Source of the DNA: an uncultured Ruminococcus sp. | Lineage (GTDB): Bacteria > Bacillota > Clostridia > Oscillospirales > CAG-272 | Direction of reading: 5' to 3' | NCBI GenBank assembly: GCA_902795355.1 | Contig: CADBKZ010000002.1 | Location: 62,236 to 126,235, forward strand | Length of the DNA: 64,000 bases | Part shown: positions 1 through 64,000 of the stretch, piece after piece | Layout of the letters: each line of letters begins with the position of its first letter | Numbering within the stretch: the stretch's first letter is position 1 | Notes under the pieces: generated by a model | The model's database searches: none | What the model was told of the DNA's origin: nothing | The model's input: only the letters and a program-made list of their open reading frames with translations | Position numbers and translations under genes: made by a program

Positions 1-807
1 GGTGACTTCCAGCGTGCGGTCGTCGGCCACCCGCAAACAATCCTCGGGAACGGCTCCGATCAGGGTTTTTGCCAGAAGCGCGTCGTTGACATGCAAAAGG
101 TAGGTCACCGAATCCGGCGCGGTGGCCGAAACCATTTCCTCAATGGATTTCACGCTCTGCAAAACGCCGTCGGTAATAATGCCCACGCGGTCGCACATCA
201 TCTCCATCTCGCTCATCAGGTGGCTCGAAACCAGAACCGAAATTCCCTCTTCGTGCGCCAAGCGGCGAATGATATCGCGCAGGGCTTTGGTCCCCGCGGG
301 GTCAAGGCCGTTGGTGGGTTCGTCCAGAACGAGCAGGCGCGGGCGGTGCAGGATTGCCTGCGCCACGCCGAGCCGCTGGCGCATACCGAGCGAATATTTG
401 CTCACCTTTTCGCCAATGCGGAGATCCAGCCCCACAAGATGCACCACTTCCCGAATGCGCTCCTCGGTTACGCCCTCGTGAACGCGGGCATAGAGTTTCA
501 GGTTTTCATAGCCGGAGAGATACCCGTAAAACTCGGGATTTTCCACAATGCCGCCCACCAGCGCCATCGCCTGCTCAAACTGCCGTTTCAGGTCGTAACC
601 CGCTATGCGGATGTCGCCCTCGTCGAGCATCAGAAGCCCGACCGCGATTTTGATGGTGGTGGTTTTCCCCGCGCCGTTCGGCCCGAGGAAGCCGAACACC
701 TCGCCGCTGTACGTTTCAAAGGAAACGTCTTTGAGGATCCTGCGGTTGCCGAGCGTTTTATCCAGATGCCGGATCTGCAAAACGGGAGTTTTCATTTCGT
801 TGTTCAT
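1..807 (-). CDS. ABC transporter ATP-binding protein (3' end runs off the window, so it is absent from the ORF track)
   Basis: Own translation of the minus strand from ATG at 807: MNNEMKTPVLQIRHLDKTLGNRRILKDVSFETYSGEVFGFLGPNGAGKTTT (Walker A) ... KYSLGMRQRLGVAQAILHRPRLLVLDEPTNGLD (ABC signature plus Walker B). Reading frame stays open to base 1. ATGA overlap with the stop of the upstream gene (804-806). Confidence 0.9.
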   Translation of the reverse strand, partial: MNNEMKTPVLQIRHLDKTLGNRRILKDVSFETYSGEVFGFLGPNGAGKTTTIKIAVGLLMLDEGDIRIAGYDLKRQFEQAMALVGGIVENPEFYGYLSGYENLKLYARVHEGVTEERIREVVHLVGLDLRIGEKVSKYSLGMRQRLGVAQAILHRPRLLVLDEPTNGLDPAGTKALRDIIRRLAHEEGISVLVSSHLMSEMEMMCDRVGIITDGVLQSVKSIEEMVSATAPDSVTYLLHVNDALLAKTLIGAVPEDCLRVADDRTLEVT

Positions 808-1487
808 TCCAAAAGCCCCCCGTAACCGTAATAAAAAGAATCGTTGCCGCCGAGGTCGGTATTCATGCTGACGATATACCATTTGCCGCCCCGCCGCGCC
901 AATTCCAATTGGACGCTGACGCTGCCTCTCATGGTCCATTCCCCGTATTCGTCGCCTTTTGCGGCGGGGGAGGCGGTTGGAAACAGGTCAACGGATTTGG
1001 AAACCGGTTCGTAACCCATAACCGTCGCCGTTTGCAGGTTGACCTGCATATACACCTTCGCGCGGTTCGGCCCGTCTCCGGCCACGGTAACGTCGTCGTT
1101 TGAAATCCGCAGCTGCAGGTCGGTCAGGCGGTTCGGGTCGCCTTTTTGCCATGTAATCAATCTTTTGCGCAGCTCGGCGGCGTCCGCATATCCGCTGGAA
1201 ATGTCCTTTTCCCCTTGGCGCCAATATTGGGAAAGAACGGCTTCCAGCGCGTTGTTCTGCGCCTGTTTCTGCGCCTCGGTCAGCGGTTCGCCGCCGTTCG
1301 CGTCGCCAAGCGCGGCATTGACGTTCAGCAGGTCGGCAACATAGTTTTTGGCCAACTCGCGTATCTTCGGTTTTTCCATGCGGAAGCGCACATGCCCGAC
1401 CACCGCAAAGATCAGCAGGAACGCCAGCAACGAAAGCCCGAGCCAAAGCCCGCGGTTGGTCTTTTTCCAGAAGCGTTTCAAGAGCAT
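804..1487 (-). CDS. Hypothetical membrane-anchored protein (N-terminal TM helix, extracytoplasmic domain)
   Basis: Internal start MLLKRFWKKTNRGLWLGLSLLAFLLIFAVV of track ORF 804..1853, preceded by AAAGGGGG RBS. Translationally coupled to the downstream ABC ATPase. No family recognised. Confidence 0.6.
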   Translation of the reverse strand: MLLKRFWKKTNRGLWLGLSLLAFLLIFAVVGHVRFRMEKPKIRELAKNYVADLLNVNAALGDANGGEPLTEAQKQAQNNALEAVLSQYWRQGEKDISSGYADAAELRKRLITWQKGDPNRLTDLQLRISNDDVTVAGDGPNRAKVYMQVNLQTATVMGYEPVSKSVDLFPTASPAAKGDEYGEWTMRGSVSVQLELARRGGKWYIVSMNTDLGGNDSFYYGYGGLLE

Positions 1488-1635
1488 ACCCCCTTTTTCG
1501 GCCGCGGTTCGCGGAACCGTTTTTATACTATTATCTATCATACCATATTTCCGCGAAAAAGTCAACCCTTCCCCGCCCGTTTTGCAAATCTCCGGAAACC
1601 GAAAAAAATTTTTTAAAAAATTCGGCGGTTCTCTC

Positions 1636-1664
1636 TTGACAAAACCGATCGAATGTTGTATAAT
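1636..1664 (+). promoter_or_regulatory. Sigma-A type promoter of pyrG (TTGACA-17 nt-TATAAT)
   Basis: ttgaca at 1636-1641, 17-nt spacer, tataat at 1659-1664, about 100 nt upstream of pyrG. Confidence 0.7.
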
Positions 1665-1676
1665 GCTTCCTGTGGA

Positions 1677-1732
1677 CAAAGGCGTTCGCGGAACAAGGGG
1701 CAACCCTCGCTTCGGAACGCCTTTGCTTTTTT
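1677..1732 (+). terminator. Intrinsic terminator/attenuator inside the pyrG leader
   Basis: caaaggcgttc (1677-1687) pairs with gaacgcctttg (1715-1725), followed by cttttttg. It lies between the promoter and the pyrG RBS (aagggag). Confidence 0.65.
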
Positions 1733-1734
1733 GA

Positions 1735-3366
<1,632 letters not shown>

Positions 3367-3399
3367 GGCTTCCGTCGCCGTAAAAATTTCCGGAAACGG

Positions 3400-3428
3400 T
3401 TGCTTTTTGCGCGGAAATGTGCTAAAAT
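3400..3428 (+). promoter_or_regulatory. Candidate promoter (TTGCTT-17-TAAAAT)
   Basis: ttgctt at 3400-3405, 17-nt spacer, taaaat at 3423-3428, 30 nt upstream of the next CDS. Confidence 0.5.
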
Positions 3429-3458
3429 AAGAGAAAACTGTTTTTCGGGAGAGACGCC

Positions 3459-4451
3459 ATGAAACTGACCTTGGATCAGCTCCGCTCGGTTACGTTCGGC
3501 ACGGCGCGCGTTGCGGAAGAAAACGGCGTCGTCCGGTTCTTCCGCTTTACCAACGCGCAATCCAACGCCTATCTTGCCGCGGGGAACGACTATTTCTACA
3601 CCAAATCGTTTGCCGCCGCGGGCGTTCGTTTCGCTTTTTTCAGCAACACCTCGCGCCTTTCGTTTTCGTATACGGCCTACAAGGGGGCAAGCCGCCCGTG
3701 GTTCGGGTTTGATATTTACGCGGACAACCGGATGGTTGCGCACCGCGAATACGCCTTGGGCGAGGAACCCGCTTCATTCCGCACAGAAGCCGAACTGCCC
3801 GCGGGCGAGAAGAAAATTGAGGTCTATCTGCCGTTTTCCGCGCGGATCGACCTTTCCGACTTTTCAATTGACGACGGCGCAACGTTGACCCCCGCGCCCC
3901 GTTCCCGCACCATGTACGCCTTCGGGGATTCGATTACCCACGGCTACGACTCGCATTATCCGTCCCTTTCCTACGTCAACCGTCTGGCGTTCCTGCTGGA
4001 CGCCGACCCCGTGAACAAAGGCATCGGCGGCGACGTCTTCTTCCCCGACCTGTTGGACGAGGGCGGCGACGCCTATGACGCGCCTGATGATATTACGGTT
4101 GCCTACGGCACCAACGATTGGTCGGGTCAGTCGCGGGAGCGCACCGCGGTCGCCTGCCGCGCGTTTTACCAAAAACTCTCCCAGCGTTACCCGATGTCAA
4201 GAATCTTCGCGGTCACGCCCGTTTGGCGCGGGGACGGCGAAACCCGCGTTACCCGTTTCGGGGGCCCCCTGCGCAAAATGGATCGTCTGATTGCCGAGTG
4301 CGTGGCCGACCTGCCGAACGTTTTGCTCGTTTCGGGGGAGTTTCTGATCCCCCACGCGCCCGAGTTCTTCATTCCCGACCGTCTCCACCCCAACGAACTC
4401 GGCTTTCTCCTTTACGCCGCAAACCTTCGCGAGGAAATTCTGAAACGGTAA
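3459..4451 (+). CDS. SGNH/GDSL family hydrolase with N-terminal beta-rich domain
   Basis: 330 aa. Block I FGDSITHGY, AYGTNDW, C-terminal DRLHPN (catalytic Asp/His block). Confidence 0.8.
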   Translation: MKLTLDQLRSVTFGTARVAEENGVVRFFRFTNAQSNAYLAAGNDYFYTKSFAAAGVRFAFFSNTSRLSFSYTAYKGASRPWFGFDIYADNRMVAHREYALGEEPASFRTEAELPAGEKKIEVYLPFSARIDLSDFSIDDGATLTPAPRSRTMYAFGDSITHGYDSHYPSLSYVNRLAFLLDADPVNKGIGGDVFFPDLLDEGGDAYDAPDDITVAYGTNDWSGQSRERTAVACRAFYQKLSQRYPMSRIFAVTPVWRGDGETRVTRFGGPLRKMDRLIAECVADLPNVLLVSGEFLIPHAPEFFIPDRLHPNELGFLLYAANLREEILKR

Positions 4452-4478
4452 AACCCCGCAAACGACCCCGAAAGAAAA

Positions 4479-4517
4479 GAGCAAACGCAAAATTTCCATG
4501 CGTTTGCTCTTTTTTTG
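4479..4517 (+). terminator. Rho-independent terminator between convergent genes
   Basis: agagcaaacgc / gcgtttgctct stem followed by a T7 run. Confidence 0.8.
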
Positions 4518-4564
4518 CGGGCGGTGGTTTTGGGGGCGGAACGCCCCAAGGGGTTCCCCCGTTC

Positions 4565-5341
4565 TTACCCCAAGGCCACGTCGAGGATCATCATCGTCAG
4601 GAATCCGACCGAGAAGCAGACCGCGCCGATTTTGCTGCGCACGCCGTCCTGCATTTCGGGAACCAGCTCTTCCACAACCACATAGAACATGGCTCCCGCG
4701 GCAAAGCTCAAAAAATAGGGCATGGCGGGGGCAAGCCAAACCGCGGCGGCAAGCATAATGCCCGCGCCGAGCAGCTCGACCGCGCCCGAAAGGACGCCCA
4801 AGAGCAACGACTTTCCTTTGCCCACTCCCGCGCTCCGAAGCGGCATGGAGACAATCGCGCCCTCGGGAAAATTCTGAACGGCAATGCCAACCGAAAGAGC
4901 CATGGCCGCCGAGGCGGTCACAAGGTCGTCGCCCGTCAGAAGAGCGGCGAACACCACGCCAACGGCCATCCCTTCGGGGATGTTATGCAGGGTAACGGCG
5001 AGAACCATCATATAAACTTTGCGCAGGCGCGATTCCCCATCGCAGGCCGCCGGTTCGGTGGGCTGGGGGATTGCAACGTCCAACAGCAGCAAAAAGAAAA
5101 AACCGACGGAAAAGCCGACCGAGGCGGGCAGAAACGCGAGCTTGCCCATGCCGGACGATTGATCAATGGCGGGGAGAAGCAGACTCCACACCGAGGCGGC
5201 CACCATAACGCCGGCGGCAAAGCCCGCCATGCCGCGCTGCAAACGGCGGTTCAGCTCCCCTTTGAGCAAGAGGACGCAGAGGGCGCCGAGCGAGGTGCCG
5301 ATAAAGGGGATCAGAACCCCGAGAACTGTTTGAAAACCCAT
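4565..5341 (-). CDS. ZIP family divalent metal (zinc) transporter
   Basis: 258 aa polytopic membrane protein with HNIPEGMAVG and QNFPEGAIVSMPL motifs typical of ZupT/ZIP. Confidence 0.85.
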   Translation of the reverse strand: MGFQTVLGVLIPFIGTSLGALCVLLLKGELNRRLQRGMAGFAAGVMVAASVWSLLLPAIDQSSGMGKLAFLPASVGFSVGFFFLLLLDVAIPQPTEPAACDGESRLRKVYMMVLAVTLHNIPEGMAVGVVFAALLTGDDLVTASAAMALSVGIAVQNFPEGAIVSMPLRSAGVGKGKSLLLGVLSGAVELLGAGIMLAAAVWLAPAMPYFLSFAAGAMFYVVVEELVPEMQDGVRSKIGAVCFSVGFLTMMILDVALG

Positions 5342-5504
5342 ACTGTTTCACAAAAGCGACAAAACGGCGGTCGCTTCCTTTCCCGAATTGGGGCTTCCCT
5401 GCGGAAGCCCTTTGCTAACAGAATATGGCTTTTCGGGGCGATTCGACACAGACTTTCCGCTTTCGACCGACGCCCCGCCGCAAAACGGCGGAGCGGAGAG
5501 GGGG

Positions 5505-5987
5505 AAAGCAACAAGTGCAACCGCCCTCTCCTGCCGCTTGTGGCATAAGCTCTTCCCCGAGGGGGCTTAAAGTAACTTTGCATCAGGAGCCTCATCCGTC
5601 AGACAATCGAGGCTTTCCCGCCTCTCTGTCTGCCACCTTCTCCAATGGGAGAAGGCTCATGATGTTTGCGGACAGCGGGAAGAAAGCAGTAACAATTTAT
5701 TTCCAACGGATAGTTGCTTGAAGCCTTCCCCCAGCGGGCGGTTGCTTGAAGCCTTCCGCGAGGGGGAATGGGGGGGAACGGCCACGGCCTTGTGGATAAA
5801 GCCTTTGAGCCTTCCCCTTAGGGGAAGGTGGCTGCGTAGCAGCCGGATGAGGCTTCCGATTGCTTGTTTCTTCGCCTCGCCCTTGGGGAGAGGTGGCAGG
5901 CGAGCTTGCGAGTCTGACGGAGAGGGCTATTATCGAAGAGACGTTCAACTACCCTCTCCTGCCGCTTGCGGCATAAGCTCTTCCCCG
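5505..5987. repeat. Cluster of GC-rich hairpin repeat modules in a 740-bp non-coding gap
   Basis: The module GGAGAGGG-loop-CCCTCTCCTGCCGCTTGyGGCATAAGCTCTTCCCCG occurs twice (5505-5558 and 5918-5987; the 36-bp cores at 5523-5558 and 5952-5987 differ at 1 position). Additional hairpins ccttctccaatgggagaagg (5637-5656) and ccttccccttaggggaagg (5810-5828). Confidence 0.8.
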
Positions 5988-6014
5988 CGTTCTTTCTTTT
6001 AGAGGCGGGAGAGT

Positions 6015-6066
6015 TTGAGAGGGAGCCGCCTTTTCTTTGCGCAAAGAAAAGGGGGCTCCCTCTCAA
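6015..6066. repeat. REP-like terminator hairpin (family aagaccTTGrGrGG...CCyCyCAAactctc), copy A
   Basis: ttgagagggagcc...ggctccctctcaa palindrome directly after the stop of the minus-strand gene at 6080. Same family at 46162-46207 and 48285-48330. Confidence 0.8.
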
Positions 6067-6079
6067 GGTCTTATTCCCT

Positions 6080-9001
6080 TTATTTCCCCTCGCCGATGAC
6101 CGCGAAGAGGCTCCGCAGGCGGATCTTGACCGCGCCGAGGTTGGTAATCTCGTCGATCTTGATCTGCGTGTAGAGTTTTCCGCGGCTTTCGAGGATCGCC
6201 CGCGTTTCGTCGGTCGTCACCGCGTCCACGCCGCATCCGAACGACACGAGCTGCACCAAATGGATCGGTTGGTCGGTCGTTTCGGCAACGAACCTTGCCG
6301 CCGCGTACAGGCGGGCATGGTAGGTCCATTGGTTGAGGACCGTTGTTCCGAACGGGGCGACCTTTTGCGCCACCGCATCCTCGGTCAGAACCACCGCGCC
6401 GAGGTCGCAGAGCAGGCGGTCGATGCCGTGGTTGATTTCGGGGTCGATGTGGTAGGGTCTCCCCGCCAGCACAATGGCGGGCATGCCCTTCTCCTTGGCC
6501 AGCGCAAGGTATTCCCCGCCCTTTTGCCGAACGGCTTCCATATGCCCGTCGTAGGCGGCGTAGGCCTCTTTTGCGGCGCGTTTGGCGTCGCCGTCCGAAA
6601 CCGGAATCCCCTTTTCGGCCATCAGGCGCACGAAATGCCTGTGGAAGGTCTTTCGGTCGTGCAGGCTGATGAAGCCGTTGACGAAATTCACCGTTTCGGG
6701 AATTTTGACATTGGCTCCGATTACCGACGGATAATAGGCCACCACGGGGCAATTGTAGTGGTTGACGCCATAGCCCTCGTCCACATTGTAGCTCATGGCG
6801 GGATAGAACAGAATGTCCACCCCGCGATCCAGAAGATCCTCGATATGCCCATGGACGATCTTGGCTGGGTAGCAGGCGGTATCCGACGTTATGGTGTGCT
6901 GACCCCTGACATAGAGCGCGTGGTTGGATTCGCCCGAGACGACCACGTTATAGCCGAGGCGGTCGAAGAGCGTGTGCCAGAACGGCAGCAGTTCATAAAG
7001 GTTGAGCGCCATGGGAATACCCACCGTTGGCGCGTTGGGGTACTTCTTTTCGTTCCGGCGGTACTCCGCCAGCAGGTTGTATTTGTATTCGTAAAGGTTA
7101 TACCGCTCCTTGGCCGCGGCAAGGCGCAGCGGTTTTTCGCAGCGGTTGCCCGCGATGTAACGCCGACCGCCCGAAAAGCGGTTGATCGTCAGCCGGCAGT
7201 GGTTTGCGCAGCCGTTGCAGGTGGTGGCGGTTACTTGGTGCTCGAACGAGGCAAGCCCCGCCGCGTCGATCAGCGCGCTCTTCCCCGCAGCGGGATGCGC
7301 CATGGCGTAGAGCGCGGCTCCGTAGGCCCCCATCAGCCCCGCAACCGAGGGGCGAAGCACGTCCTTGCCGATCTCCTGCTCGAACGCGCGCAGAACCGCG
7401 TTGTTCAGGAAAGTTCCCCCCTGCACCACAATGTGGTTGCCGAGGGTTTTCGGGTTGGCGCACCGGATCACCTTATACAGCGCGTTCTTGACCACGCTGA
7501 TGGAAAGCCCCGCCGAAATGTTGGCAATGCCCGCGCCGTCCTTCTGCGCCTGCTTGACCGAGCTGTTCATGAACACGGTGCAGCGCGAACCGAGGTCCAC
7601 GGGCGAATCGGCAAACAACGCCTGCTCGGCAAACTCCCGCGGCGTGTAGCCGAGAACGCCCGCAAAGGTTTGCAGGAACGAGCCGCACCCCGAGGAGCAG
7701 GCCTCGTTGAGGAAAATGCTGTCGATCGCGCCGCCGCGGATGCGGAAGCATTTGATGTCCTGCCCGCCGATGTCGATGATGAAATCCACCTCGGGGCAGA
7801 AATGCGAAGCAGCCGTGTAATGCGCAACGGTCTCCACCACGCCGCGATCCACGCCGAACGCGCTTTGAATAATGGCCTCGCCGTAGCCCGTTACCGCCGA
7901 CCCCGCAATGCGAATGTCGGGGTATTTTTCGTAAATTCCGGTCAGATATCGGCGGATGAGCGGAACGGGGTTGCCGCTGTTGGGCAGATACATGGGAGAG
8001 AACAGGTTCCCCTCGCGGTCGCAAAGAACGGCCTTGACGGTGGTGGAACCCGCGTCGATCCCGAGGAACATTTCCCCGTTCGGCGCGTCAATCTCGCGGA
8101 TCCCGCGCGAATCGGCCTCGTGGCGGGCGAGAAATGCCTCGTATTCCCCGCGATTGGCAAAGAGCGGGCGGCAGCCCGCAAACCCGTTGCGGCTCCGATA
8201 GCCGTCCACCGTTGCGGCAAGCGATTCAAGGTCGGCCTCGGCCGCCGAGGGCGACACCGCCGCCCCGAGCGCAACGAACAGCAGCGAGTGTTCGGGGCAG
8301 GTCCCCGTAATCTTCAAAGTGTCGTCAAACGCGCGGCGCAAATAGGGGAAAAAGGTCAGCGGGCCGCCGAGATACAGCACGTTCCCCGCGATCTCGCGCC
8401 CCTGCGCCAGACCCGCAACGGTCTGGTTGACCACCGCATAAAAAATGCTGGCGGCAACGTCCTTTTTCTGCGCGCCTTGGTTGAGCAGGGGCTGAATATC
8501 CGATTTGGCGAACACGCCGCAGCGCGAGGCGATGGTGTAGAGCTTTTCGCTCTCGCCCGCCAGCTCGCCGAGTTCCTCGGGCGTCAGGTTCATCAGCTCG
8601 GCCATCTGGTCGATGAACGCGCCGGTGCCGCCCGCGCAGGTGCCGTTCATGCGCACTTCGAGCGATTCGCCGAGGAAGAGGATTTTCGCGTCCTCGCCGC
8701 CCAGCTCAATCACCGTGTCGATCTCCGGCATGCGGTCCTTGACCGCCAGACGCGTGGCGTAAACTTCCTGCACGAACGGCAGGCCGAGGTCGTTGGCAAT
8801 GCCCATGCCCGCCGACCCCGAAACGGCCAGCCGCATGGGTTCGTTCGGGTATTCTTTTGCAATGGCGCGCAACAGCGCGGCCACCATGGGCGCGATTTGC
8901 GACCGGTGGCGTTCGTAACTTGAATAAAGCAAGGCTCCGCTCTCCGAGAGCACCGCGCATTTGACGGTGGTGGAGCCGATGTCGATTCCGATTCGTTTCA
9001 A
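6080..9001 (-). CDS. BadF/BadG/BcrA/BcrD-type ATPase, double-domain 'CoA-substrate-specific enzyme activase' fused to a C-terminal uncharacterised domain
   Basis: 973 aa. Two actin-fold ATPase repeats (MKRIGIDIGSTTVKCAV..., FLGIDAGSTTVKAVL...) as in 2-hydroxyacyl-CoA dehydratase activators. Confidence 0.85.
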   Translation of the reverse strand: MKRIGIDIGSTTVKCAVLSESGALLYSSYERHRSQIAPMVAALLRAIAKEYPNEPMRLAVSGSAGMGIANDLGLPFVQEVYATRLAVKDRMPEIDTVIELGGEDAKILFLGESLEVRMNGTCAGGTGAFIDQMAELMNLTPEELGELAGESEKLYTIASRCGVFAKSDIQPLLNQGAQKKDVAASIFYAVVNQTVAGLAQGREIAGNVLYLGGPLTFFPYLRRAFDDTLKITGTCPEHSLLFVALGAAVSPSAAEADLESLAATVDGYRSRNGFAGCRPLFANRGEYEAFLARHEADSRGIREIDAPNGEMFLGIDAGSTTVKAVLCDREGNLFSPMYLPNSGNPVPLIRRYLTGIYEKYPDIRIAGSAVTGYGEAIIQSAFGVDRGVVETVAHYTAASHFCPEVDFIIDIGGQDIKCFRIRGGAIDSIFLNEACSSGCGSFLQTFAGVLGYTPREFAEQALFADSPVDLGSRCTVFMNSSVKQAQKDGAGIANISAGLSISVVKNALYKVIRCANPKTLGNHIVVQGGTFLNNAVLRAFEQEIGKDVLRPSVAGLMGAYGAALYAMAHPAAGKSALIDAAGLASFEHQVTATTCNGCANHCRLTINRFSGGRRYIAGNRCEKPLRLAAAKERYNLYEYKYNLLAEYRRNEKKYPNAPTVGIPMALNLYELLPFWHTLFDRLGYNVVVSGESNHALYVRGQHTITSDTACYPAKIVHGHIEDLLDRGVDILFYPAMSYNVDEGYGVNHYNCPVVAYYPSVIGANVKIPETVNFVNGFISLHDRKTFHRHFVRLMAEKGIPVSDGDAKRAAKEAYAAYDGHMEAVRQKGGEYLALAKEKGMPAIVLAGRPYHIDPEINHGIDRLLCDLGAVVLTEDAVAQKVAPFGTTVLNQWTYHARLYAAARFVAETTDQPIHLVQLVSFGCGVDAVTTDETRAILESRGKLYTQIKIDEITNLGAVKIRLRSLFAVIGEGK

Positions 9002-9031
9002 GCGGACTTCTCCTTTCGGGAAAATCGGGGG

Positions 9032-10339
9032 TCAGACCGTGAGCGGCTCGGCCGCCGCTTCCGCCTCGCTCTCCTGCGCCATGGCAAGCATGAGCTTGAT
9101 GCGGTTTTCCTGATTGACCCGCGACGCGCCCGCGTCGTAATCCACGGGGCAGATGTTGGCTTTCGGGTAGAGGTTGCGCAGGGTGCGGACCGTCCCCTTG
9201 CCGACGATATGGTTGGGCAGACAGCCGAACGGCTGCGCGCAGATCACGTTGTTATAGCCCTTTTCGAGCAGTTCCGCGATCTCGGCGGGGAGCAGCCAGC
9301 CTTCCCCCATTTTTACGCCGCGGCCGATCACCCGATCGCCCAGCTCGCAGATATGCGAAAACGGCGTTGGCGCAACGAACTCGGGGTACTCCCGAAGCGT
9401 TTCAATAAAGGCCCGCTCCACCCGACCGACCAATGTGGACCCCAACTTTGCCGCAATGGCGCCGCGAATGGTGCCGCCGTAGAGCCTGCGGTCGGTCTTT
9501 TGGTTATCGAACATGTATTGGAAGAACCCGAGGACCCCGGGGACCATGAACTCGCAGTTCTGCGATTCGAGGAACGCTTCCAGCCCGTTGTTGCCCAAGG
9601 GCGAATACTTGACGTAAATTTCCCCCACGATGCCGACCTTGGTCTTTTTGACGTTCAGCCGCTCCACGCGGTGGAAATCCTCGGCAATGCCGCGCAGATT
9701 CCTGCGGAACCCGCGCCCGAACAGGCCTTTGTTGCGGCGGAATTGCTCGGTCAGCTCCCGAACCCATTTGTCCACCACCGCCTGCGAGTCTCCCGCGTGC
9801 GCCTCGTAGGGCTTGACCTGATTTTTCAGCAGCATCAGCATGTCGCCGTAAATCACGGCGACAATTCCCTTTGCAAGCATCATTTTGGTAATGCGGAAGC
9901 CGCTGCTCTTCTCCATTTTGGAAAGGCTCAACGAAAGCACGGGAATATCGTCCATGCCCATGTTGTGGAGCGCCTTGCGGAGCATCCAGATGTAGTTGGA
10001 AGCGCGGCAGCCTCCGCCGGTTTGAAATTGGATGAGCGCGACCTTATGCGGGTCGTATTCGCCCGAGGCCAGCGCATAGAGCTGTTGGCCCGAAGTGCAA
10101 ATGGCGGGATAGCACATGTCGTTATGGATATGTTCCAGCCCCTTTTCGATTACGGCCTTTCCGCTATCGTGCAAAACCACGAACCGATAGCCGTACATGT
10201 GGAAGATCTCGCTGATCAGCATCATGTGAATCGGGAAAATATCGGGGGCAAGAATATCGTGCGTTTCTTTCATTTCCTTGGTGAACGGCGGGTTGGGAAA
10301 GCCGTAGTCGCAAGGCTCTTTCCGTTTCTTTTTCGCCAT
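9032..10339 (-). CDS. Acyl-CoA dehydratase activase-related / 2-hydroxyacyl-CoA dehydratase-family protein
   Basis: Internal start MAKKKRKEPCDYGFPNPPF of track ORF 9032..10852, with AGGAG RBS. 435 aa. Sits directly upstream of the activase in the same orientation. Confidence 0.7.
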   Translation of the reverse strand: MAKKKRKEPCDYGFPNPPFTKEMKETHDILAPDIFPIHMMLISEIFHMYGYRFVVLHDSGKAVIEKGLEHIHNDMCYPAICTSGQQLYALASGEYDPHKVALIQFQTGGGCRASNYIWMLRKALHNMGMDDIPVLSLSLSKMEKSSGFRITKMMLAKGIVAVIYGDMLMLLKNQVKPYEAHAGDSQAVVDKWVRELTEQFRRNKGLFGRGFRRNLRGIAEDFHRVERLNVKKTKVGIVGEIYVKYSPLGNNGLEAFLESQNCEFMVPGVLGFFQYMFDNQKTDRRLYGGTIRGAIAAKLGSTLVGRVERAFIETLREYPEFVAPTPFSHICELGDRVIGRGVKMGEGWLLPAEIAELLEKGYNNVICAQPFGCLPNHIVGKGTVRTLRNLYPKANICPVDYDAGASRVNQENRIKLMLAMAQESEAEAAAEPLTV

Positions 10340-10425
10340 GAAAGTCTCCTTTCGTGAAAATTGCAGAGGATTCTCCCCAAATCGGGGAGAATCCTCTGCC
10401 GTTGCTTTCGGAAAATGTTCGGCGG

Positions 10426-10917
10426 TCAATCCTCGGAAACCGCGGCGGCGACCGACAGAACGCCGATCACGATCAGCAACACGCCGGTGAGAATGAAGAA
10501 CCATGTTACAAACCCGGGTTGGTGAATAAACAGGGCAATTCCGATCGCCAGATGAACGGCAGGGCGCAGAGCGGCATGAAATTTGGACTTGATGCCGTTC
10601 TGACTGTTGACAATCACTTGCAGAATCCCGAGGATTCCGTAAATCGACATTACAACGGCAAGCAGATAGAGAAAAATGTTCACCGTTACGGGGTCCCATG
10701 CCATGGAAACGCCGAAAACACCGATTACGATTTTGACCGCGCCGATTACCACCTCGTGCCGCAGAACAAGATCGATAACCCCCGCGGCAACCAACAATGC
10801 GCCAAGCGCCACAAGCAACACATGGAGCAGCGTTCCCCGCATGGCGATGCACAAAACGCCCATGCCGATGGCAAGGACTGCATCCACAATATTTCTGGCT
10901 CTTTCCCGTTTTAACAT
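10426..10917 (-). CDS. Small polytopic membrane protein (DUF308/HdeD-like by appearance)
   Basis: About 163 aa, four to five hydrophobic helices. Start uncertain (10917 or 10944). Confidence 0.5.
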   Translation of the reverse strand: MLKRERARNIVDAVLAIGMGVLCIAMRGTLLHVLLVALGALLVAAGVIDLVLRHEVVIGAVKIVIGVFGVSMAWDPVTVNIFLYLLAVVMSIYGILGILQVIVNSQNGIKSKFHAALRPAVHLAIGIALFIHQPGFVTWFFILTGVLLIVIGVLSVAAAVSED

Positions 10918-11059
10918 TCTATGTATTCTCCTGTCCGGAAACAAAAACTCCGCGCGGGGCGTTCCGCCCCCGTTGATCCGATATCCATTTTACCATAAAA
11001 CATCGGAAAAATCAACCCCTTTGCGCGATTTCCCCGAAAAAAGAGCGATTTTCCGGTTT

Positions 11060-11317
11060 CTATCGCTTGGAACCGCTTCCCCGATCTTCCGAGATCACGC
11101 GGCTCGTCACCTGACTGCCCACGAACCGGTCCGAGCGTTCGCGCAGATCCAGCTTGGTAAACTGATCCAGCGGATAATCCACGGGCTTGTGCTTCATGGA
11201 ATAACTCCGCGCCACAAAGAACGCCGCCACCGCCGCAATGATTACGGCAATAACCGCCGCGAACGGCAGTGCGGCAAGATAGGGAGACGTTTGAAATACG
11301 ACCGCTGCGCTCATCAT
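11060..11317 (-). CDS. Small single-pass membrane protein, last gene of the SPFH operon
   Basis: MMSAAVVFQTSPYLAALPFAAVIAVIIAAVAAFFVARS...; ATGA overlap with the stop of the upstream zinc-ribbon gene (11314-11316). Confidence 0.6.
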   Translation of the reverse strand: MMSAAVVFQTSPYLAALPFAAVIAVIIAAVAAFFVARSYSMKHKPVDYPLDQFTKLDLRERSDRFVGSQVTSRVISEDRGSGSKR

Positions 11318-12372
11318 GACAGGAACCACCCCCCGATCAATGTAAACAATCCCGTGAGCGCCGCGGCGAGCGTTGCCGCGAACAGCCCCAGCTTGAAGCG
11401 GCTGACAGGCAATTCCCCATGCACCTTTCCGGTATGCCCGTTCATGGTGTAGGTATACACCCGCCCGTTTTTGGCGCGATAGGTCAGCACCCAAACGGGC
11501 AGGAGCGAATAATCCCACCGGCTGCGCAGAACGCGGCTCGTCGATTCCCGCCGCTCAACAGTGTTGTAATCGCTGCTGACCGTTCCCCGCAGGATGCGAT
11601 CGGAATAGTTGACGATGCGGGTCTTGACCTCGCCCTTGACGTCGTCCTGCGAGAGGTTCCGCTTTTTGGCGGCGTAGCCCGAGAGATAAGGCATGGAGAA
11701 ATCCTCCAGCGCTTCGCTCGGAAACGGCAGAATGCCTTCAAGCATGCGCTTATCAGCCTCGGAAAGCGCGGCGGTGGTCAGATCCTCGAAATGGATGCAG
11801 CCGCGGCGGTGGATCTCAAAATGCGAAACCTCGCGGAACTCGCGGTTGCCGCTCCGCCATTTGCGAACGCGCGTGGCATGCGCATTGAACAGCGCGTCGG
11901 CGTCCGCGTCCGTCACCCAAAACGGGTAATAAATGCCCGCGATCTGCTCCACCTGTTCGGCCTTGAAAAACGACCTCGGAACGAACCATTTCCGCTTGAC
12001 GAATTGCAGAAACCGCGTCTTTGCGGCTTCCTTATCATAGTGGAACGGAATGATCTTCTGCGGTTTCATCTCGCCCGAGAGCCGTCCCACAAGCACCACG
12101 GGATTGTGGCAATACGCGCAGGCGCTCGCAACGGTGTGTTCGTCGGCGACCACGCGCGCCCCGCAACTCTGGCATTCATATTCGTTCATCTGGGCGTTAT
12201 ACGCAGCCTCAGCCGCTTCCCGCTCGCGCGCGGCTTCCTCGCTGTTGGCGGCCAGCACCTCGTCGCGCGTGAATTCCGAAAGGCAAAATTCGCAGGCAAA
12301 AAGCTGTTTGGCCGCGTCAAAGGTCAGCCCCGCGCCGCAGTTGGGGCATTCATAAATCGCGGTTTGTTCCAT
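11314..12372 (-). CDS. Zinc-ribbon protein with C-terminal TM anchor (YdjG-like)
   Basis: 352 aa. CPNCG...CEFC and CQSCG...CAYC ribbons at the N-terminus, C-terminal helix LGLFAATLAAALTGLFTLIGGWFL. Confidence 0.7.
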   Translation of the reverse strand: MEQTAIYECPNCGAGLTFDAAKQLFACEFCLSEFTRDEVLAANSEEAAREREAAEAAYNAQMNEYECQSCGARVVADEHTVASACAYCHNPVVLVGRLSGEMKPQKIIPFHYDKEAAKTRFLQFVKRKWFVPRSFFKAEQVEQIAGIYYPFWVTDADADALFNAHATRVRKWRSGNREFREVSHFEIHRRGCIHFEDLTTAALSEADKRMLEGILPFPSEALEDFSMPYLSGYAAKKRNLSQDDVKGEVKTRIVNYSDRILRGTVSSDYNTVERRESTSRVLRSRWDYSLLPVWVLTYRAKNGRVYTYTMNGHTGKVHGELPVSRFKLGLFAATLAAALTGLFTLIGGWFLS

Positions 12373-12405
12373 AAGGCCACTCCCTTTTCCGAATCAAAGG
12401 TCGGT

Positions 12406-13737
12406 TCAGTCCTTTTTATGCCCGCATTCGGGGCAGAATTTGGCGCCCGCGCCGTTCTTATGTCCGCACTCGGGGCAGAACCACTCTCCCGCGGGCTTGG
12501 CCGTTCCGCATTCGGCGCAGAACTTGCCCGTGTTGCGGTTGCCGCACTTGGGGCAAACCCAGCCTTCGGGTTCCGCCGGCTTCGGTTTGCCGCACTCGGC
12601 GCAGAATTTTCCCGAGTTGCGGTGGCCGCAGGAACAGAGCCATCCCGCTTCCGCCTGTTGGGCCTGCCGCGCCGCCTGCTGCTGCATTTGCGCTTGTTGC
12701 TGTTGCATTTGCGCTTGTTGCTGTTGCATTTGCGCTTGTTGCTGTTGCATTTGCGCTTGGTTGGAAGCCGATGCGCTTGCCATAAAATTGCCCGTTGCGT
12801 TCATGCCGAAGCCCATGCCCATAAACGCATGCGTGCTTCCCGCGGAGTTGCTCCCCGCTTTTTCGAGACCGCGGGCGACCGCGCCCTGAATATATCCTTC
12901 GCGCACAGTGGCGTCGCCGAGCATGGCTCCCTGATTGCGCAGATTGATGAGCTTTTTGGAATCCTCGTCGTAGCTGACGCTCGCAATACCGACCGCCAGC
13001 ACCTCAAACCCGCGCAATTCCTTCCAGCTTTCGTCCAGCTCGGTGGCCATGAACGCGGAAAGCTCGGGGGTTTTGGACATGACCTGCGAAATGCGGACGT
13101 CGAGCGACAGGCGGTTGAGCGCGGCCTGAAACGCTTCCAGAAACTCCGAAAGATACTGCTCGTTGATCTGACGGATGTCCACACGCGAAGCGTTTCTCGG
13201 AATCACTTCTCTGAAAAACTTGATGGGATCGGTGATCTTGATGGAATAAGTACCGTGCGCCCGCAGAAACAACTCGGCGTTGTAGAATTGATCAAAGTAG
13301 TTCACGGGGCTGGGCGTTCCGAATTTGATACCCTTGATCTCCTGCAAATTGAGGAAGAACACCTGTTGTTTATAGGAAGGCGTTCCCGAGAATTTGACGC
13401 GCGCAAAGGTATCTTTCAACACCGCGCCGAACTGCCCGTTGAACAGGGACGGCGCGGCGGACTTATCCACCTTATAGTAGCCTTCTTCCGCGGTATAGTC
13501 AACGATCTGTCCGCCATCCACCAACATCATGAATTGGTTGGGATAGACATGGATGATCGAACCGTCCGAAATCACGTCGGAGTTCCCGCGTTTATTGTTG
13601 TTTCTGCGGTCGCGCCGAACTGCCACGCCTTTGGTGAAAACGGTGGTTCCGTCCATGTTGTCCGCTTCGAGTACTTCCAGCCACTGATCGGCCAAAGACC
13701 CGTGGATCGAATCGTGCAATGCCTTGATGATTCCCAT
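12406..13737 (-). CDS. SPFH/band-7 domain protein with C-terminal Gln-rich repeat and four zinc ribbons (YdjI / COG4260-like)
   Basis: 443 aa. N-terminus MGIIKALHDSIHGSLADQWLEVLE... C-terminus has four CxxCG(x10-12)CxxCG units: CSCGHRNSGKFCAECG, CPKCGNRNTGKFCAECG, CPECGHKNGAGAKFCPECG. Confidence 0.8.
   Translation of the reverse strand: MGIIKALHDSIHGSLADQWLEVLEADNMDGTTVFTKGVAVRRDRRNNNKRGNSDVISDGSIIHVYPNQFMMLVDGGQIVDYTAEEGYYKVDKSAAPSLFNGQFGAVLKDTFARVKFSGTPSYKQQVFFLNLQEIKGIKFGTPSPVNYFDQFYNAELFLRAHGTYSIKITDPIKFFREVIPRNASRVDIRQINEQYLSEFLEAFQAALNRLSLDVRISQVMSKTPELSAFMATELDESWKELRGFEVLAVGIASVSYDEDSKKLINLRNQGAMLGDATVREGYIQGAVARGLEKAGSNSAGSTHAFMGMGFGMNATGNFMASASASNQAQMQQQQAQMQQQQAQMQQQQAQMQQQAARQAQQAEAGWLCSCGHRNSGKFCAECGKPKPAEPEGWVCPKCGNRNTGKFCAECGTAKPAGEWFCPECGHKNGAGAKFCPECGHKKD
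12676..12760 (-). repeat. In-frame 21-bp tandem repeat (QQQQAQM units) inside the SPFH gene
   Basis: ttgcgcttgttgctgttgcat repeated perfectly at 12688, 12709 and 12730, with partial units on both sides. Confidence 0.9.
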
Positions 13738-14091
13738 TGTTGAAAATTCCTTTCCGAAATTTTGTTTTTATGTTTGGGTTTGTTTTGCGCCGCCCGTTCC
13801 CGCTTGGCGGAAACAGGCGAGGGGGAGCGCGCCGGCTCCCCCTCTTCCGATTGCGCGCGGCAACCGAAAAACCCCGCCGAGCCGTGTAGCCGGAAATTTT
13901 GAACCCTGTAAGTCAGGGCGGCGTCCTCTCCCTTCCCCTTTACTGCTCCCAACGTCCGCGGCCCGCTCGGGACAAGTCAACCGACGGCGGGTGCGGGAGG
14001 TCTGCAAACCGGAGATCGGTCAGACTCCTTTGATTGATTGTAGGCCCAATATGCCGACTATCACGCACACGGCAGGTTCAAAATACGGATT

Positions 14092-14388
14092 TCATTCCCC
14101 GTCGTAATCCACTTCTTCGGAGAATTGATCGTCGAAAATGTCGGCAACGTCGTCAAACTCATCGTCGTCGTCAACGGTCACAAGCATATCCTCGCCGTTC
14201 TCGTCCTGATCGAGCCGCAGGACGACATACTCGCAGAACTCGTCCTCTTTCTGCTCGGTTCCCGCGGGGATCATGGCATAATACTGCTTTCCCTTGTACT
14301 CGGTAACGCCGATCAGCTCAAATTCGCTCTCGTTGCCTTCCTCGTCGGTCAGCGTATAAAATTCGCGTTCGTTCTGTTGTTCTTCCAT
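14092..14388 (-). CDS. DUF1292 family acidic protein
   Basis: MEEQQNEREFYTLTDEEGNESEFELIGVTEYKGKQYYAMIP... with AGGAG RBS, 98 aa. Confidence 0.8.
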   Translation of the reverse strand: MEEQQNEREFYTLTDEEGNESEFELIGVTEYKGKQYYAMIPAGTEQKEDEFCEYVVLRLDQDENGEDMLVTVDDDDEFDDVADIFDDQFSEEVDYDGE

Positions 14389-14420
14389 GTCGGTTCTCCT
14401 TCGCAACATTGTTCTCTATT

Positions 14421-14449
14421 ATTCTACACGAAACCGGCGCGTTTGTCAA
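14421..14449 (-). promoter_or_regulatory. Promoter TTGACA-17-TAGAAT (minus strand) for the DUF1292 gene
   Basis: Plus strand shows attcta (14421-14426) and tgtcaa (14444-14449), with a 17-nt spacer. Confidence 0.6.
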
Positions 14450-14465
14450 GTCTTTTTCCCGAGAT

Positions 14466-15593
14466 TTACCCGCCAAACTCCACAACGTCGGCCAAAATGG
14501 CGTTGCTGACGAGGAATCCGCGCGGGGTGAGCGCCATGCCGCGCTCCGTCCGCTTGGCGAACCCGCCGCCGCAATAGGGGGAAAGACGCCCGAAAAAGAC
14601 ATCCGGCCCATGGCCGAACCGCGCCGCAAAAGCCCGCTCGTCCACGCCCTCGCAAAGGCGCAGCCGAAGCATCACATATTCGTTTTCCCGCTCGGCGGGC
14701 GAGGGGCGGTTCTCCTCGCAAACAATCGTTTCGCCGCGCAGGTACCCGTCAAGATCCCGCGCGTTGCCGGAACGGACGCCGCGGAAATCCGAATGCGCCG
14801 CGGGGCCGAACCCGAGGTATTCTTCCGTATTCCAGTATTTTCGGTTGTGCCTTGATTGATACCCCTCGCGCGCAAAATTGCTGATCTCGTATTGCGCCAA
14901 TCCGCGTTCCGCGAGAAAATCGACCATGCCGAGGTACATTGCGGCAACGTCGTCCTCTTGCGGCATCGGGAGCTTCGGGAGCATCCGTTCCAATGGCGTT
15001 CCCGCTTCCACGGTCAGCGCGTAGGCCGAGAGATGCTCGGGGCGAAGGTCGCAGACCCGTTCCAGCGTTTCGCGGAAGCTCGCGGGGGTCTGGTACGGAA
15101 TGCCGAACATCACGTCAACGTTCAGGTTGTCAAAGCCCGCCTCGCGCGCTTCTTCCCAAGTTCGGAGAAAACCGCCGAAATCATGGACGCGCCCGAGCGC
15201 GCGCAGTTCTTCCCGATGCGCGCTCTGCAACCCCACGCTCAACCGGTTAAACCCCGCCGCGCGCATCTCGCGGAACAGATCCGCGCTCCCCGTTGCGGGG
15301 TTGCATTCGGCGGTGATCTCGCAATCGGGGGAGACGCGGTAGGCGCGGAACACGGTCCCGAGAACGCGCGAGAGCTGCGCCGCCGAAAGGATGGTCGGCG
15401 TTCCGCCGCCGAGGTAGACCGTGTCCGCCGTGTATTCGCGGCAGAGGGCCGCTTTTTCGGTCAGGTCGCGGCAAAGCCGCTCCACATACGCGTCCATCCG
15501 TTCCGCGTCGCGCGCGGGGAATGAGCAGAAATCGCAGTAGCGGCATTTGGAACGGCAGAACGGGATGTGGATGTAAAGTCCCAACGGCTTCAT
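14466..15593 (-). CDS. hemW: Radical SAM family heme chaperone HemW (HemN-like)
   Basis: Internal start MKPLGLYIHIPFCRSKCRYCDFCSF (CxxxCxxC radical SAM motif) with AGGAG RBS, 375 aa. Confidence 0.9.
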   Translation of the reverse strand: MKPLGLYIHIPFCRSKCRYCDFCSFPARDAERMDAYVERLCRDLTEKAALCREYTADTVYLGGGTPTILSAAQLSRVLGTVFRAYRVSPDCEITAECNPATGSADLFREMRAAGFNRLSVGLQSAHREELRALGRVHDFGGFLRTWEEAREAGFDNLNVDVMFGIPYQTPASFRETLERVCDLRPEHLSAYALTVEAGTPLERMLPKLPMPQEDDVAAMYLGMVDFLAERGLAQYEISNFAREGYQSRHNRKYWNTEEYLGFGPAAHSDFRGVRSGNARDLDGYLRGETIVCEENRPSPAERENEYVMLRLRLCEGVDERAFAARFGHGPDVFFGRLSPYCGGGFAKRTERGMALTPRGFLVSNAILADVVEFGG

Positions 15594-15633
15594 GCGTTCG
15601 TCTCCTTTCGGGTCGGGTTTCGTCGTTTCTCTT

Positions 15634-15662
15634 TCTATTGTACCACGTTGCGCGGAAAATGT
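15634..15662 (-). promoter_or_regulatory. Promoter TTGACA-17-TACAAT (minus strand) for hemW
   Basis: Plus strand shows attgta (15634-15639) and tgtcaa (15657-15662). Confidence 0.65.
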
Positions 15663-15756
15663 CAAAAAAATTTTCGGAAATTTGCGTTTTTCTCTTTTTT
15701 TTGCGGGATAATTATGGTAAGATATAAATAGACCGCCCCGAAAGGAGGGTACCCGA

Positions 15757-16830
15757 TTGAAACTGATTCATTGCGCGGACGTTCATTTGGATTCTCCCAT
15801 GAACTCCCGTTTTTCGGCCGAGGTGGCCAAAAAGCGGCGCGCCGAACTGCTGGAAACGTTCTGCCGCATCATTGAATTTGCGAGCGCGGAAGGAGCCTGC
15901 GCAATCCTGATTGCAGGCGACCTTTTCGATTCGCCGGCATACGTCCGCAAACACACGAAAACGATCGTCCGCGAAGCGGTTGCGAAACACCCCGAACTGC
16001 AATTCTTTTACCTTGCCGGCAACCACGACGGCGGCACGGACCTCTACGGCGAAACCGATCCGCAACCCGAAAACTTCCACACGTTCGGATCCCGCTGGAA
16101 AACCTACCGCTTGGGCGACGTTGCCGTTACGGCGAGCGAACGCCCGAATGCCGAAACGCTCGCGCTCGACCCTGCCGACATCAACATTGTGATGATGCAC
16201 GGAAACGCCGTGGAAACCGCGAACGCCGCGAAAAAGGACGACATTCCCATTCGCGCCTACGCGGGAAAAGGCATTGACTACATTGCCCTCGGCCATTACC
16301 ACTCGCGGAGCAGCGCGTCGGTGGACGGCCGTTGCCGCGCCTGCTATTGCGGCTGCCCCGAGGGGCGCGGATTCGACGAATGCGGCGAGAAAGGCTTCCT
16401 GCTTTTGGAAACCACGCCGGATCGCCGCGTGGAACAGCGGTTCGTCCCGTTCGCGCGCCGCACCCTGCACGAGGTCGCGGTCGATATTACCGGCTGCGAC
16501 GGGCAGGAAGACGTGATGCGCCGCGCAAAGGACGCCGTTGCCGGAATTTCCGGCGACGACATGGTGAAATTGACGGTGAAAGGCGCCGTTGATCCGGCCT
16601 TCTCGCCCGAATACGATTGGATTGCGGAAAAGCTGAACGACCGGTTTTATTGCGCCGAGCTGAAAAGCGAAACCACGCTTCTGATCCGCCCCGAGGACTA
16701 CCGGAACGACATTTCGCTCAAAGGGGAGTTCATCCGCCGCGTTATGAACGCCGAACTGCCGCAGGCCGATAAGGACCGCGTAATCCGGAACGGTCTGCGC
16801 GCGCTTTGGGGAGAGGAGATCGACCTATGA
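15757..16830 (+). CDS. Metallophosphoesterase DNA-repair exonuclease (SbcD/YhaO-like)
   Basis: 357 aa, TTG start after AGGAGGG RBS. MKLIHCADVHLDSP, GDLFD, GNHD, GHYH phosphoesterase motifs. Confidence 0.85.
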   Translation: MKLIHCADVHLDSPMNSRFSAEVAKKRRAELLETFCRIIEFASAEGACAILIAGDLFDSPAYVRKHTKTIVREAVAKHPELQFFYLAGNHDGGTDLYGETDPQPENFHTFGSRWKTYRLGDVAVTASERPNAETLALDPADINIVMMHGNAVETANAAKKDDIPIRAYAGKGIDYIALGHYHSRSSASVDGRCRACYCGCPEGRGFDECGEKGFLLLETTPDRRVEQRFVPFARRTLHEVAVDITGCDGQEDVMRRAKDAVAGISGDDMVKLTVKGAVDPAFSPEYDWIAEKLNDRFYCAELKSETTLLIRPEDYRNDISLKGEFIRRVMNAELPQADKDRVIRNGLRALWGEEIDL

Positions 16831-19313
16831 AACTGATTTCGCTCTACATTGAAAATTTCGGAAAATTGAGCCGCTGGTCGCTCGACCTCTCGGGCGGGCT
16901 GAACACGGTTTGCGAGGAAAACGGCTGGGGAAAAAGCACGCTTGCCGCATTCATCAAGGCCATGTTCTACGGTCTGCCCAAAAACGCCAAGCGCGACCTT
17001 GACGAAAACGAACGAAAAAAATACGCGCCTTGGCAGGGCGGAAATTACGGCGGATACCTCGTTTTTGAATGCACGCACGGAAAATTCCGCGTGGAACGTT
17101 CCTTCGGAGAGACCGACGTTTACGCCCTGACCGACCTCTCCACGGGTCTGCCGTCGTCCGCGTTTTCCGAAACGCTCGGGCAGGAACTGTTCGGCGTTGA
17201 CGCCGACGGCTTCGAGCGCAGCGTCTATTTTTCGGCGCGATCGCTCGCGCCGTCCGGCAAGAACGACACCGTTCGCGCCAAGCTGACGGGCGTGCTGGAC
17301 GACGTGAACGATATGGGGAATTTCGAGAAGGCCTATGCCCTGCTCGAAAACCGCGCGAAAGACTATAAGAAAACCGGAAACCGCGGAAAGATCGGCGAGC
17401 TGGAAGCCGAGATCCGCGAATTGAAAGAACAGGCGCGCGAAAAACGCGGTTTGTTTGTCGGGCAGAAAAGCAAGGAGCAGGAGCTTGCCGCCGTTCGCTC
17501 GGAGCTTGCCGCCGCAAACGCCGAGGCCGAGCGGGTGCGCGTTTTCGCCGAGCGTATCGATGAAAAAAAGCGGCGCGAGGACGCGATCCGCTCGCTTGAA
17601 GCGCAGCGCGCCGCAATCGGGCAAGCGTTCGTCGGCGAAATTCCGTCGGCGGAAGAGCTTGCGCAACGGCAGGCCTGCCTGCGCGCCATTGCGCTCGATA
17701 ACGCCGAATTGCGCCGCATCGGGCTGAACGAGGCGGAACAAAACGAGTTGGTCGCCCTTTCGGCCGCGTTTTCCTCGGGGGCGCCCGAGGCGGAAACCCT
17801 CGAAAATCAACACATGCTTGCCGCCGAACTGCGCGCAAAGAGAACGTTGCTTGCGGAATCGCGGGCGCGGCTCGACCGCGAACGCCAAGAGGACGCCGCG
17901 CGGCTTCGGGAGCTTCCGAGCGAGGCCGAGCTGCGGGAAGCGCGCGCCGTTTTGGAGCCTGCGGCGGCCGCCGCGCCCGTAACCGCGCGCACCAGACTCC
18001 TGCCCATCGCCGCGCTGTTGTTTTCGCTGTTCGGGGCCGCGGCATTGGTCTTTGGCGTTTGGAAATCCGTCCTTCCGTTAATCGTTTGCGGCGGCGCGGG
18101 GCTGATCGCGGGGCTTGTCTGTCTGGCCATCGATCGGTTTGCCGGCTCAAAACCCGACCGGAACGCCAAACCGGCGGACGACCGTCCGGTTCGCGATCTG
18201 CTCGCCCGCTGCGGCAAACCTGTTTCGGAAAACGCCGATTTGGTCGCCGCCCTCGTCGGTCTTTCCGAAGAATCGGAACAGGTGCGCGCGCGCATGGCGG
18301 AGCAGGAAAAACGCGCGGCCGGACTTGCCGCCGAGGAAACCGAATTGCGTGCCTGCGAAAACGACCTGCGCGCGTATCTCGCACGCTACGGAATTGCCGG
18401 ATCCGACCCCGAAACGGGGCTGCGCCGCCTTTCGGAAAGCGCGCGCGATTGGAACCGTTTGGTGGCGAAACAGCGCGAGGCCGCCCGCGCCGGCGCGGAG
18501 AAACGCGCCGCGCTCTCCGCAAACCTCGCGGAAATCGACCGTTTCTTTGCCCGCTACCCCGCCTGCCTCTCGGAAGCCGATCCCGAACGCCGCATGCAGC
18601 TCCTTGCGGGAGCGGTCGCACGCCATACCGCGCTTAAGGAACAGATCGAGCGCAATCGCGCCGAACTTGCTTCGTTCATTGCCGAAAAAGGGCTCGCCGA
18701 AAACCCGCAAACGCCCCTGCCCGATCTTGCGGTTTTACAGGCGGACGCCGACCGGATCAAAGAGCGGCAAGCCGCGCTTTCGGAACGCGAGACCGCGCTT
18801 TCGATTGAGCTTGACCGCGCGACGCGCGAGACCGAAAAGATCCCCGAGCTGGAAGAATCCATCGAGCGTTTATCGGACGAGTTGACCGACGCAAAGGACC
18901 GCTACCGCCTGTTGAGGCTGACCTGCGAATACTTGAAAGGGGCGCAGGAAGCCCTGACCACGCGCTATCTGGCGGGAACGCGCGAGAGTTTCGGCAAATA
19001 CCTGAACCTGCTTGCGGGCGAGGCCGCGCCGCAGGCCGATGTGAACGCCGAGTTCGGCGTAACCGTTCTCGACGGCGGCATGAGCCGCCAACCCGAAAGT
19101 TACAGCCGCGGCTGGCGCGACATTCTGCAATTCTGCGTTCGCCTCTCTTTGGTGGACGCGCTGTTCAAGGACGGAGAAACGCCGTTCCTGCTCCTTGACG
19201 ATCCCTTTACCAACCTCGATGAAAAGCGGCTGGTATCCGCCAAAGAGCTGCTCGGCCGCCTTGCCTCGCAGTTTCAGGTTCTGTATCTGGTCTGCCACGC
19301 GGACAGAACCTGA
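16827..19313 (+). CDS. AAA/SMC-like ATPase (SbcC/YhaN-like) with two central TM helices
   Basis: MKLISLYIENFGKLSRWSLDLSGGLNTVCEENGWGKSTL (Walker A); long coiled-coil; C-terminal LLLDDPFTNLD (Walker B). ATGA overlap with the upstream nuclease gene. Confidence 0.85.
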   Translation: MKLISLYIENFGKLSRWSLDLSGGLNTVCEENGWGKSTLAAFIKAMFYGLPKNAKRDLDENERKKYAPWQGGNYGGYLVFECTHGKFRVERSFGETDVYALTDLSTGLPSSAFSETLGQELFGVDADGFERSVYFSARSLAPSGKNDTVRAKLTGVLDDVNDMGNFEKAYALLENRAKDYKKTGNRGKIGELEAEIRELKEQAREKRGLFVGQKSKEQELAAVRSELAAANAEAERVRVFAERIDEKKRREDAIRSLEAQRAAIGQAFVGEIPSAEELAQRQACLRAIALDNAELRRIGLNEAEQNELVALSAAFSSGAPEAETLENQHMLAAELRAKRTLLAESRARLDRERQEDAARLRELPSEAELREARAVLEPAAAAAPVTARTRLLPIAALLFSLFGAAALVFGVWKSVLPLIVCGGAGLIAGLVCLAIDRFAGSKPDRNAKPADDRPVRDLLARCGKPVSENADLVAALVGLSEESEQVRARMAEQEKRAAGLAAEETELRACENDLRAYLARYGIAGSDPETGLRRLSESARDWNRLVAKQREAARAGAEKRAALSANLAEIDRFFARYPACLSEADPERRMQLLAGAVARHTALKEQIERNRAELASFIAEKGLAENPQTPLPDLAVLQADADRIKERQAALSERETALSIELDRATRETEKIPELEESIERLSDELTDAKDRYRLLRLTCEYLKGAQEALTTRYLAGTRESFGKYLNLLAGEAAPQADVNAEFGVTVLDGGMSRQPESYSRGWRDILQFCVRLSLVDALFKDGETPFLLLDDPFTNLDEKRLVSAKELLGRLASQFQVLYLVCHADRT

Positions 19314-19404
19314 CCCGCGCCCCGCAGCCTTTGCCCGCTTCGGAGCAAAATTGCCGTTTTTTGCATACACGGTATGAAAATTATATGGCTTGTTTGAAAA
19401 AATA

Positions 19405-19447
19405 GACAAGTGCCCCAACGCAAACAAATTGCGTTGGGGCACTTGTC
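19405..19447. terminator. Bidirectional terminator hairpin between convergent genes
   Basis: gacaagtgccccaacgc / gcgttggggcacttgtc, a 17-bp perfect stem. The right arm overlaps the HNH stop codon. Confidence 0.8.
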
Positions 19448-20291
19448 AGTTCAGTCCATTAGGATCATATTTTGCGCTTTTTCCGAGGTTGCAACGTTCG
19501 CAAAGAGTACGTAAATTGCTTTTTTCAGTTTTCCCGCCCTTGCTAACGGGGATAATATGATCAACATGAAGTTTTACCCCATCTTCTTGTGTTGCCCCAC
19601 AGATTACACAACGGAAATGATCGCGTTTCATAATATCATAGCGAAGAGAATCTGTCATCAAAGCACGTTCACGAAGTATGGAATTTTTTTTGCTGTTTTT
19701 TTCTTCTCGTTCCTCAATTAACGTTTGAATTTCCCGATCCGTCAGATAGCCCTCTTGAACATAATGATTTCTTCCTTGCGGGCTTGTATATGAATAGGTC
19801 ACGACAACTTCAAATTTGCACACGGGATGCAATTGATTTTCCGCAATCAAATCTTTTTCGATTTGCTGATATTTAGATTGTTTTTTCCTTTTCGGAAAAG
19901 AAATCTCGGCTGTTTCTTTCATGATTTGTTCAAGTGCAGGCAGATAGTCAGTTAAATACTGCTTTTTGTTGTCGGAAAGAATCCCTAATCTTGATTGGAA
20001 GAACCATAGGTCCTCGCCAATCTTCTCCGCAAAAAAATGAAATTCGTCGAAGTGATCAAATGCCGATTTTGATTTACAGCGAAATGAAAAATGATATGTA
20101 TCTTTTAATTCCCATGAAAACAGTTCACGTTTTCTGTCGTTGAGTTCAAATACTTTTTTGAGACGCAAGCTATTATTAAAAACGTATTTTCTTTCTTTGG
20201 AAGGAATAACAATCTTGAAAAGGATAAAGACAGCTATTCCAATAATAACCAATATAGAAAATAATAGAATTGATTTCAATGTGTCAGACAT
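19446..20291 (-). CDS. HNH endonuclease with N-terminal TM helix and an uncharacterised central domain (AT-rich gene)
   Basis: 281 aa. N-terminal helix ILLFSILVIIGIAVFILFKIVI. C-terminal HNH core RDHFRCVICG...LHVDHIIPVSKGGKTEKSNLRTLCERCN. Composition is visibly AT-rich relative to the flanks. Confidence 0.85.
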   Translation of the reverse strand: MSDTLKSILLFSILVIIGIAVFILFKIVIPSKERKYVFNNSLRLKKVFELNDRKRELFSWELKDTYHFSFRCKSKSAFDHFDEFHFFAEKIGEDLWFFQSRLGILSDNKKQYLTDYLPALEQIMKETAEISFPKRKKQSKYQQIEKDLIAENQLHPVCKFEVVVTYSYTSPQGRNHYVQEGYLTDREIQTLIEEREEKNSKKNSILRERALMTDSLRYDIMKRDHFRCVICGATQEDGVKLHVDHIIPVSKGGKTEKSNLRTLCERCNLGKSAKYDPNGLN

Positions 20292-20305
20292 TTTTGGGTG
20301 TCCTT

Positions 20306-20938
20306 TTATATAGTTTTATAAATCCGAAACAAATCCATCCGCTTCTCCTTTTGCGCGGGGAGCAAAAGATAAAACGGGAGCGCGCAGGCAACGCCCGCAA
20401 GGAGCGCATACGCAAAGTCGGGCGCGCCGTAAAAATGCACGGAAACCGCGGTTTCGGAGAGCGTTCCGAGAAAGCGCGCGTAAAAATACGGCATGAACGC
20501 AACGGGAAGCGGCAGAAAGCAGAAAATTCCGTAAAACACGCGGTTCGGCACAAACACCCGATAAACCCGCTTGGCAAGGTTCAACGCCTCGGACGGCGCG
20601 GCTCCGAACGCCCATACGCTCAAAACGGCCGTTGCGACCGCGAACAACGCGTACCAAACCATGAAAAACCATGCGGCAACCGTGAGCGCGCTCGCTAACA
20701 TTGCAAACCGATAGGACGATTGCGCCACCGGCTCCGTTGCATGCAGCACGCGGTCGGCTTCCGCGCGGAGATAGCCGAGCATGTCAACCGGATTGACCGT
20801 TGCCGAAAGACTGCCGCTCCGATAAAAAAAGATATGCGGCGCAAACGCGGGGATCAACAGCAACGCTCCCGCAAACAGCGGCAGAAGATAGACCAAACGA
20901 ATGCGAAAATCGCTGCCTGTGGCGCGTGAACGGTTCAT
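20306..20938 (-). CDS. Hypothetical polytopic membrane protein
   Basis: 210 aa, about five hydrophobic helices. Start overlaps the stop of the upstream HD gene (ATGA). Confidence 0.6.
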   Translation of the reverse strand: MNRSRATGSDFRIRLVYLLPLFAGALLLIPAFAPHIFFYRSGSLSATVNPVDMLGYLRAEADRVLHATEPVAQSSYRFAMLASALTVAAWFFMVWYALFAVATAVLSVWAFGAAPSEALNLAKRVYRVFVPNRVFYGIFCFLPLPVAFMPYFYARFLGTLSETAVSVHFYGAPDFAYALLAGVACALPFYLLLPAQKEKRMDLFRIYKTI

Positions 20939-21531
20939 TTCGGCTGTTCTCCCGCGAGCTTCCCTTCCATTATGAACGCGGCTTCCATATCGGCGCAGCA
21001 GGTGGCGTAGGCAAGCGGGAACATCTCCAACGCCTTTCCCACGTTTCCTGGGTCCTCGGTGCCGGAAAAGCCCATGTGGTAGCGAATGGCAAAGGCTTCA
21101 TCGCGCGTCAGCTTCATATACGCCGAAACGATGTAAACCGATTTTTCGCCATGCCCGTAGGGGAGCGAATCCTCTATGGTGTAGTAAGGAACGGTCGTCC
21201 ATCTTCCGTTTTCGTCCTTGACGTTCCGCGTTCCCGCCTTATAGAAATTCACCTTGCAAACATCGTGGAGCAGAGCGGCAATGGCAACGCTTTCCTCGCT
21301 GTATTCAATGCCGTAGACCTCTTTCATGCGCGGGCGCGCGAGAATATCCACCAAGCAATCGTAAACATTCAGGCTGTGTTGGAGCAGGCCGCCCTCGCAC
21401 GCGCCGTGGTAGCGGGTGCTGGCAGGCGCCGTGAAAAAGTCGCTCTTCATCAGAAATTCCAACAGCTTATCCGCGCCTTCACGGGTGATTTTTTCTTTGT
21501 AGATCTGAATAAAACGTTCCTGATTCGTCAT
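20935..21531 (-). CDS. HD-domain phosphohydrolase
   Basis: Internal start MTNQERFIQIY...; YHGACEGGLLQHSLNV ... LLHDVCK (H...HD motif). 198 aa. Confidence 0.8.
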   Translation of the reverse strand: MTNQERFIQIYKEKITREGADKLLEFLMKSDFFTAPASTRYHGACEGGLLQHSLNVYDCLVDILARPRMKEVYGIEYSEESVAIAALLHDVCKVNFYKAGTRNVKDENGRWTTVPYYTIEDSLPYGHGEKSVYIVSAYMKLTRDEAFAIRYHMGFSGTEDPGNVGKALEMFPLAYATCCADMEAAFIMEGKLAGEQPK

Positions 21532-21598
21532 GGTTTGTTTCCTTTTCTTCCGGTTTTCGCGGCTCTGCGCGCGCGGCCGAGCGCGGGATCCTGCTTCT

Positions 21599-21627
21599 AT
21601 TATATTGGCCGCGGGACAAAAAGTCAA
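21599..21627 (-). promoter_or_regulatory. Promoter TTGACT-17-TATAAT (minus strand) for the HD / membrane / HNH operon
   Basis: Plus strand shows attata (21599-21604) and agtcaa (21622-21627). Confidence 0.65.
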
Positions 21628-21752
21628 GAGAAAAACGAAAAACAGATGTAAATTTTTCGGTCCGATCCGCCGCAAAACCCGCCCGTTTTCTCTTCTGTTT
21701 CCCGAAAAAATGCGATTTTCGCACACACGGTGCGCAAATTTCGGAGCATTTC

Positions 21753-21796
21753 AAAAAGCGCGACGCTTTTCCGCTTGGAAAAACGTCGCGCTTTTT
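21753..21796. terminator. Terminator hairpin after the SGNH hydrolase gene
   Basis: aaaagcgcgacg / cgtcgcgctttt stem flanked by A/T runs on both sides. Confidence 0.75.
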
Positions 21797-21803
21797 CGGG
21801 GGA

Positions 21804-22445
21804 TCAAAGCCCCGCCAAAAGGCTCTCGTAGAGCGGGAGCAGCCAATCGTAGGCTTCCTCGGAAAAATGGCGGTTCGGCTTTCCGTCCAGAACCATTCCC
21901 TCGTCCGCCCACGCGGCGCGCGCGGGGTTAAGGAGCGAAAGCCCGCTGTTGCGGTAATTATCGAAGCACGGCAGGCTCCATTTGGCGCAAATCGTTTTCA
22001 TCGCGTCCACATACGCCGCTTCGTCCAGCCCCAGATCGTTCAGACTGTTTTTGCGATGGTAGTTGGTCAAAAACAGGAACTTGGCGCGGGGGTATTTGGC
22101 GGTCAGTCCCTTGATTAAAAGATTGAGCGCGCCCTTGAATGTGGAAGCGGTCTCGTCGCTGTCCGCGCCGATGGGAACGTTGAGCCTGTGGTCGTTCGCT
22201 CCGCCGAGCACCACCACATAATCGGCTCCGTCTTCCATTTCGACGTACCGTTCGCACATCGGCTTTTTGGAGCCGCCCTGCGCGACCCACGCAACGGTGT
22301 TTCCGTTGATTCCGTGGTTATAAACAATCATTCCGTGTTTCTTTCCGAGCTTATTCGGCCATGTGGCCTCGTTGCCGAGCAGGTTGCCGTAAATCAGGCT
22401 GTCGCCGAGGGCGACCAGCGTTTTTCCTTTCAAACAGTCGGTCAT
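21804..22445 (-). CDS. SGNH/GDSL hydrolase
   Basis: Internal start MTDCLKGKTLVALGDSLIYGN (GDS block), GGANDH, with AGGAG RBS. 213 aa. Confidence 0.8.
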   Translation of the reverse strand: MTDCLKGKTLVALGDSLIYGNLLGNEATWPNKLGKKHGMIVYNHGINGNTVAWVAQGGSKKPMCERYVEMEDGADYVVVLGGANDHRLNVPIGADSDETASTFKGALNLLIKGLTAKYPRAKFLFLTNYHRKNSLNDLGLDEAAYVDAMKTICAKWSLPCFDNYRNSGLSLLNPARAAWADEGMVLDGKPNRHFSEEAYDWLLPLYESLLAGL

Positions 22446-22461
22446 GGCGGTTCTCCTTATC

Positions 22462-23406
22462 TCAATAGAAAGTTGCCACTTCGGGCACGGGCGCGACGGC
22501 GAAATCCGACGCGGAAACATACAAAACGGGGCCTTCACCGTTGTAAAGCCGGTGTTTTTCCACCTTGATTTTCCCCGTTAAAACCGCCCAATCGCGCGTT
22601 TTGAGCGTTGTGGACTCGGGAAACACGCAAACCATGGGGTGGAACGCGATGTCGGCCTCGCAGCAGGTCATCACATACCGCCCCGCCAAGGCTGCGTTCG
22701 CGCCGAGGCTGCGATCCCGCGCGATAATCCCCTTGAAACGGACGGTTTTGCCGTTGTACTTCGCCATATCTTCCGAAAGATCGCGGTAGAACAGCGCGTA
22801 GTCGCCGTCCGCAATCTCCACCACGGGCGCGTTCAGGTCGAACGGGAGCGGGTCCTCGGTCTCGTCGTATTCCACATGTCCGTCGGGATAGTCGTAGGTG
22901 ATGGCGGCACGGCGCGAGGTGGCGCGGATTACCTTATGGATGGCGTCCTTATCGATGTTCGCGGGAGTGCGGTTGAGCACCACCATTTCGCAGTTGTTGA
23001 GCTTATCCACCATCAGTTGGCGCATGTTGGCATTGTAGGAAAGGAACGTGTTTGCGTCGGCAAACAGCATTTCCTGATAGATGCCCCAACCGCGCGGCAG
23101 GTTGCCGTAAAGCGTGGTCAGGTTCCACATGCCGTTGTATTCGATAATTACGCGGTCGAGCTTATGCTTCTTCCCCATTGCCGTCAGGTTTTCAATGGTG
23201 ACGTCCTCTTCGTTTTCAATGGTTTCGAGCCAGACGTTCTTGCCCCAGAAGCGTTCGGGATCCAGCTCCGCCTCGCCCGCCTCGCATTGGATAATCAGCG
23301 TTTTTTCGCCAGAATTGAACCGCTGATCTTCCATGGATTCCTGAATGATGCTGGTTTTGCCGCCTTCGAGAAACCCCGTGAACAGATAAACGGGAATGGT
23401 TGCCAT
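22462..23406 (-). CDS. Degenerate COG0523/CobW-like P-loop domain fused to a DUF1980/TIGR03943-like C-terminal domain
   Basis: 314 aa. MATIPVYLFTGFLEGGKTSIIQ (Walker A) but no CxCC motif. C-terminal GRYVMTCCEADIAFHPMV resembles the conserved CC-x-x-D block of DUF1980 proteins. Confidence 0.65.
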   Translation of the reverse strand: MATIPVYLFTGFLEGGKTSIIQESMEDQRFNSGEKTLIIQCEAGEAELDPERFWGKNVWLETIENEEDVTIENLTAMGKKHKLDRVIIEYNGMWNLTTLYGNLPRGWGIYQEMLFADANTFLSYNANMRQLMVDKLNNCEMVVLNRTPANIDKDAIHKVIRATSRRAAITYDYPDGHVEYDETEDPLPFDLNAPVVEIADGDYALFYRDLSEDMAKYNGKTVRFKGIIARDRSLGANAALAGRYVMTCCEADIAFHPMVCVFPESTTLKTRDWAVLTGKIKVEKHRLYNGEGPVLYVSASDFAVAPVPEVATFY

Positions 23407-23415
23407 AAATCCCCC

Positions 23416-24828
23416 TTATTTCGCTTCCACGCCGAAGAGCGCGGCAAGCGCGGATTTGTTGATGCCCGAGCCGATTACGCACAGGCGGCCGATTACGCCC
23501 GCAGAGCCGTTCCGGACGTCGGGTTCCCCGGGAACGTAGTCGAAATGGATCCACTTGCCGTCGGTCCCTTCCACAATGCCCTTGGCGCGGAGAACCGCCC
23601 CGTAGGTATGCTCCTCGGCAAGCGATTCGAGCAGGTTTGCCAGCTCGGCTTGGTCAAATTTTTTGGTGGTCTCCACGCCCCAGCTGACGAACACATCGTC
23701 CGCGTGGTGGTGATGATGGTGATGGTGTTCGTGTTCGTCTTCATCGTCGTCGTGGTGGTGGCAGGCGCAGTTCGGATCGTCACATTCATCATCGTCGTCG
23801 TGATGATGGTGATGGTGTTCGTGCTCCTCTTCATCATCGTCGTCGTGATGGTGGCAGGCGCAGTTCGGATCGTCACATTCATCATCGTCGTCGTGATGAT
23901 GGTGATGGTGTTCGTGTTCGTCTTCATCGTCGTCGTGGTGGTGGCAGGCGCAGTTCGGGTCGTCGCATTCATCATCATGATGGTGATGGTGGTGGTGTTC
24001 GTGTTCCTCTTTCTCTTCATTGTCGTCGTGATGATGGCAGGCGCAGTTCGGATCGTCGCATTCATCATCATGATGGTGATGGTGGTGGTGTTCGTGTTCC
24101 TCTTTCTCTTCATTGTCGTCGTGATGATGGCAAGCACAGTTCGGATCGTCGCATTCATCATCATCGTCGTGATGGTGGTGGTGATGTTCTTCCTCGGCGG
24201 CCTCGGCCAAGCGCGCAAGCTCTTCCTCGATGGTATCGCGGCGTTCCATTGCTTTCAAAAGCTGTTTGCCGTCCAGCTCGTCCCACGGCGTGGTGACGAT
24301 AACGGCGGTTTCGTTATGCTCTTTGAGCAGCGCGACCGCCTCGGCCACCTTCTTTTCGCTCGCGCTTTGCGTATGCGAGAGGACGATGCAGCCGGCGTTT
24401 TCGATCTGATCGTTGAAGAACTCGCCGAAGTTCTTCATATACATTTTGCATTTGTTCGCGTCCACAACGGTGGTAAAGCCGTTGAGAACCGCGCCGTTCT
24501 CGGCGGCGTTCTGCACCGCGCGGATAATATCCGAGAGTTTTCCAACGCCCGAAGGCTCAATCAGAATGCGATCGGGGGCGTATTCTTCCAACACTTTACG
24601 CAAGGCCTTGCCGAAATCGCCCACGAGCGAGCAGCAGATGCACCCGCTGTTCATTTCGTTAACGATGATGCCGGCGTCCTGCAAAAAGCCGCCGTCAATG
24701 CCGATCTGCCCGAATTCGTTCTCGATCAGCACGATCTTCTCGCCCGCGTAAGCCTCTTTCAGCAGTTTTTTGATCAGCGTAGTCTTCCCCGCGCCCAAAA
24801 AGCCCGAGAAAATGTCGATTTTTGTCAT
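23416..24828 (-). CDS. COG0523/CobW-family GTPase metallochaperone with a giant His/Asp/Cys-rich repeat insertion
   Basis: Internal start MTKIDIFSGFLGAGKTTLIKKL (Walker A), ENEFG, GCICCSL (CxCC), EPSGVG. Five ECDDPNCACHHH units lie between the GTPase and C-terminal domains. 470 aa. Confidence 0.9.
   Translation of the reverse strand: MTKIDIFSGFLGAGKTTLIKKLLKEAYAGEKIVLIENEFGQIGIDGGFLQDAGIIVNEMNSGCICCSLVGDFGKALRKVLEEYAPDRILIEPSGVGKLSDIIRAVQNAAENGAVLNGFTTVVDANKCKMYMKNFGEFFNDQIENAGCIVLSHTQSASEKKVAEAVALLKEHNETAVIVTTPWDELDGKQLLKAMERRDTIEEELARLAEAAEEEHHHHHHDDDDECDDPNCACHHHDDNEEKEEHEHHHHHHHDDECDDPNCACHHHDDNEEKEEHEHHHHHHHDDECDDPNCACHHHDDDEDEHEHHHHHHDDDDECDDPNCACHHHDDDDEEEHEHHHHHHDDDDECDDPNCACHHHDDDEDEHEHHHHHHHHADDVFVSWGVETTKKFDQAELANLLESLAEEHTYGAVLRAKGIVEGTDGKWIHFDYVPGEPDVRNGSAGVIGRLCVIGSGINKSALAALFGVEAK
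23700..24190 (-). repeat. Five in-frame tandem repeats (periods 93, 90, 93, 93 bp) encoding HEHHHHHH(H)DD(DD)ECDDPNCACHHHDD(D/N)E units
   Basis: The conserved core cagttcgg recurs at 23768, 23861, 23951, 24044 and 24137. All periods are multiples of 3. Confidence 0.95.
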
Positions 24829-24864
24829 TTGAATCATCCCTTTTCTGAAAATTTTACCAACATA

Positions 24865-24893
24865 CATTATAATACCGAACCGACGAAAAGTCA
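24865..24893 (-). promoter_or_regulatory. Promoter TTGACT-17-TATAAT (minus strand) for the CobW operon
   Basis: Plus strand shows attata (24865-24870) and agtcaa (24888-24893). Confidence 0.65.
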
Positions 24894-24961
24894 AGAGCTT
24901 CGGGCAACGTTTTTTGAAAAAACCCGAAGAGAACGGCCGCGGGAGCAAAGGAAGAGGCCGC

Positions 24962-25003
24962 GCGAGGGGGAGCGCTTTCTTGGAAGAAAGCGCTCCCCCT
25001 CGC
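24962..25003. repeat. GC-rich hairpin GCGAGGGGGAGCGCTTTCTT..AAGAAAGCGCTCCCCCTCGC downstream of obg
   Basis: Near-perfect 20-bp arms. Related GAGGGGGAG...CTCCCCCTC hairpins at 13823-13848 and 48169-48216. Confidence 0.8.
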
Positions 25004-25117
25004 GCGCTCCCCCGCTCAAAGAACGGGCGCGGGGAATGGACGATCCGTTGGCGACAGCGAAAGTTTCCGCGGGCAAGGCTTCCCGCCGCTGCCCGTTGGA
25101 AACGATTTGCTTGACGA

Positions 25118-26398
25118 TTATTTGACATAATCAAATTCGTAGCCGTAAATATCCACGGTGTCGCCGTCGCGGCAGCCCTTGGCTTCCAAGGCCTCGAAAA
25201 CGCCGCTCCGCTGCAAAACGCGTTGGAAAAAGTTCATGGATTCGTAGTCGTTCGGGTTAATCTGCCCCATCAGGTTCAACAGCCATTCGCCTTCCACATG
25301 GTAGGTGTCGTTCTCGCGGCGGATCACGGTCTCTTTCCCGCCGCCCACATACGCGTCCTCGGGGTCGTATTCGCGCTTGTAGACCTTCATGGGCGGCAGA
25401 TCGCGGAGCAGTTCCGCCGTGCGCGCCACCAGCGCGTCCATCCCCTCGCCCGTGGCCGCGGAAACATAGAACAGCTCCCAGCCGTTCCCTTTGACAAAAC
25501 GCTCGAACGCGGGAATATCCACCGTTTCGCGGTCCAGCGTGTCCACCTTGTTTGCCACGATGATCTGCGGGCGCGAGGCCAACTCCGGACTGTATCGATC
25601 CAACTCGACGTTGATCACTTCCACCTCGTCGATCGGGTCGCGCCCCTCAAAGCAGGAAATATCCACCACATGCCAGAGCAGGCGGCAGCGGTCGATATGC
25701 CGCAAAAACGCGTGGCCCAACCCCGCGCCGTCGGCCGCCCCCTCGATCAGCCCGGGGATGTCGGCGGCAACAAACCCGCTCTCGCCCCCCGTTCGCACCA
25801 CGCCAAGGTTGGGAGACAGCGTGGTGAAATGGTAGTCCGCCACCTTCGGCTTGGCCGACGAAATGCGCGCGAGAATTGACGATTTTCCAACGCTCGGATA
25901 TCCGCAAATGCCGACGTCGGCCAGCATTTTGAGTTCGAGAATCACCGTTTTTTCCTCGCCCTTGGTCCCGTTCTTGGCAAACATGGGCACCTGCCGCGTG
26001 GCGGTTGCAAACCGGCGGTTGCCCCACCCCCCGCGGCCGCCGCGGCAGGCAACATAGTCGGCGCCGTCGTTCTCGGACATATCATGGATCACTCTTCCGC
26101 TTTCGGCGTCCTTGATCAGCGTTCCCTGCGGTACGGGGATGATCAGATCCTCGCCGTTCGCGCCGTGGAACTTTGCGCCGCTGCCGTCGCCGCCGCGCTT
26201 CGCCGCAAAATGGTGCTTATAGCGGAAGGCGAGCAGCGTGTTGGTTCCGAGGTCCACGCGGAAGATTACGTTGCCGCCCCTGCCGCCGTCGCCGCCGTCC
26301 GGCCCGCCCGCGGCCACATATTTTTCCCGACGGAACGACACGGCTCCGTTGCCGCCGTCGCCCGCCCGAATTTCGATTTTTGCATGATCGACAAACAT
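25118..26398 (-). CDS. obg: GTPase Obg/CgtA
   Basis: 426 aa. MFVDHAKIEIRAGDGGNGAVSFRREKYVAAGGPDGGDGGRGGNVIF, then G-domain and C-terminal TGS-like extension. Confidence 0.97.
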   Translation of the reverse strand: MFVDHAKIEIRAGDGGNGAVSFRREKYVAAGGPDGGDGGRGGNVIFRVDLGTNTLLAFRYKHHFAAKRGGDGSGAKFHGANGEDLIIPVPQGTLIKDAESGRVIHDMSENDGADYVACRGGRGGWGNRRFATATRQVPMFAKNGTKGEEKTVILELKMLADVGICGYPSVGKSSILARISSAKPKVADYHFTTLSPNLGVVRTGGESGFVAADIPGLIEGAADGAGLGHAFLRHIDRCRLLWHVVDISCFEGRDPIDEVEVINVELDRYSPELASRPQIIVANKVDTLDRETVDIPAFERFVKGNGWELFYVSAATGEGMDALVARTAELLRDLPPMKVYKREYDPEDAYVGGGKETVIRRENDTYHVEGEWLLNLMGQINPNDYESMNFFQRVLQRSGVFEALEAKGCRDGDTVDIYGYEFDYVK

Positions 26399-26483
26399 TT
26401 GTTGGCTCCTTTCGGGAGATCAAGAGGCGTTTTTGAGTTAAAAAACGCCGTTTTTTGCATACACGCTGCGCAAATTTCCGGTT

Positions 26484-27815
26484 TTACTGCGCTTCCTCGC
26501 CCTTCATGCGGATAACGAGCTTGATGGGGGTGCCCTCGAAGCCGAAGGTTTCTCGCAGGCAGTTCTCGATGAACCGCTGATAGGAGAAATGGAACAGCTC
26601 GACGTTGTTGCAGAAGATTACGAACGTGGGCGGGGCGACGGCGGTTTGCGTCATGTAGTAGATTTTCAGCCTGCGCCCCTTATCCGACGGCGGCTGAACG
26701 CGGATCATCGCGTCGCCGAGAACATCGTTGAGCATGCCGGTGGTGACGCGCTGGGTTGCCTGACGGAACACCTTGTTGATCCGCTCGTACAGGTTGCCCA
26801 CGCGCTGCCCCGTTTTGGCGGAAACATACAGGATGGGCGCATACGGCATATAGGCCAGCGCGGTGCGGATGCGGTTGTTGAACTCGCTGACGGTGGAGTT
26901 ATCCTTTTCCACCAGATCCCATTTATTGACCACGATGATCGAGGCTTTTCCAGCTTCATGCGCGATGCCCGCGATTTTTTCATCCTGCTCGGTAATGCCC
27001 GCGGTGGCGTCGATCATGATCAGGCAGACGTCGGCGCGTTCCACGGCCATGTGGGCGCGCAGAACGCTGAAATGCTCGATGCGGTCGTCGATCTTCGCCT
27101 GCCGGCGGATGCCCGCCGTATCGATGAACGTATAGCGGCCGAACTCGTTTTCGGCAACGGTATCCACGGCGTCGCGGGTGGTTCCCGCAATTTCCGAAAC
27201 GATCAGGCGGTTTTCCCCGAGCATGCGGTTGATGATGGACGATTTGCCCGCGTTCGGCTTACCGATTACCGCCACGCGGATGCCGTCGGGTTCTTCCTCT
27301 GCGTCCTGCCAATCGCCAAGGGCTTCCACACAGGCATCCAGAACATCGCCCGAGCCGCTCCCATGCAGGCTGGAAAGCGCAATGGGATCATGCCCGAAGC
27401 CCAATTCGTAAAATTCATAGAACTCCATGGGCGGGCCGCCCACGCGATCGCATTTGTTGATGCAGGGGATGACCGGCTTGCCGCTCTTTTTGAGCATTAC
27501 GGCAATGTCGCGGTCGTCCGCGGTCACGCCGGTCCGCACGTCGCAAAGGAACAGGATCACATCCGCCGTATCAATGGCGATCTGCGCCTGCAACTTCATT
27601 TGCGAGAGGATTACGTCGTCGCTTTTCGGCTCGATGCCGCCCGTATCGATTACGACGAACCTGCGGCCGCGCCATTCGGTTTCGCCGTAAATGCGGTCGC
27701 GCGTGACCCCCGGGGTATCTTCCACAATGGCGCGGCGTTCCCCGATCAGTTTATTGAAAAACGTGCTTTTTCCAACGTTCGGTCGGCCCACAATGGCCAG
27801 AATCGGTTTTGACAT
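26484..27815 (-). CDS. der: Ribosome-associated GTPase Der/EngA
   Basis: Internal start MSKPILAIVGRPNVGKSTFFNKL, second G domain VAVIGKPNAGKSS, KH-like C-terminus. AGGAG RBS. 443 aa. Confidence 0.95.
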   Translation of the reverse strand: MSKPILAIVGRPNVGKSTFFNKLIGERRAIVEDTPGVTRDRIYGETEWRGRRFVVIDTGGIEPKSDDVILSQMKLQAQIAIDTADVILFLCDVRTGVTADDRDIAVMLKKSGKPVIPCINKCDRVGGPPMEFYEFYELGFGHDPIALSSLHGSGSGDVLDACVEALGDWQDAEEEPDGIRVAVIGKPNAGKSSIINRMLGENRLIVSEIAGTTRDAVDTVAENEFGRYTFIDTAGIRRQAKIDDRIEHFSVLRAHMAVERADVCLIMIDATAGITEQDEKIAGIAHEAGKASIIVVNKWDLVEKDNSTVSEFNNRIRTALAYMPYAPILYVSAKTGQRVGNLYERINKVFRQATQRVTTGMLNDVLGDAMIRVQPPSDKGRRLKIYYMTQTAVAPPTFVIFCNNVELFHFSYQRFIENCLRETFGFEGTPIKLVIRMKGEEAQ

Positions 27816-27936
27816 TCGGTCGGTCTCCTTTCGGTTTGAATCTTCAATGCGTTCGTTCGCGGCGAATACGGAACCGAGGGGTTCCGCAAATAACGAAATA
27901 CGGCTTCCGGCAAATAACGGTTTCCGGATTCCGTTG

Positions 27937-28047
27937 ACCGTAGGGCGGGGGCTTGCTCCCGCCGAAACAAAGGAACAAACCATTCTGTTTTTTGATTATG
28001 TGCGATTCTTCGAGCTATCCGGCGGGAGCAAGCCCCCGCCCTACGGT
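27937..28047. repeat. 27-bp perfect inverted repeat with a 57-bp AT-richer spacer (MITE/long-hairpin-like)
   Basis: accgtagggcgggggcttgctcccgcc (27937-27963) and ggcgggagcaagcccccgccctacggt (28021-28047), located between the DUF512 gene and der. Confidence 0.9.
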
Positions 28048-28106
28048 CCTGCGAGCCTTTTTAAGCGGCAACAAAGCGCGCAAAAACCAGAATCTCCACC
28101 GGCTTT

Positions 28107-29417
28107 TTACACCCCCAGCACCGCGCGGACAAACGCGCCGCCGTCGCTCCGGCAGGGGCGGACCGGAACGCCGAGTTTCCGCGAGAGCATGGCGGGCGTG
28201 GTGTCGTCCAAAAAAAGGTCCTCGTCGGCTTTGAGCATGGTTTCGGGGAACAGCAGTTCGTCGCCGAGGTCCTCGCCCGCAAGCTGGTCCATCAGGTCGG
28301 TTCCGGTCAAAAGCCCCGAAACCGTGACCGTTTCCCCGAAAAACCGATTGACGATGCGATAGACCCTGACCGTTAATCCCGGAACGCGCTCGGCAAGCCG
28401 CCGCGCCATGGAAGCGATTTGCTCGTAGGCCGCGACCCCCGTTGCGAGAGAGACGGCGCGCGGCGCGCGGAAATTTGCCAACGCCTCGCCGAGGTCTCCC
28501 ATTTCAAAATCGAACTCGGCGGCAAGGGACGTCAGCATTCCCACGCCGTTTTCAATTTGCGAAAAATCCTCGTAGTAGCTTTCGTCGGGGAGCGGAAGCT
28601 CGGCTTTAAGGTAAAGCTCGTCCGCGCAATAGAACAGACGCGTGCCGTATTTTTCAAGACATTCCGCGCCGAACGCGTTGACCTGCGCGATTACCGCCGC
28701 GGCTTCCTCTTTGTTGAAGAGTTCGAGCGGGTACAGCCCCTCGCGGAATTTCGTGATTCCCACGGGGACGATCGCGCAGGAGCGCAGGGCGGGATAGTAG
28801 GCGGCAAGGTCGCGCATGGAACGATCCAGCTCGGCTCCGTCGTTCAGCCCCTTGCAAAGCACAATCTGCGTGCAGAGGGTCAATCCCCCGTCCGCGAATC
28901 GCCGCAGGTAGGAAAGCACTTCCCCCGCGCGGCGATTTCCCATCATGCGGACGCGCAGTTCGGGATTGGTGGTGTGTACCGAAACGTTGATGGGCGAGAT
29001 GTGCATTTTGATCAGCCGTTCCACGTCGCGGTCGCGCAGGTTGGTTAAGGTTACGTAGTTTCCGTGCAGAAAAGAAAGGCGGTCGTCGTCATCCTTGAAA
29101 TAGAGCGTTTTCCGCATGCCTTTGGGAAGTTGATCGACAAAGCAGAACACGCATTTGTTCGCGCAACTGTGCTTGCGATCCATCAGCGGGGTGGCAAATT
29201 CAAGGCCGATGTCGTCGTATTCGCCCTTGCGGAAACGCACCTCATAGGGGGTCTCCGCGCGCGTGAGCCGCAGCGAAACTTCCGTATCGGTCAGATAAAA
29301 ACGGTAGTCCAGCACATCGCGGATTTCGTTGCCGTTGACCGAAACCAGCACGTCGCCCGCAACGATTCCCTCGGCTTCCGCCGCGCTGCCCTCGCGAACC
29401 GAAACGATCCGAACCAT
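28107..29417 (-). CDS. PDZ plus radical-SAM-like DUF512 protein
   Basis: 436 aa. N-terminal PDZ (GIVAGDVLVSVNGNEI), CANKCVFCFVDQ cluster motif. In the classic position upstream of der. Confidence 0.85.
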   Translation of the reverse strand: MVRIVSVREGSAAEAEGIVAGDVLVSVNGNEIRDVLDYRFYLTDTEVSLRLTRAETPYEVRFRKGEYDDIGLEFATPLMDRKHSCANKCVFCFVDQLPKGMRKTLYFKDDDDRLSFLHGNYVTLTNLRDRDVERLIKMHISPINVSVHTTNPELRVRMMGNRRAGEVLSYLRRFADGGLTLCTQIVLCKGLNDGAELDRSMRDLAAYYPALRSCAIVPVGITKFREGLYPLELFNKEEAAAVIAQVNAFGAECLEKYGTRLFYCADELYLKAELPLPDESYYEDFSQIENGVGMLTSLAAEFDFEMGDLGEALANFRAPRAVSLATGVAAYEQIASMARRLAERVPGLTVRVYRIVNRFFGETVTVSGLLTGTDLMDQLAGEDLGDELLFPETMLKADEDLFLDDTTPAMLSRKLGVPVRPCRSDGGAFVRAVLGV

Positions 29418-29474
29418 TCGCCCTCTCCTTTCAACATGATACGGGGGCAGCCGACCGACTGCCCCGATTGCGGA

Positions 29475-29867
29475 TCAGATAAAATCTTCGAGCGTGGCTT
29501 CCTCGTCCACCTCGATCGTTTTGCGATGCGAAGCGGGCTTTGCCCCGCTCTCGGCGGGTTTGTTCAACACCTGATCGATCCGGCGGTTGGCAACCTCGGC
29601 GTCGTCCTCGTCGAACATCTGATCCACCACAACGTTGCGGCGGGCGCGCCGCTCCGGCTCGTAGGCGAGCAAAATTCCGGCGGTCAGCCCCGCAACCGCG
29701 CCCAGAAGCATTCCGACGCCGACATCCTGATCCTCTTTCCTGCGGGAAAGATACGCGATCATGGAGCCGACCGACGCCGTGATAAGCGCGCCGCCGGTTA
29801 CGGCAAACGCCAGCTTCCGGCCGCCGCCCGATTTTGAAAGAATCAGTTTTCCGTTTTTGAAATACAT
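29475..29867 (-). CDS. Hypothetical small membrane protein
   Basis: 130 aa, two hydrophobic segments, acidic C-terminus. No family recognised. Confidence 0.5.
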   Translation of the reverse strand: MYFKNGKLILSKSGGGRKLAFAVTGGALITASVGSMIAYLSRRKEDQDVGVGMLLGAVAGLTAGILLAYEPERRARRNVVVDQMFDEDDAEVANRRIDQVLNKPAESGAKPASHRKTIEVDEEATLEDFI

Positions 29868-29886
29868 GGCATTGCTCTCCTCTCTC

Positions 29887-31008
29887 TTATTTTTTCGTCT
29901 CCTGCGCGGAGATCATTTTGAGGTACGCGTTGATGAAGCCGTCGAGGTCGCCGTCCATCACCGCCTGAACGTTTCCGGTTTCATAGCCGGTTCGGGTGTC
30001 CTTTACCAGCGTGTACGGCATGAACACGTAGGAGCGGATCTGCGCGCCCCACTCGATGTTGGTTTTGTTGCCCTGAATTTCCTCGATGGTTTCGAGCCGC
30101 TCTTTGAGCTTGATCTCCATCAGCTTGGCTTTGAGCATGTGGAGCGCGGTCTCCTTGTTCTGCAATTGGGAACGCTCGGTCTGGCACCCCACCACAATGC
30201 CCGTTGGCTTATGGACGATGCGGATGGCCGAGTCGGTCTTGTTGATGTGCTGGCCGCCCGCGCCGCTCGAACGGTGGGCGGTAATCTCCAGATCCTCGTC
30301 CCGCAGAACCACCTTATCCACGTCCTCGAACTCGGGCATAACCTCGATGGAAGCGAACGAGGTTTGCCGGCGGCCGTTCGCGTCGAACGGGGATACGCGC
30401 ACCAAGCGATGCACGCCGTTCTCGCTTTTGAGATACCCGTAGGCGTTATGTCCTTCCACAAAGACGGTTGCGCTTTTAATGCCCGCGCCGTCGCCGTCGA
30501 GCCAATCGGTGAGCTTTACGCGGAAGCCGCTTTTCTCCGCCCAGCGCGTAATCATGCGGTAGAGCATTTGCGCCCAATCCTGCGCCTCGGTTCCGCCCGC
30601 TCCCGGGTGGAACGAGACAATGGCGTTGCTCCGGTCGTATTCGCCCGAGAGCAGCACCTCGATGCGGCGGTGTTCTTCCTCGGCGGCAACGGCGGCCAGC
30701 TCGTCCTGCACTTCTCCCACCACCGATTCGTCGTTTTCCTCAATGGCCATTTCGCAGAGCGCCAAGGCGTCCTCCAACCGCGCGCAGAGCTTTTCGTAGC
30801 CCTCGATTTTATCCTGCGACTGCTTGATTTCCTGCAAGATTTTGGAAGAGTTCTCGGCGCTGTTCCAAAAAGCGGGGTCGAGGGTCTGCGCTTCAAGGTC
30901 TTTCAGGTTTGCGCGCGTTTCCTCGATCCGCAGCGACTTTCCGAGTTCTTCCAGATCGGCGCGCATCGCGGTCAATTTACTTTTCGCTTCTTCCAATGCA
31001 ACTATCAA
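29887..31008 (-). CDS. prfB: Peptide chain release factor 2 (single uninterrupted frame, TTG start)
   Basis: SPF tripeptide motif (VRVSPFD), GGQ motif (SSGAGGQHINKTDSA). Start TTG at 31008 after a GGGAGG RBS. TGTTATAAT extended -10 upstream. Confidence 0.93.
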   Translation of the reverse strand: MIVALEEAKSKLTAMRADLEELGKSLRIEETRANLKDLEAQTLDPAFWNSAENSSKILQEIKQSQDKIEGYEKLCARLEDALALCEMAIEENDESVVGEVQDELAAVAAEEEHRRIEVLLSGEYDRSNAIVSFHPGAGGTEAQDWAQMLYRMITRWAEKSGFRVKLTDWLDGDGAGIKSATVFVEGHNAYGYLKSENGVHRLVRVSPFDANGRRQTSFASIEVMPEFEDVDKVVLRDEDLEITAHRSSGAGGQHINKTDSAIRIVHKPTGIVVGCQTERSQLQNKETALHMLKAKLMEIKLKERLETIEEIQGNKTNIEWGAQIRSYVFMPYTLVKDTRTGYETGNVQAVMDGDLDGFINAYLKMISAQETKK

Positions 31009-31134
31009 ACGATACCTCCCGCGCCCATCGGCGCGTATTTCCTGATATAAAAGATGGTTAACTGTTATATTATAACACAAAAACGGCCGGATGACAAGTG
31101 GGTTCCGCGATTTTTTCGCGTTTTTGCGGTCGGT

Positions 31135-32070
31135 TTACGCCCGAGAGAGCAAAACGGTCAGGTTTCCCGCCAGCGCAATCGCCGCGTCGGGCGGGAGCAA
31201 ATAGCTGTCCGCCCGCGCCACGGGGTTTTCCGTTCCGCAGGCCGAAAGGGTCCCCTCGCCCGAAAGGCAGAGCAAATGGCGGAAGCGCGGCCAAGCGGGA
31301 ATTTCAACTTTTCCCGCAACCGAGAGCCGTTCCACGCGGAAACGCGAACAGGCGGCCAGCACCGTTGCGCGGTCGGCGGCGGGGTCTGCCTCGTAGCGGA
31401 TGGCGTCGATCTCCCGCTCCGTGAACGGGCGCGAAACGTCCAACGCCTTTTCCACATGCAGTTCGCGCGGCTTTCCGTCGGCGCCGAGGCGGCCGTAATC
31501 GTAAACGCGGTAGGTCAGGTCGCAGTTCTGCTGGATCTCGGCAATCAGGATCCCCTTTCCGATGGCGTGCGGCAATCCGGCCGGAATGAAGTAGGTCTCT
31601 CCCGCGCGAACGGGAACGCGGTTGAGAACGCGTTCGGTTTCTCCCGCGCGCACCGCCGCGGCAAACGCCTCGCGGGTCACGCCGGCGCGCAGCCCGCAGA
31701 CCAGCTCGGCCCCCGCCGAGGCTTCCACAACATACCACATTTCGGTTTTTCCGCGGTCGTGCTCGACCTCGGCGGCATAAACGTCGTCGGGATGCACCTG
31801 CACCGAGAGGCGGTCGGCCGCGTCGATGAACTTGACGAGCAGCGGGAAATTTCCGGCGGACTCGCCGAACGCGCCCACGACCTCGCCCAGCGGTTTCCCC
31901 GCCCACGGGCCGTTGGCAACCGTGTTCTGTTCGTTTTTCCGGACGGTCAGCGCCCACGCCTCGCCAACGGTGGGCGCGTCGGTTTGCACGCCCCAATCGG
32001 TTTTCAGGCGGGTTCCGCCCCAAATGGGCGATTTTGCAACGGGAATCAGTTTGAGCGGGTAGGGTTTCAT
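31135..32070 (-). CDS. manA: Class I mannose-6-phosphate isomerase
   Basis: Internal start MKPYPLKLIPVAKSPIWGGTRL...; SVQVHPDD, ETYFIPAGLPHAIG cupin motifs. 311 aa. Confidence 0.85.
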   Translation of the reverse strand: MKPYPLKLIPVAKSPIWGGTRLKTDWGVQTDAPTVGEAWALTVRKNEQNTVANGPWAGKPLGEVVGAFGESAGNFPLLVKFIDAADRLSVQVHPDDVYAAEVEHDRGKTEMWYVVEASAGAELVCGLRAGVTREAFAAAVRAGETERVLNRVPVRAGETYFIPAGLPHAIGKGILIAEIQQNCDLTYRVYDYGRLGADGKPRELHVEKALDVSRPFTEREIDAIRYEADPAADRATVLAACSRFRVERLSVAGKVEIPAWPRFRHLLCLSGEGTLSACGTENPVARADSYLLPPDAAIALAGNLTVLLSRA

Positions 32071-32105
32071 GGCAATCTCCTTGCGGTTTTGCGGTCTTCT
32101 GCTAT

Positions 32106-32134
32106 TATTGTACCCGATTTTCCGGAAAATGTCA
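32106..32134 (-). promoter_or_regulatory. Promoter TTGACA-17-TACAAT (minus strand) for manA
   Basis: Plus strand shows attgta (32106-32111) and tgtcaa (32129-32134). Confidence 0.65.
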
Positions 32135-32314
32135 AGAGGAACGGCAATTTTGTCCTTCCGGCGGATTTTGTCATATCCTGTCGTAGGGAGATGCGGAAGA
32201 ATCTTCCTGCCCCGAAAACGCCGCCGCGTGCTTACGGGCGGCAAAAATCGGGAATAATGGAAATGCGGACGCGAACCGACGCCGCGCCCGCAGAAAACAA
32301 CAGAAAGGACGTTT

Positions 32315-32782
32315 TTGCCCATGATGATGAACGCCACCGTTCGGCGCGGGGACATCTACTATGCGGATTTGAGCCCCGTTGTCGGCTCGGAACAGGGGGG
32401 ACTGCGCCCCGTTCTGATTATTCAGAACGACATCGGCAACCGATACAGCCCCACCGTGATCGCCGCCGCGATTACTTCCCGCCTCGATAAAACGCACCTG
32501 CCCACCCACATTGATATTTACGCCGATCAGGTCGGCCTCGCGAAAGATTCGGTGATCCTGCTCGAACAGATCCGAACGCTGGATAAACGCCGTTTGCGCG
32601 AGAAAGCGGGACACCTCGACGCGCCGATGATGGACGAGGTCAACACCGCCATTGCCATCAGCTTCGGCCTCGGGAGCGCGCAAGAGGACGCGCAGGCCCG
32701 CGCGCGTTTGCGCGAGAACCACGCCCGCTTTGCCGCCTCGGTGGGCGGCGAACATCCAACGCTTCCGCGCGGCGTTTCCTGA
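32315..32782 (+). CDS. mazF: MazF/EndoA (PemK) family endoribonuclease toxin with about 36-aa C-terminal extension; no adjacent antitoxin
   Basis: [45 protein letters not shown]...[17 protein letters not shown] closely resembles B. subtilis EndoA as I recall it. Start is ambiguous among the TTG/ATG codons at 32315-32329. Confidence 0.85.
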
Positions 32783-32830
32783 CCCGCGCCAAACCGAAAA
32801 GACCGCTTTCCCATGAAAGCGGTCTTTTCT

Positions 32831-33622
32831 TTATTCGTTCCCGCCGCCCGAGAGAAAGCGGATCGCCTCGCGGATGTGCAGATCCCACCATTGCCAAGAG
32901 TGGTTCCCCTCGGATTCGGCATAGCGGTGCGCTATTCCGCCCTCGGTCAGGAGCGCGTGGAACCGCCGGTTCTCATCCAAGAGGGAATCTTCGGTCCCGC
33001 ACCACAGGAACATGCGCGGGAACGGTTCGCCCGCGGCCGCGCGGCGGCGCGCCAGACCGAACAGGTCGTCCCTGCCGTCCCGCAGGTCGTCCGCTCCGCG
33101 CAGGTCAAAGCCGAAAATGCCCCGCCACTCCCGCGCGGACCGTTCGTCGGATTTCTTCGCCTCGCAGCGGCGCAGAATATCCAGCGCGCCCGAGAGCGAC
33201 GCGCAGCCGCCGAACCGCTCGGGGTAGGTCAGCGCCGTTTTCAGCGCGCCGTATCCGCCCATGGAAAGCCCCGCGATCCACGTATCCTCGCGCCGCTCGG
33301 ACATTCCGCGGAAGAACCCGCGGCAAACCGACGGAAGCTCTTCCCCAACAAAGGTCAGGTAGGGCGCGCCGTCCGCCGTGTCGGTGTACCAGCTCCGCGC
33401 GACCTCGGGCATTACCACGGCGATCCGATGCTCGTCGGCGTACCGCTCGATCGACGTCCGGCGCATCCACATCGTGTGGTCGTCCGAAAGGCCGTGGAGC
33501 AGATAGAGCGTGGGACAGGGCTTCTCCCCCGCCCCTTTTTTGATGTACTCGGGAAGAATCACGCTCACCGGAACGCCCATGCGGAGAACGTCCGAAAAAA
33601 AGTGTGTTTCCATATAAGCCAT
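32831..33622 (-). CDS. Alpha/beta hydrolase, esterase D / tributyrin esterase-like
   Basis: MAYMETHFFSDVLRMGVPVSVILP...LYLLHGLSDDH...GLSMGGYGA (GxSxG nucleophile elbow). 263 aa. Confidence 0.8.
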   Translation of the reverse strand: MAYMETHFFSDVLRMGVPVSVILPEYIKKGAGEKPCPTLYLLHGLSDDHTMWMRRTSIERYADEHRIAVVMPEVARSWYTDTADGAPYLTFVGEELPSVCRGFFRGMSERREDTWIAGLSMGGYGALKTALTYPERFGGCASLSGALDILRRCEAKKSDERSAREWRGIFGFDLRGADDLRDGRDDLFGLARRRAAAGEPFPRMFLWCGTEDSLLDENRRFHALLTEGGIAHRYAESEGNHSWQWWDLHIREAIRFLSGGGNE

Positions 33623-33663
33623 GGCAGGAATCCCCCGTTGCAAAAAAATTTCGTTCGCCTACT

Positions 33664-33692
33664 ATTTTATCACTGCGCGGGCGCAATGTCAA
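33664..33692 (-). promoter_or_regulatory. Promoter TTGACA-17-TAAAAT (minus strand) for the esterase gene
   Basis: Plus strand shows atttta (33664-33669) and tgtcaa (33687-33692). Confidence 0.6.
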
Positions 33693-33745
33693 GCGTCCCG
33701 CCGGATTTTTCCGGATCGGTTCCCCAAAAAATTTTTTCAAAACGC

Positions 33746-33774
33746 TTGACAAAGCGGAAAAGATGTGCTATAAT
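33746..33774 (+). promoter_or_regulatory. Promoter TTGACA-17-TATAAT driving T-box leader 1
   Basis: ttgaca at 33746-33751, 17-nt spacer, tataat at 33769-33774. Confidence 0.75.
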
Positions 33775-33780
33775 ACAGAA

Positions 33781-34056
33781 AATCAAACAAAAAGCGATGA
33801 CGAAGAAGGTCTGCGCCGATGTGTTTGCAGAGACCCGATGGTTGGTGCGAATCGGGAACACGGGCAAAAGACCCATCCCTTCCGAGCCGAAAGCGCGAAT
33901 CGGGGACGCTCCCCCATAGTAGTGTTTTCCGTGATTGCCGCGTGAGAGCATACGGGCTGTCTGGCCCCGAGGGATAACCGAAAGGTTATAATTTGAGTGG
34001 TACCGCGAGTGTAGAATACACCCGTCTCAAAGAAACGAGACGGGTGTATTTTTTTA
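33781..34056 (+). promoter_or_regulatory. T-box riboswitch leader 1 (hand-folded specifier AUC = Ile, tentative)
   Basis: GA/K-turn start agcgatgacgaag; AGAGA (33829-33833); distal-loop ggttggtgcga; T-box motif aatttgagtggtaccgcg (33990-34007); terminator atacacccgtctc / gagacgggtgtat plus T7 (34015-34056). Confidence 0.85.
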
Positions 34057-34085
34057 TGATTTCTCGAAAAAAAGGAGACAAAAAC

Positions 34086-36353
34086 ATGGCAACGGTTGCA
34101 AACGAAAAGCTGAACGAGATCGCCGCGCGGATCCGCGAGATGCGCGAAATTGCGGGATTCGAAACGGCCGAAATGGCGCAAAAAACCGAGGTAAGCGAGG
34201 AAGATTACCGCCTTTATGAATCGGGTCAACTCGATTTTCCGTTTACCTTTATTCACAAATGCGCGCTCGCGTTCGGCGTTGGCATTACCGACCTGCTGGA
34301 AGGGCAAAGTGCGCGCCTGCAATCCTACACGGTCACGCGCCGCGGGCAGGGGCAGGAGACCGCGCGCGAGGCGGGCATTGAAATTCAGAACCTTGCGCCG
34401 CTGTTCCGCAAAAAGATTGCGGAGCCGTATTGGGTGCGCTATACGTACAGCGAGGAGCTGCAGCACAAGCCCATTCACCTGACCAAGCATTCGGGGCAGG
34501 AGTTCGACTTTGTAATGAGCGGGCGGCTCAAAGTTCAGATCGGGGAAAATGTGGAATACCTCGGCGAGGGCGACAGCATTTACTACAACAGTTCCACGCC
34601 GCACGGCATGATCGCCGTGGACGGGCAGGATTGCCTGTTTGTCGCCGTGGTCCTCCCGGGAGAGGACGAATCCGAAACCGTTGTCCGCGAAACGTTGATC
34701 GCGGGTCGCTCGGGCAGCCGCTCGCTCGTTGCCGAACAGTTTGCGGAATGCACCGAGGACGAAAACGGGTTGGTCACGTCGGTCGCGTTCCATAACGAGG
34801 ACCGCTTCAACTTCGCGTTCGACATTGTGGACGCCATTGCGAAAAAATCGCCCGATAAGCTCGCCCTGCTCCACATTTCAAGGGAGAAAACCGAGCGGCG
34901 GTTCTCGTTCAACGACATCAAGCGCGCCTCGGCGCAATGCGCCAACTACTTCAAGGCCATCGGCATTCAAAAGGGCGACCGCGTAATGCTCGTTCTCAAA
35001 CGGCATTACCAATTCTGGTTCGCCATTCTCGGCCTGCATAAGCTCGGCGCCATCGTGATTCCCGCCACCAACCAATTGCAGGCGCACGACTTTGAATACC
35101 GCTTCCAAGCCGCGGGCGTTACCACGCTGATTTGCACGGCGGACGGGGACGTTGCACACCAAGCGGAGCTTGCCGAGGCGTCCTGCGGAATGTCCCTGCG
35201 CAAGCTGATGGTTGGCGGCGCGCGCGAGGGATGGCGCGATTTTGACGCGGAATACCCGCTTTACAGCGCGCATTTCTACCGCTCCGACGACACCCCCTGC
35301 GGCCGCGACCCCATGCTGATGTTCTTTACCTCGGGCACCACGGGCTACCCCAAAATTGCCGTTCATTCCTACCAATACCCGCTCGGCCATTACCTGACCG
35401 CCAAGTATTGGCACGGCGTGAGCGACGACGGCCTGCACTTTACCATTTCGGACACCGGCTGGGGCAAGGCGCTCTGGGGCAAGCTCTACGGGCAGTGGCT
35501 CTGCGAGGGCGCGGTGTTCGCCTACGACTTTGACCGTTTCGACGCTTCCGACATTCTGCCCATGTTCGCCAAATACGGCATTACCACCTTCTGCGCGCCG
35601 CCCACCATGCTCCGCATGATGATCAAACAGGATATTTCGCAATACGACCTTTCCTCGGTGCGCCGCATGACCACGGCGGGCGAGGCGCTCAACCCCGAAG
35701 TCTACCGCCGGTTCGAGCAGGCAACGGGACTGCGCATTATGGAAGGCTTCGGACAAACCGAAACCACGCTGACCATTGCCAACTTTATCGGCGGGCCGCA
35801 TAAGCTCGGCTCCATGGGCAAACCCTCTCCCCTGTTCGACATGGATCTGGTGGATGCAAACGGCAACCCCGTTGCCGACGGCGAGGTGGGGGAGATCGTG
35901 GTCCGCACCGACCGCCGCGTTCCCATCGGCCTCTTCCTCGGCTACTACCGCGACCCCGAAAAGACCGCAGAGGTCCTGCACGACGGCCTCTACCACACCG
36001 GCGACACCGCATGGCGCGACGAGGACGGCTTCTATTGGTACGTCGGCCGCGTGGACGACGTAATCAAGTCCTCGGGCTACCGCATCGGTCCGTTCGAGAT
36101 TGAAAGCGTGATCATGGAACTTCCCTATGTTCTGGAATGCGGCGTTTCCGCCGCGCCCGACGAGGTGCGCGGGCAGGTGGTCAAGGCTTCCATTGTGTTA
36201 ACGAAAGACGCCGAGCCCACCGAGGAATTGAAAAAAGAAATCCAGAACTACGTCAAAACGCACACCGCGCCGTATAAGTACCCCCGCATTGTGGTGTTCC
36301 GGAACGAGCTTCCCAAAACCATCAGCGGAAAGATTCAGCGGAACAAATTGTAA
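34086..36353 (+). CDS. Fusion protein: XRE-type HTH plus cupin domain plus AMP-forming medium-chain acyl-CoA synthetase (paralog 1)
   Basis: Start MATVANEKL after AGGAGA RBS, 755 aa. HTH (IAARIREMREIAGFETAEMAQKTEVSEEDYRLYESG), cupin (HSGQEFDFVMSGRLKVQIGE...GDSIYYNSSTPHGM), then adenylation motifs FTSGTTGYPK, ISDTGWGKALWGKLYGQW, GYYHTGD-like LYHTGDTA, SSGYRIGPFEIES, PKTISGKIQR. Confidence 0.88.
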   Translation: MATVANEKLNEIAARIREMREIAGFETAEMAQKTEVSEEDYRLYESGQLDFPFTFIHKCALAFGVGITDLLEGQSARLQSYTVTRRGQGQETAREAGIEIQNLAPLFRKKIAEPYWVRYTYSEELQHKPIHLTKHSGQEFDFVMSGRLKVQIGENVEYLGEGDSIYYNSSTPHGMIAVDGQDCLFVAVVLPGEDESETVVRETLIAGRSGSRSLVAEQFAECTEDENGLVTSVAFHNEDRFNFAFDIVDAIAKKSPDKLALLHISREKTERRFSFNDIKRASAQCANYFKAIGIQKGDRVMLVLKRHYQFWFAILGLHKLGAIVIPATNQLQAHDFEYRFQAAGVTTLICTADGDVAHQAELAEASCGMSLRKLMVGGAREGWRDFDAEYPLYSAHFYRSDDTPCGRDPMLMFFTSGTTGYPKIAVHSYQYPLGHYLTAKYWHGVSDDGLHFTISDTGWGKALWGKLYGQWLCEGAVFAYDFDRFDASDILPMFAKYGITTFCAPPTMLRMMIKQDISQYDLSSVRRMTTAGEALNPEVYRRFEQATGLRIMEGFGQTETTLTIANFIGGPHKLGSMGKPSPLFDMDLVDANGNPVADGEVGEIVVRTDRRVPIGLFLGYYRDPEKTAEVLHDGLYHTGDTAWRDEDGFYWYVGRVDDVIKSSGYRIGPFEIESVIMELPYVLECGVSAAPDEVRGQVVKASIVLTKDAEPTEELKKEIQNYVKTHTAPYKYPRIVVFRNELPKTISGKIQRNKL

Positions 36354-36442
36354 AAAACACCCGCGTTTTCCGTTTTTTCGGCAATAATCCGGCCGGAATT
36401 GCAAGTTTTTCCGTATAAAATTGCAGAAATTAAAAAAAGCGT

Positions 36443-36471
36443 ATTGACAAAAAAGCCACTTTGTGATAAAA
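36443..36471 (+). promoter_or_regulatory. Promoter TTGACA-17-TAAAAT driving T-box leader 2
   Basis: ttgaca at 36443-36448, 17-nt spacer, taaaat at 36466-36471. Confidence 0.7.
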
Positions 36472-36477
36472 TGTTAT

Positions 36478-36770
36478 CATCATAACAAAGGCGACGAAGG
36501 AAAGGGCTCCGTGCGGAGCGGTTCCCGCAGAGAATTGGCGGTTGGTGCAAGCCATGGAACGCGCGCGGCGTTTGTAGTTCCCGAGCCGGAAAGAAGAAAG
36601 CGGTTCTCCCGCAAGTAGAACTTTCCCGTGATTGCTGCGTCAAGGCATACGGATTCTTCGGGATCCGGACGAGTGGCGGCCCATGCGACCGCAATTTGAG
36701 TGGTACCGCGAGTGTGATTTTGCGCACCCGTCTCAAAGTCAGAACGCTTTGGGACGGGTGCGCTTTTCGT
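36478..36770 (+). promoter_or_regulatory. T-box riboswitch leader 2 (hand-folded specifier GUA = Val, tentative)
   Basis: GA/K-turn ggcgacgaagg; AGAGA (36529-36533); ggttggtgcaa distal loop; T-box motif aatttgagtggtaccgcg (36693-36710); terminator gcgcacccgtc / gacgggtgcgc plus tttt (36722-36770). Confidence 0.85.
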
Positions 36771-36789
36771 CCCCGAAAGGATGTGCTTT

Positions 36790-39069
36790 ATGACAGAACT
36801 TGATCAAAAGATCCGCGAGATGGCGCAACGGATCCGCGAGCTGCGCGAAATCGAGGGATTTTCTCCCGAACAGATGGCCGCGGGGACCGACACTTCGGTG
36901 GAAGAATACCTTGATTGCGAGAACGGCCGCAGCGACCTGAACTTTGCTTTCATCTACCGTTGCGCAAACCTTCTCGGCGTAAATGTGACCGACATCATCG
37001 AGGGTTACAGCCCCAAACTCCGCTCCTATACCGTTACCCGCAGCGGCGACGGGCAGGAAGTTGCCAAGGCGCACGGCATGACCTATTTCAACCTTGCCTA
37101 CGATTTCCAGAACCGCATTGCCGAGCCGCTGTACGTCACCATCGACTACAACGCCGAGGCCGAACGCCGCGAGATTGAACTCACCACCCACGACGGGCAG
37201 GAATGCGACATTGTGGTGCGCGGGCATCTGACCGTTCAGGTGGGAAACCACCGCGAAACGCTCGGCCCCGGGGACAGCATCTATTTTGACAGTAAGACCC
37301 CCCACGGTATGATTGCGACGGGCGGCGAAAACTGCGTGTTCTACGCCATTGTCCTCAACCCGTCCGGCGAGCCGATCCCCGAGCTGGAATCCCCCGCTCC
37401 CGTAACCGAGCCGACGCCCGCGCGTCGCGACGACCGCGACCGCATCTGGCGCAATTTCATTGACGTGGAAGAGGATGAAAACGGCGCGCCGCTCTCCATC
37501 CGCTTCAAGAACGCCGACCGCTTCAACTTCGCGTTCGATTTGGTGGACGCGCTTGCCAAGCGCGAGCCGGAAAAGCTCGCCATGCTCCATGTTGCCAAAG
37601 ATAAAACCGAACGACGCTTCACCTTTACCGATATGAAGCGCGCCTCGGCGCAATGCGCCAACTACTTCAAAGCCATCGGCGTCAAAAAGGGCGACCGCGT
37701 GCTGCTCGTTCTCAAACGGCATTACCAATTCTGGTTCGCCATGCTGGGGCTGAACAAGCTCGGCGCCATCGGCATTCTCGCCACCAACCAGCTGCAAGCG
37801 CACGATTTCGAATACCGCTTCAACGCGGCGGAAATTTCAGCCGTTCTCTGCACCGCGGACGGCGACACCGCGCATCAGGTGGACCTTGTTGCCGGCGTTT
37901 GCCCCTCGCTCAAAGAGAAGATCCTTGTTGGCGGTTCGCGCGAGGGCTGGCGGAATTTCGATGAGGAATACCCGCTTTACAGCGCGCATTTCCACCGTAC
38001 CGAGGAAAGCCCCTGCGGCAACGACCCCATGATCGCCTTCTTTACTTCCGGCACCTCGGGCTACCCCAAACTCGCGCTTCATAATTGCAAGTACGCCCTC
38101 GGCCATTTCCACACCGCCAAATATTGGCATACCGTGGATCCCGACGGCCTGCATTTTACCATTTCGGATACGGGCTGGGCAAAATCCATGTGGGGCAAGC
38201 TCTACGGGCAATGGCTCTGCGAAGCCCCGATCTTCGTTTACGATTTCGACCGCTTCGACGCGGCCGACATCCTGCCCATGTTCGCCAAGTACCATATTAC
38301 GTCGTTCTGCGCGCCGCCCACCATGCTCCGCATGATGATCAAGCAGGATATTTCCAAGTACGATTTTTCTTCCGTGGAGCATATGACCACGGCGGGCGAG
38401 GCGCTCAACCCCGAGGTCTACCGCCAATTCGAGCGGCTCACGGGTTTGCAGATCCACGAGGGCTTCGGCCAATCCGAAAGCACCATGATCATCGGCAACA
38501 TGGTCGGCTCGCCGCATAAAGTGGGCTCCATGGGCAAACCCGCGCCGATCTACGACGTGGAATTGGTGGACGCGAACGGCAAACCCGTGAAAAACAGCGA
38601 AAACGGAGAGATCGTGATCAACCTTAAAAACGGACTTCCCTGCGGGCTTGCCACCGAATACTACCGCGATCCCGAAAAAACCGCCGAAACTTGGCGGAAC
38701 GGCTATTACCATACGGGCGACGTGGCTTGGCGCGACGAGGACGGGTATTATTGGTATGTCGGCCGCGTGGACGACGTAATCAAGTCCTCGGGCTACCGCA
38801 TCGGTCCGTTCGAGATTGAAAGCGTGATCATGGAGCTTCCCTATGTGCTGGAATGCGGCGTTTCCGCCGCGCCCGACGAAGTGCGCGGGCAGGTGGTCAA
38901 GGCTTCCATCGTGTTAACAAAGGGTACCGAACCCACCGAGGAACTGAAAAAGGAAATCCAGAATTACGTCAAAGCGCACACCGCTCCGTATAAGTACCCC
39001 CGCATTGTGGTGTTCCGCGAAAGCCTGCCGAAAACCGTGAGCGGCAAAATCCAGAGGAATCTGCTATGA
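36790..39069 (+). CDS. Fusion protein: XRE-type HTH plus cupin domain plus AMP-forming medium-chain acyl-CoA synthetase (paralog 2)
   Basis: Start MTELDQKIREMAQRIRELREIEGFS after GAAAGGA RBS, 759 aa. Same three-domain layout as paralog 1. The C-terminal roughly 100 aa are nearly identical to paralog 1. Confidence 0.88.
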   Translation: MTELDQKIREMAQRIRELREIEGFSPEQMAAGTDTSVEEYLDCENGRSDLNFAFIYRCANLLGVNVTDIIEGYSPKLRSYTVTRSGDGQEVAKAHGMTYFNLAYDFQNRIAEPLYVTIDYNAEAERREIELTTHDGQECDIVVRGHLTVQVGNHRETLGPGDSIYFDSKTPHGMIATGGENCVFYAIVLNPSGEPIPELESPAPVTEPTPARRDDRDRIWRNFIDVEEDENGAPLSIRFKNADRFNFAFDLVDALAKREPEKLAMLHVAKDKTERRFTFTDMKRASAQCANYFKAIGVKKGDRVLLVLKRHYQFWFAMLGLNKLGAIGILATNQLQAHDFEYRFNAAEISAVLCTADGDTAHQVDLVAGVCPSLKEKILVGGSREGWRNFDEEYPLYSAHFHRTEESPCGNDPMIAFFTSGTSGYPKLALHNCKYALGHFHTAKYWHTVDPDGLHFTISDTGWAKSMWGKLYGQWLCEAPIFVYDFDRFDAADILPMFAKYHITSFCAPPTMLRMMIKQDISKYDFSSVEHMTTAGEALNPEVYRQFERLTGLQIHEGFGQSESTMIIGNMVGSPHKVGSMGKPAPIYDVELVDANGKPVKNSENGEIVINLKNGLPCGLATEYYRDPEKTAETWRNGYYHTGDVAWRDEDGYYWYVGRVDDVIKSSGYRIGPFEIESVIMELPYVLECGVSAAPDEVRGQVVKASIVLTKGTEPTEELKKEIQNYVKAHTAPYKYPRIVVFRESLPKTVSGKIQRNLL

Positions 39070-39749
39070 AATTCCGCCGCGTAACCCTGCTTTCGGGGCA
39101 TTACGGGAGCGGGAAAACCAACATTGCGGTCAACCTCGCGCTCCGCATGCGGGAGCAATACCCCCGCGTTGCCGTGGCCGATCTTGACATTGTGAACCCC
39201 TATTTCCGCACCAAGGACAGCGACGCCGATTTTGCCCACGCGGGCATCCGGCTGATCTCCTCGGCGTTCGCCAATTCCAACCTCGACCTGCCCGCCATGC
39301 CGCAGGACCTTTACGCCGTTACCGACGACCGCTCGCTCCGCGTGATCGTGGACGTCGGCGGCGACGACCGCGGCGCGCTCGCGCTCGGCCGGCTTGCCCC
39401 CGCCCTGCTGGAAGAGAACGACTTTGAAATGCTGTTGGTAATTAACCGCTTCCGCCCGCTCACGCGCGACGCGGCTTCCACGCTCGAGGTCAAAGCCGAA
39501 ATCGAGGCGGCCTGCGGCATCCCGTTCACGGGCATCGTCAACAACTCCAACCTCGGCGCGGAAACCACCGCCGAAACCGTGCTTTTCTCGGCGGCCTATG
39601 CGGAAGAGGTCGCCCGCCTTTCGGGGCTGCCCGTTGTGTACACCTCGGCGGTAACGTCGGTTTGCGAACAACTCGCGGGCAAAATTCCGAACCTGCTTCC
39701 CCTGCGCCTGCAAAAGAAAATTACCGATAAACGGGAGGATCCGACATGA
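39066..39749 (+). CDS. P-loop NTPase of unknown function (MinD/CooC/SIMIBI-like appearance)
   Basis: 227 aa. MKFRRVTLLSGHYGSGKTNIAVNLA (Walker A), VADLDIVNPYF, VDVGGDDRG. ATGA overlap with the upstream stop. Confidence 0.65.
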   Translation: MKFRRVTLLSGHYGSGKTNIAVNLALRMREQYPRVAVADLDIVNPYFRTKDSDADFAHAGIRLISSAFANSNLDLPAMPQDLYAVTDDRSLRVIVDVGGDDRGALALGRLAPALLEENDFEMLLVINRFRPLTRDAASTLEVKAEIEAACGIPFTGIVNNSNLGAETTAETVLFSAAYAEEVARLSGLPVVYTSAVTSVCEQLAGKIPNLLPLRLQKKITDKREDPT

Positions 39750-41035
39750 AAAAACCGACGGTGGAAACCATTTGCGTTCAGGGCGGCTACCGCCCAAAGA
39801 ACGGCGAACCCCGCCAAGTCCCCATCGTTCAAAGCACCACTTTCAAATACGATACGGGCGAGGACATGGGCAAGCTGTTCGATCTGGAAGCCAGCGGCTA
39901 TTTCTACACCCGCCTGCAAAACCCCACCAACGACGCGGTTGCGGCCAAAATTGCCGAAATGGAAGGCGGAACCGCTGCCATGCTCACCTCGTCGGGTCAG
40001 GCGGCAAACTTCTATGCGGTGTTCAACATCGCGTCCTGCGGCGACCACGTAATCTCCTGCTCGTCCATCTACGGCGGGACCTTCAACCTGTTCTCCGTTA
40101 CCATGAAGAAAATGGGGATCGACTTCACCTTTCTCTCCCCCGACGCCTCGGAAGAGGAGCTGGACGCCGCGTTCCGCCCCAACACCAAGGCGGTGTTCGG
40201 CGAGACCATCGCCAACCCCGCGCTCCGCGTGCTGGACATTGAAAAGTTCGCGCGCGCCGCGCATCGCCACGGCGTGCCGCTGATCGTGGACAACACGTTC
40301 GCCACCCCCGTCAACTGCCGCCCGTTCGAGTGGGGCGCCGACATCGTGACCCACTCCACCACCAAGTATATGGACGGCCACGGCAGCGGCGTCGGCGGCT
40401 GCATTGTGGATAGCGGAAAATTCGATTGGAGCCGCTACCCCGACCGTTTCGCGGGGCTTTGCACGCCCGACGAAAGTTACCACGGCGTTACTTATGTGGA
40501 GCGTTTCGGCATTGGCGGCGCGTTCATTACCAAAGCCACCGCGCAACTGATGCGCGATTTCGGCTCCATTCAATCCCCGCAGAACGCGTTTCTGCTCAAC
40601 ATGGGGCTGGAAAGCCTGCATGTGCGCATGAAACGCCATTGCGAGAACGGGCAGGCGGTTGCGGAATTTCTTGCGAACGACCCGCGCGTTTCGTGGGTTT
40701 CCTACTGCGGTCTCCCGACCGACCGCGACTATACCTTGGCGCAGAAATACCTGCCCAACGGCTCCTGCGGCGTGGTCAGCTTCGGGGTTAAAGGCGGCCG
40801 CGCCGCGGCGGAAGCGTTCATGCGCAATCTCAAAATCGCCGCCATCGAGACTCACGTTGCCGACGCGCGCACCTGTTGCCTGCACCCCGCAAGCACCACC
40901 CACCGCCAGATGAACGACGAGGAATTGCTCGCCGCAGGCGTTTCCCCCGACCTCGTCCGCTTCTCCTGCGGGCTTGAAAGCGCGGAGGACCTGATTGCCG
41001 ACATTGACCAAGCGTTGGCGGCCGTAAATGTCTGA
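39746..41035 (+). CDS. metY: O-acetylhomoserine sulfhydrylase / aminocarboxypropyltransferase (PLP, Cys/Met metabolism family)
   Basis: 429 aa. IVQSTTFKYD, GYFYTRLQNPTND, HSTTKYMDGHG (PLP-lysine block). 4-bp overlap with the upstream gene. Confidence 0.85.
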   Translation: MKKPTVETICVQGGYRPKNGEPRQVPIVQSTTFKYDTGEDMGKLFDLEASGYFYTRLQNPTNDAVAAKIAEMEGGTAAMLTSSGQAANFYAVFNIASCGDHVISCSSIYGGTFNLFSVTMKKMGIDFTFLSPDASEEELDAAFRPNTKAVFGETIANPALRVLDIEKFARAAHRHGVPLIVDNTFATPVNCRPFEWGADIVTHSTTKYMDGHGSGVGGCIVDSGKFDWSRYPDRFAGLCTPDESYHGVTYVERFGIGGAFITKATAQLMRDFGSIQSPQNAFLLNMGLESLHVRMKRHCENGQAVAEFLANDPRVSWVSYCGLPTDRDYTLAQKYLPNGSCGVVSFGVKGGRAAAEAFMRNLKIAAIETHVADARTCCLHPASTTHRQMNDEELLAAGVSPDLVRFSCGLESAEDLIADIDQALAAVNV

Positions 41036-41071
41036 AAAACGGAAACGTTGTCATAAGAAAGGATAAATACC

Positions 41072-41278
41072 ATGTCGAAACTGACCTTCAACACCGACAA
41101 CTGCAAGGGTTGCGGACTCTGCGTGGATGCCTGTCCCAAGCATATCCTGCGCCTCGCGACCGACAAGATCAACAAAAAGGGACATCACCCCGCCGAGATC
41201 ATCGATCAAGCGGCTTGCATCGCCTGCGCGTGCTGCGCGCTGATGTGCCCTGACGTGATCATTACGGTGGAGAAATAA
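41072..41278 (+). CDS. 4Fe-4S ferredoxin-type delta subunit of 2-oxoacid:ferredoxin oxidoreductase
   Basis: 68 aa with two CxxCxxCxxxCP motifs (CKGCGLCVDACP, CIACACCALMCP). Confidence 0.85.
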   Translation: MSKLTFNTDNCKGCGLCVDACPKHILRLATDKINKKGHHPAEIIDQAACIACACCALMCPDVIITVEK

Positions 41279-41290
41279 GGAGGGGAGCAA

Positions 41291-42355
<1,065 letters not shown>

Positions 42356-42356
42356 C

Positions 42357-43112
42357 ATGGTCGTATTTCAAAAACCGCACGCCCTGACCGACGCGCCGTT
42401 CCATTATTGCCCCGGGTGTACCCACGGCATTATCCACCGTCTGGTCGCCGAGGTGATCGACGAACTCGGCATCGAGGGCAAAACCATCGGCATCGCCCCC
42501 GTGGGCTGCTCGGTGATGGCCTATAACTACTTCAACTGCGATATGATCGAAGCCGCGCACGGCCGCGCGCCCGCCGTTGCCACCGGCGTTAAGCGCGCCA
42601 ACCCCGAAAACATTGTGTTTACCTATCAGGGCGACGGCGACCTCGCTTCCATCGGCATGGCCGAAACCGTCCACTCGGCGGCGAGAAACGAAAACATCAC
42701 CGTTATCTTCATCAACAACGCGATCTACGGCATGACGGGCGGGCAAATGGCCCCCACCTCGCTCCCGGGTCAGGTAACGCAAACCTCTCCCTACGGCCGC
42801 GATGTGAAAGCCTGCGGCTACCCCATCCGCGTTTGCGAGATGCTCTCGGAGCTGGAAGGCCCCGAATACCTCGAACGCGTGACCGTGAACAGCGTTCCCA
42901 ACATCCGCAAAGCGAAAAAAGCCATCCGGAAGGCGTTTCAGAACCAGATTGAGGGCAAGGGCTTCTCGCTGATCGAGGTGATCTCTTCCTGCCCCACCAA
43001 CTGGGGCATGACGCCGCAAGCGGCGCTCAAATGGATTGACGACAAGATGATCCCCTACTACCCGCTCGGCGTTTACAAGGACCGTTCCGCACAGAAGGAG
43101 GAAGCGAAATGA
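42357..43112 (+). CDS. 2-oxoacid:ferredoxin oxidoreductase beta subunit (TPP-binding)
   Basis: 251 aa. CPGCTHGI, GDGD...NNAIYGMTGGQ thiamine-diphosphate motif. Confidence 0.85.
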   Translation: MVVFQKPHALTDAPFHYCPGCTHGIIHRLVAEVIDELGIEGKTIGIAPVGCSVMAYNYFNCDMIEAAHGRAPAVATGVKRANPENIVFTYQGDGDLASIGMAETVHSAARNENITVIFINNAIYGMTGGQMAPTSLPGQVTQTSPYGRDVKACGYPIRVCEMLSELEGPEYLERVTVNSVPNIRKAKKAIRKAFQNQIEGKGFSLIEVISSCPTNWGMTPQAALKWIDDKMIPYYPLGVYKDRSAQKEEAK

Positions 43113-43642
43113 AAACCACACAGTTCCTTTTCTCCGGTTTCGGCGGTCAGGGCATCCTGTTCGCGGGCAAGTTCCTCGCCTACAAAGGGCTGATCGAGGG
43201 CAAGCAGGTCAGCTGGCTCCCGTCCTACGGTCCCGAAATGCGCGGCGGAACGGCGAGTTGCAGCGTAATCGTCAGCGACGGCGCGGTGGGTTCGCCCATT
43301 GTTTCCAAGCCCGATGTGCTGGTTGCCATGAACCTTCCCTCGCTCGACCGGTTTGAATCCTCGGTCGTCCCCGGCGGCATGATCTTTGCCGACAGCACGC
43401 TGATTGAGCGCAGGACGGCGCGCGACGACGTAAAAGCGTTTTACGTTCCCGCAACCAAGCTCGCGAGCGACAACGGCTACCCCACCCTTGCCAACATGAT
43501 TCTGCTCGGCAAAATTCTCGCCGAGCTCGGCGAGTTCAGCGGCGAGGGCGTGGAAGCGGCCCTTGCAAAGGTGATTTCCGCCAAGCACGCCGACATGAAA
43601 GAAGTCAATCTGAACGCCCTGCGTCTCGGCGCGGCGCAATGA
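43109..43642 (+). CDS. 2-oxoacid:ferredoxin oxidoreductase gamma subunit
   Basis: 177 aa. FSGFGGQGILFAGKFLA, SYGPEMRGGTA. ATGA overlap with the beta subunit gene. Confidence 0.85.
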   Translation: MKTTQFLFSGFGGQGILFAGKFLAYKGLIEGKQVSWLPSYGPEMRGGTASCSVIVSDGAVGSPIVSKPDVLVAMNLPSLDRFESSVVPGGMIFADSTLIERRTARDDVKAFYVPATKLASDNGYPTLANMILLGKILAELGEFSGEGVEAALAKVISAKHADMKEVNLNALRLGAAQ

Positions 43643-43659
43643 ACAAGGAGAACATTACC

Positions 43660-46142
<2,483 letters not shown>

Positions 46143-46161
46143 GTTTTTTGGGTGAAAGACC

Positions 46162-46207
46162 TTGAGAGGACCCCCTTTTTCTCGCGAGAAAAAGGGGGTC
46201 CTCTCAA
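46162..46207. repeat. REP-like terminator hairpin, copy B (downstream of gdhA)
   Basis: ttgagaggaccccctttttctcgcgagaaaaagggggtcctctcaa, flanked by gacc / actctc. It is the reverse orientation of copy A relative to the plus strand, and the same orientation relative to the gene it follows. Confidence 0.85.
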
Positions 46208-46274
46208 ACTCTCCCCCGCAAAAAGAGCAAAATCAGGAATCTCTTTGCGTTCGCTCTTTTCAAATAGAGCAAAC

Positions 46275-46312
46275 AAAAACACGGGTCAACATTTTTTGAT
46301 ACCCGTGTTTTT
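46275..46312. terminator. Terminator hairpin at the 3' end of the AT-rich islet operon
   Basis: aaaaacacgggt / acccgtgttttt stem with flanking A/T runs. Confidence 0.75.
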
Positions 46313-46317
46313 CTTTT

Positions 46318-46560
46318 TCATTTTGGGTTCCAACGGTTTGACGACGGCGTGTCTTTTGTTTGCTCTTTCTTTTTATCAAGGTTTCCCCCGATTTTGTCGC
46401 CTGTCAACCCGCCAATAATGGCTCCGACAATCGCGCACGGAACAGTCCCTGCAATTGCTCCGAGCGGACCCGCCGCAATTCCGATTCCCGCTCCGAGCTT
46501 TGCTCCTGCAACCAATCCGGCAATCGCACCGCCTGCCGCGCCTTTTTCCGAGTTTTTCAT
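46318..46560 (-). CDS. Glycine-zipper small membrane protein
   Basis: 80 aa. GAAGGAIAGLVAGAKLGAGIGIAAGPLGAIAGTVPCAIVGAIIGGLTG (GxxxG repeats), Lys-rich tail. Confidence 0.7.
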   Translation of the reverse strand: MKNSEKGAAGGAIAGLVAGAKLGAGIGIAAGPLGAIAGTVPCAIVGAIIGGLTGDKIGGNLDKKKEQTKDTPSSNRWNPK

Positions 46561-46594
46561 CTTTTTCCTCTCTCTTCTATAATTTAATTATAAT

Positions 46595-47296
46595 CTATCT
46601 GTTATAGACGGGGGGAAGCTCCCAACCACCCCAATTACTATGGCCACGGCAATATGTATTTGTTTTGTTGATCAAATCCCATGCCCAAATATGTCCCTTT
46701 TGTTCCAATCGGTCTTGATCCATATACATATATGCTAATCCCACATACACATAATCTGTGTTTGTTTTAATTTCTTTCCCTGTCTTCTTTATTTTATATC
46801 TTGCGTGAGCAATCTCAGATCCATGTTCTGTGTTTCGCACGGAAACATCTGCTGTCGTATCTTTATCTCCGAGTTTTCCCCAATTTAAAAAAACAATCCA
46901 TACTTCTATGTAGAGCAGATCTTTCTCATGCGTTTGCTGATCGACAAATTGATCGTTGAATTGAGAATATAACGCAAAAGAAATATTGTTATATCCAAAA
47001 CCATGCCCATGATTGTCGAAAAAAAATATATCATAAGAACCGGTATAGGGATTGATGATAGTGCTTTTCTCTTTCCCTCGTAAATAATCTTTAATTGCCC
47101 TGCTGTCGCTCCGCCATGCACAATAGCAATGATTTATCAATAACGAAAATACCAATATCAGCAAAATTGCGACAATGATTTTTCTTTTTTTATTAGGCTT
47201 AAAGTGCTTCTTGGATGGCGCAATTCCTTCTTCTATTTGTGTTTCTTCCATTGCTGATATCCCAACATCTAATATTTTCTTGTTTTCTTTACGCAC
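46595..47296 (-). CDS. Hypothetical single-pass membrane protein with aromatic-rich extracytoplasmic domain
   Basis: 233 aa from a GTG start overlapping the upstream stop (an alternative ATG 15 codons in is possible). TM IIVAILLILVFSLLINHCYCAW. No family recognised. Confidence 0.55.
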   Translation of the reverse strand: MRKENKKILDVGISAMEETQIEEGIAPSKKHFKPNKKRKIIVAILLILVFSLLINHCYCAWRSDSRAIKDYLRGKEKSTIINPYTGSYDIFFFDNHGHGFGYNNISFALYSQFNDQFVDQQTHEKDLLYIEVWIVFLNWGKLGDKDTTADVSVRNTEHGSEIAHARYKIKKTGKEIKTNTDYVYVGLAYMYMDQDRLEQKGHIWAWDLINKTNTYCRGHSNWGGWELPPVYNR

Positions 47297-47699
47297 CTAA
47301 ATATTCTTGAATTACCTTGATAATTTTTTGCGGCAACTGTTTTTGCTGATACATTCCGATTGCAGAGGTAATCGTCAGCGGCCATGCAAAAATAAACATC
47401 CCGACAGTCATCGCAACGCCCTTATCTCCCCATTTTGCTTCCCCGATTTCCACGTTGACCGAAGATTGATCCTTTAACACGTTGAAACGAACTGTAATAG
47501 CTTTATCCAAGCCGAAAAGCTGCTTAAATCCTCCGCCGCGAACGCGCCCTTGGAGCGTACAAACACTCCCGTTCGGATCGGGCATAAAAACCTGCGTTTC
47601 CATGTTTTCCCCCTCGGAAAGATAGCTTTCCACATACTGCACCAACTCACCTGCGCTTCTGTACGGCGGCAGATAAAAAGAATAGGATTGTAAAGCCAT
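47289..47699 (-). CDS. Hypothetical protein with C-terminal TM helix
   Basis: 136 aa, GGAGAA RBS. C-terminal helix VAMTVGMFIFAWPLTITSAIGMY. No family recognised. Confidence 0.6.
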   Translation of the reverse strand: MALQSYSFYLPPYRSAGELVQYVESYLSEGENMETQVFMPDPNGSVCTLQGRVRGGGFKQLFGLDKAITVRFNVLKDQSSVNVEIGEAKWGDKGVAMTVGMFIFAWPLTITSAIGMYQQKQLPQKIIKVIQEYLGA

Positions 47700-47744
47700 A
47701 TGAAATTCTCCTTTTAATATTTGATTTAATCTTCTGTATTTTTT

Positions 47745-47773
47745 ATTATATCAGATTAAAAGCGATTTGTCAA
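47745..47773 (-). promoter_or_regulatory. Consensus promoter TTGACA-17-TATAAT (minus strand) for the three-gene islet operon
   Basis: Plus strand shows attata (47745-47750) and tgtcaa (47768-47773). Confidence 0.7.
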
Positions 47774-47836
47774 TAGAAATATCGTATTTTTTGCAACATT
47801 TTTTGGGTGTATATCGTGTACAATATATGATAGGGG

Positions 47837-48154
47837 GTGATCCGGTTGTTAGAAGAAGATTTTTCCTTGCGGCTTGCAAAATTAAGGATGCAAAAAGGCG
47901 TTTCGGCACGGGATATGAGTTTGTCTTTGGGACAAAACGCAGGCTATATCAACAGCATTGAAAACGGCAAAGCGTTGCCGTCCATGAGCCTGTTCTTTTA
48001 TATCTGCGACTATTTGGAAATTACTCCCGCCGCATTTTTTGAAACGGAAGATCCTGCCCCTGTTAAAATGAAACCGTTGGTTGAAAAGTTGCGGCAATTG
48101 CCTGCCGATCGATTGGATCATATTGAAACGCTTGTGGACGATCTGTTGACATAA
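47837..48154 (+). CDS. XRE-family helix-turn-helix transcriptional regulator
   Basis: LRLAKLRMQKGVSARDMSLSLGQNAGYINSIENGKALPS is a canonical HTH_3 signature. Non-ATG start, exact start uncertain. Divergent from the islet operon. Confidence 0.8.
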   Translation: MIRLLEEDFSLRLAKLRMQKGVSARDMSLSLGQNAGYINSIENGKALPSMSLFFYICDYLEITPAAFFETEDPAPVKMKPLVEKLRQLPADRLDHIETLVDDLLT

Positions 48155-48168
48155 CTCCATTAAAAATT

Positions 48169-48216
48169 GCGAGGGGGAGAGACTTTTTCCGGCATGAAAA
48201 AGTCTCTCCCCCTCGC
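48169..48216. repeat. GC-rich hairpin GCGAGGGGGAGAGACTTTTT...AAAAAGTCTCTCCCCCTCGC
   Basis: 20-bp arms, directly after the XRE stop codon. Confidence 0.85.
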
Positions 48217-48284
48217 GCTCGGTCTCTTCAAAAACAACCGCAGTTTTTTTTACGTCCTGCGTCTGCTCTTTTCGGGGGAAGAGT

Positions 48285-48330
48285 TTGGGGAGGGGGCGCT
48301 TTTCTCGCGAGAAAAGCGCCCCCTCCCCAA
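48285..48330. repeat. REP-like terminator hairpin, copy C
   Basis: gagtTTGGGGAGGGGGCGCTTTTCTCGCGAGAAAAGCGCCCCCTCCCCAAggtctt. The ggtctt side faces the stop of the minus-strand gene at 48345. Confidence 0.85.
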
Positions 48331-48344
48331 GGTCTTGATCCCTA

Positions 48345-49280
48345 TTACCAATTGTCGTTTCCGTAGGGGTTATTATCGGTGCGCGGGTTGCCGTTAAAGG
48401 TTGCTCCGCTCCCGTTTCCGTTGTTTCCGCCGTTCTTTTTGGCCTTGCTGTTGCGAACGATGAAATAAATGGAAATGCCCGCGATGATCAGCAGGAACAC
48501 CAGCGCAACAATGCCCGCCACCGGCGTTTGATAGCCGAACACGTCCGCCGCGTCCTCGATCACGATCACCGTTTCAATGCCCGTATCGGCGGTAAATTGC
48601 GCGAGAGACGCGTCCAACAAATCCGAAAGCGAAAGTTCGGTTTTATTCACCACGCGCGATTCGCCTTCCACATGCGTTTCGTTACAGCTGAATGCCGAGG
48701 AAAGCCCCAGCCCCGCAATGGCGCCGTTCAGGTCGTCCATCGCGTCGGCGAGGTTCTGCCCGAGCGAATGGCTGTAATCGGCGGTGTTGATGTTTGCCTT
48801 GACGATCCTGCCGAACTGCGTGTTTTCATTCCCCATCATATTGCGGATCTGGCGGTTCAGGTGGTCGCCGACCCAAGCAATGCAATCGTACTCGCTGTTA
48901 TTTTCATAGGTCAGAACCACGATCAGCAGCTTGTCTTCATAGGCGCGCTCGCTTCCGAACGCGGCTTGGTACTGTTCATCGGCAAAGTCCTGAAAGGTTT
49001 GCTCGCTGTACGCAATGGTTTTCTGCCCGATGGTTCCCACGAGCGAGATCAGAATGGCGATGATCAGAATCGTCGTGATGATCAGCGCGATGATAGGGCC
49101 GAGAAACCAGCTCAAACACCCGCCGCCGTAATAGAAGCGCGGGCCGAAAAACCAAAAACCGCCCATGCGCGGGCCTCGCGGGCCTCGGGGTCCGCCGCCG
49201 TGAAAGCCGCCGCCACCGCCGCCGAAGCTACCCCCTCCGTGAAATCCTCCGCCGCTTGCTCCTCCTCCGGGTCCCGGCAT
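48345..49280 (-). CDS. Hypothetical two-TM membrane protein with Gly-rich N- and Asn/Gly-rich C-termini
   Basis: 311 aa, GAGAGGA RBS. MPGPGGGASGGGFHGGGSFGGGGGGFHGGG...; two TM helices flank a roughly 200-aa domain. Confidence 0.6.
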   Translation of the reverse strand: MPGPGGGASGGGFHGGGSFGGGGGGFHGGGPRGPRGPRMGGFWFFGPRFYYGGGCLSWFLGPIIALIITTILIIAILISLVGTIGQKTIAYSEQTFQDFADEQYQAAFGSERAYEDKLLIVVLTYENNSEYDCIAWVGDHLNRQIRNMMGNENTQFGRIVKANINTADYSHSLGQNLADAMDDLNGAIAGLGLSSAFSCNETHVEGESRVVNKTELSLSDLLDASLAQFTADTGIETVIVIEDAADVFGYQTPVAGIVALVFLLIIAGISIYFIVRNSKAKKNGGNNGNGSGATFNGNPRTDNNPYGNDNW

Positions 49281-49341
49281 ATCTGTTTCCTCTCTTTCCT
49301 GTTCGTTTGAAATGTTCGACGATAGAACCGCAAAATTAAAA

Positions 49342-50108
49342 TCATTTGGTCACGAACACCGCGGAAGTGATCGTAACAGGATAAACGGGCGAGGTGGCCA
49401 CCGCATCAATGGAACCGGCGGTTTGGCTCAATTCCACCTGCGTGATCGCGTCCACAACGTCCATTCCGTTCACCACATAGCCGAACGCGGCATAGTTGCC
49501 GTCGAGGTGGGACGCCGTTTGATGGATGATGAAGAATTGGCTTGACGCGGAATCGGGGCTATCCGCGCGCGCCATGGAAAAAGAACGCCCCGCACATGCT
49601 GCAGGTTGTTCTCGAACCCGTTGGAAGCAAACTCGCCCGCAATTTTCGCCGCGTCGCCGCTCCCGCCTTGGATCATAAACCCGGGGTAAACGCGGTGGAA
49701 CACCGTTCCGTTATAATATCCGCTCGCCACCAAGGATTGGAAGTTTTTGACCGTTTTCGGCGCGACCTTCGGGAACAAACGGACGTAAATATCCCCGTTT
49801 TTCTCGGTCCCGTCGGCCGCGGTGTAGCTGACCGAAAGGCGGACATAGTTCGTTTTCTTGGATGTTTCGGTAAACGCCGAAGCGTCCGCAACGTCGGAAA
49901 GGTCGATCTGCGACATTTTCGGCGTCTGATTCGCCACGGTTGCGATGATAACGGCGAGAACGGCGACCAGCATCATGCCCACGACCACTCCGACCGCAAT
50001 GCCGGTGGTCCGGTTCTGTTTCCGCTTTTTGTTCCGTTCCTCTTCCTCGCGGCGGCGGCGGATCTCCCGCAGCTGCTCCGCCTCTTTGGCTCTCGACTGT
50101 TTTCCCAT
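49342..50108 (-). pseudogene. Membrane-anchored cyclophilin-type peptidyl-prolyl isomerase, interrupted by a frameshift at an A5/T5 run
   Basis: ORF 49470..50108 carries [13 protein letters not shown]...HVRGVL. ORF 49342..49575, in another frame, continues [42 protein letters not shown]. The junction is at the homopolymer 49578-49582. Confidence 0.8.
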
Positions 50109-50155
50109 GTGTTCTCCCCCTGTTCAGGACGGTTTTGGCAGTTCAATCGTCCTTT

Positions 50156-50184
50156 ATTGTATCAAAAAACGCTCCTCTTGTCAA
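50156..50184 (-). promoter_or_regulatory. Promoter TTGACA-17-TACAAT (minus strand) for the cyclophilin gene
   Basis: Plus strand shows attgta (50156-50161) and tgtcaa (50179-50184). Confidence 0.65.
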
Positions 50185-50268
50185 GTTTTTCCCGAAAATT
50201 GAGAAATAATTTACAAATCCCGCGGATAAAATGAAACAGAACCTTTTTTCGGCGAGGGGGCGACCGGT

Positions 50269-51315
50269 ATGAAACCGAACATCCGATGGACAAAATGGGC
50301 GTCCATAGCGATCTGCGCGGGCGCGGCATGGGTCTTTCTGCGGTACGCGGCGGCCGCGGTGTTTGCGGCCCTGCTGCCGTTTCTCCTTTCCGCCGCGTTG
50401 GCGGTTTCGGTTGCGCCGCTCGCCCGAAAGCTCTCGCGCGTGTTCCATGTTCGGGAGCGCGTTTGCGCCGTCGTCCTGTTTTTTCTTTGCATTGCGGCGG
50501 TATTGCTGATCGGCGGGTTTGCGGCGGCTCGGCTGCTGCGCGAGGCGCAGGAGCTGGTCGCCCGCCTGCTTGCGGACGTGCGGTCGCCCTCTTCCGCGCT
50601 CTCGGACGCCATTGACGCCCTGCGCCTGCCCGAGGGCGAGGACGGCGAGGCGTTTCGGGCGCACCTGAAAGCCATGGTGAACGACCTTGCGAAAAACCTG
50701 CTCGGCTCGCTTGCCGCGCGGTTGCCCCAATGGGCGGCAAAGCTCGCCTCAGGCATTCCGGCGGCCATTCTGTTTGCGGTTGTCACCGTTCTGGCGGGGA
50801 TCCGTTTCTGCCTTGGCGGCGTGGCTTTTCCCGCTTTTTTGCCGGAGCGCGTCCGCTCCGCGCTGTTCGCCCGTAAACCGGCGTTCGCGGCCTTTGCGCG
50901 CAGATACCTGCGCGCCTATTTCCTGCTCTTTTCCATCACCTTTCTGCAATTGCTGGTCGGCTTTCTGATCCTCGGGCTGGATTTTGCCGTTCTGCCCGCG
51001 CTGCTGATTGCGGCGGTGGATATTCTGCCCGTTCTCGGGGTTGGAACCGTCCTGCTCCCGTGGGCGGCGGTGGAATTGCTCTGCCGCCGGTTCTACCTCG
51101 GATTCGGGCTGATCATTCTTTGGTTTGCGATTACAGTGGCGCGGCAGATCGCGGAGCCGCACCTGATTGGAAAAAGCCTCGGCGTTTCCCCGCTTCTCTC
51201 GCTTGCGGCAAGCTACATCGGCTGGCGGCTCGCGGGAGTTACGGGGCTGCTGCTCGGCCCGATTTCGGCGTTCGCAATTCAGGCGGCGGCGTTCCGAAAA
51301 GAACCGACCAAATGA
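50269..51315 (+). CDS. AI-2E family transporter (YtvI-like integral membrane protein)
   Basis: 348 aa, about eight TM helices. General resemblance to PerM/YtvI family proteins. Confidence 0.65.
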   Translation: MKPNIRWTKWASIAICAGAAWVFLRYAAAAVFAALLPFLLSAALAVSVAPLARKLSRVFHVRERVCAVVLFFLCIAAVLLIGGFAAARLLREAQELVARLLADVRSPSSALSDAIDALRLPEGEDGEAFRAHLKAMVNDLAKNLLGSLAARLPQWAAKLASGIPAAILFAVVTVLAGIRFCLGGVAFPAFLPERVRSALFARKPAFAAFARRYLRAYFLLFSITFLQLLVGFLILGLDFAVLPALLIAAVDILPVLGVGTVLLPWAAVELLCRRFYLGFGLIILWFAITVARQIAEPHLIGKSLGVSPLLSLAASYIGWRLAGVTGLLLGPISAFAIQAAAFRKEPTK

Positions 51316-51508
51316 GAAACAAGCGAAAAATCGGCAAAAACAGTTGCAATTCGGGGCCGGATGTGTTATAATATACAATGTGAAGTTTTGCGCTTTTCCG
51401 AAAAAGCGCGAAACCGGATTGAAAATACCGTGGATGCGCCGTTTCCATTCGGGCGCAAACGCGATCGAAATAGAGAAAAACGGTCGTTCAAAAAAGGAGT
51501 TCACCCCA

Positions 51509-52384
51509 TTGAAAGAAAAATTGAAAAAAGCGTTCGCGCCCGTGGTTGCCTACTACCGCGATCTGCGCCCGCGCAACATTACCTCGAAAAAATACAACCA
51601 CCTGCTGCTCCTGCTCTTCTGGGCGGTGTTCGGGTTCATGTTCCTCGCCGTGGAACGCCTGTTCCCCGTCTGGTTTCCCACCCGCTACGGCATTGACGCC
51701 TATTATTCGGTCGTCTGCGCCGCGGACGCTTACATTCCGTTTCACGAATCGTTCGTGATCCCCTACTACTATTGGTTCGCTTTTCTGGCCGTTCCCGCGT
51801 TCTATTTCGGCCTTTGGGAACCCCGCGCGTTCCGCGATTTTCAATGGGGGATCATCCTAACCTACACGGCGGCCATGGTAATCTATATCATCTGGCCGAC
51901 CAAGCAGGATCTGCGCCCCGAGGTTTTCCCGCGGGACAACCTGTTGACCACGATTGCGAAAAACCTCTACGATTTTGACACCAACACCAACGTTTGCCCG
52001 TCCATTCACGTGCTCGGGTCTCTCGCGGTGATGTTCGCGGGGCTTCACAGCCGGACCCTGCGCGGGTGGGGCTGGAAGCTGGTCTTTATTCTCTCCACGG
52101 TGTGGATCAGCATGTCCACCGTATTTCTCAAACAGCATTCGCTTCTGGATGTAATCGCCGCGTTCGGCGTCGGGTTGGTCTGCTACGCGATCCAATTCCG
52201 GCTTTACCCCGTTCTGGAACGGCGTTGGCTGGCCCGCCGCGCGAAAAAAGACGGGATGGAGCGCGCCGCCGTTTCCGAAGCTCCCGCCGCGGTGATTACG
52301 GCCGAGGCGGCCGCAATTGAAACGTCCGCGGCCGAGCCGGAAAGCGACGCCCCCCGCTCCGACGGAAAATCGGAAGGAGACTGA
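51509..52384 (+). CDS. PAP2 superfamily phosphatase (membrane)
   Basis: TTG start after AAGGAG RBS, 291 aa. PSIHV ... KQHSLLDV resembles PAP2 C2/C3 motifs. Ala/Glu-rich tail. Confidence 0.6.
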   Translation: MKEKLKKAFAPVVAYYRDLRPRNITSKKYNHLLLLLFWAVFGFMFLAVERLFPVWFPTRYGIDAYYSVVCAADAYIPFHESFVIPYYYWFAFLAVPAFYFGLWEPRAFRDFQWGIILTYTAAMVIYIIWPTKQDLRPEVFPRDNLLTTIAKNLYDFDTNTNVCPSIHVLGSLAVMFAGLHSRTLRGWGWKLVFILSTVWISMSTVFLKQHSLLDVIAAFGVGLVCYAIQFRLYPVLERRWLARRAKKDGMERAAVSEAPAAVITAEAAAIETSAAEPESDAPRSDGKSEGD

Positions 52385-52386
52385 CA

Positions 52387-52938
52387 ATGCCTTTGTGGTT
52401 GTCTTTCTGCGTCAGCGTGGCCTGCATTGCGGGAGGCGGGATCCTCGCCAACTTCATCGGCGAGGCGCTTCCGCGCTCGTGGTTCCGCGCCGATCGCTTC
52501 CCGTTCCGCACGCGCAAATGGGAACGGAACGGAAAAATTTACGAAAAGGTCGGGGTTCATCGCTGGAAAGACCGCGTTCCCGACATGAGCCGCGTGCGGA
52601 AAAAGAAAATGGTGTCCAAACACCTCGGCAAATGCCCGACGGCCGACGGCGTTCGGACGCTTGCGCTCGAAACCTGCCGCGCCGAGGCGGTACACGCCGC
52701 GCTCTGCCTGCTTTCCGTTGGGCTGATCTTCCTTTGGGACAACCGCTGGCTCGGCGCGGGCGTGGTGGTAATCTACGTGCTTTGCAATCTCCCGTTTATC
52801 ATCATCCAGCGGTATAACCGCCCCGCGCTGCTCGGCCTGGAAGAACGGTTGCGCCGCCGGGAAGCCCGAAAAGCGTTGCTTCGCCAAGCAAGAGAGGAGG
52901 CGACCCTGACCGATGAAAGTCCTGATCCTGTCCGCTGA
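52387..52938 (+). CDS. Small membrane acyltransferase-like protein (glycosyl-4,4'-diaponeurosporenoate acyltransferase family appearance)
   Basis: 183 aa. FRTRKWERNGKIYEKVGVHRWKDRVPD and NLPFIIIQRYNRP blocks recalled from that family. Confidence 0.5.
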   Translation: MPLWLSFCVSVACIAGGGILANFIGEALPRSWFRADRFPFRTRKWERNGKIYEKVGVHRWKDRVPDMSRVRKKKMVSKHLGKCPTADGVRTLALETCRAEAVHAALCLLSVGLIFLWDNRWLGAGVVVIYVLCNLPFIIIQRYNRPALLGLEERLRRREARKALLRQAREEATLTDESPDPVR

Positions 52939-54034
52939 CGCGGGCAAAACCGCAAATTCCGCCGCGGAAGCCGTTTCGGAACAGCTTGCCAGAATGAACC
53001 ACGAGGCCGACCTGATCGACGCGCTGATTATGGTTCCCGAAAACGGCGACATTCTTTCCCATTGGAGCACGTCCCGCGCCTACCACAACCTTTCGCGCCG
53101 CGCGGGGCGATCCTACCTTTCCGAGGAGCGGCACGCCGCGCGCACGCTCTACAAGCTCTGCGCCCTCGGGGCCGACGCGCTTCACAGCGCGCTGGAACAG
53201 GGGCAATATCAGGCGGTGCTCTGCGTTCATGTGTTCTCCTGCATGATGATGACCGCCGTTCGTAAAAAATACGGAAAAACGCCGCCGTTCTATTTCATCG
53301 CCACCGACTACGCCTGCGCCCCGGGGGTTTCCGAACTGAACGCCGACGGCTATTTCATCCCGCACCGGATGCTCTTTGCCGATTTCATCCGCTGCGGCTT
53401 CCCGGCCGATAAGCTCTACGCAACCGGCATTCCCGTTCGCCCCCGCTTTTACGCCGCCGGACCCGAAAAAACCGAACTGCGCCGCGAACTGCAATTGCCC
53501 GAAGAGGGTCGCATGGTTCTTTTGCGCGCGGGAAATCTGCAAGGCAAACACACCGCGCGGCGCGTTCTCTCGCTCCTGCGCGCCTTGCCGAAGGATGTTT
53601 TTCTGGTGGTGCACTGCGGCAAAAACGAGAAACTCCTGCACCAATTGCAGGCCGCGCCGAGAGACCGCCTGATCGCCCTTGGGTTCCATGCGGAACCCGA
53701 AAAATACCTTTTCGCCGCCGACCTCTGCGTTGCGCGGCCGCGCGGCGTTGCCTGCGCCGAAACCTTGGTTTGCGGCCTGCCGCTCGTGCTCTTTCGCGAA
53801 ACGCGCGGCGTGGAAGCGAAGAGCTTTGAATTTCTGCTCCATTGCGGCGTTGCCGAGGGGTCTTGGAGCTGGCGCGACGTAATTCAGTCCACCGTCCTGC
53901 TCCTGACCGACGCGGCCTCGCGCGAACGCCTCGCGGAAGCGACCCGCGCGTTCCTGCCGGCGAACGCCTCCGAACAAATCTGCAAAATCATCGGCCGCAT
54001 CAAGCCGGCCGCATCGGGAGGTACCCCTTCATGA
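52913..54034 (+). CDS. MGDG-synthase-like (GT28) diacylglycerol glycosyltransferase
   Basis: 373 aa. MKVLILSADAG..., N-terminal MGDG_synth-like half and C-terminal GT-B half. Confidence 0.65.
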   Translation: MKVLILSADAGKTANSAAEAVSEQLARMNHEADLIDALIMVPENGDILSHWSTSRAYHNLSRRAGRSYLSEERHAARTLYKLCALGADALHSALEQGQYQAVLCVHVFSCMMMTAVRKKYGKTPPFYFIATDYACAPGVSELNADGYFIPHRMLFADFIRCGFPADKLYATGIPVRPRFYAAGPEKTELRRELQLPEEGRMVLLRAGNLQGKHTARRVLSLLRALPKDVFLVVHCGKNEKLLHQLQAAPRDRLIALGFHAEPEKYLFAADLCVARPRGVACAETLVCGLPLVLFRETRGVEAKSFEFLLHCGVAEGSWSWRDVIQSTVLLLTDAASRERLAEATRAFLPANASEQICKIIGRIKPAASGGTPS

Positions 54035-56364
54035 AACGAATCCTGCTATTCCTTCTCGCCGCCGCGCTTGTCCTTTCGTTCTCTTCCTGTTCCCTGCTCG
54101 GGTTCGGCTCTTCAAAAATAGGGTTCGGCTCCCAAACCGTGCAGACCGAAAAGAACGACGAAAAGAACGAACCCACCTACACCATTACCTACGATCTCGG
54201 GGACGGCACGTCCAACAAAGTGACCTACCGCTCTTCCGACCCCGACTACGCCCCCGAAGACCCGACCCGCGCCGGCTACCGCTTCCGCTATTGGACGCTG
54301 GACGGCAAGGACGGCCAATACAACGGCGTGGTAAAATCGGGTTCCTCGGGCGACATTACGTTCCATGCCGTTTGGGAGCTTGTTACCTACTCGCTGACCT
54401 ATGAAAACGCGGGGGACAGCCACGGCAACCCCGCCGCTTACACGGTGGAAAGCGACCCCGTTACCTTGGCCGAGCCGACCAAAACCGGCTACTATTTCCT
54501 CGGCTGGCAGCTCGACGACGGTCAACTGCAAAAGGAAGTGACCATTCCCAAAGGCTCCACGGGCGACCGCGTATTCCGCGCCGTTTGGAGCGCGACGCCG
54601 TTTTCATTCGCGGTGAAAACGGATGTTGAGGGAGCCGCCGTTACCGCGAGCATTGCGGGCAATCTGCTGAAAACCGATACGCCCATTCGCGTTTCCGCCG
54701 CGGTTTACGCGGGCAACAAGCAGTTCTCCCATTGGGAAGCCAACGGAACAAAGGTTTCGGAGTCCGCGCTCTACACCTTCCCCATGCCCGCGAAGAACCT
54801 CGAACTCAAAGCGATTTACCGCGACCTCTCTTGGCTCTCCTACGATATGGCCTCGGGAACGGGGCTGACGGTTTCCAATCTGCTTTCCGCCGCGCCCACC
54901 CGCTTTCTCGGCGCGGGGATCTCCCCCGACGACTATACCCTGACCGCGACCGGCGTAACCATTTCGGCCGCTTTCCTGCAAACGCTCGTTACAGGCGATT
55001 ACCGTTTCTATATCGCCTCGCTTTCCGGAAGCACGGTCACACAGGAGCGCGTCTTTACCCTGCGGGTTGTCGATAACCGCTCGAGCCTTCCGTTCACAGA
55101 CCCCGCTTCCTACACCGGAAACGCCAAAACCTATTATGAAAAGCCGACGTTTGATTACGGCGGAAAAACCTACCATCGCGTTGCCACAACAGAGGAAGAA
55201 TTCCGCGCCATGGTGGAATACTTTGTGCTGGTGGACGGCGTTCTCCAAATGCAGCGCGACAACGACAAAACCAAGGAATACAGCTTTGATTTTTACCTGT
55301 TCGGCGATCTGGAAACCTTCTCCAAACACGTAACCGACATTTCCTTCCCCATGCACCCCGCCATTTCCTACAAATCGAGCAAGCTCACCTCGGAAGAGGG
55401 CGCGACGATTACCCTTACGGTTAAGTATCAGGACGGGTTGAACAGCGTTACAAGCCCGCAGGCCAAGGACCCGATCGGCGACCGCCAGAAGCTCCTGACC
55501 GCCGCGGGTCGCGCCGCCGACTTCAACAGCTTCCCCATTGACGCGCTGACCCCGACCGCTCCGGTGCGGACGCTCTACGAGCTGGAAGTTCTTCCCTACG
55601 GCTTCAAACCCGCGTTTGCGGCGTCCGCCGCCGACGCGGAAACCGTTTACAACGCCGCGCGGGCGATTCTGCGCGCGATTGTGGACGACGGGATGGACGA
55701 CTACGCCAAGGTTGCCGCCATTTACGCGTGGCTCGGCGAAAACGTGACCTACGACCAAGCGGCGTTCTCCGCCTCGGATTCTTCCTACGCGGCCTACACC
55801 TTAAAAGGCGCGCTGATCGACCGCGTTGCGGTTTGCGACGGCTATGCCAGCGCGTTCCGCCTGCTCTGCCAGATTGAGGGGATCCATGCCGAAGAGGTAA
55901 CGGGCCTCTGCTTGCAGCAAGGCAACCTTTCGGGGCATGCTTGGAGCAAGGTTTGGATCGGCGGCGCGGTTTACGGCGTGGACAGCACATGGGCGCGCCC
56001 GCTCGGCTCGGATTTTGTGACCATGAAGTACCTCTTTATGGATGAAGCCGCCCTGCTTGCCACCCAGCATTACGAAAACGAGACCATCGACAGCAAAACA
56101 GGCAACATAACCCCCATTCGCGTTATAACGCTGGCCGACGCGAGCATTCCGCTCTACCGCGCAACCGTAATTACCCAATCGGGGTATGATTATACCGTGG
56201 AAACCAAAACGGAGTTCGACGCGCTGGTACTCTATCTCCAAACGAACAACATCGGCGCGGCCGAATTTGTTCTGGCAAACAGCGACCTGACGCTTTACAG
56301 CACCTCGGCATACACCGTTTATTCCACCAAAGGTTCCGACCTCTGCTTTATTGAATTTGAATAA
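54031..56364 (+). CDS. Lipoprotein with Listeria-Bacteroides (InlB B-type) repeats and a C-terminal transglutaminase-like cysteine protease domain
   Basis: MKRILLFLLAAALVLSFSSC lipobox. Repeats GYRFRYWTLDG and GYYFLGWQLDDG. C-terminal VCDGYASAFRLLCQ...GHAWSKVW...VDSTW (Cys-His-Asp core). Confidence 0.8.
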   Translation: MKRILLFLLAAALVLSFSSCSLLGFGSSKIGFGSQTVQTEKNDEKNEPTYTITYDLGDGTSNKVTYRSSDPDYAPEDPTRAGYRFRYWTLDGKDGQYNGVVKSGSSGDITFHAVWELVTYSLTYENAGDSHGNPAAYTVESDPVTLAEPTKTGYYFLGWQLDDGQLQKEVTIPKGSTGDRVFRAVWSATPFSFAVKTDVEGAAVTASIAGNLLKTDTPIRVSAAVYAGNKQFSHWEANGTKVSESALYTFPMPAKNLELKAIYRDLSWLSYDMASGTGLTVSNLLSAAPTRFLGAGISPDDYTLTATGVTISAAFLQTLVTGDYRFYIASLSGSTVTQERVFTLRVVDNRSSLPFTDPASYTGNAKTYYEKPTFDYGGKTYHRVATTEEEFRAMVEYFVLVDGVLQMQRDNDKTKEYSFDFYLFGDLETFSKHVTDISFPMHPAISYKSSKLTSEEGATITLTVKYQDGLNSVTSPQAKDPIGDRQKLLTAAGRAADFNSFPIDALTPTAPVRTLYELEVLPYGFKPAFAASAADAETVYNAARAILRAIVDDGMDDYAKVAAIYAWLGENVTYDQAAFSASDSSYAAYTLKGALIDRVAVCDGYASAFRLLCQIEGIHAEEVTGLCLQQGNLSGHAWSKVWIGGAVYGVDSTWARPLGSDFVTMKYLFMDEAALLATQHYENETIDSKTGNITPIRVITLADASIPLYRATVITQSGYDYTVETKTEFDALVLYLQTNNIGAAEFVLANSDLTLYSTSAYTVYSTKGSDLCFIEFE

Positions 56365-56384
56365 CGGCCGATTCCGGCGTAAAG

Positions 56385-56424
56385 AAACGGCAGCGGCTCC
56401 CCGCTCGGGGAGCCGCTGCCGTTT
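56385..56424. terminator. Bidirectional terminator between convergent lipoprotein genes
   Basis: aaacggcagcggctcccc gctc ggggagccgctgccgttt, an 18-bp perfect stem. Confidence 0.8.
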
Positions 56425-56451
56425 CAATTCGGCTTTTTCGGCCGATCCGCC

Positions 56452-58092
56452 TTAATACGAAATGTGATAATACGCGAAAGCGGAAGTTTGGGAATCCAAT
56501 CCGCCGTAGAGCGCGTAATCCTCGCCGGAAGTCAGTTCCGCAAGCGGAATCACGCGGTCGAGCGTCAGAATCAGGTCGCCGCGGTCGTTGTAGTATTTCA
56601 CAACGGGTTTGAGCAACTCGGTGGTATCCGAAATCATATAAATACCGTCGAGGAGCCTGCCATACGTGTGGTTGGCGGTTTCGGTCCCCGTAATCAGCGG
56701 GGTAACGGTTCCGTCCGCCCAGCGGAAATACTCGGTATCGCCGTTGCCGTTCTCCTTGGTGAGAATTGCGCAATGCTCAAACGCGTCCTCCAGATCGTAT
56801 CCGGCGGCTTCGTAGTCGTAAAGCTCTTTCAGATCGTAATCATAGAACTTGCCGCCCGCAATGATATAGGAATATTTCAGGTCGTCCGCGCCCGAAACCT
56901 CGCCAATGGTCTTGCCCTTTTCGTTCAGGAGCAGCACGCCGCCGTTGGCAAGCGGAACGCCGAAATAACCGGTGCGGATCTCCTCAAAGAACCCGCCGGC
57001 CTGTTGGTTGGCAACCGTGGCGTCCACGCGGCCGATCATCTTGCCGTTTCCGTCCAGAGCAACGATCATGCGGTCGGTCGCTCCGGTCAGCAGCCAGCCG
57101 TCCGAAATCGGGGAAATGAAGGCAAGGTTGCGGATCTTCTTGTTCAGCGAACCGTCGTCCTCCTCCGCGCCGTTCCCGAGGTCAACCCCGAGGGACGCGC
57201 CGAACGCCAGCACAAATTCGGAATCAATCTCTTTCCCATCGCCCGTTTTGGGGTCGATCAGCACGGTTTTCAAACGGTAGTTGTCGGTCCCGTCGTAATA
57301 GGTGACGTTTTCATCGGTGGGGAGCAACTGATAAGCGGACTGAAACAGAACTTTGCCGTTATTGAGCACCATGGATGCGGCGCTATCGGGCGCGCCTTCC
57401 ACCGAATACACGCTGACGAGCGAAAGATCCTTGTTATAGATATGAACGTTGTTGGTTGCGCCGCCCCACATGGGAGCCACGTTGAAGCAATAATAGTAAT
57501 CCGCGGTGGCCGCGCTGATGGCGGGGAGCGTTGCTTTCAGGGGCGAATAGGCGGTAATTTCGGTCAGCGTTGCGGTTGCGCTGTCGTCGCCGAGGCGGTA
57601 TGCCTTTTTGCCGAAGAACACAATGTCGAAATTGCGCGTTGCGGTTTCAAGGCCGTCCACGGAAGCGATCTCCTGACCCGCGGCATCATAGAGCGTGGTT
57701 TTCTGCGGCAGGGCGGAATCCGAGGTGTCGGTGGTCTGAACGGTGAAATACGCCGTTCTGCCGTCCGGCGCGTAGAGGTTTACGGTGGTGGAATCGAGCA
57801 GGCGCGTGGTTTTGAACACCACTTTGTTTTGCGCGGCGTTATAAACCGAGCAGCTCGTTCCAACCTTTGCGAGCAACACCAGCTCTCCCCGCGTGTTCTG
57901 AACGGTTCCTTCCAGCTCAACCGCTTCCATGGCGGCCGCGGCAGGCTCTTCGGCTGTGGATTTGTTGACGATCTCCTTGAACTTCAACGATTTGGCGTCG
58001 GTTCCGCCGGCTTTGGCTGTTCCGCAGGACGCCAACAACAGAACGGCGCAAAGGAAGATCGACAGGAGCGCGAGAGGTTTGAACTTTCTCAT
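56452..58092 (-). CDS. Hypothetical lipoprotein
   Basis: Start MRKFKPLALLSIFLCAVLLLASC (lipobox) after AGGAGG RBS, 546 aa. No family recognised. Confidence 0.7.
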   Translation of the reverse strand: MRKFKPLALLSIFLCAVLLLASCGTAKAGGTDAKSLKFKEIVNKSTAEEPAAAAMEAVELEGTVQNTRGELVLLAKVGTSCSVYNAAQNKVVFKTTRLLDSTTVNLYAPDGRTAYFTVQTTDTSDSALPQKTTLYDAAGQEIASVDGLETATRNFDIVFFGKKAYRLGDDSATATLTEITAYSPLKATLPAISAATADYYYCFNVAPMWGGATNNVHIYNKDLSLVSVYSVEGAPDSAASMVLNNGKVLFQSAYQLLPTDENVTYYDGTDNYRLKTVLIDPKTGDGKEIDSEFVLAFGASLGVDLGNGAEEDDGSLNKKIRNLAFISPISDGWLLTGATDRMIVALDGNGKMIGRVDATVANQQAGGFFEEIRTGYFGVPLANGGVLLLNEKGKTIGEVSGADDLKYSYIIAGGKFYDYDLKELYDYEAAGYDLEDAFEHCAILTKENGNGDTEYFRWADGTVTPLITGTETANHTYGRLLDGIYMISDTTELLKPVVKYYNDRGDLILTLDRVIPLAELTSGEDYALYGGLDSQTSAFAYYHISY

Positions 58093-58137
58093 GGGAAGTT
58101 CCTCCTTCAAATTTTTTGCGGCGTTGCCGCTGATGTC

Positions 58138-58166
58138 AGTTTATCATATTTTCCCCGAAATGTCAA
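58138..58166 (-). promoter_or_regulatory. Promoter TTGACA-17-TAAACT (minus strand)
   Basis: Plus strand shows agttta (58138-58143) and tgtcaa (58161-58166). Confidence 0.5.
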
Positions 58167-58250
58167 CCGAAAAACAGAAAATAAACGGAAAAGACCCCGA
58201 AAATCGACAAAAGCGGCGGTTTTTCCCTCTTTTTCCGCTTTTCGGGAGCA

Positions 58251-58291
58251 AAAAAGGAAAGCCCTCTTCCTTTGCGGGAAAAGGGCTTTCC
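58251..58291 (-). terminator. Terminator after prfC
   Basis: On the minus strand, ggaaagccc...gggctttcc stem followed by ttttt. Confidence 0.75.
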
Positions 58292-58336
58292 GGCGGGCGG
58301 TTTCAGGCAATGTATCGGAATTGCGCGGCATTGCCT

Positions 58337-59920
58337 TTATTTTCCGAACTCGACCAATTCAAGGTTCGGGTTATCCTCGAGCGTGTGCGAAACCTGCCAC
58401 TCGGTGTTGAACAGCAGAAAATCGCGCCCGCGGAAATCCCGCACCCACTTTACGCCGAACAGGTGGAGCTTTTGCGGGTCGGCGCCGTTGGAAACGCGGC
58501 GGATATATTGGTAGGACTGCGGGTACTGCTTGTAGGTAACGCCGTACTCGGACTTCATGCGCGATTCCAGCACGTCGAATTGCAGGGTTCCCACCACGCC
58601 CACATACACGCGCTCCAAGCCGCCGTTCGGCTCGGTAAAGATCTGAATGGCACCCTCTTGGGCAATCTGGTTCATTCCTTTGGCAAACTGCTTGCGCTTC
58701 ATGCTGTCGATCTGCTCGACCATGATGAAACATTCGGGCGCGAACGTGGGAATCCCCTCGAATTTTACCCGATGCCCCTTGGCGCAAACCGTATCCCCGA
58801 TGGAAAACACCCCGGGGTCGAACACGCCGATGATGTCGCCCGCGTAGGCCTCGGTAATGCCCGCGCGCTCCTGCGCCATCATCTGTTGGGGCTGGGAGAG
58901 CTTGATCTCCTTGCCCGCCTGCACGTGGTAGTATTCCGCGTCCCGCTCGAATTTGCCCGAAACGATGCGCAAAAAGGCAATGCGGTCACGGTGCGCCTTG
59001 TTCATGTTGGCCTGAATTTTGAACACGAACGCCGAAAAGTCGGGCGAGAACGGGTCAACGGTCTCCTCTTCGGTCACGCGCGGCAAGGGAGAGGTGGTCA
59101 TCTTCAAAAAATGTTCCAGAAAGAACTCCACGCCGAAGTTGTTGAGCGCCGAGCCGAAGAACACGGGGCTCAATTTTCCCTCGCGCACCTTTTCAAGGTC
59201 AAAATCGAAGGACGCGCCGTCCAACAGCTCCACCTGCCCCACCAACTCCTCGCGGGCGTAGGAACCGATCAGGGCGTCCAGCTTTTCGGCGTCGTTGATG
59301 TCGCAATCAATCGAGGCCAAGCGGTCGCGGCCGCGGTGCGCGTCGCCGAACGCGAGAATCTTATGCCCTTCTCGGTCGTAAACGCCTTTGAAGCCCACCC
59401 CGCACCCGATGGGCCAATTCATGGGGTAGGTGCCGATTCCGAATTCCTTTTCCAGCTCGTCAATCAGGTCGAACGGGTCGCGGGCTTCGTGGTCGAGCTT
59501 GTTGATAAACGTAAAAATCGGAATATGGCGCATGGCGCAAACCTTAAAGAGCTTGCGCGTTTGCGGCTCGATGCCCTTTGCCGCGTCAATCACCATCACC
59601 GCGCTGTCCGCGGCCATCAGCGTCCGGTAGGTGTCCTCGGAGAAGTCCTGATGCCCCGGGGTATCCAGAATGTTGATGCAGTAGCCCTCGTACTCAAACT
59701 GCATCACCGAAGAGGTAATGGAAATTCCCCTTTTCTTTTCCATTTCCATCCAATCCGAAACCGCGTGGCGGTCGGAAGCCTTGCCCTTGACCGAGCCGGC
59801 GGTCTGAATGGCGCCGCCGTAAAGCAGAAACTTTTCGGTCAGCGTGGTTTTGCCCGCGTCGGGGTGGGAGATAATGGCAAAAGTGCGGCGGCGGTTGATT
59901 TGCTGTTGAATATCGTTCAC
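58337..59920 (-). CDS. prfC: Peptide chain release factor 3
   Basis: 527 aa. RRTFAIISHPDAGKTTLTEKFLLYGGAIQ, DTPGHQDF, NKLD. Confidence 0.95.
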   Translation of the reverse strand: MNDIQQQINRRRTFAIISHPDAGKTTLTEKFLLYGGAIQTAGSVKGKASDRHAVSDWMEMEKKRGISITSSVMQFEYEGYCINILDTPGHQDFSEDTYRTLMAADSAVMVIDAAKGIEPQTRKLFKVCAMRHIPIFTFINKLDHEARDPFDLIDELEKEFGIGTYPMNWPIGCGVGFKGVYDREGHKILAFGDAHRGRDRLASIDCDINDAEKLDALIGSYAREELVGQVELLDGASFDFDLEKVREGKLSPVFFGSALNNFGVEFFLEHFLKMTTSPLPRVTEEETVDPFSPDFSAFVFKIQANMNKAHRDRIAFLRIVSGKFERDAEYYHVQAGKEIKLSQPQQMMAQERAGITEAYAGDIIGVFDPGVFSIGDTVCAKGHRVKFEGIPTFAPECFIMVEQIDSMKRKQFAKGMNQIAQEGAIQIFTEPNGGLERVYVGVVGTLQFDVLESRMKSEYGVTYKQYPQSYQYIRRVSNGADPQKLHLFGVKWVRDFRGRDFLLFNTEWQVSHTLEDNPNLELVEFGK

Positions 59921-60171
59921 GTTCGGTTCCTCGTCTGTTCGTCAATCATACGCTTATTATTATAGCAATCCCGCGCGGATTTTGCAAGTGGTTTTCGCAA
60001 AAAACCGCTTTTTCGGGATTTTCCCGCATTTTGTCGAAGGATTTTCGACGTCAAAATGGGAGAATTTTCAAAAAAGGACTATACAAAAAGTGAATTTCAT
60101 GATATAATAATAGATATCTACCGAATGATTCGGGGAGCGAAACGGCTTGCGCGCCGCTCCCTTTGCGAAGG

Positions 60172-61074
60172 ATGAATGTGATCATGCAACCGAAAAAACC
60201 ACAATGGAACCGCTCCGAACCCCGCTCCGACCGCCCGCGCGACAACCGCGCCGCTCTCAAAAAGGAGCCGCCGTACCACGCGCCGCGGGAACGTTCCGCA
60301 CGCGAGGCGGATGATCCCTCGGGGATCCACGGAGATTATGAAAACGGCGCGGTGATCGGCCGCAGCGCGGTTCGCGAACTGCTGCGCGGCGAACGGACCG
60401 TGGACAAGCTCTTGGTGCAAAAGGGCGAGCGCACCGGTTCCATCGTGGTATTGGTCGCCGAGGCGATCGAGCGCGGGATTCCCGTTGTGGAAGCCGAAAA
60501 AGCAAAACTCGACGCCATTGCGGGGTTTGCCCCGCACCAAGGCGTAATCGCCTTTGCCGCCGAAAAGGAATACTGCACGGTCGAGGACATTCTCGCCCTT
60601 GCCGAGGCGCGCGGCGAGCCTCCTTTGATCGTTCTTTGCGACGGCGTGACCGACCCCTACAACCTCGGCGCGATCATCCGCTGCGCCGAATGCTGCGGCG
60701 CGCACGGGCTGATTATTCCGAAGCGGCGGGCCGCGGGGCTGACCCCGCTTGTTACCAAGGCCTCGGCCGGCGCGCTCGAGCACCTCGCCGTTGCAAAAGT
60801 TGCAAACATCGCCGCCACCGCGGAAGCCCTGAAAAAGCGCGGCGTTTGGGTTTACGCCGCCGAAGCGGACGGAACCAGCCTCTATGAAACCGACCTGACC
60901 GGCCCCTGCGCCATTGTAATGGGGAGCGAGGGCGACGGGGTCTCGCAGATCGTGCGCAAGACCTGCGACGGGGTGATCTCCATCCCGCTTTACGGAAAGG
61001 TCAACTCTTTCAACGTTTCCACCGCCGCCGCCGTAATCCTCGCGGAAGCGGCGCGCCAACACCACAAGACATGA
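60172..61074 (+). CDS. rlmB: 23S rRNA (guanosine-2'-O)-methyltransferase RlmB (SpoU/TrmH family)
   Basis: Basic N-terminal extension, then GRSAVRELL..., DGVTDPYNLGAIIRCAECCGAHG, MGSEGDGVS, LNVSTAAAV. Start uncertain (60163, 60172 or 60184). TGATATAAT extended -10 at about 60100. Confidence 0.88.
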   Translation: MNVIMQPKKPQWNRSEPRSDRPRDNRAALKKEPPYHAPRERSAREADDPSGIHGDYENGAVIGRSAVRELLRGERTVDKLLVQKGERTGSIVVLVAEAIERGIPVVEAEKAKLDAIAGFAPHQGVIAFAAEKEYCTVEDILALAEARGEPPLIVLCDGVTDPYNLGAIIRCAECCGAHGLIIPKRRAAGLTPLVTKASAGALEHLAVAKVANIAATAEALKKRGVWVYAAEADGTSLYETDLTGPCAIVMGSEGDGVSQIVRKTCDGVISIPLYGKVNSFNVSTAAAVILAEAARQHHKT

Positions 61075-61114
61075 AGCATACATTTCATTACGCAAAAGAA
61101 AGGAGCGGACGTTT

Positions 61115-64000
61115 ATGAGCGGCAAGCAGGAAAACGAACGGCAGAAAGCCAACGAGCTGTTGCAGCAGCTGCAAGCGGTTTATCTCAACGGCGGCAACGA
61201 CCCCGATGAAGAACCGGCCGAACCGCGCGAAGAGCCGGAAAAGGCCGCACGGAAGCAACCGGAACCGTCGGCTCCCGAAAATCGGTCAAAGCCGGACGGC
61301 GAAGCTCCCGCAGCGGCGAAGCCCACGACCCGACCGACGAAAACCGAAAAGAAACCCGCGCCGCAGCCGCAGAAAAAGCCGGTTGCGTCGGCCGCGCCCG
61401 CCGCGATCCTCGCCCTGACCGAGGAAGCGGTTGCAGCCGAGAGCGCGCCCGAGAAGCCCAAAGAAGGAACTCCCGCGCCCGCCAAACAGCCCGAGGCGCA
61501 AAAAACGCCCGAGGAACCCAAGCCCGCGCCCGCGAAAAAAGAAGCGGTGAAAGCGGCGAAAAACGATTCGCAGGGCACCACCCTGCCGCGCTCGGCTCCA
61601 AGCCCGTTCCTGCGCAAGCCCGAACCGCCCGCCGAGGAACCCAAACCCGCGGCGCAGGCTGCGGCGTCCCCTGCAAAGGAACCGGAGCCGGAAGCGGCGG
61701 AAGCTCCCGCCGCAAAGCCGGAAACGGAGCAAAAGCCGAAAACCCGCCCCAACACCGTAAAAGTCCCGCCGCGCAAGCGGAGCGGCATCAACACGGGCGC
61801 CATCCGCCCGAAAAACGCCCCGCCGCAAGGCGAACCGGTCGTCGCCCCGCCCCGCGCCGAAGCGGAAACGCCGAAGCCCGCGGCGTCGGCCGACCGTTAC
61901 GGCGGAACCGCGATTCCCCGCAGACCCGCCGTTATCGTGATTCCGCCCAGAGAACCGGCGGCGCAGCCCGCGCCCGAAAAGAAACCGGAACCCCCGCAGG
62001 CCAAGCCGACGGTCGCGCCCGCTCCCAAGGCGGAGTCGGTCGCTCCCAAGGCAACCGCGGAACCCGCGCCCAAAGCGGCCGAAACACCCGCCGCGCCCGC
62101 GCCTCGTCCCGAACCCGCGGCAAAAACCGAGCCGATAAAAACCGAGCCGATTCTTGCGAGAACGCCCGAAAAACCCGCGGAGAAACCGGCCGAAAAACCC
62201 GCCGCCAAGGAATCGCCCGCACCCGAACGAAAGCCGGAGCCGCGCCCCGTTTCCCGCGTGGTGGATTTCGACGGCCGCCCCACGGTGGAGCCGATTGAAA
62301 ACGTGGAAGCCGCCGAAACGGTCAGCGAGCCGTCCAAGAAAAAGCAGGCGACCCTGCTCCGCCGCACCAAGCGGCAGAAAAAGGCCGAAGAAGGGCTTGA
62401 CGCCACCGCGATTATCGCCAAACGCACGGGGCTTGACGAAAGCGACATTGCCCTGATCTTTGAACTCGGCTACGAAAACGAACTCGGCCGTTTGGTGGGA
62501 TACGAAACGCTGAAAAAGCTGAAATACGAGCATTTGCGCTCCTCGCGCGCGGATACGAGCGACTACTACTCGCAGGCGTTCGGCTACCGCGGCAAAGAAT
62601 ATACTTCCGCAACCCCCCGCGAGCAGGTGCTGGCCGCGTATGTTCACGACCGGCGCAACCTGATCCTGCGCATCGCGCTGACGGCGTTGCTCTGCGTGGT
62701 CCTCTTCATTGCCGATTTTCCGACCCTGCTCGGCGGCGTGTTCCCGACCTATGCCGCGAAGCTCCCGTTCCTGTTCCCGTCGGTCGGTTTCGTTCTGTTC
62801 TGCGCGGTCGTTCTGCTGACCCGCCGACGCATCGTTGCCGGTTGGCGCGCGTTCCTGCGCTTTGCCCCCTCGCCCTATTCGGCGGTTTCGGTTGCCGTTC
62901 CGCTGATGCTGCTTTACGGCGTTGCCGCGATTATTGACGCGCGGGCGGGTACGCTGCTGCCCATGAACTTTGCCGCCGGACTTTCCCTGCTCGCGCTGAC
63001 GGTTTGCGACGCCGTTCGCATTGCGGACGAGATCCGCACGTTCCGCGTGATCTCCGAGGTCGGCGACAAAACCGTGCTTGAAGAATCCGAACCCCGCAAG
63101 AAGAAACTGCGCCAAGGCAACCGCACGGTGAAGATCCTCAACGACGAAGCCGGCGAACGCCTCTACCGCGTGCGCCCCACGCATGAAATCGTCGGGTTCT
63201 TCCGCCGCGTAAACGACCTTTCCGCCGCGTCCGCGCCCTTTACGCACTTTACCGTGTTTTTGCTGGCCTGCGCCGCGGCAAGCGGAATTGCCGCTTCCCT
63301 GATCCTCGACAACCCGATCAAAGGCGTTCTCGTTGCCGCCGCAACGCTGATGTTCTCGGTCCCCGTTTCGGCAACGTGGCTCTTCTTTGACCCCTTGCGC
63401 CGCGCCAACCGCCGCCTGATCTCGCGCCGCTCGGTGCTGGTGGGAGAAGGGTCCGTAAACGAATACAGCGGCAAAAAAACCGTTATTTTCAACGATACCG
63501 AAACCTTCAAGGCCAAGCGGCAAACGCAGATCGCCGTTCGCGACGGCGACGATTTCCGCCGCGACCTGCGGCTGGCGGGAATCCTCTTCCGCAAACTCGG
63601 CGGAACGCTTGCCACCGTTGGAACGGCCGTTGCGGAAAAGGACGAGCCGGATCCAACCGTCAACCTGATCCGCCTGACCGAAACCGGCGTGGAAGCGTTG
63701 GTGGAAAACCGCTACCGGCTTCTGGCGGGCGACTCCTCGTTCCTGACGCACAGCGGCGTGGACGTTCCCAAGGAATCCACCGACCGCTCGGCCATCCGCT
63801 CCCGCGGCGTCAGCATTCTGTATGTGGCCGTTAACGGAACGCTCAAACTGACCTACGAAATTTCCTACACCATGAGCCATTCGTTCCGCGACGTGATCGC
63901 CCTGCTCGCGCAGACCGAAACCACCCTTGCGGTACAATCCTACGACCCCAACCTCAACGACGCGTTCCTGCACGTCGGGTTTGCCGACGGGGACGAGGTG
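61115..64000 (+). CDS. P1B-type-ATPase-like membrane protein with degenerate catalytic motifs and a roughly 440-aa Pro/Ala/Glu/Lys-rich N-terminal region (3' end beyond window; absent from ORF track)
   Basis: Own translation from ATG 61115 (AAGGAG RBS): MSGKQENERQKANELLQQLQ..., long PAEK-rich tract, TM helices from about aa 505, then SVPVSATW (CPC position) and KTVIFNDTETF (DKTGT position, 63488-63508). Frame stays open to base 64000. Confidence 0.8.
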   Translation, partial: MSGKQENERQKANELLQQLQAVYLNGGNDPDEEPAEPREEPEKAARKQPEPSAPENRSKPDGEAPAAAKPTTRPTKTEKKPAPQPQKKPVASAAPAAILALTEEAVAAESAPEKPKEGTPAPAKQPEAQKTPEEPKPAPAKKEAVKAAKNDSQGTTLPRSAPSPFLRKPEPPAEEPKPAAQAAASPAKEPEPEAAEAPAAKPETEQKPKTRPNTVKVPPRKRSGINTGAIRPKNAPPQGEPVVAPPRAEAETPKPAASADRYGGTAIPRRPAVIVIPPREPAAQPAPEKKPEPPQAKPTVAPAPKAESVAPKATAEPAPKAAETPAAPAPRPEPAAKTEPIKTEPILARTPEKPAEKPAEKPAAKESPAPERKPEPRPVSRVVDFDGRPTVEPIENVEAAETVSEPSKKKQATLLRRTKRQKKAEEGLDATAIIAKRTGLDESDIALIFELGYENELGRLVGYETLKKLKYEHLRSSRADTSDYYSQAFGYRGKEYTSATPREQVLAAYVHDRRNLILRIALTALLCVVLFIADFPTLLGGVFPTYAAKLPFLFPSVGFVLFCAVVLLTRRRIVAGWRAFLRFAPSPYSAVSVAVPLMLLYGVAAIIDARAGTLLPMNFAAGLSLLALTVCDAVRIADEIRTFRVISEVGDKTVLEESEPRKKKLRQGNRTVKILNDEAGERLYRVRPTHEIVGFFRRVNDLSAASAPFTHFTVFLLACAAASGIAASLILDNPIKGVLVAAATLMFSVPVSATWLFFDPLRRANRRLISRRSVLVGEGSVNEYSGKKTVIFNDTETFKAKRQTQIAVRDGDDFRRDLRLAGILFRKLGGTLATVGTAVAEKDEPDPTVNLIRLTETGVEALVENRYRLLAGDSSFLTHSGVDVPKESTDRSAIRSRGVSILYVAVNGTLKLTYEISYTMSHSFRDVIALLAQTETTLAVQSYDPNLNDAFLHVGFADGDEV

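Follow-up and report, generated by a model that had tools for sequence, protein, structure and literature searches.

A COG0523-type NTPase of Clostridia carries a His/Cys tandem-repeat linker whose unit number varies within species

What is a tandem array of metal-ligand residues doing inside a P-loop NTPase, and is it peculiar to one gene or shared by a family? Of all metallochaperones, those of the COG0523 family are understood least, and only a few clients have been identified. We address this question for a gene on a contig of an uncultured Ruminococcus sp., of which a stretch of 64,000 nucleotides, here called the window, was analysed. An earlier note, made from the DNA letters alone, had described five tandem in-frame His/Asp/Cys repeats in the encoded COG0523 protein and had predicted that the locus would be prone to copy-number variation.

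ORF and start-codon analysis placed a COG0523-type G3E P-loop NTPase gene of 470 aa at 23416..24828 on the minus strand, where the other annotated parts of the operon also lie, with its stop codon at 23416-23418. The true start of this ORF is the ATG at 24828; the peptide MTKIDIF opens all homologues. An 828-aa plus-strand ORF (22639-25125) was rejected as an antisense artefact of two minus-strand genes. A ribosome-binding site, AAGGGA (24837..24843), could be read off the sequence about 8 nt 5' of the ATG, and a sigma-70-type promoter, TTGACT-17-TATAAT (24866..24894), with 11 of 12 consensus matches, precedes a two-gene operon. Orthologues in other species also have the layout CTTGACTTTTC...TATAAT on their 5' side. 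Rfam, run over all 64 kb, returned nothing at the gathering threshold, and so no upstream riboswitch of the NiCo, cobalamin or czcD type. The exact sequence of the window protein had no record on look-up, and the nearest protein (P0001) is 1 aa shorter.

The protein has two folded domains. The G-domain (residues 1-205, 24214..24828) has invariant columns in alignment A1 and an AF2 pLDDT of 70-90 over most of its length; Pfam cobW matches residues 6-175 (E 8e-37). Within it, the Walker A motif GFLGAGKT (residues 9-16, 24781-24804) and the CxCC motif GCICCS (residues 62-67, 24628-24645) are invariant in A1, and the latter is present in 120 of the 120 best homologues. The Walker B segment, ILIEPSGVG (residues 88-96), agrees with the hhhExxG pattern of COG0523. 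The CobW_C domain (residues 380-470, 23419..23691) is folded in the AF2 model, and Pfam CobW_C covers its residues 380-465 at 31.1 bits (cutoff 22). It contains the RxKG motif LRAKG (residues 413-417, 23578-23589), of which R414, A415, K416 and G417 do not vary in A1; RxKG is a superfamily-wide invariant motif of the C-terminal domain (PMC13001444). The P-loop domain, the CxCC motif and a CobW_C domain with RxKG together make the window protein a COG0523 member, and the two-domain architecture is common to the best 120 of 8000 homologues.

Membership in the class does not extend to its named subfamilies. The earlier note had named YciC/ZagA, ZigA, YeiR and Nha3 as COG0523 proteins; the class assignment stood, and against the subfamily models the NCBIfam scores of 73-85 bits compare with cutoffs of 332-600. 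All scores were below the equivalog cutoffs: 84.8 versus 332 for CobW, 82.9 versus 361 for PRK11537 (YjiA-type) and 73.3 versus 600 for ZigA. The HypB model scored 19 bits against a cutoff of 121. Judged by these scores, the window protein is not orthologous to YciC/ZagA, ZigA, YeiR/YjiA or CobW. The nucleotide site also departs from the canonical form. Instead of [NT]KxD, the G4 position carries SHTQ (24367-24378), which aligns with TKTD of YjiA, and across the orthologue group G4 reads S[HR]T[QDGE]. Both GTP specificity and a canonical GTP-driven cycle are therefore uncertain. We found no informative literature on Clostridia COG0523 proteins.

Between the two domains lies a linker rich in His, Asp, Glu and Cys that holds the tandem array (residues 212-375, 23704..24195). 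Pfam, alignment A1 and the AF2 model agree on this position, in line with the earlier description. The linker contains 60 His, 42 Asp, 29 Glu (71 Asp/Glu) and 15 Cys in 171 aa. AF2 pLDDT is below 50 across residues 214-379, so that the linker is modelled as disordered while the G- and C-domains are folded. The protein thus has the extended disordered His-rich segment of metal-storing G3E proteins.

The five repeats were confirmed, with unit lengths of 93, 93, 90, 93 and 93 bp. Units 1 (24064..24156, type A, ECDDPNCACHHHDDNEEKEEHEHHHHHHHDD) and 2 (23971..24063, type A) are 97.8% identical. They are followed by unit 3 (23881..23970, type B, ECDDPNCACHHHDDDEDEHEHHHHHHDDDD), unit 4 (23788..23880, type B') and unit 5 (23695..23787, type B), the last of which runs into a family-wide HHHHHHHH-ADDVF junction. 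In the protein, the units begin at E225, E256, E287, E317 and E348. Each module of 30-31 residues consists of a Cys-x4-Cys-x-Cys-His3 core and a run of six to eight His within Asp/Glu; the estimate of about 10 His and 3 Cys per unit proved accurate, with 10-11 His and 3 Cys found. An identical core, ECDDPNCACHHHD, is present in all five units and is followed by spacers of the DNEEKEEHEHHHHHHHDD or DDEDEHEHHHHHH (DDDD) type. The CAGTTCGG cores lie at 23768, 23861, 23951, 24044 and 24137, which reproduces exactly the positions and the periods of 93, 90, 93 and 93 bp given previously; one further copy occurs in the 64 kb, at 28956. Tandem Repeats Finder reported 23710-24189 with a period of 93, 5.2 copies, 89% matches and a score of 634, along with a higher-order period of 183. 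The tandem repeat signal far exceeds chance.

At the DNA level the units share 77-98% identity, the longest stretch repeated exactly within the array being 80 bp. With unit lengths in multiples of three and high DNA identity, the array has the properties of a coding VNTR. Six sites vary among the five 39-nt cores, all of them third codon positions (30 synonymous versus 0 non-synonymous pairwise differences), and we propose that selection holds the core peptide constant. Complementary (GAT)n/(CAT)n runs in the array give terminator-like calls, but a role as a hairpin was dropped because the array folds no better than its dinucleotide shuffles (z = 0.12).

The count of five is less secure than the array itself. 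The window and contigs L001 and L002 represent essentially one strain, with zero differences outside the array over 17.4 kb, yet their array structures differ. The window reads AABB'B and L001 reads AABBB, unit 4 being converted to the unit 3/5 type, so that the unit 4 spacer (23824-23848) is the sole difference between the window and this near-identical contig; L002 has two units. The count in the window therefore rests on short-read assemblies that conflict with each other inside the array, and is ambiguous. One explanation is that the count, though not the array, is an assembly artefact and that the true unit number or order differs in the window strain. The three conflicting structures in otherwise identical flanks fit this explanation, as do the L002 deletions (93 + 183 bp), which are in unit register and at the longest identical stretches, a pattern expected of assembler collapse. 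Moreover, in eight of 82 loci (L001-L082) the contig breaks off within the COG0523 ORF, inside the array or close to it, and one more locus is N-masked there. Conversely, two of the three assemblies have five units in matching order. The five units can also be told apart by their synonymous sites, and exact repeats reach at most 80 bp, less than the usual read length, so a five-unit array could be assembled from 150-nt reads. Multiple units are also found in a cultured isolate, Blautia difficilis M29 (L018), and the linker of L062, a 2.56-Mb MAG in a single contig, contains two CTCGC motifs. We consider it unlikely that the count is an artefact. Since the array breaks or collapses short-read assemblies, gene lengths in MAG catalogues are unreliable at this position.

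The comparison of linker lengths among COG0523 homologues that the earlier note had called for was carried out in a survey of about 390 orthologues from Oscillospirales and Lachnospirales, with linker statistics from 147 complete loci. The orthologue group is very large and restricted to Clostridia. The His-rich linker is kept in all 147 complete loci, 146 of which have at least two Cys, and is about 41% His. Linkers are usually lineage-specific tandem repeats of 36-169 aa (median 87 aa), with the window linker the longest. The unit sequence depends on the lineage, with ECDDPxCxC, EECxCGCHDH, ECCCGHDH and HECTCGHDH as examples, while the clade as a whole conserves E-C-[DE]-D-P-x-C-x-C-H-H. For this large Clostridia orthologue group, a His/Cys tandem-repeat linker is the ancestral condition and a trait of the whole family. 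The window array stands at the long end of the family range, a shared trait and not a peculiarity of the window gene, and other members equal or exceed its His count (e.g. 70 in P0034). The earlier reading of a five-fold expansion grafted onto an ordinary chaperone consequently fails, given at least two linker Cys in 146 of the 147 complete loci. Apparent longer arrays among 50%-identity representatives were rejected; the longer proteins were fusions, frameshifts or chimeras, except P0249, in which two Pfam HMA heavy-metal domains are inserted at the linker position (E 4e-15).

The number of units changes quickly, as had been predicted. Counts of the ECDDPxCxC unit in the best 120 homologues range from one to six, most proteins having two to four. 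Proteins with about 93% identical flanks nonetheless have one, two or three units, and a single-unit allele with a 55-aa linker was found in P0048. Among contigs of independent gut metagenomes whose flanking DNA agrees at 97% identity or more, linkers ranged over 46-111, 60-91, 84-102, 88-103 and 51-75 aa. These within-species length alleles, taken from short-read assemblies clustered at that flank identity, differ by whole units, and one 103-aa allele was found in three separate assemblies. Units are on average 85% identical within a protein versus 70% between proteins, and 158 of 366 units have their nearest neighbour within their own protein, versus 0.6% expected by chance. We propose that the arrays are homogenised within lineages by concerted evolution.

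The second gene of the operon encodes a 314-aa protein (22462..23406) which, according to Pfam, NCBIfam, AF2 and Foldseek, consists of a divergent G3E P-loop domain without CxCC fused to an OB-fold DUF1980_C domain. The OB-fold domain has an invariant MTCC..D loop. The partner ATG lies 9 nt past the COG0523 stop codon, and the partner is directly 3' in 71 of the 74 complete loci among L001-L082. From this arrangement, the COG0523 gene and its partner form a conserved two-gene operon and are in all probability co-transcribed. The partner has more than 7000 homologues of a fixed length of 311-316 aa. Structural comparison places HypB and UreG near both operon proteins. Searches of the literature on DUF1980, TIGR03943 and YcgQ returned nothing informative.

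The wider context is sparse. Clustering of all flanking ORFs in 80 species-level loci revealed no recurrent neighbour besides the partner, and the neighbourhood analysis found no metal transporter, zinc or client genes near the operon. The same 80 loci showed no linked hydrogenase, urease, CODH, nik/cbi or B12 genes. A [FeFe]-hydrogenase neighbourhood was seen in a single case (L163). The B. subtilis-type Zur box TCGTAATNATTACGA, allowing up to three mismatches, had five weak matches, none of them near the gene; the Zur motif of these taxa may differ. Neither k-mer analysis nor inspection by eye revealed a shared palindrome in 79 orthologous upstream regions, in which the only elements were the promoter elements TTGACTTTT and TATAAT. 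No Fur-family regulator is encoded in the window, and one adjoins the operon in just three of about 165 loci. In L165 a tRNA-like sequence lies between the promoter and the gene, and the apparent divergent arrangement there is weak evidence because of it. Judging from its elements, the promoter looks strong and constitutive, unlike those of Zur-repressed COG0523 genes.

The best overall explanation, in which we place moderate confidence, is that the linker is a metal reservoir or antenna that feeds the CxCC site and whose number of units changes fast. The linker would be a multi-site, lower-affinity and high-capacity binder of a divalent transition metal, with Zn(II) most likely and Ni or Co possible. 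As an on-board reservoir and capture antenna, the array would buffer metal and pass ions to the high-affinity CxCC of the G-domain. Nucleotide-driven delivery to a client would then follow, probably together with the partner protein. With 60 His and 15 Cys as strong ligands, 75 in all, we predict a capacity of about 10-18 ions. Unequal recombination or slippage during replication, acting on near-identical 90-93-bp units, would shift the unit count, and so the capacity, quickly. Storage or buffering seems chemically reasonable and has published precedents in CobW2 and HypB, and the HMA domains inserted in P0249 support the linker as a metal module. Against this explanation stand the context, in which no Zur-type operator, riboswitch, metal transporter or client gene was found and which does not point to one metal, the constitutive-looking promoter, the SHTQ at G4 and the conflict between assemblies inside the array.

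The same ligands could instead serve nickel or cobalt specifically, for storage and delivery to a Ni/Co enzyme, as with HypB, Hpn/Hpn-2, the SlyD tail, UreE and CooJ. Ni-binding proteins typically mix His runs with Cys-x-Cys motifs, a His stretch as nickel store has a precedent in work cited in PMC2770081, and the undetected Zur box, the constitutive-looking promoter and the structural nearness of HypB and UreG to both operon proteins all agree with this. However, none of the 80 species-level loci links the operon to hydrogenase, urease, CODH, nik/cbi or B12 genes, and the sole hydrogenase neighbour is of the [FeFe] type. The CxCC site is that of COG0523, whose characterised members handle mostly Zn, and the scores against HypB (19 versus 121) and CobW (84.8 versus 332) are low. 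Specificity for Ni or Co is doubtful, though we take it seriously. The linker could also act as a regulatory tether, in which metal compacts the acidic disordered chain, sets docking of the C-domain with its RxKG arginine finger and gates hydrolysis, with repeat number tuning the set-point. In ZigA/MigC the linker folds over CxCC and gates a Zn-dependent GTPase, with RxK provided in cis by the C-terminal domain (PMC13001444); alignment A1 shows both RxKG and CxCC without variation, and the linker is disordered in the AF2 model. Yet gating needs just a short conserved element (PETEEY in ZigA), which leaves 60 His, 15 Cys and modular multiplication unexplained, and a length of 36-169 aa between and within species is hard to fit with a finely tuned tether. 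We regard a tether as quite unlikely to be the explanation, and it would be compatible with storage, not exclusive of it.

Alternatively, the array may be a largely neutral low-complexity expansion, with one unit or the terminal His run being functional. Such an expansion would account for copy numbers of one to six among close relatives, for single-unit alleles such as P0048 and for the drift of D/E/H spacer sequences. It is at odds with the cores, whose 30 pairwise codon differences include no non-synonymous change, and with the independent multiplication of different Cys/His units in different lineages. The His-rich linker is lost in none of the 147 complete loci, 146 keep at least two Cys, and most proteins have two to four units and not one. 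Considering these observations, neutrality is very unlikely.

The usual His-rich linker of COG0523 proteins is built in this family as a modular tandem repeat with Cys triads, and the number of modules varies within species. The natural allelic series of one to five or more modules offers a route to studying linker storage, capacity scaling and effects on the NTPase cycle, in Clostridia, which dominate gut and rumen communities. The partner, with its G3E-like domain, DUF1980_C OB fold and CC loop, and the non-canonical G4 suggest a two-protein system new to study. Extending the reservoir reading, the array might be a contingency locus in which one to seven or more modules, generated by unequal recombination in gut and rumen Clostridia populations, are sorted by metal availability (e.g. 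host zinc sequestration); metal loading might also compact the linker and gate RxKG docking, making the protein both store and rheostat with the G3E-OB-fold partner. This extension is speculative and improbable as a whole. If true, the two proteins would form a metal-allocation system of two components not described before, widespread in Oscillospirales and Lachnospirales.

Among solved structures, the only COG0523 protein found was E. coli YjiA (PDB 1NIJ, 4IXM), which was the best match (E 1.4e-17, residues 4-168). YjiA shares Walker A, ENEFG, CxCC and the two-domain plan with the window protein, but has a short linker without a His/Cys array and TKTD where the window protein has SHTQ. Another comparison is offered by Hpn and Hpn-2 of H. 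pylori, which buffer or store nickel; both are small and His-rich, with repeated pentapeptides and short Cys motifs. Their His runs and Cys pairs are analogous to the array, but they are free-standing peptides and not NTPase linkers, and are related to the window protein neither by sequence nor by taxonomy. His stretches, with up to 29 His, are present in about 40% of COG0523 proteins (PMC2770081). In cyanobacterial members with HHX/HXH inserts (Ava_3717), these are inter-domain, His-rich and up to about 70 residues with 29 His, and such inserts are regarded as a metallochaperone hallmark (PMC3323870; PMC2770081). The cyanobacterial inserts are shorter, however, and descriptions of them speak of His-rich stretches rather than of modular tandem repeats that contain Cys and vary in copy number within species. 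According to the work cited in PMC2770081, the His stretch of B. japonicum HypB ('nickelin') binds 18 Ni per dimer, and HypB, like UreG one of the His-stretch G3E proteins, resembles the window protein as a G3E P-loop NTPase with a poly-His metal store besides nucleotide-dependent delivery. In HypB the stretch sits at the N-terminus, lacks Cys modules and does not repeat in tandem with a 30-aa unit, and HypB itself belongs to another G3E subfamily. The internal His-rich region of C. metallidurans CobW2 binds up to about seven Zn, and a role in storing or buffering zinc has been proposed for it; it lies between the domains and is random coil in AlphaFold (PMC11340326), and the window linker is likewise disordered in AF2. 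CobW2 is Zur-regulated and proteobacterial, and its region has not been reported as a tandem repeat and is without Cys-x4-Cys-x-Cys modules. By comparison, the window protein has about 75 His/Cys ligands in five modules, no detected Zur box, a non-canonical G4 and an apparently obligate operon partner.

The window protein is a COG0523-class two-domain NTPase, in agreement with the family assignment of the earlier note. Its mechanical ORF spans 23416-25134, and we assigned the start to the ATG at 24828 because all homologues begin with MTKIDIF. This ATG is preceded on the minus strand by a ribosome-binding site (AAGGGA) and a near-consensus promoter (TTGACT-17-TATAAT, 24894-24866) that is conserved in relatives. 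The 470-aa product matches Pfam cobW at residues 6-175 (E 8e-37) and CobW_C at residues 380-465 (31.1 bits, cutoff 22). It carries the Walker A motif GFLGAGKT, GCICCS and a C-terminal RxKG, the sole superfamily-invariant element of the C-domain according to a 2026 preprint (PMC13001444). NCBIfam scores fell below the cutoffs for CobW, ZigA and YjiA/YeiR, and orthology to these was rejected. Opposite the TKTD of YjiA, the G4 motif reads SHTQ (residues 151-154; 24367-24378, minus strand), and across the orthologue group S[HR]T[QDGE]. With SHTQ instead of TKTD, guanine specificity may have been lost and the nucleotide may not be GTP, but ATP or a promiscuous choice.

The earlier note placed five tandem His/Asp/Cys repeats between the two domains, and its coordinates hold at single-base resolution. 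Copies of CAGTTCGG begin at 23768, 23861, 23951, 24044 and 24137 (spacing 93, 90, 93 and 93 bp), with a single further copy in the rest of the window. Tandem Repeats Finder places the array at 23710-24189 (score 634, period 93, 5.2 copies, 89% matches) and also calls a 183-bp higher-order period. The array is coding on the minus strand, its units starting at protein residues E225, E256, E287, E317 and E348. The linker is 171 aa long and holds 60 His, 42 Asp, 29 Glu and 15 Cys. Units 1 and 2 (type A, spacer DNEEKEE...) share 97.8% DNA identity and units 3, 4 and 5 (type B) 87-91%, while the two types are 77-84% identical to each other. The 13-aa core ECDDPNCACHHHD is identical in all five units. 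Every one of the six variable sites in the 39-nt cores is at a third codon position, and pairwise differences among the units are exclusively synonymous (30 versus 0). The core peptide is thus under purifying selection, and neutral low-complexity drift of the linker is very unlikely. Asp-codon (GAT/GAC) and His-codon (CAT/CAC) runs at 23879-24186 (plus strand) are mutually complementary and give several terminator-like hairpin calls; the array folded no better than shuffled controls (z = 0.12). An 828-aa ORF antisense to both operon genes (22639-25125, plus strand), in which the array becomes a hydrophobic repeat rich in V/M/I/F, was rejected as an artefact of GC-rich codon usage.

The number of units in the window strain is provisional, since assemblies conflict inside the array. 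Two contigs of essentially the same strain, L001 (ENA scaffold, ERZ28613745) and L002 (MEGAHIT-style k141 contig, ERZ27280503), are identical to the window over 17.4 kb except inside the array. L001 differs only at 23824-23848, where the spacer of unit 4 has become that of the unit-3/5 type through three substitutions and one 3-bp indel, a change resembling gene conversion. L002 differs solely in one base and in lacking 276 bp (deletions of 93 and 183 bp that keep the unit register), mapping to 23782-24057. Three array structures with identical flanks therefore mean either very fast change or ambiguous assembly. The longest exact repeat within the array is 80 bp, and the synonymous third-position differences in the cores allow the five copies to be told apart; a miscount by the assembly is unlikely. 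Among the 82 loci L001-L082, eight (L007, L019, L023, L024, L048, L069, L078 and L081) have a COG0523 ORF that is cut off by the end of the contig, within or close to the array, and the array is N-masked in another contig, L042. The array is a systematic breakpoint of short-read MAG assemblies, and gene lengths annotated in MAG catalogues are therefore unreliable.

The window gene lies at the long end of a widespread and uncharacterised orthologue group and is not a unique oddity. Of 8000 homologues obtained by a word-seeded search, each of the best 120 (356-469 aa; Ruminococcaceae, Oscillospiraceae and Clostridia MAGs) contained one to six Cx4CxC units: one in 2 proteins, two in 30, three in 49, four in 35, five in 3 and six in 1. 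Scanning one genome per GTDB species yielded 80 loci from Oscillospirales, Lachnospiraceae and others, with carriers including the cultured Blautia difficilis M29, Hydrogeniiclostridium mannosilyticum and a 2.56-Mb single-contig Pygmaiobacter MAG. A His-rich linker bounded by ...RRDTIEEEL... and ...HHHH-ADEVF is present in all complete orthologues, and in nearly all of them it carries tandemly repeated Cys motifs. The repeat unit depends on lineage (ECDDPxCxCHHH, EECxCGCHDHEHHHH, ECCCGHDHHEHHHH, HECTCGHDHHDHD, HCCHHHHDEEE and others). In 147 complete loci, the linker measured 36-169 aa (median 87, roughly 41% His) and held at least two Cys in 146. The longest linkers were those of the window and the near-identical L001, followed by 147, 141 and 139 aa; some of the next-longest exceeded the window in His (70 in homologue P0034). 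The array, which the earlier note had treated as a special expansion, is a group-wide trait.

When 1.84 billion cluster representatives were searched exhaustively by HMM, 1305 matched at E ≤ 1e-30, and the best 150 of these contained no His/Cys array longer than that of the window. Longer proteins were rejected as longer arrays, being fusions or frameshifts, except for P0249 (544 aa). This orthologue carries two Pfam HMA heavy-metal-associated domains (CPHC motif, E 4e-15) at exactly the same inter-domain position, followed by CxC/His motifs. The HMA insertion independently marks the linker as the probable metal-binding module of the group.

The arrays appear to undergo concerted evolution. 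Units are on average 85% identical within proteins and 70% identical between them, and the nearest neighbour of 158 of the 366 units lies in the same protein (chance expectation 0.6%). The middle CxC residue varies by protein (A, S, C, E or H), while such lineage residues are constant among the units of a protein. Close relatives with flanks of around 93% identity possess one, two or three units. Within species, taken as clusters of metagenome contigs whose flanks are ≥97% identical in nucleotide sequence, linker length varies in steps of a whole or half unit. One cluster contained lengths of 46/47/48, 59, 76/78 and 106/111 aa; others had 60 versus 86-91, 84-87 versus 102, 88 versus 103, and 51, 59 and 75 aa. 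The same lengths recur in separate assemblies (a 103-aa allele in three ENA assemblies and one 86-aa allele in four), which argues that the alleles are real and heritable. The copy-number variability proposed in the earlier note is thereby supported for the locus class, and module multiplication has been repeated and lineage-specific.

Only 9 nt, with the sequence GGGGGA, separate the COG0523 stop codon (23416-23418) from the ATG (23406) of a 314-aa partner (22462-23406, minus strand), studied with Pfam, NCBIfam and AlphaFold2/Foldseek. It matches cobW weakly at residues 5-158, and its residues 191-300 match DUF1980_C, the C-terminal half of TIGR03943 (profile positions 96-211 of 221). A soluble NTPase domain takes the place of the TIGR03943 portion that precedes this match; in other settings, DUF1980/TIGR03943 carries the annotation 'putative permease subunit'. 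In the AlphaFold2 model (pLDDT 77.6), Foldseek identified a divergent G3E P-loop domain lacking CxCC (YjiA, HypB and UreG; E 1e-6 to 1e-5) and an OB fold (CST small subunit, Asp/AsnRS anticodon-binding domain, MCM N-domain). The former has Walker A GFLEGGKT and an invariant C41-E42, the latter an invariant, poorly modelled MTCC..D loop. Read from sequence alone, its probable G4 equivalent is NRTP within VLNRTP. The partner is directly downstream in 71 of 74 complete loci (L001-L082), has over 7000 homologues of fixed length (311-316 aa) and is an obligate companion of the COG0523 gene. No literature on it was found.

No neighbours beyond this pair are conserved across 80 species. The neighbours in the window are der, obg, sbcCD-like genes and the genes for a GDSL hydrolase, one HD protein and one HNH protein. 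The 281-aa HNH endonuclease protein (19446-20291, minus strand), in the same place in L001 and L002, has weak, sub-threshold NCBIfam matches to IscB (45.9 bits, cutoff 175) and Cas9d, both covering only the HNH region. In single cases, the pair directly follows an electron-bifurcating-type HydABC-type [FeFe] hydrogenase cluster (L163, 1-6870) or lies near Fur-family genes (L165, L053, L037). The L165 Fur-family gene is upstream (6270-6632), and by eye a tRNA-like sequence (~6838-6915) lies between promoter and COG0523 gene. No Rfam family matched at gathering threshold in the whole window (1-64000, 58% G+C), so no tRNA, rRNA or riboswitch is indicated there. No Zur box of the B. subtilis consensus, which may differ in these taxa, was found near the window gene, and the regions upstream of orthologues shared no operator-like palindrome.

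The linker consists of conserved Cys3-His3 and His6-8 modules set in acidic sequence and is disordered in the model. It is probably a multi-site divalent-metal binder, whose 75 ligands (His and Cys) would hold at most around 18 ions at four ligands per ion. Metal captured or buffered by the linker would be handed on to the CxCC site for nucleotide-dependent delivery. Module number would set capacity, and it probably changes through unequal recombination or slippage. Zn is the favoured metal, because Cys3His is a typical Zn site and characterised CxCC COG0523 proteins mostly handle Zn. A Ni/Co-specific function would fit the failure to find Zur signals and the Ni-like His/Cys chemistry of the linker, and is doubtful. 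It is quite unlikely that the linker is a regulatory tether gating RxKG 'self-GAP' docking, as described for ZigA and MigC (PMC13001444). A broader reading, in which the array is a capacity-tuning contingency locus and the linker a rheostat within a two-protein system of metal allocation, is improbable. The repeats of the earlier note stand, and its interpretation is supported in part.

His-rich stretches in G3E/COG0523 proteins are well known. They occur in approximately 40% of 887 COG0523 proteins, with up to 29 His (PMC2770081), and cyanobacterial His-rich inserts reach around 70 aa (PMC3323870). Metal storage by His regions has been proposed for CobW2 (PMC11340326) and HypB (PMC2770081); CobW2, with around 7 Zn, is the only measured analogue for linker capacity (PMC11340326). 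In the literature searched, we found no description of Cys-containing modular tandem repeats in such linkers, of their concerted evolution or within-species length polymorphism, of an operon that pairs the gene with a G3E-OB-fold (DUF1980_C) partner across Clostridia, or of the altered G4 motif of the group. The His-rich COG0523 linker here takes the form of a VNTR-like His/Cys array.

Follow-up and report, generated by a model that had tools for sequence, protein, structure and literature searches.

Paired T-box leaders with isoleucine and valine specifiers precede two acyl-CoA synthetase paralogs and a candidate branched-acid salvage operon in an uncultured Ruminococcus

T-box leaders of the Rfam family RF00230, e.g. 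those of B. subtilis ileS (AUC), valS (GUA), and ilv-leu (Leu), share a Stem I with K-turn, specifier loop, AG bulge, and distal loop, a Stem II/IIA-B/III region, and a T-box sequence whose UGGN bulge lies within competing antiterminator and terminator structures. AUC and GUA are the usual specifiers of ileS and valS. Known targets include aminoacyl-tRNA synthetases, de novo ilv/leu genes, and transporters. The specifier reliably indicates what the controlled genes do (PMC2494555), and T-box regulons are known to grow when a duplicated leader acquires a different specifier (PMC2494555, PMC3766115). Among acyl-CoA synthetases, MacsMa of Methanosarcina acetivorans (PDB 3ETC) prefers 2-methylbutyrate (PMC10455477) and MbcS of S. 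aureus is selective for 2-methylbutyrate and isobutyrate (PMC10026030). The reductive carboxylation of branched-chain volatile fatty acids to branched-chain amino acids in rumen anaerobes requires an acyl-CoA synthetase, a 2-oxoisovalerate:ferredoxin oxidoreductase (VOR), and the aminotransferase IlvE. Allison and Bryant reportedly defined the fluxes of this branched acid carboxylation, not its genes or regulation, in the 1960s.

We analyzed a 64,000-nucleotide stretch of DNA from an uncultured Ruminococcus sp. (the window), in which two T-box leaders follow one another on the + strand, as do all features located below. As the first-pass annotation had claimed, they carry different specifiers, AUC (Ile) and GUA (Val), each ahead of its own synthetase paralog. 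The elements and the codons are those of the ileS and valS leaders, but the targets differ from the known ones in being acyl-CoA synthetases and a VOR/IlvE salvage operon, a combination that we did not find in T-box surveys or full-text literature searches. The mechanism, T-box attenuation, is known; no description of this regulon was found. We consider it very probable that the two leaders act as independent, paralogous attenuators gating branched-acid salvage genes, Ile first and then Val.

An all-families Rfam search of the whole window returned the leaders with E values of 1.1e-17 (leader 1) and 4e-11 (leader 2), and RF00230 itself matched 33788-34032 with 87.8 bits (E 5.3e-19) and 36485-36738 with 62.3 bits (E 2e-12). 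The gathering score of this family is 93 bits; neither leader is listed by a default Rfam scan at that score, so routine annotation overlooks both. This is a threshold issue rather than missing homology, because E values of 5e-19 and 2e-12 were obtained over the full model (positions 1-219 in both cases). Some orthologous leaders exceed the gathering score (105.1 bits in locus L057) and most members of the group lie below it, indicating that a considerable group of genuine T-boxes, marked by a compact specifier loop and a missing S-turn, goes unseen at the Rfam threshold. Both leaders contain a K-turn, an AG bulge, a distal loop, a T-box sequence, and a mutually exclusive terminator. They have in common CAGAGA (AG bulge) and GGUUGGUG (distal loop), elements of the tRNA-elbow platform, as well as the T-box sequence AAUUUGAGUGGUACCGCG and the arm CCCGUCUCA that is shared by terminator and antiterminator. 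The distal helix covaries in orthologues. Each sequence statement made earlier, including the common Stem I frame, held on re-checking, and the covariance-model alignment places both specifier loops where they had been proposed. No tRNA gene was found within the 64-kb window.

Leader 1 is preceded by a promoter at 33746-33774 (TTGACA, 17 nt, TATAAT, with an extended -10 TG; 12/12 consensus matches). Its Stem I (33794-33887), defined by covariance-model alignment, folding, and orthologue covariation, has the K-turn frame GC(33794-95)-GAU-GA-C-GAAG(33802-05), closed by CUUC(33879-82)-C-GA-GC(33886-87), with the lower helix 33802-05:33879-82, the AG bulge at 33828-33, and the distal loop at 33840-47. 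The specifier AUC occupies 33875-33877 and is followed by C at 33878. In contrast to the canonical T-box, the specifier loop of leader 1 is compact, with 2 nt in its 5' strand and 5 nt in its 3' strand, and has no S-turn, the AGUA element being deleted in the covariance-model alignment; after the codon, bases other than purines also occur in this class. The T-box sequence spans 33990-34007 by sequence and alignment, and its UGGU bulge (33998-34001) is the predicted partner of the ACCA end of an A73 tRNA. An intrinsic terminator with a 16-bp stem and a U-run follows at 34013-34052 (-38.7 kcal/mol for the folded segment, z -5.5), its 5' arm overlapping the 3' half of the antiterminator.

Leader 2 repeats this layout. 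Its promoter (36444-36472; TTGACA, 17 nt, TAAAAT, extended -10 TG) has 11/12 consensus matches, and no terminator was seen on inspection of the interval between paralog 1 and leader 2. Stem I (36491-36586; covariance-model alignment and orthologue covariation) has the frame GC(36491-92)-GAC-GA-A-GGAA(36499-502), closed by UUCC(36578-81)-C-GA-GC(36585-86), with a lower helix 36499-502:36578-81, an upper helix of about 36507-13:36564-70, the AG bulge at 36528-33, and the distal loop at 36540-47. The specifier loop has AGGG in its 5' strand and UUUGUAG in its 3' strand, the latter containing GUA at 36574-36576 and then G at 36577; the purine after the codon is thus present, and GAA is absent. The T-box sequence (36693-36710, by sequence and alignment) has its UGGU bulge at 36701-36704, and the intrinsic terminator, an 18-bp stem with UUUU, lies at 36722-36763 (z -5.0).

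The codon plus one base of the covariance model ("uuc a") aligns with AUC+C in leader 1 and GUA+G in leader 2, and the lower helix follows immediately. The same positions were obtained from the RF00230 alignment, from a structural locator based on the K-turn and lower helix (run on 159 T-box sites), and from 80 related loci, for six of which RF00230 alignments were made and agree. Leaders before genes of the paralog 1 clade (ACS1) carry AUC in 66 of 67 cases, and those before the paralog 2 clade (ACS2; n = 62) carry GUA (52) or GUC (10), a synonymous change. Read from codon to gene, the linkage is complete: 66/66 AUC leaders stand before ACS1-type genes and 61/61 GUA/GUC leaders before ACS2-type genes. 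The orthologues therefore split into AUC versus GUA/GUC, one per synthetase clade, and both original codon calls stand. The doubt that had been attached to the pyrimidine after AUC can be dropped; of the leaders in this class, 35 have A at this position, 24 have C, and 7 have G, C being a common variant and not a register error.

Helix conservation agrees with this register. In an alignment of 141 leaders, chosen partly on lower-helix pairing (the Rfam alignments are independent of that choice), 97.4% of the lower-helix and above-loop-helix cells pair, versus 28-43% with the partners slid, and compensatory changes occur at all 4 lower-helix pairs. Two further covariation analyses gave 94.5% and 87.3% helix pairing, and a hairpin with U-run is present in 144 of 147 orthologous leaders.

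In other registers, the codon of leader 1 would be CAU (His) or UCN (Ser) and that of leader 2 UGU (Cys) or UUG (Leu); alternatively, one amino acid would apply to both, e.g. Met via metY. Such a reading could draw on the +1 register of the leader 1 orthologues (UCA, UCC, and UCG, all Ser), on UGU in 55 of 61 class-2 leaders, and on the MetY-like gene within the operon. However, in the window and in six loci the covariance model sets the codon and one further base immediately ahead of the lower helix. Class 1 read in the -1 register gives CAU, UAU, GAU, and AAU, four different amino acids; in class 2 this register breaks in 6 leaders, and the +1 register yields stop codons. The CAU reading of leader 1 was rejected, as the base before AUC varies (C 47, U 17, G 1, A 1). 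The antiterminator bulge reads UGGU in both leaders and throughout the orthologues, with U at the variable position in all + strand T-box-like sites before ACS or LeuA-like genes, which predicts an A73 discriminator. tRNA-Ile and tRNA-Val carry A73, whereas the tRNAs for His, Cys, and Ser carry C73, U73, and G73, respectively; the earlier view that CAU and UGU do not fit is borne out by the variable flanking base and the constant bulge. A single codon for both leaders was also checked: AUG, which would fit metY, is in neither loop, and metY is absent from the operon in 80/80 loci. The neighbouring genes, moreover, belong to branched-chain amino acid metabolism. Any of these other registers is extremely improbable.

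The two leaders precede paralog 1 (34086-36353, 755 aa) and paralog 2 (36781-39069, 762 aa), which are 67% identical and in which an HTH-cupin part is fused to an acyl-CoA synthetase, of short/medium-chain type in paralog 1, according to Pfam and NCBIfam. A neighbour-joining tree of 143 proteins resolves two clades that are exactly the Ile-linked and the Val-linked synthetases. The best solved relative of paralog 1 is MacsMa (3ETC, E 2e-191 over the catalytic domain, residues about 239-753); the alternate pocket Trp is kept (W442, equivalent to Trp259 of MacsMa) and Gly replaces the pocket Trp of Acs. The best NCBIfam match is MbcS (NF047394), with 414 bits against an equivalog cutoff of 850 that is not reached. 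Unlike MacsMa and MbcS, the proteins of the window add an N-terminal XRE-type HTH and a cupin (about 190 to 240 aa), and they occur as two T-box-specified paralogs beside VOR/IlvE, with predicted substrates.

We infer substrate preference from homology, operon partners, and T-box specifiers. The paralogs probably activate a branched short-chain fatty acid, and from the pairing of paralog and specifier it is plausible that paralog 1 uses 2-methylbutyrate (leading to Ile) and paralog 2 isobutyrate (leading to Val). The only clade-fixed difference in the catalytic domain is Gly460 (Ile clade) versus Ala467 (Val clade) in the motif SDTGW[G/A]K. By a manual alignment it would correspond to Val310 of S. 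enterica Acs, an acyl-pocket residue reportedly described by Gulick in 2003 and Ingram-Smith in 2006. The smaller residue (Gly) would then pair with the larger acid. By separating 67%-identical paralogs into Ile and Val clades across at least 60 species, the specifiers bring substrate prediction down to one Gly/Ala position. Nearly all clade-fixed differences fall in the fused HTH-cupin domain (10 of 11).

A single fixed catalytic difference against ten in the HTH-cupin part counts against substrate specialization of the clades. Both paralogs might instead accept the same broad set of branched acids, Ile or Val starvation merely raising the total amount of synthetase, and differ mainly in HTH-cupin sensing. 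The distribution of fixed differences would suit this explanation, as would the use of both 2-methylbutyrate and isobutyrate by MbcS itself (PMC10026030) and the sufficiency of a single Ile-leader ACS in some genomes. It is nevertheless rather unlikely, given the strict codon-to-clade linkage held across about 60 species and the Gly/Ala exchange by the GW motif, at the position aligned with an acyl-pocket residue of Acs, in a direction that fits C5 versus C4 acids.

Downstream of paralog 2 lie a P-loop NTPase gene (39066-39749; a weak CbiA/ParA/Mrp-like profile match, found beside vorD in related loci), a gene for an O-acetylhomoserine sulfhydrylase-like (MetY-like) enzyme (39746-41035; TIGR01326, 567.6 bits vs cutoff 495), and genes for VOR (VorDBAC, 41072-43642; Pfam and NCBIfam), IlvE (43639-44721; NF009897, 475.7 bits vs cutoff 307), and the NADP-specific glutamate dehydrogenase GdhA (44676-46142; NF006929, 773.5 bits vs cutoff 536). 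VOR comprises the ferredoxin VorD (41072-41278, 68 aa, two Cys clusters), VorB alpha (41291-42355; NF005507, 544.3 bits vs cutoff 399), and the beta TPP (42357-43112) and gamma (43109-43642) subunits, both recognized by Pfam domains. The MetY-like gene is an insertion specific to this genome and has no obvious role in the salvage pathway. GdhA as the last operon gene is likewise found in this genome only, compared with the 80 related loci.

Those loci belong to rumen and gut Oscillospirales and allies. About 45 of the 80 have the full core order T[Ile]-ACS1 / T[Val]-ACS2-Ploop-VorDBAC, and shorter contigs show parts of it. Dozens of bacteria from gut and rumen keep the paired arrangement. In most loci IlvE comes after VorC, in some directly after ACS2; related loci also carry a Leu-specifier T-box before a LeuA-like gene, and in L036, L039, and L055 a single Ile-leader ACS stands ahead of Ploop-Vor-IlvE.

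We infer as follows how the leaders respond to tRNA, which substrates are used, and which way the flux runs. Transcription from the sigma-70-type promoter of leader 1 would end at its terminator unless uncharged tRNA-Ile binds, its anticodon (GAU expected) pairing with AUC and its free ACCA end with the UGGU bulge; this pairing would stabilize the antiterminator and allow transcription of paralog 1. Leader 2, supplied by its own promoter and by any read-through from paralog 1, would take the same decision through uncharged tRNA-Val on GUA and gate paralog 2, the P-loop protein, the MetY-like enzyme, VorDBAC, IlvE, and GdhA. The synthetase would join a branched short-chain fatty acid to CoA, VOR would carboxylate the resulting thioester reductively to the 2-oxo acid, and IlvE would transaminate this to the amino acid, with GdhA supplying glutamate. 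The gene set fits a route by which starved cells rebuild Ile from 2-methylbutyrate and Val from isobutyrate. The proposal that read-through from leader 1 also feeds the operon holds only under a condition: no terminator separates paralog 1 from leader 2, but the leader 2 terminator still lies ahead, so such transcripts would reach the operon only when uncharged tRNA-Val is available. A point against this regulatory logic is that Ile starvation alone would induce paralog 1 and not VOR or IlvE, both of which are behind the Val leader.

The same genes could serve branched-chain amino acid breakdown, with VOR working oxidatively, or deliver acyl-CoAs to FabH as lipid primers. VOR is reversible, and in S. 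aureus MbcS, the top NCBIfam match, provides the primers from which branched-chain fatty acids are made (PMC10026030, PMC11167679). Against such roles, a T-box switches on with uncharged cognate tRNA, as is useful for making or importing an amino acid but not for degrading it; an AMP-forming synthetase working catabolically yields no energy; IlvE and NADP-GdhA share the transcript; and the Leu T-box of related loci is tied to a LeuA-like gene. We regard breakdown or primer supply as improbable.

Salvage remains the preferred reading, and it matches the requirement of rumen branched-chain volatile fatty acid carboxylation for an acyl-CoA synthetase, VOR, and IlvE; compared with the classical work, the activation step would here be assigned to specific paralogs and tied to tRNA charging. 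This links a defined gene cluster and its regulation to the classical isobutyrate and 2-methylbutyrate dependence of rumen and gut anaerobes, a dependence that matters for ruminant nutrition ("isoacids") and for the pools of branched-chain amino acids and fatty acids in the gut. A wider and more tentative possibility is that salvage in gut and rumen Clostridia is modular, each branched-chain amino acid having its own tRNA sensor: an Ile T-box for a 2-methylbutyrate-specific synthetase, a Val T-box for an isobutyrate-specific synthetase and the shared VOR/IlvE, and, in many genomes, a Leu T-box for a LeuA-like gene and a TIM-barrel::AMP-binding fusion. The specifier codons would then name the substrates of otherwise indistinguishable paralogs, and the HTH-cupin might form a second, ligand-specific control layer through allosteric feedback or DNA binding. 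If true, this would be the first gene-level and regulatory account of the rumen branched-chain volatile fatty acid requirement. A cultured carrier of the arrangement exists, Erysipelotrichaceae bacterium NK3D112 (L060), which opens these predictions to laboratory work.

Both leaders are real T-boxes that score slightly below the curated RF00230 threshold of 93 bits. With E-value reporting in Rfam, leader 1 (5' of paralog 1) matches the entire model at 33788-34032 (87.8 bits, E 5.3e-19), as does leader 2 (5' of paralog 2) at 36485-36738 (62.3 bits, E 2e-12); for the whole window searched against all Rfam families, the values are E 1.1e-17 and 4e-11, respectively. The default Rfam scan at the gathering threshold lists neither leader, and the E-value mode alone revealed them. 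The Stem I frames read in the sequence are as the first-pass annotation had described: GC-GAU-GA-C-GAAG (33794-33805) closed by CUUC-C-GA-GC (33879-33887) in leader 1, and GC-GAC-GA-A-GGAA (36491-36502) closed by UUCC-C-GA-GC (36578-36586) in leader 2. That annotation had also proposed the specifiers AUC (Ile; 33875-33877, then C at 33878) and GUA (Val; 36574-36576, then G at 36577), and in the RF00230 covariance-model alignment the codon-plus-one positions fall on AUC+C and GUA+G. Both leaders carry the T-box sequence AAUUUGAGUGGUACCGCG, with UGGU at 33998-34001 and 36701-36704.

Each leader follows a near-consensus promoter with an extended -10 (TTGACA-17-TATAAT, 33746-33774; TTGACA-17-TAAAAT, 36444-36472) and contains one of the region's two strongest terminator-like hairpins (34013-34052, z -5.5; 36722-36763, z -5.0). 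In each leader CCCGUCUCA serves the terminator as its 5' arm and the antiterminator as its 3' arm, which makes these folds mutually exclusive. Stem I folded alone by minimum free energy gave z -0.4 and +1.8. The two leaders are paralogous; they can be aligned over their full length and differ mostly in Stem I. They share every mechanistic feature tested with the T-box family, from which they differ in a reduced specifier loop. An inverted repeat, TGTTATCATCATAACA, lies directly 3' of the promoter 2 -10 (36472-36487) and possibly serves the HTH domain as an operator; visual inspection of a few orthologous leaders revealed no similar repeat. A near-consensus divergent promoter (33664-33692, minus strand; TTGACA-17-TAAAAT with TG) stands back to back with promoter 1 and faces an esterase-family gene (32831-33643, minus strand). 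Elsewhere in the window, a 6S/SsrS RNA-like match to RF00013 (13867-14081, minus strand; 44.8 bits, E 9e-06) just missed the gathering score of 46.4.

Paralog 1 (34086-36353, 755 aa) combines an XRE-type HTH, a cupin and an AMP-forming acyl-CoA synthetase, and paralog 2 (36781-39069, 762 aa) has the same domain order and is 67% identical to it. The best NCBIfam match for both is MbcS (414 bits, under the equivalog cutoff), which selects 2-methylbutyrate and isobutyrate as substrates (PMC10026030), and the nearest solved structure is 3ETC (E 2e-191), that of MacsMa from Methanosarcina acetivorans, which prefers 2-methylbutyrate as substrate (PMC10455477). Downstream lie genes for a P-loop protein (39066-39749), a MetY-like O-acetylhomoserine sulfhydrylase (39746-41035), a two-cluster ferredoxin (VorD, 41072-41278), VorB with the TPP beta and gamma subunits (41291-43642), IlvE (43639-44721) and NADP-GdhA (44676-46142). 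Given these gene families and the relatedness to MbcS and MacsMa, the operon is predicted to encode activation of branched short-chain acids, their reductive carboxylation to 2-oxo acids and transamination, plus glutamate supply; a role for GdhA as supplier of the amino donor makes sense. The MetY-like and GdhA genes lie within the Val-T-box operon in the window's genome only, and in none of the 80 related loci described below. The P-loop protein (220-227 aa; also, e.g., L002:14939-15601 in a related locus) has only weak CbiA/ParA/Mrp-like matches. Wherever a locus extends as far as vorD, the P-loop gene adjoins it; the P-loop gene is usually directly 3' of the last synthetase gene, with ilvE between these two in some loci. 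The protein might act in Fe-S maturation of the 2-oxoisovalerate:ferredoxin oxidoreductase (VOR).

A scan with one genome per species retrieved 80 loci with HTH-cupin synthetases 70-87% identical, almost all of them from Oscillospirales and related Clostridia of the rumen or gut. In most, one T-box sequence lies ~90 nt ahead of the paralog-1 orthologue and another separates the two paralogs, and many have a third ~7 kb further on. A length-restricted K-turn locator, which relied on the K-turn, the lower helix, the AG bulge and the distal loop, placed Stem I at 150 of the 159 T-box-like sites. Of 147 orthologous leaders, 144 are followed by a terminator. In six loci (L022, L031, L038, L049, L059 and L072) both synthetase genes are adjacent, with a gap of ~60 nt in L022. 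The TGGNACCRCG motif is absent near these genes, so the six loci are taken to lack the internal leader, and their regulation may differ.

Among the 150 located leaders, the four bases 5' of the lower helix sort into a small number of classes: AUC (66), GUA (51), GUC (10), CUC (17) and CUG (3), plus three mis-registered or unclear cases, one of which (L013) reads GUAG by eye. All 66 AUC leaders precede a paralog-1-type gene and all 61 GUA or GUC leaders a paralog-2-type gene; CUC and CUG leaders have a LeuA-like gene downstream. A neighbour-joining tree of 143 synthetases shows two clades that match the codon classes exactly. Rfam alignments of 13 leaders (from L014, L020, L057, L063, L065 and L068), obtained independently of the locator, give the same register in 11, including AUC+A beside a compensated CCUC or CUCC helix, GUC+A, GUC+G and GUA+A. 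The two exceptions, both in L065 and both unclear in register, precede the paralog-1 gene (3042-3292) and the P-loop-vor genes (8451-8702); their AUC lies 3-4 nt farther from the lower helix, and they read, from loop to helix, AUCAAAU then CUCC and AUCUGAAU then CUUC.

Other specifier registers fail. CAU and UGU had already been judged unsuitable in the first-pass annotation; the base 5' of AUC can be C, U, G or A, the base 5' of GUN disrupts UGU in six leaders, and the +1 register of class 2 (the leader 2 orthologues) gives stop codons. An AUG (Met) specifier, suggested by metY, was rejected: neither loop contains AUG, and metY is specific to the window's genome. The prediction of an A73 discriminator from the UGGU bulge extends to the related loci, the discriminator-pairing base being U at all plus-strand T-box-like sites 5' of acyl-CoA synthetase or LeuA-like genes. 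This fits tRNA-Ile, tRNA-Val and tRNA-Leu, all of which carry A73. Doubt had been voiced over the pyrimidine after AUC in leader 1; class-1 leaders (the leader 1 orthologues) have A (35), C (24) or G (7) there, so the C is a normal variant of its class. The window's closest relatives (L030, L028 and L004) have C as well. The original observation is confirmed and its interpretation supported.

Since RNAalifold on MAFFT alignments recovered the distal helix alone, we counted pairs explicitly in the orthologous leaders. The lower helix shows compensatory changes at 4/4 pairs, and the whole tested structure is 97.4% paired, versus 28-43% with partners slid, in sequences partly selected on lower-helix pairing. 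The helix above the specifier loop, which played no part in sequence selection, covaries in both classes. The class-1 specifier loop is very small, with 2 bases on the 5' side and 5 (N-AUC-N) on the 3' side, and has neither an S-turn nor a purine requirement 3' of the codon; in the class-2 loop the 5' strand is AGNN and the 3' strand NNN-GUA-G. These departures probably account for the scores of most members (61-88 bits), which lie under the Rfam threshold.

The arrangement is best read as classical T-box attenuation at two successive points. Leader 1 would open in response to uncharged tRNA-Ile, allowing paralog 1 to be made, and leader 2 in response to uncharged tRNA-Val, allowing production of paralog 2 and the shared VOR, IlvE and GdhA proteins. 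Read-through from leader 1 had been proposed to feed the operon, and no terminator was found between the paralog 1 stop codon (36353) and promoter 2; however, such transcripts would reach leader 2 and undergo the same Val check, so they would feed the operon only when Val is also limiting. A puzzle follows: in the window's arrangement, VOR and IlvE would stay uninduced if Ile were the only amino acid lacking. Three loci (L036, L039 and L055) have an Ile leader and a single synthetase directly 5' of the P-loop-Vor-IlvE genes, and the extra T-box 5' of P-loop-Vor in L065 is a paralog of that locus's paralog-1 leader. Probably a unit of leader plus synthetase was duplicated in tandem and the specifier then switched; T-boxes are known to evolve in this way (PMC2494555, PMC3766115).

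From the strict codon/clade linkage, we predict 2-methylbutyrate as the substrate of paralog 1 and isobutyrate as that of paralog 2. In the catalytic domain the clades have a single fixed difference (Gly460 versus Ala467, in SDTGW[G/A]K). When aligned by hand with E. coli/S. enterica Acs (TADVGW-VT-GHSY), this position coincides with Val310, which we take to be one of four acetate-pocket residues. The smaller residue accompanies the larger acid, in line with the prediction. The remaining ten of 11 clade-fixed differences map to the HTH-cupin region (residues 44-131 in paralog 1; the region itself spans 34086-34650 in paralog 1 and 36781-37360 in paralog 2), suggesting that this domain may recognise a clade-specific ligand. 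They also keep alive the rather doubtful alternative that the synthetases are not specialised, in which case the paralogs may differ mainly in what the HTH-cupin domain senses. The T-box regulon has useful predictive value for enzyme function.

In full-text literature searches and in genome-wide T-box surveys, we found no report of T-box control of acyl-CoA synthetases or VOR, nor of a T-box linked to isobutyrate; the riboswitch class is well known and the regulon is new, with prior mention possible. Its predicted chemistry resembles classical rumen-anaerobe physiology, in which branched-chain volatile fatty acids are precursors of branched-chain amino acids, a conversion that Allison and Bryant reportedly described in rumen anaerobes. 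The same precursor role is documented in methanogens (PMC10658910).

The third T-box of the relatives has a Leu specifier, CUC or CUG (L002:19373-19600, L010:10010-10250, L014:5481-5714 and ~20 other loci). The LeuA-like gene 3' of it encodes HMGL-like and LeuA_dimer domains, below IPMS cutoffs. This module was sought in the window and is absent there. In several loci the next gene encodes an 825-aa fusion of a xylose-isomerase-like TIM barrel and an AMP-binding enzyme (L014:7180-9657; also, e.g., L010, L013, L036, L048 and L060). We rejected it as a third HTH-cupin paralog, the AMP-binding enzyme being distant (~25% identical); the window lacks this fusion gene too. One of these loci, L060, belongs to Erysipelotrichaceae bacterium NK3D112, a cultured carrier suitable for testing.

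Follow-up and report, generated by a model that had tools for sequence, protein, structure and literature searches.

The question raised by this locus is what a helix-turn-helix (HTH) and cupin module, built like that of XRE-cupin transcription factors, does at the N-terminus of an acyl-CoA synthetase (ACS), and does twice in a row behind two T-box leaders. The two genes (A and B) lie in the window, a 64,000-nt stretch of DNA from an uncultured Ruminococcus sp. (Table 1). A sequence-only reading of the window had described A and B as continuous open reading frames and tandem paralogs, and had proposed a domain search and a structure model as checks. Both reading frames were indeed found uninterrupted (755 aa and 759 aa, no internal stop), that of A starting with an ATG preceded by an AAGGAG ribosome-binding site, and the order XRE-HTH, cupin and AMP-forming ACS was borne out in both proteins by Pfam and AlphaFold2. 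Pfam finds HTH, Cupin_2 and AMP-binding domains in A (HTH_31/HTH_19 at aa 11-73, with 24.3 and 23.4 bits slightly under the gathering scores; Cupin_2 at aa 134-188, 41.7 bits; AMP-binding at aa 250-621, E 1.8e-63; AMP-binding_C at aa 671-749) as well as in B (HTH_19 at 33.3 bits, over the cut-off; Cupin_2 at 52.2 bits; AMP-binding, E 1.3e-56; and AMP-binding_C). In the AlphaFold2 model of the N-terminal module (pLDDT 92.4), five helices with an XRE-like fold lead into a cupin barrel; modelled at full length, the protein showed no reliable arrangement of its domains (pTM 0.56), and the model was uninformative on docking. The enzyme motifs quoted earlier were recovered (TSGTTGYPK in A, with TSGTSGYPK as its counterpart in B, YHTGD, SSGYRIGPFEIES and PKT(I/V)SGKIQR). 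The acidic linker of roughly 40 aa did not survive: AlphaFold2 leaves a disordered stretch of about 20 residues (aa 193-211, pLDDT <50), and aa ~215-245 form an N-terminal extension of the synthetase that unfused partner enzymes have too. The tandem paralogy is upheld, A and B being 66% identical overall, 45-51% in the N-terminal module and 71-93% in the enzyme part.

An assembly or frameshift artefact was ruled out by 112 intact full-length orthologues in other genomes and by the identical protein on three contigs. The best 120 database clusters listed per search all have the same fusion architecture, and hundreds of genomes of gut and rumen Clostridia carry the fusion, so that of the earlier description of an unusual protein the architecture stands and the rarity does not. 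The fusion is real and widespread, and apparently unstudied; no description of an HTH-cupin-ACS fusion was found in the literature.

Table 1. Positions in the window of the two fusion genes, their control elements and the genes downstream.
Feature	Position	Strand	Details
Gene A sigma-70 promoter	33746-33774	+	TTGACA-17-TATAAT, TG extension; 12/12 consensus positions
Gene A T-box leader	33788-34032	+	Rfam RF00230, 87.8 bits, E 1e-19
Gene A specifier codon	33875-33877	+	AUC (Ile)
Gene A T-box sequence	starts 33998	+	UGGUACCGCG
Ile T-box intrinsic terminator	34013-34060	+	16-bp stem and T run
Gene A	34086-36353	+	755-aa fusion protein
Gene A HTH	34086-34310	+	aa 1-75
Gene A cupin	34311-34661	+	aa 76-192
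Gene A disordered linker	34662-34727	+	aa 193-214
Gene A acyl-CoA synthetase	34728-36350	+	aa 215-755; Macs/MbcS-type
Gene A acyl-pocket Gly460	35463-35465	+	
Gene B sigma-70 promoter	36444-36472	+	TTGACA-17-TAAAAT, TG extension; 11/12 consensus positions
Gene B T-box leader	36485-36738	+	Rfam RF00230, 62.3 bits, E 3.8e-13
Gene B specifier codon	36574-36576	+	GUA (Val)
Gene B T-box sequence	starts 36701	+	
Val T-box intrinsic terminator	36722-36773	+	18-bp stem and T run
Gene B	36790-39069	+	759-aa fusion protein
Gene B HTH	36790-37014	+	aa 1-75
Gene B cupin	37015-37365	+	aa 76-192
Gene B linker		+	aa 193-218
Gene B acyl-CoA synthetase	37444-39066	+	aa 219-759
Gene B acyl-pocket Ala464	38179-38181	+	
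P-loop ATPase, CbiA/ParA/Mrp type	39066-39749	+	227 aa; family matches all weak
VOR-type 2-oxoacid:ferredoxin oxidoreductase	41072-43642	+	four subunits
VOR delta	41072-41278	+	
VOR alpha	41291-42355	+	
VOR beta	42357-43112	+	
VOR gamma	43109-43642	+	
Branched-chain amino acid aminotransferase IlvE	43639-44721	+	NCBIfam 476 bits, cut-off 307
NADP-specific glutamate dehydrogenase (GDH)	44793-46142	+	NCBIfam 774 bits, cut-off 536

The enzyme part gives a first indication of the substrates. Both proteins carry the motifs of the ANL enzymes, namely A3 (T/S-S-G-T/S-T/S-G-x-P-K), A7 (Y-x-T-G-D), A8 (G-R-x-D-D-x-I-K) and A10 with the catalytic lysine (P-K-T-x-S-G-K), where Lys749 of A and Lys753 of B align with Lys609 of Escherichia coli Acs. 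In both, the acyl pocket is enlarged (Gly in place of Trp414 of Acs, Ala in place of V386). The nearest solved enzyme was Macs of M. acetivorans (3ETC, E 1.5e-191), which, according to PMC10455477, prefers 2-methylbutyrate and is active without any N-terminal module. Macs and MbcS of S. aureus share all ANL core motifs and the Trp414 to Gly replacement with the window enzymes, and the GWGK pocket motif of Macs is common to the A paralog. Neither Macs nor MbcS carries an N-terminal module, and both work unaided, whereas the window enzymes are fused; the context of the window enzymes speaks for amino acid synthesis and not for fatty-acid synthesis. The best NCBIfam model was MbcS (NF047394), with 414 bits for each protein and thus below the equivalog cut-off of 850; judged from these matches, A and B are related to MbcS and are not MbcS equivalogs. 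The sole enzyme residue that is specific for A or B aligns with the acyl-pocket residue Val310 of Acs; the Ile paralog (A) has Gly there, as Macs does, and the Val paralog (B) has Ala. We predict A to be a 2-methylbutyrate-CoA ligase and B to be an isobutyrate-CoA ligase.

The assignment to Ile and Val comes from the leaders. A Stem I specifier loop, a conserved T-box sequence and a terminator/antiterminator alternative, as in RF00230, were found upstream of each gene, and orthologues keep the promoter layout TTGACAAA-17-TGnTAnAAT. The Val T-box terminator is the sole terminator between genes A and B. At the Rfam gathering threshold no RNA was reported in the window, and the T-boxes surfaced only in E-value mode. 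The earlier suggestions that a T-box lies above the protein-level module and that Val or Ile is the amino acid concerned both hold, given full-length RF00230 matches, terminators and conserved specifiers, although both scores stay below the gathering score of 93. When the specifier codons were taken from the alignment column (about 120 orthologous leaders in all), the A-type column read ATC (Ile) in 41/41 alignable leaders and the B-type column read GTA, GTC or GTG (Val) in 75 of the 77 genes with a leader. The 2008 T-box survey makes no mention of 'acyl', 'AMP-binding' or 'ferredoxin oxidoreductase', and no description of a T-box with a CoA ligase was found in the literature; the leaders would, if the assignment is true, extend the T-box repertoire to precursor-salvage CoA ligases.

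The most likely role of the enzymes follows from the VOR-IlvE operon downstream, which the sequence-only reading had overlooked. The start of the ATPase gene overlaps the stop codon of gene B, and about 40 genomes keep this gene behind ACS_B and ahead of VOR; the protein may be an Fe-S maturation factor for VOR. The next four genes encode a delta subunit (2x[4Fe-4S]), an alpha subunit, a beta subunit (TPP) and a gamma subunit (Pfam domains Fer4, POR_N/PFOR_II, TPP_enzyme_C and POR), as expected for a 2-ketoisovalerate:ferredoxin oxidoreductase (VOR), with the alpha subunit matching NCBIfam VorB at 544 bits (cut-off 399). The start of ilvE overlaps the end of the VOR gamma gene, and the GDH that follows probably supplies the amino-group donor. 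The order ACS_A, ACS_B, ATPase, Fer4, VOR alpha/beta/gamma and IlvE is kept in about 40 genomes.

Since VOR, IlvE and GDH lie downstream of T-box-controlled ligases, the most likely products of the operon are Ile and Val, formed from 2-methylbutyrate and isobutyrate through reductive carboxylation, with the substrates and the direction of VOR deduced from the context. Uncharged tRNA-Ile would allow transcription past the leader of gene A, and A would activate 2-methylbutyrate to its CoA thioester; gene B would respond to uncharged tRNA-Val, and B would activate isobutyrate. VOR would then convert the acyl-CoAs to 2-oxo acids by reductive carboxylation, and IlvE would transaminate these with glutamate supplied by GDH. 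Rumen bacteria make Val, Ile and Leu from branched short-chain acids, according to references in PMC7356843. Together with the rumen and gut hosts, the gene set found here (acyl-CoA ligase, VOR and IlvE) agrees with the route of Allison and co-workers, in which the conversions of isobutyrate to Val and of 2-methylbutyrate to Ile are known biochemically; their work established the pathway by labelling. No description of genes for the reductive carboxylation, of their T-box control or of sensor-fused ligases was found in the literature. If true, the operon would supply the genes and the regulatory logic for a pathway from branched acids to Val and Ile that has been known only biochemically since the 1960s, in hosts that are abundant but uncultured gut and rumen Clostridia.

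What the parts of the fusion are elsewhere had been understated before: they are tied together in an obligate two-gene cassette. In 78/78 loci (75/75 and 3/3) an ACS gene comes after a stand-alone 184-aa HTH-cupin gene, with a median intergenic gap of about 24 nt, and the partner enzymes are 50-54% identical to the synthetase domains of the window. The stand-alone relatives (181-195 aa) are more distant than the fused orthologues. The N-terminal module thus derives from the fusion of a conserved two-gene cassette, HTH-cupin first and synthetase second.

The question is then whether the captured module still acts on DNA. A sequence search of the module against the PDB returned nothing significant (best E 0.024), and Foldseek gave 1Y9Q as the best match (E 8.8e-14), the PuuR model matching in the cupin only (E 1e-4). 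The XRE-cupin factors (PuuR/PauR, PsdR, ErfA, SutR and 1Y9Q) likewise combine a five-helix XRE-like domain with a ligand-pocket cupin and are closely tied in the genome to an adjacent gene for a metabolic enzyme. They are stand-alone proteins of about 180-200 aa, whereas the window module is covalently fused to its enzyme (755/759 aa); moreover, sequence similarity is weak, the window HTH is variable and carries a strong acidic charge, the search for an operator came up empty, and T-boxes already control transcription.

The sequence-only reading had left two options, a DNA-binding trigger enzyme and an allosteric sensor on the enzyme. Trigger enzymes such as BirA, PutA and NadR carry an enzyme and an N-terminal DNA-binding-type domain in one polypeptide, a layout like that found here, and BirA is an adenylate-forming enzyme like the window synthetases. 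They differ from the present case in that the sensor here is a separate cupin domain and not the active site, and in that the sequence features argue against DNA binding. In a bifunctional enzyme-repressor of this kind, a dimer of the module would bind to an operator, placed either at its own promoter or at further genes of branched-chain amino acid metabolism, and binding of a branched acid in the cupin would release the DNA, so that expression would need both demand (T-box) and precursor (repressor). We consider this unlikely, yet the repressor is to be kept alive. The XRE-cupin proteins tested so far are local repressors that bind palindromes as dimers and repress neighbouring metabolic genes (PMC7901475), and the stand-alone relatives, always adjoining a synthetase gene, fit such 'local units'. 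In addition, the model retains the HTH fold with high confidence, and the flexible linker of about 20 aa would permit independent dimerisation. A subclade with a catalytically dead synthetase domain also exists and is maintained under constraint; this paralog, found in some lineages, still carries the module, lacks a T-box and is less acidic in its HTH (-3). The constraint shows that at least some relatives have a function other than catalysis, possibly a transcriptional one.

Against DNA binding stand the charge and the variability of the HTH. Its net charge is -7 and -8 in the two window proteins and averages -5.6 among 78 members of the family, and helix 2-turn-helix 3 carries -6 in both A and B versus 0 in PuuR and SutR. 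A polar or basic DNA-contact surface on helices 2-3 is lacking from A and B, the canonical base-contact positions being Glu or Asp, or variable among close orthologues. Within orthologues the entropy is highest in helices 2-3 and lowest in helices 4-5, while R14, R19, Y40, E44 and G46 of the HTH are strictly conserved. The acidity alone leaves DNA binding possible, since the stand-alone relatives share the same acidic HTH. Only 11 positions discriminate A from B, of which ten lie in the N-terminal module or linker (51, 56, 57, 70, 75, 94, 97, 99, 114 and 218), the eleventh being the acyl-pocket Gly/Ala; the paralog-specific module residues fall in helices 4-5 and the first cupin strands and are absent from helices 2-3. 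The search for an operator, in which 102 anchored promoters were inspected by eye and k-mer enrichment and inverted-repeat statistics were computed, yielded only promoter hexamers, terminators, T-box elements and heterogeneous AT-rich repeats, and a conserved inverted repeat was found neither in the 102 fused-gene promoters nor in 71-77 cassette promoters. Lineage-specific or distant operators are still compatible with the absence of a shared motif, as an operator that changes together with its regulator, or that is sited elsewhere in the genome, could escape motif searches. Finally, near-consensus promoters and attenuators already supply control of both genes.

Given a strongly acidic HTH whose helices 2-3 vary most, and promoters that yielded no conserved operator, we prefer to see the module as a ligand-sensing allosteric domain over a DNA-binding enzyme-repressor, with a chance of being right that comes close to even but stays below it. 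Of the two earlier options the sensor is in this way favoured. The fused module would no longer be mainly an operator-binding repressor and would act as a ligand sensor that tunes the attached enzyme post-translationally. The cupin pocket, with its conserved His-Glu-His site, would bind the ligand, most likely the end-product amino acid, a related 2-oxo acid or branched acid being possible too, and the helical domain would then be a scaffold or an interface. In line with an amino acid as the ligand, the cupin pocket of 1Y9Q holds D-methionine (PMC7901475). Also in favour of a sensor are the invariant residues of that site and the other nearest solved folds, HppE and Psf4, whose like helical domain does not bind DNA. 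The module of A may be tuned to the Ile branch and that of B to the Val branch, in which case demand would be sensed through the RNA, by the T-box, and the metabolite level through the protein, by the cupin. That the captured XRE-HTH and cupin module is an amino-acid-specific allosteric domain of this kind, A reading Ile and B reading Val in a two-tier feedback with the T-box, is a proposal that we make tentatively. Against the sensor speak the strict conservation of the HTH fold, the retention of the dead-synthetase subclade, and the precedent of DNA-binding local repressors among XRE-cupin proteins, with which the stand-alone relatives agree.

The same His-Glu-His site raises the possibility that the cupin is itself catalytic. 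His134, Glu138 and His172 (His-x3-Glu...His) are invariant, and Foldseek matched the module to HppE, Psf4, HEPD and MPnS (E 1e-13 to 1e-9, with HppE and Psf4 at about 1e-13), which combine an XRE-like helical domain without DNA binding with a 2-His-1-carboxylate cupin. Together with the obligate linkage to the synthetase this would suit a two-enzyme channel in which the cupin acts chemically on the acid, the acyl-CoA or the 2-oxo acid. Those enzymes are, however, oxidative, come from aerobic antibiotic producers and are only 12-21% identical to the module; identity to HppE is only 17-21%, so that the likeness is one of fold and not of membership. The known relatives depend on oxygen or peroxide and the hosts here are gut and rumen anaerobes, making oxygenase-type catalysis unlikely. 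The pathway needs no further chemistry, oxidative or otherwise (in isobutyrate to valine there is no stereocentre to fix), and the non-enzymatic regulator PuuR keeps the same three residues. A catalytic role is accordingly highly improbable.

The helical domain of HppE mediates oligomerisation, and the module might similarly be a structural or oligomerisation appendage that senses no small molecule and serves, for instance, in dimerisation or in the docking of VOR or the ATPase. Helices 4-5 and helix 1 are its best conserved surfaces, and the synthetase has a C-terminal domain of unusual conservation (89% among orthologues), which would suit a contact surface. Such a role would leave unexplained the invariant metal-type triad, the paralog-specific changes in the first cupin strands and the amino acid in the pocket of the nearest solved structure (1Y9Q), and seems quite improbable to us.

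Another finding, which also counts in favour of a sensor over a repressor, concerns the separate histories of the two halves of the proteins. The enzyme parts show gene conversion, while the N-terminal module was never homogenised, its own paralog being the nearest neighbour in 0/38 genomes. This amounts to a natural experiment in which enzyme parts are kept similar by gene conversion and sensor modules are held apart by selection. The paralog pair allows asking how an XRE-cupin module discriminates between ligands, and bears on whether a former transcription factor became an allosteric domain or persists in a one-polypeptide enzyme-repressor. For such comparisons, cassette pairs that are not fused number in the thousands, and the subclade with the dead synthetase can be used as well.

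As the sequence-only reading described, genes A and B are two continuous open reading frames, and a Pfam check found an XRE-type helix-turn-helix (HTH), Cupin_2, AMP-binding and AMP-binding_C in both, with the HTH score slightly below the gathering scores in A and above them in B. The proteins are 66% identical over their whole length. Modelled with AlphaFold2 (pLDDT 92.4), residues 1-196 of B form five helices and, after them, a cupin barrel. The acidic linker, for which a length of about 40 aa had been proposed, proved shorter: disorder in the full-length model is limited to approximately aa 193-211, and approximately aa 215-245 form an N-terminal extension of the acyl-CoA synthetase that is present in unfused partner enzymes too. 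For A, the top 120 database clusters all have lengths of 754-757 aa and the domains of A, the further 120 more distant clusters listed (728-772 aa) have the same architecture, and 112 intact orthologues were translated from other genomes. An assembly artefact as the source of the fusion was ruled out by an identical protein on three contigs and by intact orthologues elsewhere. The architecture is already in public databases, where it lacks annotation, and our literature search found no paper describing the fusion, its T-box control or the operon.

Features of the locus (window positions, except for L170 and L171, which are related loci from other genomes)
Feature	Positions	Strand	Remarks
6S RNA (RF00013), probable	13867-14081	-	
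PemK/MazF-type toxin ORF	~32321-32782	+	153 aa
Promoter of gene A	33746-33774		near-consensus, own promoter
T-box leader of A	33788-34032		E 1e-19; specifier AUC (Ile)
Gene A	34086-36353	+	755 aa; internal stops 0
3' patch, A vs B	36018-36167 vs ~38730-38880		77-nt identical run ending at 36118
Promoter of gene B	36444-36472		near-consensus, own promoter
T-box leader of B	36485-36738		E 3.8e-13; specifier GUA (Val)
Gene B	36790-39069	+	759 aa; internal stops 0
P-loop ATPase	39066-39749	+	227 aa
O-acetylhomoserine sulfhydrylase	39746-41035	+	
Low-GC stretch	46001-48000		GC 0.42
Dead-enzyme subclade	L170, 9001-11268; L171, 3020-5296		proteins P0393, P0391, P0158

The N-terminal 220 residues, used as a query, retrieved many stand-alone HTH-cupin proteins (181-195 aa, 32-44% identity) of a family with about 3000 matches. 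On three unrelated contigs such a gene precedes, by 18-30 nt, one for a synthetase of approximately 550 aa, and in a metagenome sample a synthetase gene followed in all 75 loci with downstream room (median gap approximately 24 nt). With the enzyme domains of A and B these partners share 50-54% identity. A and B are therefore the fused form of an obligate two-gene cassette. A crude neighbour-joining tree groups most fused modules in a single clade but places a few outside it, and fusion may therefore have occurred more than once. A T-box was sought at the cassette loci and found in none of 77.

Both fused genes have a T-box leader with a strong terminator; the default Rfam scan missed them because their scores are below the gathering score. 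When the specifier column was read in leaders from 80 related genomes, it held ATC in all 41 alignable A-type leaders and a valine codon in 75 of the 77 B-type genes with a leader. In three genomes (L042, L043 and L044) the gap between A and B is only 29-57 nt and holds no second promoter or T-box; there B is presumably transcribed together with A, under the control of the A leader.

Mean sequence identity by domain (orthologues versus the window copy; paralogs, window A versus B)
Domain	B-type orthologues	A-type orthologues	Paralogs
HTH	0.67	0.61	0.45
Cupin	0.67	0.72	0.51
Synthetase N-domain	0.72	0.71	0.71
Synthetase C-domain	0.89	0.89	0.93

The paralogs differ mostly in their sensor modules. 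Ten of the 11 positions fixed differently between the A and B types lie in the module or linker; the single enzyme position, with Gly in the A type and Ala in the B type (motif DTGW[G/A]K), aligns with Val310 of Acs, an acetate-pocket residue, and is Gly in the Methanosarcina acetivorans enzyme Macs and mostly Ala in unfused partner enzymes. DNA identity between A and B is 54-63% in the module and 95% in a 3' enzyme patch, where the identical run indicates a recent gene conversion confined to the synthetase part. The own paralog was the nearest neighbour of the module in 0 of 38 genomes and of the C-domain in 6 of 38. Gene conversion thus homogenises the enzyme, and selection holds the sensor modules and one pocket residue apart; judged from these comparisons, what makes each paralog distinct is mainly its HTH-cupin module. 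The C-terminal synthetase domain (A aa 652-755, B aa 656-759) is 89% identical among orthologues versus 71-72% for the N-domain, which could be due either to an additional contact surface or to gene conversion that occurred repeatedly.

The best NCBIfam model for the synthetase is MbcS, with a score well below the equivalog cut-off, and its best solved relative is Macs (3ETC, E 1.5e-191). Compared with E. coli Acs, pocket residue Trp414 is replaced by Gly and Val386 by Ala in A and B, and the catalytic Lys is retained. Macs prefers 2-methylbutyrate and is functional without an extra domain (PMC10455477), and according to references cited in PMC7356843 rumen bacteria convert isobutyrate to valine and 2-methylbutyrate to isoleucine. 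Given this kinship, the pocket residues, these routes and the T-box specificities, the simplest reading from context makes A a 2-methylbutyrate-CoA ligase serving isoleucine and B an isobutyrate-CoA ligase serving valine.

Downstream of B, with overlapping start and stop codons, follow genes for a P-loop ATPase, O-acetylhomoserine sulfhydrylase, a four-subunit 2-oxoacid:ferredoxin oxidoreductase (alpha subunit above the VorB cut-off), IlvE and NADP glutamate dehydrogenase. The order of both synthetases, ATPase, Fer4, alpha, beta and gamma subunits of 2-ketoisovalerate:ferredoxin oxidoreductase (VOR) and IlvE is repeated in approximately 40 genomes, all sampled from gut or rumen and assigned to Oscillospiraceae, Acutalibacteraceae, Ruminococcus, Christensenellaceae or unclassified Clostridia. 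The products of A and B would feed VOR (reductive carboxylation) and then IlvE, and in its context the operon is likely to be a T-box-gated route from branched acids to isoleucine and valine.

In the cupin of the module the triad His134, Glu138 and His172 (B numbering) is invariant in fused and stand-alone members, and the closest solved structures are 1Y9Q, with D-methionine in its pocket as a precedent for amino-acid binding by a cupin, and the HppE/Psf4/HEPD/MPnS enzymes; a catalytic cupin seems very improbable to us, a purely structural appendage hardly less so. In the HppE group the corresponding helical domain does not bind DNA, so that a role outside transcription has a precedent. Four of the paralog-specific positions, 94, 97, 99 and 114, lie in the first three barrel strands and swap hydrophobic side chains, changes of the kind expected if the pocket tells the isoleucine from the valine branch. 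We tentatively favour a ligand-sensing allosteric domain over these alternatives and over the DNA-binding part of an enzyme-repressor.

The repressor has a precedent, since all XRE-cupin proteins studied in Pseudomonas are palindrome-binding local repressors of neighbouring metabolic genes (PMC7901475), and the cassette resembles such a local unit. Against it, the net charge of the HTH domain is -7 (A) and -8 (B), with a mean of -5.6 over 78 fused and stand-alone members, and that of helix 2-turn-helix 3 is -6 in both and -4 in one stand-alone member, versus 0 in E. coli PuuR and SutR; because stand-alone relatives share this acidic domain, however, acidity does not discriminate fused from unfused proteins. 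Helix 3 carries the family signature ExYxEYExG, in which the positions that usually contact bases are acidic or variable. Within the domain, helices 2 and 3 vary most among orthologues and helices 4 and 5 least, and the paralog-specific residues lie in or beside the latter. Conservation in 102 fused-gene promoters, anchored on the T-box start, is limited to promoter hexamers and leader elements; enriched words in cassette promoters are promoter-like only, and inverted repeats there are terminators and unrelated AT-rich sequences. We rate a DNA-binding role as less likely, but one subclade keeps the regulator reading alive. A degenerate P-loop (QSYS...) is common to five clusters of the fusion (P0158 and P0391-P0394). 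The A10 Lys is gone from most of them and the A7 Asp from two, yet the HTH-cupin module and triad are kept and conservation extends along the entire protein. On both contigs examined the gene stands in the B position, next after an intact A-type gene, without a T-box of its own; the A-type gene has an Ile T-box on one of them. Since catalytic residues are lost while module and protein stay conserved, the protein is probably a pseudoenzyme whose role is non-catalytic, and at least in this lineage the polypeptide appears to function beyond catalysis.

Several further observations concern the surroundings. The P-loop ATPase, which gives weak CbiA/ParA/Mrp matches only, is coupled in translation to gene B through an ATGA overlap, is kept between B and VOR in approximately 40 genomes and could serve to load Fe-S clusters onto VOR. 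O-acetylhomoserine sulfhydrylase is not placed within the operon in most related genomes: some carry it upstream of gene A (L009 and L010) or downstream of IlvE (L022), and others lack it at the locus. The toxin ORF lies directly upstream of an esterase gene. Right after the glutamate dehydrogenase gene the GC content falls sharply from the approximately 0.58-0.60 of the flanks, and this stretch may be foreign or non-coding DNA. The probable 6S RNA scored 44.8 bits, slightly below the gathering score of 46.4 (E 9e-06 in a whole-window E-value scan).

Follow-up and report, generated by a model that had tools for sequence, protein, structure and literature searches.

P-type ATPases are defined by the motifs DKTGT, TGES, TGDN and GDGxNDxP, and, to our knowledge, a D-to-N change of the phosphorylated residue stops turnover in all P-type ATPases studied. 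KdpB (P1A) has seven helices, a complete set of catalytic motifs, and KdpA, KdpC and KdpF as its partners. The phosphatases of the HAD superfamily carry DxD as their motif I. For the human protein TMEM94, also called ERMA, a structural study found neither a nucleotide in the proposed site nor any ATPase activity (PMC12134183), while other authors described an ER Mg2+ ATPase (PMC13322241). In alveolates, P4-ATPase-like domains, some with degenerate motifs, are fused to guanylate cyclases, so that a P-type module takes part in non-transport signalling (PMC6592433, PMC13466520). The literature on pseudo- or degenerate bacterial P-type ATPases and on the FUPA families yielded no relevant bacterial precedent.

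The gene analysed here, called X below, lies at the end of a 64,000-nt stretch of DNA (the window). With a probability of about 60 %, we read its product as an eight-helix membrane protein descended from the P1B-type (heavy-metal) P-type ATPases, a derivative that would no longer pump and that probably serves as a membrane-anchored binding or tethering module. The features of the locus are listed in the table.

Table. Features of gene X and its upstream neighbour, in window coordinates.
Feature	Position	Strand	Remark
Sigma-70-like promoter, TATACA, 17-nt spacer, TG-TATAAT	60080..60108	+	Upstream of rlmB; 10/12 matches, extended -10; consensus match only
rlmB, 23S rRNA (guanosine2251-2'-O)-methyltransferase RlmB (SpoU family)	60163..61074	+	5' neighbour
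P1B-ATPase-like protein CDS, residues 1-962	61115..64000	+	Window end cuts gene
Conserved N-terminal peptide MSGKQENERQKANELLQQLQAVYL, amphipathic helix motif	61115..61186	+	Aligned at residue 1 in five related species
Disordered P/A/E/K-rich polyampholyte tether	61187..62344	+	Composition; pLDDT < 50 in the relative's model
Antisense 895-aa ORF	61286..63973	-	Shadow ORF, not a gene
Conserved island SAAPAAILALTEEA within tether	61388..61429	+	Cross-species alignment
Conserved basic island RPNTVKVPPRKRSGINTGAIRPK	61745..61813	+	Cross-species alignment
Island RRPAVIVIPPRE, local version of family-wide xIVI(R/K)PR motif	61919..61954	+	Motif in at least 18 representatives
Conserved acidic island VVDFDGRPTVEPIENVEAAETVSEP	62258..62332	+	Cross-species alignment
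Ordered N-terminal helical module, invariant ELGYENELGRLVGYETLKKLK motif	62345..62569	+	Column identity 0.70
MA, MB, MB' platform, M1, M2	62618..63052	+	Align with CopA MA through M2
A-like mini-domain, ~56 residues, conserved basic loop EPRKKKLRQG, without TGES loop	63053..63220	+	
M3 and M4	63221..63424	+	M4 carries SVPVSATW
SVPVSATW	63356-63379	+	
Degenerate phosphorylation motif KTVIFNDTETF	63476..63508	+	Asn in phospho-Asp column, then family-invariant Asp
N-like domain	63536..63838	+	HP replaced by GG
LFRKLGGTL	63572-63610		Site of the HP-to-GG change
Hinge motif LAVQSYDPNLND	63926..63961	+	S-Y-D-P-N replaces T-G-D-N; T/S and D retained
AVQSYDPNLND	63929-63961	+	

As the original prediction had stated, the plus-strand frame stays open from the ATG at 61115 to the window end, base 64000; it comprises 962 codons, and an AAAGGAG Shine-Dalgarno sequence lies ~10 nt 5' of the start codon. 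Of a protein of ~1,150 residues, the first ~84 % is encoded in the window; the ~190 residues beyond its edge, judged from relatives, comprise the remainder of the P-like domain, M5 and M6. The closest full-length relative (P0001, locus L068) is 81 % identical to the window protein, and 84 close homologues were found (best E = 1e-273). GC by codon position in the plus frame is 0.67/0.50/0.76, the same as in the neighbouring genes, and substitutions relative to the 81 %-identical protein show a third-position excess (89/50/230 at codon positions 1/2/3 of the core). The antisense ORF gives the mirror pattern (0.76/0.51/0.67) and its product has no Pfam match; it was thus ruled out as a gene by the codon-position GC, the plus-frame substitutions and the lack of a Pfam match, in line with its earlier description as a shadow. 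The high GC (60-70 %) does favour spurious long ORFs, of which the antisense strand carries one, and the gene-called starts of relatives differ (an internal Met in P0001; 885 aa against a possible 1,064 aa in P0002). The frame could on these grounds be an artefact, whether a decaying pseudogene, a frame kept open by GC, the complement of an antisense gene or a gene whose true start lies ~400 codons downstream. However, the homologues number in the thousands and evolve under purifying selection, the plus frame fits the codon-position GC, the conserved peptide aligns at residue 1, and in most loci the first ATG stands 35-60 nt past rlmB regardless of the length of the extension, even with extensions of 600-800 aa. 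Furthermore, the first 440 residues of the product contain a single Met. An artefact is therefore extremely improbable and, judging from codon-position GC and substitutions, the gene at 61115 is real and under purifying selection. Since the N-terminal peptide aligns at residue 1, the start codon is fixed; this alignment and the ATG position past rlmB rule out a downstream start, and the long N-terminus is, by the same comparison, translated.

The first 440 residues are rich in Pro (19 %), Ala (19 %), Glu (13 %) and Lys (11 %), and in the hydropathy profile of the window protein no hydrophobic segment lies upstream of residue 513. These properties agree with the ~440-aa low-complexity N-terminus described before; however, residues ~411-485 form an ordered and highly conserved helical module, and conserved islands lie inside the P/A/E/K-rich part. 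The N-terminal peptide, whose DLLKKLQA motif recurs in 15 representatives, and the four internal islands are kept across species, and the linkers of the tether vary in length and composition among relatives. The N-terminal extension has a family median of 464 aa, and the flexible tail, ~400 residues long in the window protein, spans 100-700 residues. The helical module stands where P1B pumps have their metal-binding domain; when it was predicted alone (pLDDT 69), a search of PDB structures gave no structural neighbour (best E ~5). According to stickers-and-spacers reasoning, such a composition fits an extended tether with short linear motifs. Because the tail is a polyampholyte with 1 % aromatic residues, a tether of this kind is more likely than the condensate-type region once suggested, which the composition disfavours.

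Searches of Pfam, NCBIfam and the PDB with the window protein alone returned nothing relevant. PF00122 (E1-E2_ATPase) and PF00702 (Hydrolase) gave no match to it even at E <= 10, NCBIfam had no matching model, and among 46 family members a single one matched PF00122 (E = 4.6). Likewise, real pumps used as phmmer queries had no match in 770 kb of loci. On the other hand, the AF2 model of the full-length relative with 81 % identity reached pLDDT > 90 over most of the ordered part (pTM 0.72), and Foldseek placed Legionella CopA (LpCopA, 4bbj) at the top of its PDB matches (E = 2e-14, ~690 columns), followed by 7r0g, ATP7B, ZntA and KdpB, also over ~690 columns. With a 106-sequence family profile, hhalign aligned CopA, ZntA and KdpB at 94-97 % probability over ~600 collinear columns, with E from 1e-7 (local) to 1e-10 (global); significance was reached only with this deeper profile, the E of 0.011 from a 46-sequence alignment being suggestive only. 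The family profile also matched the ATP7B N-domain 2koy (E = 0.0027), with which the N-like G-V-E-A and A-G-D segment aligns. In both Foldseek and hhalign the P-type architecture is present, with M2 and M3 enclosing the A domain, and M4 and M5 the P and N domains. The helices of the model and the hydropathy give the P1B topology of eight helices, MA and MB preceding M1 and aligning with those of CopA. By predicted fold and profile-profile alignment, the protein is thus a P-type ATPase homologue, as originally predicted, and the comparison with CopA that was then proposed bears this out. The family comprises 2,469 representative clusters (E <= 1e-3, clustered at 50 % identity), is abundant in gut and rumen Clostridia, has no Pfam or NCBIfam model and is annotated throughout as 'hypothetical'; the organisms that carry it are uncultured. 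The JGI automatic pipeline labelled one fragment 'cation transport ATPase'.

The states of the pump motifs were counted in an alignment of the family (n = 126; D577 and positions 725, 727, 750 and 764 are in P0001 numbering). The registers first proposed, with VPV in place of CPC, N-D-T-E-T in place of D-K-T-G-T and S-Y-D-P in place of T-G-D-N, were right according to hhalign. In M4, CPC has become VPV in the window protein; across the family the C479 and C481 columns are hydrophobic (M/A/L and L/V/I), and the helix-breaking Pro aligned with that of CPC is kept in 124/126. The phospho-Asp column (D523), Asn here, holds D in 46, R in 19, E in 19, A in 8, S in 8 and N in 7 of the 126 sequences, and the Lys column of DKTGT has become Asp (D577) in 115. 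The motif KTVIFNDTETF, earlier placed at 63488-63508, is present, but that interval covers FNDTETF only. In the N-like domain, the H562 column of HP is G in 116/126; the first G of GxG is replaced by E/D and the second is kept in 122/126. The TGDN columns retain T/S in 124/126 and D in 112/126, with G changed to Y/F and N to P (125/126).

The strings TGE, DKTG and GDG do not occur in the window product, and GDG is also absent from the full-length relative, from which the region past the window edge was judged. Compared with CopA, the A-like domain has a ~60-residue deletion spanning the TGE loop, and the TGE of the reference pumps falls in this gap of the family alignment. The M2-M3 loop had been called actuator-sized and devoid of TGE(S); the absence of TGES stands, but ~56 residues is about half an actuator domain. 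GDGxNDxP likewise aligns to a gap, the P-like domain being ~23 residues shorter. Canonical motifs elsewhere or past the window edge were ruled out, since both the TGE loop and GDGxNDxP correspond to deleted segments and the full-length relatives have no such motifs downstream. Conserved M5/M6 metal ligands are absent from the columns, and no HMA metal-binding domain was matched by Pfam in the window protein or in the 46 members. M5 and M6 are the least conserved ordered segments (column identity 0.53 and 0.42, against 0.68-0.75 in the cytoplasmic domains), and M6 has no position at >= 90 %. The N-like domain has 27 of its 101 positions at that level, and the MB' platform is highly conserved (RxxxAGxRxxxxFxPxPYS).

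These states bear on whether the protein could be a P1B-type transport ATPase that has diverged extremely but is still active, carrying a metal or some other small substrate by means of non-canonical motifs. Its P1B topology and headpiece are complete, the M4 Pro is invariant, and the conserved MB' platform resembles the chaperone-docking platform of CopA; the JGI name for one fragment points the same way. However, a pump of this kind would have to work without the TGES loop and GDGxNDxP, with Asp in only 37 % of the phospho-Asp column, where D-to-N kills turnover in known P-type ATPases, with HP changed to GG and CPC to hydrophobic residues, with M5 and M6 essentially devoid of conserved residues, and without an HMA domain or any Pfam match. 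We regard an active pump as very unlikely, and from the alignments and the model ATP-driven transport is most likely absent.

The phosphorylation region allows another interpretation, in which the P-like domain has drifted from the DKTGT/TGES design back to a self-contained HAD-type site (Asp577, the acidic residue at +2, Thr/Ser725, Asp727, Lys/Arg750 and Asp764). Without transporting ions, it would then be either a phosphatase or a phospho-Asp switch controlling the headpiece and the tail. D577, the D of FNDTE, lies one residue past the phospho-Asp column and is near-invariant (115/126); the residue two positions further on, 579, is acidic in 102/126, T/S725 and D727 are found in 124/126 and 112/126, and K/R750 and D764-[ST]-G persist over all divergence tiers. 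In the far tier, motif I reads h-h-F-x-D-x-[D/E]-h-F and resembles the DxD of HAD motif I, and the loss of TGES would be tolerable if the +2 Asp served as general acid/base. However, hhalign pairs D577 with the Lys of the pump motif rather than with its Asp. Because the four hydrophobic residues of the strand end at 575, the canonical nucleophile position would be 576, which is variable; the widespread D577-x-[D/E]579 is thus one residue off the canonical position of motif I. The T/S of motif II is kept in 124/126; for motif III, K/R750 is conserved but is not the column that hhalign pairs with K701, and the Lys column that it does pair is unconserved. Motif IV is not recognisable, with only D764 left, and the GDGxND Mg2+-binding segment is missing. 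Among the 46 closest relatives, moreover, the residue at +2 from D577 is Arg in 20 and D727 is Asn in 17. A phospho-enzyme is possible, though on balance unlikely. Nevertheless, the P-like domain may have kept the ability to bind Mg2+ and phosphate, or to undergo phosphorylation, because a one-residue bulge would recreate the HAD-type D-x-D/E, S/T, K constellation; HAD-like phosphoryl chemistry could also persist, since the invariant Asp, the acidic +2 residue, T/S-x-D and the M4 Pro are kept. Of the earlier statement that the fold was kept and the chemistry lost, the first half holds by Foldseek and hhalign, whereas the loss of chemistry would be the less secure half, given that the invariant D577 persists.

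The gene neighbourhood is conserved. In essentially all of ~50 loci, rlmB adjoins X on its 5' side and on the same strand, and the 3' neighbour is a TIGR03960 radical-SAM gene, part of a TIGR03960/TIGR03936 pair; this succession of rlmB, X and radical SAM is shared by the ~50 loci and by far-tier members (~25-30 % identity). Such synteny could reflect vertical inheritance alone. In the window, the rlmB product matches Pfam SpoU_methylase and SpoU_sub_bind as well as TIGR00186 (203 bits against a cutoff of 160). The 40-nt gap between rlmB and X contains no plus-strand promoter or terminator, the sigma-70-like element upstream of rlmB is the likely promoter of an rlmB-X transcript, and X is probably expressed on one transcript with rlmB. 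The literature on DUF2344/TIGR03960 gave no function for the neighbouring gene.

In the favoured reading, that of a non-pumping tethering module, the protein keeps MA, MB and M1-M6 together with A-like, P-like and N-like cytoplasmic domains, and has lost parts of the Post-Albers cycle through the halved actuator without TGES, the loop for dephosphorylation, the deletion of GDGxNDxP, the change of the nucleotide-binding HP to GG and the loss of the metal-binding CPC and the M5/M6 ligands, the phospho-Asp column being Asn here and unconstrained across the family. Selection acts on the cytoplasmic headpiece, the MB' platform and the N-terminal helical module, and on short linear motifs along the 100-700-residue tail. 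Against this reading, the invariant M4 Pro and the highly conserved N-like domain show that the core does something specific beyond anchoring. As a tether or scaffold, the protein may recruit cytoplasmic partners to the membrane through its tail, possibly in a pathway with RlmB and the TIGR03960/TIGR03936 radical-SAM proteins. It is a speculative extension, and distinctly unlikely, that X represents the first recognised bacterial 'pseudo-pump' family, thousands of proteins of Clostridia in which a P1B-ATPase body without the Post-Albers cycle is the membrane platform and the tail with its short linear motifs brings in cytoplasmic machinery; in view of the invariant order rlmB, X, TIGR03960-TIGR03936, this machinery could be ribosome- or RNA-modification enzymes.

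Among known systems, the P1B-1 copper ATPases (Legionella CopA 4bbj/3rfu, E. coli CopA and human ATP7B) are the best structural match. They are collinear over the whole ordered region, with the same MA, MB and M1-M6 and the same order of A, P and N domains, and the M4 Pro, the N-domain G-x-E/G...l-l-G segment and two residues of TGDN (T and D) can be aligned. In the present protein, however, a helical module replaces HMA, CPC has become VPV, the A domain is about half-size and lacks TGES, DKTGT reads N-D-T-E-T, HP reads GG, GDGxNDxP is deleted, the M5/M6 ligands are absent and a disordered N-terminus of 100-700 residues is added, at an identity of 11-15 %. KdpB forms the second-best structural match group (E = 1e-9 to 1e-10) and was included in the reference profile, for which the alignment probability was 94-97 %; KdpA, KdpC and KdpF are not encoded nearby. 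With the HAD-superfamily phosphatases the P-like domain shares the Rossmannoid core, and motifs I and II are resembled by its family-wide D-x-[D/E], which follows strand 1, and by the S/T that closes strand 2; however, there is a one-residue uncertainty in the register, motif IV is unrecognisable and Pfam Hydrolase gives no match. The alveolate P4-ATPase-like fusions differ in their P4 (flippase) origin, their eukaryotic hosts and their attachment to a catalytic cyclase, whereas the present protein carries no added enzymatic domain.

Conceptually, the nearest precedent for a pump fold that lacks the pump cycle is TMEM94/ERMA. Like the present protein, it combines a P-type-like architecture with an A-like domain without TGES and the M4 Pro motif; it is, however, eukaryotic, has ten helices, is not specifically related and keeps a candidate phospho-Asp. 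The 2,469 'hypothetical' clusters without a family model represent an annotation gap, and the gene order between rlmB and the B12-radical-SAM pair offers a handle on three unknowns together. Large and strongly conserved, the family retains the pump architecture although every defining motif has been lost or rewritten, and so shows what the fold can do without the cycle; it also bears on the dispute over TMEM94/ERMA, which turns on whether a P-type-like protein can be an ATPase at all once its motifs have degenerated.

The P1B-ATPase-like protein at the window's 3′ end is encoded in a plus-strand frame that, as the original prediction held, stays open from its ATG to the window edge (962 codons), and the good ribosome-binding site noted at the same time is an AAAGGAG Shine-Dalgarno sequence ~10 nt 5′ of that ATG. 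The antisense 895-aa ORF is also present, and it is indeed a shadow ORF. In the plus frame, the GC content at codon positions 1/2/3 is 0.67/0.50/0.76, as in the adjoining genes, and the antisense pattern is its mirror image; over the ordered part, substitutions against the 81 %-identical relative fall 89/50/230 at plus-frame codon positions 1/2/3, and the antisense product matched no family. These three observations rule out the antisense ORF as a gene, and we consider it scarcely credible that the protein itself is an artefact.

No Pfam model matched the protein even at E <= 10, NCBIfam gave no meaningful match, and a search of the PDB by sequence returned none. It has 84 close homologues, the nearest at 81 % identity (E = 1e-273), each from a Clostridia MAG and each labelled 'hypothetical'. 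In an exhaustive profile search, 2,469 representative clusters passed E <= 1e-3, and 741 passed E <= 1e-30. A length of 900-1,300 residues is common among the cluster representatives, with the conserved core C-terminal, and the named members are hypothetical proteins only, from Clostridia or Eubacteriales. The sole annotation pointing to a pump relationship is the automatic name 'cation transport ATPase' of P0083, a 298-aa C-terminal fragment (JGI).

The AlphaFold2 model of P0001, the closest full-length relative, has pLDDT > 90 over most of residues 290-850 (pTM 0.72) and a disordered N-terminus. Foldseek against the PDB placed P1B copper and zinc ATPases at the top (LpCopA 4bbj, E = 2e-14, then 7r0g, ATP7B and ZntA), followed by KdpB and P2/P3 pumps, in alignments of ~690 columns at 11-15 % identity. 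The family profile matches the ATP7B N-domain at the equivalent position (E = 0.0027), and hhalign of a 106-sequence family profile against a profile of E. coli CopA/ZntA/KdpB gave a probability of 94-97 % for an alignment that runs collinearly through ~600 columns, MA to M6 (E 1e-7 local, 1e-10 global). Together, these results establish homology to P-type ATPases, the nearest being the P1B architecture (eight helices, with MA and MB first).

Family residues at reference columns of CopA (CopA numbering; counts among 126 family representatives)
CopA column	Family state
T374-G375-E376	within a ~60-residue deletion; A-like domain only ~56 residues
C479-P480-C481	[M/A/L]-P-[L/V/I]; Pro 124/126
D523 (phospho-Asp)	D46 R19 E19 A8 S8 N7; window protein: Asn
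K524	Asp 115/126
T525	T/S/K/R
G526	D/E 102/126
T527	hydrophobic
H562 (HP motif)	Gly 116/126
T673-G-D-N	[T/S]-[Y/F]-D-P; T/S 124/126, D 112/126, P 125/126
K701	unconserved
GDGxND	gap

All three strings cited for the degenerate motifs occur in the protein, although the coordinates first given for KTVIFNDTETF cover its last seven residues only. TGE, DKTG and GDG occur nowhere in the part of the product inside the window. We also looked for true motifs elsewhere or downstream: past the window edge, full-length relatives have VRVIKPxxYE...D-[ST]-G-A-V-A-L-G and then two weakly conserved helices, and no canonical motif. Column conservation is 0.68-0.75 in the cytoplasmic modules, 0.53 in M5 and 0.42 in M6, where no position reaches >= 90 %; as read from the alignment, this is the reverse of a pump's pattern. 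The alignment columns, the C-termini of the relatives and this pattern therefore show that the registers originally proposed (VPV for CPC, NDTET for DKTGT, SYDP for TGDN) are correct. At the phospho-Asp column, Asp is kept more often in the most divergent members (~25-30 % core identity), which suggests stepwise decay of the motifs. The protein has the architecture and the M4 proline of a P-type ATPase; it lacks the DKTGT, TGES, TGDN and GDGxNDxP of a functional one and is missed by the curated HMMs. We regard a divergent but active pump as improbable. Neither the window nor ~700 kb of related loci contains a gene for a canonical P-type ATPase.

The earlier verdict of a pseudo-ATPase devoid of transport chemistry holds as regards motif loss, but is otherwise only partly supported, because a near-invariant Asp and other HAD-like residues persist family-wide. 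Conceivably, though we think it unlikely, the protein may retain a HAD-like phospho-enzyme or switch. The Asp one residue past the phospho-Asp column is nearly invariant in all divergence tiers, with an acidic residue at +2 from it (VIFDDKDIF, SFEDRDVF and TFKDTDAI among the most divergent members), and T/S725, D727, K/R750 and D764-[ST]-G (P0001 numbering) are likewise kept; a one-residue bulge would make these residues resemble the set found in HAD phosphatases (DxD, S/T, K, D), enzymes in which an Asp at +2 removes the need for a separate TGES loop. However, the hydrophobic strand pattern and hhalign place the nucleophile at the variable column 576, 20 of the 46 closest relatives have Arg at +2 and 17 of these 46 have Asn in place of D727, and the Mg-binding motif IV is lost in the family.

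The N-terminus is rich in Pro, Ala, Glu and Lys (62 % of residues 1-440), as described at the outset, and the first hydrophobic segment does not come before residue 513; yet it is not of low complexity throughout, since residues ~411-485 form an ordered, conserved helical module with an invariant ELGY.xELGR.VGY. This module occupies the place of the metal-binding domains of P1B pumps and by itself has no structural neighbour. Several sequence features indicate that the N-terminus is translated: five related species share the peptide MS.K(E/Q).(D/E)R.KA.ELL..L.A, aligned from residue 1; four more conserved islands (AAPAAILALTE, RPN.VK.PPR(K/R)(K/R)SG.NTGAI, a VIVI-P-R motif and VDFD...VEPIEN.EA.ETVSEP) lie between linkers varying in length and composition; and the first in-frame ATG is 35-60 nt past the upstream gene in ~50 loci, even with an extension of 600-800 residues. 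The apparent internal start of P0001 is spurious, caused by a contig edge. The median length of the extension among family representatives is 464 residues, and xIVI(R/K)PR and DLLKKLQA are among its recurrent motifs. Two in-frame tandem repeats in the disordered region suggest that repeat slippage drives the variation in tail length. The tail had been proposed as a condensate-type region. Its composition (15 % acidic, 16 % basic, 19 % Pro, 19 % Ala, 1 % aromatic), read through the stickers-and-spacers model, is more in keeping with a soluble, extended polyampholyte tether in which short linear motifs are embedded than with a sticker-rich condensate driver.

The gene 5′ of the protein is rlmB (TIGR00186, 203 bits, cutoff 160), preceded by a promoter-like site, and the 40-nt gap between the two has no promoter- or terminator-like signal. 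Wherever a locus has enough flank, a B12-radical-SAM protein of TIGR03960, with TIGR03936/DUF2344, comes next on the same strand, and this order is unchanged in the most divergent members, which encode the two as separate genes. Judged from gene order, the rlmB-radical-SAM linkage of the family is ancient and tight; it may be inherited gene order instead of functional coupling. We found no published function for the TIGR03960 and TIGR03936/DUF2344 pair. The spoIIIA operon and Spo0A near the locus indicate that the hosts are likely spore-forming Clostridia. Upstream in the window, an 840-aa product is probably a surface protein. Rfam returned no family at the gathering threshold over the 64-kb window.

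Coordinates of features in the window and in related loci carrying homologues (L001, L002, L069-L071)
Feature	Sequence	Position	Strand	Remark
P1B-ATPase-like gene	window	61115-64000	+	ATG at 61115; cut by window end, last ~190 codons beyond it
Stop codon of preceding gene	window	61074
Antisense ORF	window	61286-63973	-	895 aa
SVPVSATW	window	63356-63379	+
KTVIFNDTETF	window	63476-63508	+
AVQSYDPNLND	window	63929-63961	+
Tandem repeat	window	62122-62151		15-nt unit x2, encodes KTEPI
Tandem repeat	window	62166-62204		12-nt unit, 3.2 copies, encodes PEKPAEKPAEKPA
Promoter-like site	window	60080-60108		ahead of rlmB
Long ORF	window	56464-58410	+	648 aa; ~480 nt overlap with next; no Pfam or NCBIfam match
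Long ORF	window	57929-59965	+	678 aa; no Pfam or NCBIfam match
840-aa protein	window	53842-56364	+	Listeria-Bacteroides repeat domains, transglutaminase-like core
Membrane/lipid genes	window	50269-54034	+	AI-2E family transporter, PAP2 phosphatase, MGDG-synthase-like glycosyltransferase
Extra gene between rlmB and homologue	L001	6949-7974		341 aa; no Pfam match; one lineage, absent from all other loci
TIGR03960 + TIGR03936/DUF2344, fused	L002	10388-13003		one ~870-aa gene, window's clade
TIGR03960, TIGR03936/DUF2344, adjacent genes	L069	9612-12076		distant lineage
TIGR03960, TIGR03936/DUF2344, adjacent genes	L070	9897-12465		distant lineage
TIGR03960, TIGR03936/DUF2344, adjacent genes	L071	9847-12470		distant lineage
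spoIIIA operon, Spo0A, MreB	L071; L002	12613-16835; 4411-5193		near locus

Our preferred reading, to which we assign a probability of roughly 0.6, is a P1B-ATPase derivative that would no longer run the Post-Albers cycle or transport ions, in which the conserved headpiece, the MB′ platform and the helical module would make up a membrane-bound unit with a binding or conformational role, with partners recruited by the tail. So large, conserved and unannotated a family would surprise a specialist in P-type ATPases, though it offers no functional handle yet. We came across no bacterial counterpart in the literature, nor is one mentioned in a recent review on the diversity of P-type ATPases (PMC10654040). 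The conceptual precedents are both eukaryotic, namely TMEM94/ERMA, whose activity is disputed (PMC12134183 vs PMC13322241), and the P4-ATPase-like module contained in alveolate guanylate cyclases (PMC6592433, PMC13466520); by fold, the closest relatives of the protein are the CopA/ATP7B-type pumps.
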